This document shows, one piece after another, positions 1 to 64,000 of a DNA stretch of 64,000 bases. A program made the position numbers and the translations under genes. Positions within the stretch are counted from its first letter, which is position 1. Every line of letters begins with the position of its first letter. A model generated the notes under the pieces. It searched no databases and was not told where the DNA came from. It saw only the letters and a program-made list of their open reading frames with translations. The stretch comes from the human T2T-CHM13v2.0 reference genome, Homo sapiens. The DNA lies in assembly GCF_009914755.1 (NCBI RefSeq), contig NC_060925.1. One strand, given 5' to 3'.

Positions 1-1396
<1,396 letters not shown>

Positions 1397-1696
1397 ATGA
1401 CTTGCTTTTTCATGCAACTTTGTGTATCTAAGATTTATTCATCCTTGCTGGTATAGGTAGCTATAGTTTATTCATTTTCACTACTACCTAACAGTGAGAA
1501 TCCACGGGTCAAAACATGTAAAGTGCTTAAAACATTGCCTGGCGGAAAGAGAGCACTTAACAAATGTTTGCTATTATTACAATCATTTTCCACTGTGTGA
1601 AAATGCCATCAGTTGTTCCTGCTGTTTAAAAACAATGGTGTCATGATTATTTCGGTCCCTGCTTGCTGCTGCACGTCTACAAGAGCCTCTGTACGC

Positions 1697-1914
1697 CTGT
1701 GCTGCCTAACATGGCAGCCACTAGCCATGTGGGGCTGTTCAAATGCAAATGAAAATTCAAGCTAAAAATCAAACAATGTGAAAAATCCAGTTCCTCAGTT
1801 ACACTGGCCAGTTCTCAAGGGCCCAGCAGCCACATGTGGCTGGTGGCTGCTGCAAGAAGACAATGGACGCAGAGTGCTCCCCTTGGCACAGCAAGTCCCA
1901 CTGGACAGAGTTGC
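1697..1914. mobile_element. MER3/MER33-type hAT-Charlie element
   Basis: gcagccactagccatgtgg...cagttcctcagttacactggcca...cagccacatgtggctggtggct...ggacag. Confidence 0.7.
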
Positions 1915-1921
1915 TTTGAAT

Positions 1922-2562
<641 letters not shown>

Positions 2563-3369
2563 GAGAGACACCCACGAGTAAAACTGCCTGGTATCAGATG
2601 TGTCCAAATGTTTTCCAGGATGTGCTAACTCACAATATTACATGTTTTGATGCATATTAATACTGCATAATACATTTTAAAGTAATTTAGGTTGCCCAGC
2701 TTTAATTTGGATAAAACTTCTCAGTTTTTGACTTGAGTTTACTGTGGAATAGCGAGGCAGTTCCACATCATCTGAACTGACATTAATGACAGTGACTGTG
2801 GTGTGCTTTCCTGACACAGGTCTCTCCATAGGTAAGTGCAGATTTCCTGCTTGTTGGTTGGTTGTTTTAGAGACAGGGTTTCCCTCTGTTGCCCAGGCTG
2901 GAATGCAATGATACAATCCTAGCTCTCAAAATAATCAATATTCTGAGTATTGACATTGGCTACTTTAATGAGTTCCACCAACAGGATATGGTGCCTCAAA
3001 TCCACCAGTACTTATTCAATTGCTAGTCAGGCTGGCTCCTTTACCTACAAGGACTTAAAAAACCAACTCGCCAGGTTGGTAGTTCAAGGTGGCAGGTGCA
3101 GTGTGGGCTTTGCAAAACTCAGGCAGACCTGGGTCTTCCACACCAGCCTTGCAACCGAGCCCATCACTGCAGAGCCTGCTGAGCCATCTGCAGGGTCAGC
3201 CAGTACGCCTACCTCAAGGGGCCATTTGTGCATTCAACCTAAAACTCTACTTTTAATAAGGAAGACGGATCGGACTGGAGCAAGACAGGGGCTACCACAG
3301 TACCTCTGATGAGATACAATGAGGGCTGAACTAGGCACTGTCCCAAGGAGACATTTAAGGGATTTTTAG

Positions 3370-3621
<252 letters not shown>

Positions 3622-4589
3622 TAGTCAAATGCATGCTACGGCACCATCACATACGAAGGTGCAGCTCCACCACTCGCTATCCTAAACTCAGCCTCTCTCA
3701 AACTCAAACAACCTCATCCGTTGCAGGGAAGGACCTCTCAGAATTGCCTCTCACATCCCAGTTCCTTTCTGCCCTGCTCCCTCCCACTCAATTCAGCTGG
3801 CTCTGTTACGCAAATCTACCTAAAACCCTGCTTTTATCAAGCTGAAGACACCCAACCAGGTTTCCCAGACAACCTCTCCAGTTAGGCTCTCCTAGGAATG
3901 GGCCAAATCCTTCCCAGTCTCTTTCCCCAAACCTTCATTCCCCTAGGAGATCATCTAAAATGGTCAAAAGGAACTTTACTTAAGAAATTTGAGGAGCAGG
4001 CCTGGTAGGTCACACCTGTAATCCCAGCACTTTGGGAGGCTGAGGTGGGTGGATCACCTGAGGTCAGGAGTTCGAGACCAGCCTGGCCAACACGGTGAAA
4101 TCCTGTCTCTACCAAAAATACAAAAATTAGCTGGGAGTGGTGGCGTGTGCCTGAGGTCCCGGCTACTTGGGAGCCTAAGGTGGGAGAATCACCTGAGCCT
4201 CGGATGTTAAGCCTGTAGTGAGCCATTATCATGCCACTGCACTCCAGCCTCTGTACTCTGGGCGACGGAGTGAGACCATGTCTAAAAATTTTTTTAAAAA
4301 TTTTTTTAAGGAATTTTTAAAGCAAAACATAAAAATATGAAAAATGGATGAACCCAACAAAGTATGGATTTGACTTCTGGATATCCAAAGTCACGTGCAG
4401 GGTTCTCAGCTGACAGCACTTTGCCCTCACTTTCCTCATCTGTGCCTTTGACAAACCCCAGCTTTAGGCTGGCCCTGCTGTTCTTTCGAAGTCTTCTTCC
4501 TAATCTGAGGATGGCCCCTCCTACACACGTCTCCCAGCTCTCAGGGGACCCTGCCCTTATATTGCAAATGTTTCCTTTGCTCCTTACGT

Positions 4590-5216
<627 letters not shown>

Positions 5217-5271
5217 CTAGGCGACAGAGCGAGACTCTGTCTCAAAAAAAAAAAAAAAGAGAAAATGGACA

Positions 5272-5674
5272 CTTGCCAAGCAGCGACTATCCACTTCTCC
5301 CCGCTGCACTCGGCCTTGGTGCCCACACTCAACGGCTCCGCTCCACTCGGCCTTGGTGCCCGCACTCAACGGCTCTGCTCCACTCGGCCTTGGTGCCCGC
5401 ACTCAACGGCTGGGTGTCCGGGCTGTCCCTGACGTTGGGTGACCTCTGGCTTTCTTGCCAAGCAGCGACTATCCACTTCTCCCCGCTGCACTCGGCCTTG
5501 GTGCCCGCACTCAACGGCTGGGTGTCCGGGCTGTCCCTGACGTTGGGTGACCTCTGGCTTTCTTGCCAAGCAGCGACTATCCACTTCTCTCTGCTCCACT
5601 CGGCCTTGGTGCCCGCACTCAACGGCTGGGTGTCCGGGCTGTCCCTGACGTTGGGTGACCTCTGGCTTTCTTGC
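5272..5674. repeat. Compound minisatellite: 108-bp unit x3, with a 37-bp subunit triplicated inside the first unit
   Basis: cagcgactatccacttct starts at 5281, 5463 and 5571 (spacings 182 = 108+2x37, and 108). Subunit cactcggccttggtgcccgcactcaacggct. Confidence 0.92.
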
Positions 5675-6121
5675 TTACTGGTCCAGGCTAGTTTCTGGAA
5701 TGAGCTCATACGTGTCTCTAATCAGCAGTTTTTTCGGGGTACCTTTTTTTTTCTTTTTTTTGGAGACAGAGTCTCGCTCTGTCACCCAGGCTGGAGTGCA
5801 GTGGCACAACCTCAGCTCACAGCATCCTCCACCTCCTGCGTTCAAGTGATTCCTGTGCCTCAGCCTCCCGAGTAGCTGGGACTACAGGTGCACACCACCA
5901 CGCCTGGCTAATTTTTGTATTTTTAGTAGAGACAGGGTTTCACCATGTTGGCCAGGCTGGTCTCAAACTCCTGACCTCAAGTGATCTCCTTGCCTCGGCC
6001 TCCCAAAGTGCTGGGATTACAGGTGTGAACCACTGCACCCGGCCTAGGATACCTTAAATATATGTAACAATAACCACAGACTCCAAGAGTTACGCTCTCG
6101 CAAGTTCCTCACTGACTACAG

Positions 6122-6300
6122 CAGTGGCTCTCAAATTCTAGTGTGCCAAAAATGGTCTGTGACGCTTGTTAAAAATGTGGTTTCCAAGCTCCATCCCCAG
6201 AAATTCTGACTTGGTGGTTCTAGGGGCAGAGCCCAGTGATCTGCATTTTGAGCAAGCACTGCCAGATGACTCCAACACAGACAGTCTGCAGACCTGGGAA
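6122..6300. mobile_element. MER5A-type DNA transposon
   Basis: cagtggctctcaaa...ccccagaaattctgactt...tctgcattttgagcaagc. Confidence 0.7.
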
Positions 6301-6683
6301 GGTGGCCCATTGGGGGTTTGCAAACCTAGCTGGCTGGTATGGATTTCTCAGGTGCCACTCCTGGAGGTACAGACTAGGCAGCTGAGCATGGAGCTCAGGA
6401 ACCTGCACTCTACACCAGGGCCCCAGGTGATCCAGACATAGCATTGGAAAACCCCATGCATCCATTCAGCCTAGCAATGGAAACCATGTGGACTCAAGTT
6501 GACTTCAATCCTGTGCTCCTCTATACCCCACGCCACACAAGCTGACCTGGTCACCTACCCTGGGAGGCCCTTCCAGTTCCCACCTCTGCTCCCACCTCTC
6601 CCCTCTCTTCACTGCCTATGCAAACTCCACCCACCCTTTACAGGACTCAAGCCCTGTAAACCACTGTAGAACCACTTCTGGGC

Positions 6684-7500
<817 letters not shown>

Positions 7501-7890
7501 TTAGCCCACACCATCGTTGCCTCTGTCACTTGGGGCTGAACTACAAGTTTCCTAGTATCCTTTGCCAATCTTGGTTTGGCCCTCTTACCCACATTATCAG
7601 TGGCTTTGAAAACAGGAACCAACTTTTACACTTTTTTTTATCATCTCTGGAAAACCTAGCATAGCTACCTAGTATTTAATCATTACTGATCCCAAACTCT
7701 TCCTGGGTGGTGTCTACATCCAAAATGGGTCCATTCAAGTCAATCACGGTTAATAAGAAGCACCTGTCCTAACATTCAGCTACTTACTTAAAATTGTTAC
7801 TCAATGCATTATTGCCTTCGATTAAGCTGAAGCATGTGAAATGTCATTTTTTTTTCAAATACCTTAATATTTCAACATTTAAAAAAATTG

Positions 7891-10440
<2,550 letters not shown>

Positions 10441-10689
10441 TCACCACCCTCCTCCTCAACATGGTGCGAAATTAAACTCAATGTCATCACCCAAATCAAT
10501 CTAAGATGAAAATAAGGCTCCAGGTCTAGCCTCTGTCTTATCCAAAAAATACTTAAGAAAGTCTGTAAGAAAATGCAACACTATAACGACTTTTGTAGAA
10601 AGATGAAAAAATATTTCTCACAAAATGTTAAGTGAAAAAATATTTTTAAAAGATTCTATTAGTAGTAATAACAGCAGCGGCAAATACTG

Positions 10690-10925
10690 TAGGTGGTAAT
10701 TACTGTACCACCCACTGTTTAAAGCTCTTCACACGTATGAATAAAGAAGCTAACATTCCCCCAAACCAATGAGGTCTGTGACATTAATGAGGTCTGTGAC
10801 ATCTTATCCTTTTACAAATGATGAAATGGAGGCACAGAAAGGGTAAGTAATTTGCCTAAGGCCACACAGCCAATAAGTAGCAGAGCTACGATTCACTCAC
10901 TGGTCCCTCGGCTCTAGGGTCTCTG
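10690..10925 (-). mobile_element. MIR
   Basis: ttttacaaatgatgaaatggaggcacagaaagggtaagtaatttgcctaaggccacacagc. Confidence 0.75.
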
Positions 10926-10957
10926 TTCCTGACCTCCCTTGCTCAGTCTCATAGGGT

Positions 10958-11655
10958 CCTGTTCTGTGCTGGGTGGCACCATGGGGGCGGGGTTGTCCTG
11001 GACGGCACCATGGGGGCGGGGTTCTGTGTTCGGTAGCACCATAGGGATGGGGTTCTATGTTGGGCAAGATCATGGGGGCGGGGTTCTGTGCTGGGCGGCA
11101 CCATGGGGGCGGAGTTCTATGTTGGGCGGCACCATGGGGGCGGGATTCTGTGTTGGGCGGCACCATGGGGGCGGGATTCTGTGTTGGGCGGCACCGGGGG
11201 GCGGGGTTCTGTGCTGGGCGGCACCAGGGGGGCGGGGTTCTGTGTTGAGCGGCACAATGGGGGTGGGGTTCTGTGCTGGGTGGCACCATGGGGTTGGCGA
11301 TCTGTGTTGGGTGGCACCATGGGGGCGGGGTTCTGTGCTGGGTGGCACCATGGGGGCGGGGTTCTGTGCTGGGTGGCACCATGGGGGCGGGGTTCTGTGT
11401 TGGGTGACACCATGGGGGCAGGGTTCTGTGTTGGGTGGTATCATGGGGGCGGGGTTCTGTTAGGTGGCACCATGGGGGTGGGGTTCTGTGCTGGGTGGCA
11501 CCATGGGGGCGGGGTTGTGTTGGGTGGCATCATGGGGGCGGGGTTCTGTGTTGGGTGACACCATGGGGGCGGGGTTCTGTGTTAGGTGGCACTATGGGGG
11601 CGGGGTTCTGTGTTGGGTGGCACCACGGGGGTGGGGTTCTGTGTTGGGTGGCACC
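10958..11655. repeat. G-rich minisatellite, ~31-bp unit x ~22 (GGGTTCTGTGTTGGGTGGCACCATGGGGGCG)
   Basis: Directly visible tandem array; it generates the overlapping ORFs at 10897-11805. Confidence 0.95.
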
Positions 11656-11659
11656 AAAG

Positions 11660-11972
11660 CAACAGAAGAGGGAGGGAGGGAGGAAGCAACACAGGGAGAA
11701 AGTAAAGGAGAAAGGGAAAGAGGGAGGGAGGGAGGGAGGAAAAGGGGGAAGGAGGGAAGAAGGGATGGAAGGAGTGAGGGAGGGGGGAACAGAAGGAGGG
11801 AATGAGGGAGAGAGGGAGAAAGGGGAAAAGGGAGGGAGGGAGAGGGAGGGAGAGAGGAAGGAAAGGACAGAGGGAGGAAGCGAAGGAGGGAAGGAGAGAG
11901 AGAGGAAGGAAATGAGAGGGAGAGAGGGAGGGAGGAAGGGAGGGAAGGAAGGAGGGAGGGAGGTAAGGAGGG
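11660..11972 (+). repeat. Polypurine (GGA/GGAA/GGGA) low-complexity tract
   Basis: About 310 bp of almost exclusively G and A. Confidence 0.92.
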
Positions 11973-12059
11973 ATACGGCTGCAGGTCAGGTGCTCCCTCC
12001 CCCCCATGCAGCTGCCCACTCCTCCAGCAGAGGACCCCACGCTTCAGTCAAGGGGATCA

Positions 12060-12941
<882 letters not shown>

Positions 12942-13493
12942 CTATCCACTATGGCAAATACAACCAAGTTACCACTATAATTGGATTTAAATTGCTTTTC
13001 TATACAGTTAAAATACATATCACAACATATAATTTTTGTACATCAGTAAAAAAAACCTGAGAATCTCTAAAAAATAAACTTGTATAAGTATTATTTCATC
13101 TAGAATATCTTAAGTTTGAGAAATACACAATAAAATTAAATACAGTAAGAAAAAAATATTTCATTGATAAGACTTTTTCTTTCAAAGTTAACACTCGGCG
13201 TACATTTCATTTCCTACTTCCTTGTGAACTTCGTGCAGTTAAAGATGTAGCTACGTCATCGTAGCAGGCAGCTGTCCCGCCTGGGCTGGAGCCCTGCCTC
13301 TGCACCCCCCGACCAGCTACACGCCCAGAGCAATAGCTTAACTATTCTGTGCCTCCGCTTCCTGCCTTTAATGCAGAAAAGCGTATTTATTATCTTATGG
13401 TTATTGGGGATTAAATACAAATTTATATTTGTACAGTACTTAGAGTAGTGCCTGGGACATTGCTATGCATGCTTTATAAGTGCATGCATTATT

Positions 13494-15251
<1,758 letters not shown>

Positions 15252-15629
15252 TGCAGGAGAAGATCTGATCTGGAAAAATATGCGAAAACAACTCTTAAAA
15301 ATTAACTTTACAATGTCAACTCCAACTCTGAGGCAGAAAAAAGGTGGCGCAGCCCATTCTCTACCAGTTAAGGACCCAACGTGAAGCCAGAACAGCTCTG
15401 ACTTGGAAAATGCTATTAAGTGTTAGCAATGTACACGGTTATTACAGTATGAAAATCTCCAAAGCAATGCTACAGGTTTGTCTCTATAAAGACTGAGGCT
15501 ACAATCTCATGTCTTTAAAATTCACTGAAGGTAAAATCTATGCCAAAAGCATTCCTCTATAAAGACCGCTCAACTTCTTCAAGTAAGTCTTCTCAGGTCA
15601 TTGAAATCTAGGTAATGCAAGGAACCCCT

Positions 15630-15790
15630 GGCGCTGTGATTCTCCGGCTCCATGCCACTTGAGGACCAGCAACACCAGCAGTACCTAGGAGCAGGTGAGA
15701 AAGGCAGAATCTCAGGTCCTCCCAGACCCGCTGTCTCTACATTCCTCAGGTACTCCGTGTGCACCCTAGAGCCAGGGATGCACTGGTCTA
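15630..15790. mobile_element. MER5-type DNA transposon fragment
   Basis: gaccagcaacaccagcagtacctaggag...gcagaatctcaggtcctcccagaccc...cactggtcta. Confidence 0.55.
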
Positions 15791-16051
15791 GGAGTTATCT
15801 GGCTACATTAAGATAAAGAAAAAAATTATGCAATTAAATTAAACAGTTTGTTTTTCAACTATAAGAACAGGCCTTTTTGTCAGCTACCCCAACTATTAAA
15901 AGGAAAAAAAAACATGCTACAAAGGACGCTACAAATAACCCTCAGCTATGGAGACATTTTCAGAAACGCTCAGCATTACCCAAATGGGATGTGCAGAATG
16001 CTTCCTGACCAGGCCCGATTCATCAAGAGTCAATGAAAGCCCCGTTCCTAC

Positions 16052-16174
16052 CTGCAAATCGCAGAGGCGCATCTTTATCCAGCGCGATCAGTGGGGGGTC
16101 GAGGAGCACGGTGTTGTCGTTCTCTGTGACTATGCCGTGGTAGGTGGGCTCCAGCCAGGGCTTGTGCTTGTTAA
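16052..16174 (-). CDS. CLSTN1: Calsyntenin-1 coding exon 2 (123 nt, phase 1-1), start of the mature ectodomain / first cadherin domain
   Basis: Reverse complement reads ...ttttctcttgttttaaacacag|TT AAC AAG CAC AAG CCC TGG CTG GAG ... CGA TTT GCA G|gtagg, giving (V)NKHKPWLEPTYHGIVTENDNTVLLDPPLIALDKDAPLRFA, recognised as calsyntenin-1 just after the signal peptide. Canonical AG (16176-16175) and GT (16051-16050). Missing from the ORF track because it has no ATG. Confidence 0.97.
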
Positions 16175-16212
16175 CTGTGTTTAAAACAAGAGAAAAAAAT
16201 AGACAAGGTTAG
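16175..16212 (-). promoter_or_regulatory. CLSTN1: 3' splice site of CLSTN1 exon 2: branch point, polypyrimidine tract and AG
   Basis: Minus strand reads CTAACC (branch A near 16209, about 35 nt upstream), then a T/C-rich tract, then acag. Confidence 0.8.
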
Positions 16213-16525
16213 AAATATTATTTTCAACTCCACTACTTTTGAAGACACACACCTGCTATTAAAATAATAAAACTCTCATTAGGCTTGAAGACAGTGCTCA
16301 CAGTTCTGTCGCAAAATTTGGTATCAAGACCCAAATGAGATGAAATTCTAAATTCCAGAATAAGTAATGTTGAAATTATCTGAATCCATGAAGCAACCAG
16401 AAATAAGAAATAAATTGCTCTAGAAATCAAGGGAAAAAAAAAGACTGATGGCTACGGGAAGACTATCTCTGTTTTCAGCCTATCACTGAAAAGTTACAAA
16501 GAAAGGTATTTTCACTTCTTTATGA

Positions 16526-18072
<1,547 letters not shown>

Positions 18073-18699
18073 AACTGATCTCAAGTTCCTCGTTCGTAAA
18101 CCAGGGACACCCCCACCCTCCTCTCGGTGATGGCCCGGATCACTGGAGAAGTGCTATCTTGTCCCTTCTTGATTGGGACTCTACCAGAACTGCTACTTTT
18201 GCTTTTCTGGCCGCTGCTGACCTCACTTCCCTGAGAAGATGATCATTTAGCCCCTGTCTGCTTTGCTTTGCCTGGGGCTCGGCTCCTAAGTGTCGATGTC
18301 AGACGTCCTCCTGGTAGCCATGAATCCCTCCCTGAGCCCGCAGTATCTCCACACGCACACTGGGGGCCCTGTTCCACAGCTCAAATATTTCCATTTTCCT
18401 TTTATGTTCACCTTAAGAGGGTTAACAGCTTCCATTATAACCTCAGACTATGAATGAACCAGGGGACTCCTCGATTAAGCTGATCTGAAAAGATGGAAAG
18501 AAATGGCTTGAAAACGTTGTTTCCAAGTAGACGGGGCCTACTTATTGAATGAACCACTCAGGTTCTGTTAAGTGTGAGTCAATCCAGAAGGATCTTCGTG
18601 CAACATTCCAGGATGTGATGCTACCTCTGCTGTACCTGCACTTTCCCCAGAGTGGCACCCAGGGAGGGGGGTCACGCTCACGTGTAAGGCTCAGAGTAG

Positions 18700-19139
<440 letters not shown>

Positions 19140-19444
19140 TAAACCCAGACCCCGGGGAGTTGTTGTTTAATGGGTATAAAATTTCGGTTTTGTGAGATGA
19201 AAGGAATTTGGAGGTTGGTTGCACAATAGTGTGAATGTACTTGATGCTACTGAACTGAACGCTTCAAAATGGTAGACAGGAAAATTTTGCTGTAGTTTAC
19301 ATTTAAAAAAAAAAATCCACATACACACAAACTCAGACACAGCCATTTCTTACCTCCTTCCTGAAAGGTCACAAAAGCCAAGTAACAAGCCTCCCTGTCC
19401 TTATCCCGGCACTTACTCGGCAGCCAGAGGGAAGCTTCTACAAC

Positions 19445-20690
<1,246 letters not shown>

Positions 20691-21002
20691 TGAAAAGGTC
20701 CTTCCTGCTGCTCTCACCAACCTCGCTCTGTCCCTCTGTTCCAACACCTGGGGAGAAGACGGCAGGGGAGGGCACTGGAGCCCAGTGCCCAAAGGCCTGG
20801 GTGGGACCTGCCTGGGCTCCAAAGGGCCCGCGACCTCAGGGCCTTCGCTTCCTCATCTAGAAAATGGGGACAATAATAGTCCCCATCTCATAGGTCGTTG
20901 TGTGATTAAACATGCAATCACAGTTCATTACATATAAAATGTTCAGAAGAGTGTCTGGCACTCAGTAAGTATCAAAAGGTGGTGGTGTTATTTCTCCTCC
21001 CC

Positions 21003-21003
<1 letters not shown>

Positions 21004-21055
<52 letters not shown>
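21004..21055. repeat. (AC)26 microsatellite, which is (UG)26 in CLSTN1 pre-mRNA
   Basis: 52 nt of uninterrupted AC. Confidence 0.95.
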
Positions 21056-21058
<3 letters not shown>

Positions 21059-21698
21059 GACTGTGAGAAAGTGGCCTTTTCATTCTCTAATTCCCAGTAC
21101 CTGGAATTATGCTTAGCACACATGCAGGAACTATTTGGGAAATGAGTATATAAGAAACCTCAAATGCGCAAATCAGATCAGTTGCCCTGATTTATGAATT
21201 CTCTCATGGAGAAGATAGCTTTGGAGCTGGGAATTCAAAAGATACTGCGAAGGTGTTTTTTTTTATTTTTGTTTGTTTCTCCAGGTGGATGTTCTGAGCA
21301 AGAGAGCTAGAAAATCTAGAGACAACGCACGAAACCAACAGGTCAAAAGACATCAGTCTGGAAAAGGTTAAGTTATGGAAGGTTAGATTACAGAGGGACT
21401 TAATATGAAATCAAACCCAGACCATAAAGACCAAAAATAAAAGTGTCTTTGAAATCCGTCTTCTCCCCCCGTCCATAGGCTGCTCTGAAACAAGAGACTG
21501 GCTAAGAAGAGAATAAGGGGCCGGATGCGGTGGCTCACGCCTGTAATCTTAGCACTTTGGGAGGCCAAGGCGGGTGGATCACCTGAGGTCAGGAGTTCGA
21601 GACCAGCCTGGCCAACATGGTAAAACCCCGTCTGTACTAAAAAAAAAAAATTACAAAAATTAGCCGGGCGTGGTGGCAGGCAACTGTAATACCAGCTA

Positions 21699-21848
<150 letters not shown>

Positions 21849-22236
21849 CTATGGTACGGCACCTTTCTCCTGCGAGCCTCCCTGGAGCAGCAGGGGGTCT
21901 GCCGGCAGGAGGTATGTGTGAGGCTGTCTGTGGGAGCTTTACGCACAGACTGCACCAGCATCAGGTCTGAAACGGCTCTCTGAGAGAATAACTTGACTTT
22001 GCAATCAGGTTGAACACTTTATCTAACCACTGAAACTCAACATCCTCTCCAGATTATCTTTTTAAAAAAATTTTTAGGACGGGTGCAGTGGCTCATGCCT
22101 GTAATCCCAGCACCTTGGGAGGTCAAGGCAGGCCAATTACCTAAGGTGAGGAGCTCAAGACCAGCCTGGCCAACATAGTGAAACTCCGTCTCTACCAAAA
22201 ATACAAAAATTAGCCAGGCGTAATCCCAGCTACTCA

Positions 22237-22365
<129 letters not shown>

Positions 22366-23699
22366 TCAAAAAACAAAAAAAAAAGTTTTTTTAGTTGAGA
22401 TGAAGTCTTGCTATGTTGCCCACGCTGGTGTCAAACTCCTGAGCTCAAGCAATTCTCCCACCATGGCCTCCCAAAGTGCTGGGATTACAAGTGTGAGCTA
22501 CAACATCCAGCTCAGGTATCTATGAAAATAAACCATGCTATGATGTAGGCTGGAAGAAGCTTAGAGTTACAGATGTAAGATAGGCCATTTTAAAGAAAGG
22601 ACTCCAAAAACTCCATTGTTTGTTACCAATCTTTCACTTTCTTTTTTTTTTTGAGATGGAGTCTCACTCTGTGGTCCAGGCTGAAGTGCAATGAATGGTG
22701 CAATCTGGGCTCACTGCAACCTTTGCCTCTCAGGTTCAAGTGATTCTCCTGCCTCAGCCTCCTGAGTAGCTGGAATTACAGACGTGCATCACCACACTCG
22801 GCTAATTTTTTTGTATTTTAAGTAGAGATGGGGTTTCACCATGTTGGCCAGGCTGGTCTCGAACTTCAGACCTCAGGTGATCTGCCTGCATTGGCCTCCC
22901 AAAGTGCCAGGATTACAGGCATGAGCCACGGCATCCGGCCTCCAATCTTTCATTTTAAAGCAAAAATTGCTAGTTCAATTTGCCACTAATCAAATTAATA
23001 TTCGATTCCAATTTGGCTTCATACTTTAAGGTTTTATTAATAAAATTACAAGCACTATAAATACTAAAACTAAATATTCTTCTAATATTTGAGTCCATAA
23101 AACTCCTGAGACTTAAACTAAATGAATTTATGTCTTTATTTAGCCCAACGGGGATGTAAAAATACCAGGCAGAGCACATTACAGAAAACCCATGATGAGT
23201 AGTAACGTAAAATGTGTGTTTCTGCTGCCCAAATGGAAAGGCCTGCAGCTGAAATGGTTAAGGGTTCGGTGGAAAAATAACTGTGTAACTATGTTCCCAG
23301 TATTCCAATTTTATAATTCAAATTTTCTAAATCGCTCTTAAGCTGGCAGTAGAATGAGATCTGGCCAGTTCCAAACACTGAACTTTTAAATATTTAATGA
23401 GTGATATTTTTAATATTTCATCACATTCAATTTGCATCATAAAACATTTACAGAAACAAGTGACCGATGTTTCTGTCATCATCACAAAAAAATGGCAAAG
23501 ACAAGAGACTACTGGCTGCAAGTCTAGGAACGTGTCACCTATGTCGGAAGTCTATACCTGACTCATTTCATCACATTCTAGGAGGTTTTAAAAAACAAAC
23601 TAAACTGCTTCTCCTGCCTCCCTTGGCCTCAGCCATGGCGAGTAGCCGTGGCAGCGAATCCAAATGCGGTGCGGGAGACCATGGACAGGATGCTGAATA

Positions 23700-23848
23700 A
23701 ACTGTGTGTTGTGCACCTGCATCTTGACTTTGATCCATCACATGAGGTGTGGAATTTTCCACTGTGGTGTCATGTCGGTGCTTAAAAAGTTTCGGATTTT
23801 GGAGCATTTCACATTTCAGGTTTTGGGATTAAGAGTATCCAACCTGTA
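23700..23848 (+). mobile_element. Tigger4/MER46 (Zombi)-type DNA transposon fragment inside the MZT1 retrocopy
   Basis: ttttggagcatttc...ttttgggattaagagtatccaacctgta matches a Tigger4a/MER46 terminus. Only one end is present. Confidence 0.7.
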
Positions 23849-24231
23849 CTAATCACACATTCTGCTTGAGATTTCAAGAATTTAGAATGCTGGCTTAGAT
23901 ATGGAAACTCCTATTTGTGTACGGCTTTGTGAACAAGAAATTAACCCAGAAGCTTTATCATCAGTTATTAAGGAGCTTCGCAAGGCTACTGAAGCACTAA
24001 AGGCTGCTGAAAATATGACAAGCTGATTTTCTGGGGAAATTCTGATGAGATATGTCAAGCTCTGCAAGAGGATTTAAAGATTGCACTGTAGTCGAGAATG
24101 TACAATGATACTGAATGCAGCAGTGTAGAAAAATTTTCCTTTTTAAAAGAATTATAAAACCATAGCATTATAAATCAGTGGAAAGTGGCTTACAGACAGA
24201 ACTATCAGATGTGTTTACATCACATCTTATT

Positions 24232-24527
<296 letters not shown>

Positions 24528-25404
24528 TTATTCACTTTTTTTAACGGCTCTAATGCTTCCACATCGCCATGTTCATATTTATGTATTCTTTATTTATAGC
24601 TTTGATAGCTTTAATTTTCTAAGCAGTCTATCAGATGTGCACATCTGCTGTGCCTGTAGTGGAACCCATCAGTAGTAATGTGTAGTAGTTGTGACTTGTT
24701 GACATTTCCACTATAAATTTTAACTTTGAATTGTTTATGCATTATAACTGTGGATTTATATTGTATTGGGCTGAAAGCTGACACTATTTCAGCCACCATT
24801 GGTGAATTCTGATTTAGATTCATTATGTATGTCGGAATCTTGTTTTTTAAAATAAGAGCATGGAAAACATTTCTTGCAATCTGATCTTTAACAAAGAATA
24901 CTTAGTTTTTTAAACAGTTTGTTGGGCAGCTAATAATGTGAACCAGGTCATTTTTGTATTGAGTAAAAATTTAAACTTCTAGAAACTTAGATTTTAAAAG
25001 TAATGACAATGCTTAGGTTAGTATTATTTGCAATTCGAATCATTTACAGCTAATGAGAATGTTTTCTTAAAGTTTTATACCCTATAAATGGAGGCCTAAA
25101 AAAATGTGTAAAATGAAACATAGCAAACATGCCAAACTCCTGTTTACTTTTCTTACATAAAAGTAATTTGAGTCCTTGACTAATAAATCTTGAATGGTTA
25201 TTTAATAAGTTATTAGGTAAGTAATGTGTTTCAAAAAAAAACTAAACTTTGAATGTATTAATTTAAAACTATGCAAAAGCAAAGCTGGCAATCAAACCTT
25301 CTATAAGTGCAGGCTGTAGCTAGGCACACACCTATCATTTCAGGATATGACTCATTTTTTAGGGTTATGGTAGATTTCAGTCATTAGAAATTATTTGATT
25401 TTTA

Positions 25405-25834
<430 letters not shown>

Positions 25835-25958
25835 TCACAAGTAACGGGGATTTCAGCAGGTTGGTTGCAGAGCCCAGACGCCAACCACAGGTCCCAGGGT
25901 GGCCCTGATATCAGTCAACCCAGTACACGAACAGTTCCTTTCCGGTTTATTCACTCAT

Positions 25959-26062
25959 ATGGATGGTTCCCCACTTACAGTGGCTCAACTTAGGATTTTT
26001 AGACTTTACAAAGATGGGTTTATCAGAAGATAAACCTGATTGTAAGTAAAGAAGACTTTGTA
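25959..26062. mobile_element. MER47/Tigger5-type DNA transposon fragment
   Basis: gatggttccccacttacagtggctcaacttaggattttt...gatgggtttatc...ttgtaagt...tgta. Confidence 0.55.
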
Positions 26063-26082
26063 ACTAGAAATCCACGGTTTCC

Positions 26083-27298
<1,216 letters not shown>

Positions 27299-27782
27299 AA
27301 GAAACCCACTGTTTCAAACAAGAGTGTGATGTGTGCCTCTTATCATGACACGTAGGTTGGTCATGTCTGCCCTTAAAAAACAACAGCTAAATATTGCAAG
27401 AGACTGTTGGCGTCTCACCTATAAATCCTAGATGATGTTACAGGTTTCATTTGCAGATTCAACTTTTAAACCTTGGTCTATCATAAGAACCTGCAATTAA
27501 GGAACACTGCCAGCAGGTGGTGACAGGTGCCCTTGCATGCTCCAAGTTCTCAGGCTTTGATTTTAAAATCCTGCTAGTTAATTTCCAAAGGCGAGCTAGT
27601 AGGCCCTTGTTAAAGATGACATGGGTAGAAAAGTATCTTAAACTCTAAGTTTAAAATCTCCAGCTGATTCTTTTTTTCCTCAAAAAAGCATTTGGAACAG
27701 GTAAAATATTCACAGTTTTAAAATCAAAATATAAAAAGGCATTATCTCTGGGTCTCTAAGTATTGTCCCTAGTCATAAATTC

Positions 27783-30476
<2,694 letters not shown>

Positions 30477-30504
30477 TCTAATTTTTCCTCCAAATTCCAA
30501 ACAA

Positions 30505-32172
<1,668 letters not shown>

Positions 32173-32448
32173 AACCAAACATGCTTTATATCAAGTAATT
32201 TTACCTTCTCGTATTGTGTAAAATTGATAAGATACCAAAGTAGACAACAGAGAGTAAGAAGCCCCATGTGCTCCTCACTAACCACTATAATGATCCACGC
32301 AGAATGAATCTTGTTTGACTTCACTCCCACTCCCAACACCGATACCACTTATTTTGAAGCAAATGCCAGACATCATATAACTTCCCCTCTCAATACCGCA
32401 TCATACATCTCTAAAAGATAACAACTCTTTTTAAAACTAACCATATCA

Positions 32449-38251
<5,803 letters not shown>

Positions 38252-38457
38252 AAATATTAACATTTTTAGAGCAACAGAAAACAAAACCGCTCAATCTTAT
38301 TCTGCCACTGAGTCACTGAAGAAGCATGTTTATTTTTATTAAAAAGGGCAGAACCAATAGAAGCATAAGAGAACTACAGTACAAGATTGGGGAAGACATG
38401 AAGGAAAAAGAAAAAAATGTACTTTCCTTAAGTTATTTTAAGGAAATAAAGGACACT

Positions 38458-40440
<1,983 letters not shown>

Positions 40441-40559
40441 AGGCTGGCTGGTGGAGATTTTGGAAACAAAGTGACATGAAAAACAGCTGAAGGAACAGAG
40501 GAGGCTTGGCTAGGAAATGAAAGAAGCTGATACGGAGAGAGAGAGGGGAGGACAAGGTA

Positions 40560-41515
<956 letters not shown>

Positions 41516-41517
41516 CT

Positions 41518-44985
<3,468 letters not shown>

Positions 44986-45606
44986 TTGCAGTGACAACAT
45001 TTAGGCAGAACTGAGACCCAGGACTTTCTGACAAGGAATGCTTCCCTCCAAAATAGAAAGATGCTCTCTGATTAGAAGAATTCCAGCAGGGCCTGGTTAA
45101 ATTATATCAGGCCACACTGTGAAGAGGATCCTACGTCAAAAGCTGCCCCAGCCAGACCATTTCTAAAGCTCTTGTCAACTCTGCAACTGTGATTTCAGCA
45201 GAGTGTGCAAATTTCTGAGATGTTCACATTAAAAAGTGCTACAAATTTTCAAATAATGTGACTTTGTTAACAGGATGTACTATCCATCCAGATTTTTTAA
45301 ACTCCACTCTAATTTTATAATCTACTTTCCTGACTCAACTGTACATGAGAGAGGTACAGACTCACCCAAATGTATGCTTTCTGAATATTTTCTATTATAG
45401 GGAAACAGGGTTAAAGACACCCCAGACCAGATCCCACTGTTCATTCTACTTTCCCTATTCTGAACTACGAAAATATCACACTGACGACAATGGCAACTTC
45501 ACTTGTTTCCTCTTTGGTAAAATGGGCTGCCTGGGCTAAATGATTTCTCAAGCTCCTTCCATTTCTAGAATTCTAGCCATATAATTAAGGAGCTGATTTT
45601 CTTAGA

Positions 45607-49700
<4,094 letters not shown>

Positions 49701-49809
49701 CTAATGATGTCAAAGAGGCAGTCTTTTAAGTCTTTTTACCTTACTTTCATTCTATTTTGGACTAACTGTGTTTTCTTGTTCTACAGTAAGGGCGTGGGGG
49801 GGGGTCTGG

Positions 49810-50045
49810 AGCAGCATTGCCTAAAGTGTGTTCCCCGGGACACTGGTGCCACAGGTGCGGCAGAAAGAGTCCCAGGTCAAGTGAGTTGGTTTTACCCCCG
49901 GCTCAGCAATTCCTCCAAGTGCACTCAAGCCTGTGAGAAGCCCTGCAGTAACGAAACCTGTTTAACGTTAACAGCGCTTCCCAAGCTTACATGACCGAGA
50001 CCTCATTGACCTAACAGCACCTGTCCACGTCACACACCTAGGGAG
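49810..50045. mobile_element. Old hAT-Charlie-type element
   Basis: cagcattgcctaaagtgtgttccccgggacact...ctgcagtaacgaaacctgtttaac...cttcccaagcttacatgacc; exact family not determined. Confidence 0.4.
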
Positions 50046-50856
50046 ACCCATCTCTCATCCTAGATGAGTTTCAAGGGGAAGCCTGCAGTTGGTCACTACA
50101 TCCTTACCATTAGAAGTCACTACACGGACTACGTCACCATTATTTACAAACGACAACTTCTAGCAAAGATAATATTAAATGATACATGATACATCCCACT
50201 GGAATAGCTGGGAGTTACATCAAATACATTTTTTACACTGACTTTAGTAAAATGCCTCTATACAAGGGAGTAAATTTACTTCATATAGATTTAGGAACTT
50301 GGTAAATTCAAGTAACAATTTTAAATAGCAATATTTCAGTTAAATTCTTTGATGAAAAACACTAAGCGCGTCTGGCCCTAAGTCATTCCTCCACACAGCG
50401 TACAGCAGTCAGCATCCCCTGAAAGGCGTGGCCACCGTGAAGAGGCAGGGCCTGCAGAGGCGGCTGCTTGCAGAGGGCCCACCGCCCCCGGTTGTGGCTC
50501 TCCTGCCTCTCCTCCACCTCAAAACCTTTCTGCCCTTGGAGGCCGTGCCTCTGCCTGGGCATGGGGGCCCCTCCTCCCTGGGCTTCCTGACGTGCTTCTG
50601 CAGATCCCAGTGGCAGGCTACTCTCTCCCTCCTTTTCTTCTCACTGGCTCGGTCACCTAGGACCCCAGGAACTAGGCTTCTGCCTCCTTCACAACCCTTC
50701 TCTGGTACCTCGGCCTCCTAGCCCCTTCATCCCAGGTGGGGGTCAAGGGGCCACTGATTGTGGCTGCTGCCCCCACAGAATCCTGCGGCGCTGCCACTCC
50801 AATGCCTCCCACCACTCCACCTTAACCAGCGCCTCACCGCTGGTTTACAGAATGAC

Positions 50857-51089
50857 AGCAGTCCCTCTGTATCCACCAGGGTAGTGGTTCCAGGACGCCA
50901 GTCTACACCTGAATCCACACATACTCAAGTTGTTGGTCCTGCAGGACCCAAGTATTCAAAGAGTCAGTGCTTCCCATATGCGGGTGTCACAGCCCACAAA
51001 TACTGTATTTTCCATTCACGTTTGGTTGAAAAAATCCACTTATAAGTGGACACATGCAGTTCAAAGCCATGTTGTTCAAGGCTCAACAG
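50857..51089 (-). mobile_element. MER8 (Tigger-derived MITE)
   Basis: cagtccctctgtatcc...gttccaggac...aatactgtattttc...ttggttgaaaaaatccacttataagtggac...cagttcaaagccatgttgttcaagg. Confidence 0.8.
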
Positions 51090-52221
51090 CACTGTACTGC
51101 AACGTGGGTGAGCGTGAACGCATGTGCATGCATGCGCTGGAATTTACTGCCAATCTACCCAATTTCCACTTGTTATAGGTTAAATATGTTTCTGACAGTC
51201 ACTTTTGGAGCTTTATAAGCATTGTTTATAACAAATTTCCACGGGGAAGATACAATTTGGGTTCCAACTTGAACTCCAAACCGATCAATATGAGTTACCT
51301 TTCCAAATCAGAAATGGCTTAGGTACCAGGAAACAATGTATCAAGACAAAGCTAGGTTGAGGCAGTTTGCCAGTAATTACTAGACGATCCCATGAGCGGA
51401 GGTAGTCAGGAATTTCAGCAAGGGGCCAGTTCGGTTTACCCAGGCCTGGGGACAGACTGAGTGGAGAAATAACACGTGCCCGAGCTCTCAGGAAAAAGGC
51501 CTCAATCTGACCAGAACTAGCACGGACTCACATTGGTTGGCCACTGCTGTGGGCTGCTCAGATGCCAGGGTTCCATCACTGCTCTCTGCACCAGCTTGCC
51601 CCAGCTTACCTGTCTGTACTTGGGTTTCCAAACGATAAGAGTACAGCCGGGACTGCTCTAGCCTGAGCCAAGGCTGCTGTCCCAAATCCTCATCTGGTCT
51701 CCTGCATTCTAGATATAACAGAAACTTCAGGAAACCCTTTTCCCCTTCTCCTTCAGGCCTAAGCAACAACCAGATTTGGCCCAAGGGGCCCATGTTTGTT
51801 CTCCCTTTGTCCCTGGCTTCACTGTCCACCAGAGTGAAAACCTCATACGCAGAAAACACCCACAACCCAAGCTGAGGGGAAACAATGGCCCTCCAGGCTC
51901 TGCCCTTATTCTCTGCCAAGACTTACACCTCTGGCCTTATGCTGTCACTGTCCGCTGGCCACAGATGCCTCCCAGAGCCCTCCCTGAGAAGACACAGGAT
52001 GTGAGTGACAGCCCATCAGACACACACCCCCCAGCCTCCAGGAGTCACTCTGAAGCGCCCGCCCAAATGCGGATCTGCCTTACTCGCCTGATGGTCTGTC
52101 CTCTTCCTGGGTCAGCACCCAATCCTGAATAATTCACTCCTTCAATCTCTGCAGTCAGGCTCCTGTGCACACCACTCTGCACCGTGCATTCCTGAAGATA
52201 ACATGAACGGCCTCTTAATCA

Positions 52222-53747
<1,526 letters not shown>

Positions 53748-54778
53748 CTAAACTGTTGACCACATCTACCTAGAATGCCTCATTCCACATACCTCCGGAT
53801 CCTCTCTCCTCTCTGTTCTCTGATCAATTCTCTTGCTCCTGGGACCCTCACAACAATGTATGATATACTTTATATGCAACAAGAAAAATGCAATCAACAC
53901 AATCTGTTCAGACCCACTGCCATATGCATTACTTTAAGTAGCAGTTAAAAAGCCCAAACCTTCTAAGAACACTCAGAAAAAGTCTAGAAAAAGACAAAGT
54001 TAATAAACTTTACCAAATGAATCTGCAAATATATATTAACCACTGGTATTAATGGCCTAAAACATTATTTCATTCAAACAAACAGTAATGTCGTAGTTGT
54101 TATTAAAGTCAGCAGAAGGGAGGGGAAAGGCTATGTTATGAAGCTATCCCAGTGGTACTTACTCCAATTTAGAAGAAGTTTTAACATGTCAGATTTCATA
54201 TAAAAAAGCATTTAAGCCAGTATTTATTTTCTATTCAAGGCTCTGAATGTTTAGAAGACATGTATTCGCTGCTTCCTAGGTAAACAAGAGGCGGCTCTCG
54301 TACACTTGGGCATGGACTTTTTAAACCCTTGCCAAATGAAAATGTTTTCTACAGGAATCATGAGCTGGTATCAATGGATATTTACAGACAGCTCAGAAGC
54401 AAGCTCTGACCTTGCCAACTTAGGGCTTTATAATCAGTCAGGATTATCAAGGTCCCCTTCCAACTAGTCACAAGGCACTAGTAACTGAGGGGCTCAAAAA
54501 CTCAAAACGACTGTACCCCACCTGTTACTCCCCACCCCCACTGTTCCTTTAATAATTTTAGCCCAGAGTGAGAGGGCCTAAGGAGAAAATGAAATTCAAG
54601 TCAGTGTGTTTTACTATTTACTTAGTACTCTGACAAATGCTTGAAATGCATGGCAAAAAAAAAAAAAAAAAGAGTAGGGATTATCCAAGAATTTTAATGA
54701 TTTGTTATCCTTTTTACTAATTCTGTAAGTAATAAGAAACTAGCATCAATTAGTCAAATCATTTTAAAAGTAAACATA

Positions 54779-59475
<4,697 letters not shown>

Positions 59476-59499
59476 GGAGTGGATGCAGAAAAAGGTGGG

Positions 59500-63479
<3,980 letters not shown>

Positions 63480-63569
63480 CTATGTAATTTTTTTCAGTAT
63501 ATAGCATTTATCTGTAAAGTGAAAATTAGGATGCAAAGCTACTACGCTGTCTAAACTGAAATGCTGTTA

Positions 63570-63845
63570 TCCATCCACCCATTCATTCATTCAATCACAC
63601 AATACTGGCATGCCTCTGGTGTGCTGGTGACGGGAAACATATGCAAAGCAGATACCCTTCCATCTTGGGGCATATGTTCTACTGAGGGGAAACAGACGAT
63701 AAACAATTCAATAAGTAAACAACAAGGCATGTTAGAATGGGCTAAGTGCTATGCAAAAAGAAAAAGTGTTGCAGGGAAACAGGATTTAGGGGTTCAGGAA
63801 GAGAAATTATTTCAAATAGGATGGTGAGCGGAGGTCTCACTAAGC
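63570..63845 (-). mobile_element. L2 3' end
   Basis: cattcattcattcaa...gttctactgaggggaaacagacgataaacaa...taagtgctatg...tttcaaataggatggt. Confidence 0.65.
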
Positions 63846-64000
63846 CTATGTGCAAATGGAAAAGTAACAGTGAATTTTATGTATTAAGTGGCTTCGAAAT
63901 GCATTACATGGTTGCATTTTTTAAATATTCATATAAGCTTTCTATTTTCTCTGCTTCACTGTTCTATTTCCCGATCTCCATGAAGAAGGCAGGTAGCTGA

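What the first reader, a model, noticed from the sequence alone, without database searches (positions are those of the whole stretch)
23688..23859. MZT1 retrocopy preserves a transposon-derived, stop-containing cassette at an exon junction: a fossil poison exon
Seen: the MZT1 frame stops at ...GAG ACC ATG GAC A (23687) and resumes at TT CTG CTT GAG (23860), splitting the Val codon. Between them lie 172 nt (not a multiple of 3) with an in-frame TAA at 23783, made mostly of a one-ended Tigger4/MER46 fragment plus short flanks. It has no second terminal repeat, no TA duplication at the boundaries and no GT..AG ends, so it looks like neither a later insertion nor a retained intron. From recall, the break corresponds to the MZT1 exon 1/exon 2 boundary. 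Inference: L1 machinery copied a minor MZT1 isoform that included an exonised DNA transposon. The AluS-type insertion in the 3'UTR suggests the event is old, so the retrocopy records a long-standing unproductive (NMD-type) splicing switch in a core gamma-tubulin complex gene.
Basis: partly seen in the sequence, partly recalled or inferred. Interest (0 to 1): 0.8.

Follow-up and report, generated by a model that had tools for sequence, protein, structure and literature searches.

The report
Retrocopy preserving an alternative MZT1 exon
The extra 172 bases inside the MZT1P1 pseudogene are an alternative, stop-containing exon of the parent MZT1 gene, built from an old DNA transposon and frozen when an alternatively spliced mRNA was copied back into the genome; a neat example of a known phenomenon.

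Summary
The 172 nt at 23688-23859 have their best genome-wide match (89%, others 84% or less) inside intron 1 of MZT1 on chromosome 13. The match is in sense orientation, is also 172 nt with no gaps, and is bounded to the base by a pyrimidine tract plus CAG upstream and GTAGGC downstream. Exon 1 ends and exon 2 begins exactly at the pseudogene's two junctions.

The cassette is the last 159 nt of a roughly 350-nt TA-flanked inverted-repeat element, then TA, then 11 nt of unique flank. Two changes specific to this copy made it an exon with a stop: G>A created the acceptor AG, and CAA>TAA created the stop. The pseudogene shares the stop, so that change came before retroposition.

Including the cassette gives a 58-aa ORF whose stop lies 74 nt before the next junction, which makes it NMD-eligible.

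MZT1P1 is a classic L1-type retrocopy with a target-site duplication. Two other MZT1 retrocopies carry the canonical junction.

The cassette body has evolved neutrally in the parent: 11 parent-only against 6 pseudogene-only changes. A regulated "switch" is therefore not shown. The principle is known, and this example was not found in print.

The parts
23597..23606 (+). 5' copy of the retrocopy's target-site duplication (AAACTAAACT), sitting in a TTTTAAAAAACAAAC context
   Evidence: AAACTAAACT occurs in 23501-25400 only at 23597 and 25239. Sequence seen.
23608..23687 (+). Part derived from MZT1 exon 1: 5'UTR, the ATG at 23636 and the N-terminal codons. It has a 26-nt deletion in the GCG (poly-Ala) run. 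Its last base is A where the parent has G (CpG position).
   Evidence: 76 of 85 aligned bases identical to C13:71949154-71949049, with a 26-column internal gap.
23688..23859 (+). 172-nt cassette, an alternative exon from MZT1 intron 1 (parent C13:71945049-71944878)
   Evidence: 89% identity, the best of 40 scored genome hits; 172 against 172 nt with no gaps, 150 of 172 identical, 20 transitions and 2 transversions. AG and GT lie immediately outside it in the parent.
23688..23846 (+). Transposon-derived part of the cassette: the last 159 nt of a roughly 350-nt TA-flanked element with terminal inverted repeats, ending ...CAACCTG
   Evidence: 2318 first-look candidates in the genome, 40 scored, other copies 73-80% identical to the parent copy; the two ends of the parent copy align 27 of 35 as inverted repeats, and the commonest match limits (9 of 28 each) include a TA on each side; 141 of 159 identical between pseudogene and parent, 15 shared derived positions.
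23847..23859 (+). TA (the element's target-site dinucleotide at its chr13 site) plus 11 nt of unique MZT1-intron flank that runs up to the donor site
   Evidence: parent TA CTGATCATATG|gtaggc against pseudogene TA CTAATCACACA|TTCTG, 7 of 11 flank bases identical, all 4 differences transitions.
23783..23785 (+). In-frame TAA, at the same codon as in the parent cassette
   Evidence: the first base is T in both pseudogene and parent, but C in 26 of 27 other family copies and T in 0 of 27. CAA>TAA therefore arose in this copy before retroposition.
23860..24002 (+). Part derived from MZT1 exon 2 (3-nt deletion; TAG at 23883 replaces a Leu codon)
   Evidence: 139 of 144 aligned bases identical to C13:71940643-71940498. 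fix the exon limits.
24003..24232 (+). Part derived from MZT1 exon 3, first stretch (end of the CDS and proximal 3'UTR)
   Evidence: 226 of 238 aligned bases identical to the parent.
24233..24526 (-). Later Alu insertion (T-run first, so the element lies on the minus strand), flanked by a CTTATTC duplication at 24226-24232 and 24527-24533
   Evidence: the parent has CTTATTC once and no insert. One search gives the positions; the stretch matches many Alu-like copies in the 24-kb MZT1 region at 70-87%.
24527..25238 (+). Rest of the MZT1 3'UTR, ending in a 9-A run. RefSeq's MZT1P1 model, which stops at 24226, does not include it.
   Evidence: 711 of 797 aligned bases identical to C13:71931667-71930930.
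25239..25248 (+). 3' copy of the target-site duplication (AAACTAAACT). Its leading As cannot be separated from the poly-A remnant.

Best explanation
MZT1P1 is an L1-made processed pseudogene copied from an alternatively spliced MZT1 mRNA with the structure exon 1 - 172-nt cassette - exon 2 - exon 3.

The cassette lies about 4 kb into the 8.4-kb intron 1 of MZT1. It consists of the 3' 159 nt of an old non-autonomous TA-flanked inverted-repeat (Tigger-type) element, then TA, then 11 nt of unique flank. The element supplied a ready-made pyrimidine tract. A G>A change in this copy made the acceptor AG, and the donor GT lies in the unique flank. A C>T change (CAA>TAA) and the length (172 = 3n+1) make inclusion unproductive. 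The result is a 58-aa ORF with a stop 74 nt upstream of the next exon junction, so the isoform should be an NMD target.

Shown: the origin of the insert, the splice-site dinucleotides, the shared stop and the retrocopy hallmarks. Inferred: the retroposition happened roughly 30-45 Myr ago; the isoform is degraded by NMD; and, most likely, it is low-level tolerated exonisation rather than a selected regulatory switch.
For: (1) In a whole-genome search with window:23600-24230, bases 89-256 of the query match C13:71944882-71945049 at 89%. That site lies between the exon-1 match and the exon-2 match. Every other copy among the 40 scored hits is 84% or less.
(2) The parent reads ...ttttggttttttccctcag|GGATGCTG...CATATG|gtaggc. 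The span is 172 nt, the same length as the insert, and the two align without gaps at 150 of 172.
(3) Parent exon 1 ends ...ATGGACG|gtgagt and exon 2 begins ...ttttttcag|TTCTGCTTGAG. These are the two pseudogene junctions exactly.
(4) Across the 159 transposon columns, measured against 28 other family copies, there are 15 shared derived positions, including the T of TAA (family C in 26 of 27, T in 0 of 27).
(5) At the acceptor, the family majority reads TTGG where the MZT1 copy reads TCAG. The A is present in 3 of 28 copies.
(6) From the parent sequence, the canonical ORF is 82 aa and the cassette-containing ORF is 58 aa. They share 26 N-terminal residues, and the stop ends 74 nt before the cassette/exon-2 junction.
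(7) Retrocopy hallmarks are present: all introns are absent, there is an A-run at the 3' end, and a 10-nt duplication AAACTAAACT sits at 23597 and 25239.
(8) As controls, the two other MZT1 retrocopies that span this junction (C7:140.54 Mb and C7:88.41 Mb) read GGAC(A/G)|(T/A)TCTGCTTG with no cassette. The cassette is therefore present in 1 of 3 junction-informative retrocopies.
Against: No RNA data, transcript annotation of the MZT1 locus or primate genomes could be consulted. Present-day inclusion, NMD sensitivity and the date are therefore unverified. The donor (ATG|GTAGGC) departs from the consensus at -2, +4 and +6; the consensus is recalled, and no scoring model was run. The last 11 nt (non-transposon flank) match at only 7 of 11. 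A single retrocopy is one sampled molecule and says little about how abundant the isoform was.
Confidence: 0.92

Rival explanations
1. The cassette is a selected, regulated poison exon that tunes MZT1 dosage through NMD and has been maintained since before the retroposition.
For: The stop and the frameshift predate the retrocopy. AG and GT are still intact in the parent today. One of 3 junction-informative retrocopies carries the cassette, which would be unexpected for a very rare, rapidly degraded isoform.
Against: The cassette body shows no constraint in the parent. There are 11 parent-only against 6 pseudogene-only changes in 159 columns. Total divergence is 12.8%, against 10.8% in the distal 3'UTR and 3.5-5% in exon 2 and the proximal part of exon 3. 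At about 5-7% change per site, survival of four splice-site bases is expected by chance (inference). No paper linking MZT1 to a poison, cryptic or NMD exon turned up (passages read).
Confidence: 0.1
2. The 172 nt entered the pseudogene after retroposition, either by transposition or as filler DNA captured at a double-strand break.
For: The sequence is mostly transposon, and ACA occurs on both sides (23685-23687 and 23857-23859), which looks like a 3-bp duplication.
Against: The fragment is one-ended and carries TA plus 11 nt of the chr13 flank. Its source lies in the parent gene's own intron 1, in sense orientation, and is cut exactly at AG and GT. It sits exactly at the exon 1/2 junction. The ACA repeat is explained by the parent's exon 1 ending ACG and the cassette ending ATG. 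At least 2318 family candidates exist genome-wide, so a random donor copy would fall in this 8.4-kb intron with odds of about 0.6% (my arithmetic from that lower-bound count).
Confidence: 0.02
3. The L1 reverse transcriptase switched template from the spliced MZT1 mRNA to MZT1 intron RNA or pre-mRNA and back, producing a chimaera with no cassette exon ever having been spliced.
For: Template switching by L1 reverse transcriptase is documented (established knowledge, recalled). The source is the same gene's intron.
Against: Two switches would each have to land, to the base, on an AG| and a |GT, and on the exon 1 and exon 2 ends. The pyrimidine tract plus CAG upstream makes spliceosomal use the simpler reading.
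Confidence: 0.02

Closest known systems
Processed pseudogenes as 'genomic fossils' of splice variants (Shemesh, Novik, Edelheit & Sorek, PNAS 2006)
   Same: A retrocopy preserves an alternative exon structure of its parent gene's mRNA, so an old splicing event can be read from DNA.
   Different: I saw only the title, in three reference lists. The paper itself is not held, so its content is recalled. Whether its lists include MZT1 could not be checked. Here the preserved exon is transposon-derived and carries a stop.
Exonisation of transposable elements giving NMD-targeted (unproductive) isoforms
   Same: An intronic element supplies a pyrimidine tract. A point mutation creates the AG, and inclusion brings in a premature stop.
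   Different: The element is a cut-and-paste DNA transposon relic rather than the usual antisense Alu. The donor site lies outside the element. A retrocopy gives the event a minimum age. The comparison rests on general knowledge; no specific paper was read for it.
Conserved poison exons of splicing-factor genes (the SRSF/TRA2 type)
   Same: A cassette exon with an in-frame stop more than 50 nt upstream of a downstream junction.
   Different: Those exons are ultraconserved and autoregulated (recalled). This cassette evolves at the neutral rate in the parent, and no regulation is shown.
Ordinary MZT1 retrocopies (C7:140.54 Mb, C7:88.41 Mb, C10:64.50 Mb)
   Same: Same parent and same L1-type origin.
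   Different: The two that span the exon 1/2 junction carry the canonical junction without the cassette. The C10 copy starts inside exon 2.

Membership tests
L1-mediated processed pseudogene (retrocopy) | Parent introns precisely absent | tested here: met
   The exon1/cassette, cassette/exon2 and exon2/exon3 joins coincide with the parent splice sites.
L1-mediated processed pseudogene (retrocopy) | 3' poly-A and flanking target-site duplication at an A/T-rich site | tested here: met
   AAACTAAACT occurs at 23597 and 25239. A 9-A run lies at the 3' end, of which 4 As are also in the parent, so the tail remnant is short. The 5' context is TTTTAAAAAAC.
L1-mediated processed pseudogene (retrocopy) | Lies away from the parent locus | tested here: met
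   The window is on C1 and the parent is on C13.
Cassette (alternative) exon of MZT1 | Lies in the intron between the two flanking exons, in sense orientation, bounded by AG and GT | tested here: met
   C13:71945049-71944878 lies inside intron 1 (71949048-71940644), with cag| before it and |gtaggc after it.
Cassette (alternative) exon of MZT1 | Transcript evidence for inclusion | tested here: inconclusive
   The retrocopy itself is one ancient transcript. No present-day RNA data or transcript annotation of the MZT1 locus was available. Literature searches found nothing.
Poison (NMD-coupled) exon | In-frame premature stop more than 50-55 nt upstream of a downstream exon junction | tested here: met
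   The stop ends 74 nt before the cassette/exon-2 junction, and a second junction lies 146 nt further on. The 50-55 nt rule is established knowledge.
Poison (NMD-coupled) exon | Isoform stabilised when NMD is blocked | not testable with these tools
   Needs RNA-seq after UPF1/SMG1/SMG6 inhibition.
Poison (NMD-coupled) exon | Evolutionary constraint or regulated inclusion | tested here: not met
   There are 11 parent-lineage against 6 pseudogene-lineage changes in 159 columns, so there is no sign of constraint on the exon body. Regulation was not testable.
Tc1/mariner-type (Tigger-like) non-autonomous DNA transposon | Terminal inverted repeats and TA target duplication | tested here: met
   The ends of the parent copy align 27 of 35 as inverted repeats, and both are flanked by TA. 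Among 28 other copies, the commonest match limits (9 of 28 each) include the TAs. The repeat finder itself did not report the terminal repeats.
Tc1/mariner-type (Tigger-like) non-autonomous DNA transposon | Assignment to the named family (Tigger4/MER46) | not testable with these tools
No repeat library was available.

The most novel reading that the evidence does not exclude
The transposon-derived cassette in MZT1 intron 1 is a working, primate-specific poison exon that sets the dosage of this small gamma-tubulin-complex subunit. It would have been abundant enough in the germline tens of millions of years ago to be retrocopied. MZT1P1 would then be a dated fossil of an unproductive-splicing circuit that is still active.
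Probability: 0.1. Interest if true: 0.55.

Novelty: new member of a known kind. Interest (0 to 1): 0.3.

Why it matters
The result gives a base-exact, dated record that a transposon-derived, stop-containing exon of MZT1 was already being spliced in the primate germline long ago.

It improves the annotation of MZT1P1 in two ways. The 172-nt "gap" is parent-derived exon sequence, not an intron or an insertion. The pseudogene also runs about 1 kb further than the RefSeq model, past an Alu.

It points to a specific exon (C13:71945049-71944878 in this assembly) to look for in RNA-seq with NMD blocked.

As a principle it is not new. Retrocopies are already used as fossils of splice variants, and transposon exonisation with NMD is common.

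Tried and rejected
- Later insertion was rejected; see the rival explanations.
- Retained intron was rejected, because only 172 of 8405 intron bases are present and they are bounded by AG and GT.
- The 3-bp ACA as a target-site duplication was rejected. It is explained by the parent's exon-1 and cassette ends.
- The Shemesh 2006 paper is not held.
- The repeat finder did not report the element's terminal repeats (one search was a strand error). A direct end-to-end alignment did show them.
- An Rfam scan of 23500-25400 found nothing at gathering score.
- The first ORF figures, were wrong because I set the exon-1 end one base short. In one search the exon-2 end was one base long. Both were corrected, and the alt-ORF numbers quoted come from those calls.
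- In one search the polarisation counts (12, 9 and 1 of 22) included four flank columns covered by only 1-3 copies. restricts the count to the 159 transposon columns with at least 10 copies covered.
- Literature: 'MZT1' with 'poison exon' gave 1 paper, a reference-list mention only. 'MZT1P1' gave 0 papers. 'MZT1' with 'nonsense-mediated' gave 8 papers, 7 listed. I read passages in three of them. They concern mouse Mzt1 exon-2 skipping, expression, or a GWAS locus, and none concerns this exon. 'MZT1' with 'cryptic exon' gave 3 papers, none relevant. Supplements were not opened, and exon lists there could mention it.
- No splice-site scoring model was available, so splice-site strength is described only against the recalled consensus.

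Full report
**What is in the window**

The MZT1-like sequence runs ...GAGACCATGGACA to 23687. A 172-nt insert follows (23688-23859, GGATGCTGAAT...CTAATCACACA), and the MZT1 sequence resumes with TTCTGCTTGAG at 23860. In the frame carried in from the exon-1 part there is a TAA at 23783-23785. The insert starts GG and ends CA. It contains a single transposon end (...CAACCTG, 23840-23846), followed by TA and 11 more bases.

**Where the 172 nt come from**

The assembly that holds the window can be searched. With window:23600-24230 as query (40 of 1473 first-look candidates scored), the MZT1 parent appears on the minus strand of C13:
- exon 3 at 71931660-71931892 (94%);
- exon 2 at 71940494-71940643 (94%);
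- the insert at 71944882-71945049 (89%).

Every other copy of the repeat scores 84% or less. A BLAST of the pseudogene region against 24 kb of the parent locus adds exon 1 at 71949154-71949050. The insert's source therefore lies inside intron 1, in sense orientation.

Read on the sense strand, the parent shows ...aattttggttttttccctcag|GGATGCTGAATGAAC...CTGATCATATG|gtaggcact. The stretch between the AG and the GT is 172 nt, the same length as the insert. The two align without a gap at 150 of 172 positions, with 20 transitions, 2 transversions and a K2P distance of 0.146.

Parent exon 1 ends ACCATGGACG|gtgagt and exon 2 begins ttttttcag|TTCTGCTTGAG. These are the two junctions of the pseudogene. 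Intron 1 is 8405 nt, with 3999 nt before the cassette and 4234 nt after it.

**Anatomy of the cassette**

A search with the parent's whole element (40 of 2318 candidates scored) shows a family of roughly 350-nt elements, 73-80% identical to the MZT1 copy.
- The two ends of the parent copy align as inverted repeats at 27 of 35 positions, and each is flanked by TA. Among 28 other copies, the commonest match limits (9 of 28 each) include those TAs. The automatic repeat finder did not report the terminal repeats.
- This fits a Tigger-type, TA-targeting cut-and-paste element.
- The cassette is the last 159 nt of the element (window 23688-23846), the TA (23847-23848), and 11 nt of unique intron (23849-23859) that run up to the donor.

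**How it became an exon with a stop**

I compared the parent and the pseudogene column by column with 28 other copies (L015-L043, leaving out L031, which is the window itself).
- The pyrimidine tract (TTTTTCCCT) belongs to the family. Where the family majority reads TTGG, the MZT1 copy reads TCAG; the A is found in 3 of 28 copies. A point change therefore made the acceptor.
- The first base of the TAA is T in both the parent and the pseudogene, but C in 26 of 27 other copies and T in none. CAA>TAA arose in this copy before the retrocopy was made.
- Over the 159 transposon columns, 126 are identical in all three. Fifteen are shared by pseudogene and parent against the family, 11 changed in the parent only, 6 in the pseudogene only, and 1 is unresolved. 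The 15 shared derived positions confirm that the two are sister copies.

**Consequence for the mRNA**

From the parent sequence, exon 1 + exon 2 + exon 3 give an 82-aa ORF. With the cassette the ORF is 58 aa, of which 26 residues are shared with the canonical protein. The stop ends 74 nt before the cassette/exon-2 junction, and another junction follows. By the 50-55-nt rule (established knowledge), such an mRNA is an NMD substrate. This is inferred, not shown.

**The retrocopy as a whole**

All introns are absent. Past an Alu-like insertion (24233-24526, flanked by CTTATTC at 24226 and 24527; the parent has that heptamer once), the 3'UTR continues to about 25238, with 711 of 797 bases identical to the parent. 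It ends in a 9-A run. AAACTAAACT occurs at 23597 and 25239 and nowhere else in 23501-25400. MZT1P1 is therefore a standard L1-type processed pseudogene, and it is about 1 kb longer than the RefSeq model.

**Other MZT1 retrocopies as controls**

A search with the exon 2-3 part (all 7 candidates scored) finds four further copies.
- C7:140.54 Mb reads ...GTGGACA|TTCTGCTTG, the canonical junction, with an Alu fragment 9 nt further on.
- C7:88.41 Mb reads ...CCATGGACG|ATCTGCTTGAG, also canonical.
- C10:64.50 Mb starts inside exon 2.
- C11:102.86 Mb holds exon 3 only.

One of three junction-informative retrocopies therefore carries the cassette.

**Age (inference)**

Divergence from the parent differs by segment:

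| Segment | Differences | Percent |
|---|---|---|
| Exon 2 | 5 of 144 | 3.5% |
| Proximal exon 3 | 12 of 238 | 5.0% |
| Distal 3'UTR | 86 of 797 | 10.8% |
| Cassette | 22 of 172 | 12.8% |

The pseudogene-lineage share in the cassette is 6 of 159, or 3.8%. Set against recalled human-lineage neutral divergences, this suggests roughly 30-45 Myr. Primate genomes were not available to check this.

**Switch or noise?**

The cassette body has changed in the parent at least as fast as in the dead copy (11 against 6). It is as diverged as the least-constrained part of the 3'UTR. At such rates, four intact splice-site bases are expected by chance. There is thus no sequence evidence for selection. The most likely reading is tolerated, low-level exonisation whose product NMD removes. 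A regulated dosage switch is not excluded (about 10%).

**What is known**

The idea that processed pseudogenes fossilise splice variants is in print (Shemesh et al. 2006). I saw only the title, in reference lists, because the paper is not held. I found no paper on this MZT1 exon or on MZT1P1:
- 'MZT1' with 'poison exon': 1 paper, a reference-list mention only;
- 'MZT1P1': 0 papers;
- 'MZT1' with 'nonsense-mediated': 8 papers, passages read in three, all unrelated;
- 'MZT1' with 'cryptic exon': 3 papers, none relevant.

Transcript annotation of the MZT1 locus was not available, so the exon may already be catalogued.

**Verdict**

The "switch" is unproven and somewhat disfavoured. This is a new, cleanly documented example of a known kind, of modest interest.

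Noticed in passing
window 24527-25248: The retrocopy continues for about 710 nt beyond the Alu, to an A-run and the 3' target-site duplication. RefSeq's MZT1P1 model stops at 24226, so it covers only part of the pseudogene.
   Followed up: yes
window 23650-23655 (exon-1 part): A 26-nt deletion in the GCG/poly-Ala run, relative to the parent, shifts the frame from the pseudogene's own ATG. TAG at 23883 and a 3-nt deletion in the exon-2 part also disable the copy.
   Followed up: partly
L004 (G000:C11:102857489-102860720), minus strand: An MZT1 copy holds only exon 3 and the 3'UTR. It starts exactly at the first base of exon 3, behind an unrelated ...ttctgtcacag. It carries a 5'-truncated Alu at the same 3'UTR site and in the same orientation as the Alu in MZT1P1, but with clearly different Alu sequence. 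These look like two independent insertions at one hotspot next to ACTTTTTTTAAC.
   Followed up: partly
L003 (C7:140.54 Mb), L044 (C7:88.41 Mb), L045 (C10:64.50 Mb): Three older MZT1 retrocopies, 72-83% identical to the parent mRNA. The two on C7 keep the canonical exon 1/2 junction. The C7:140.54 Mb copy has an Alu fragment inserted 9 nt into exon 2.
   Followed up: yes
window 23608-25248, against CLSTN1 (minus strand): The pseudogene lies inside an intron of CLSTN1, antisense to it, according to the hub's gene table. No consequence was examined.
   Followed up: no
parent locus G000:C13:71930001-71954000: MZT1's introns and flanks hold many Alu-like copies: more than nine separate matches to the window's Alu at 70-87%.
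   Followed up: no
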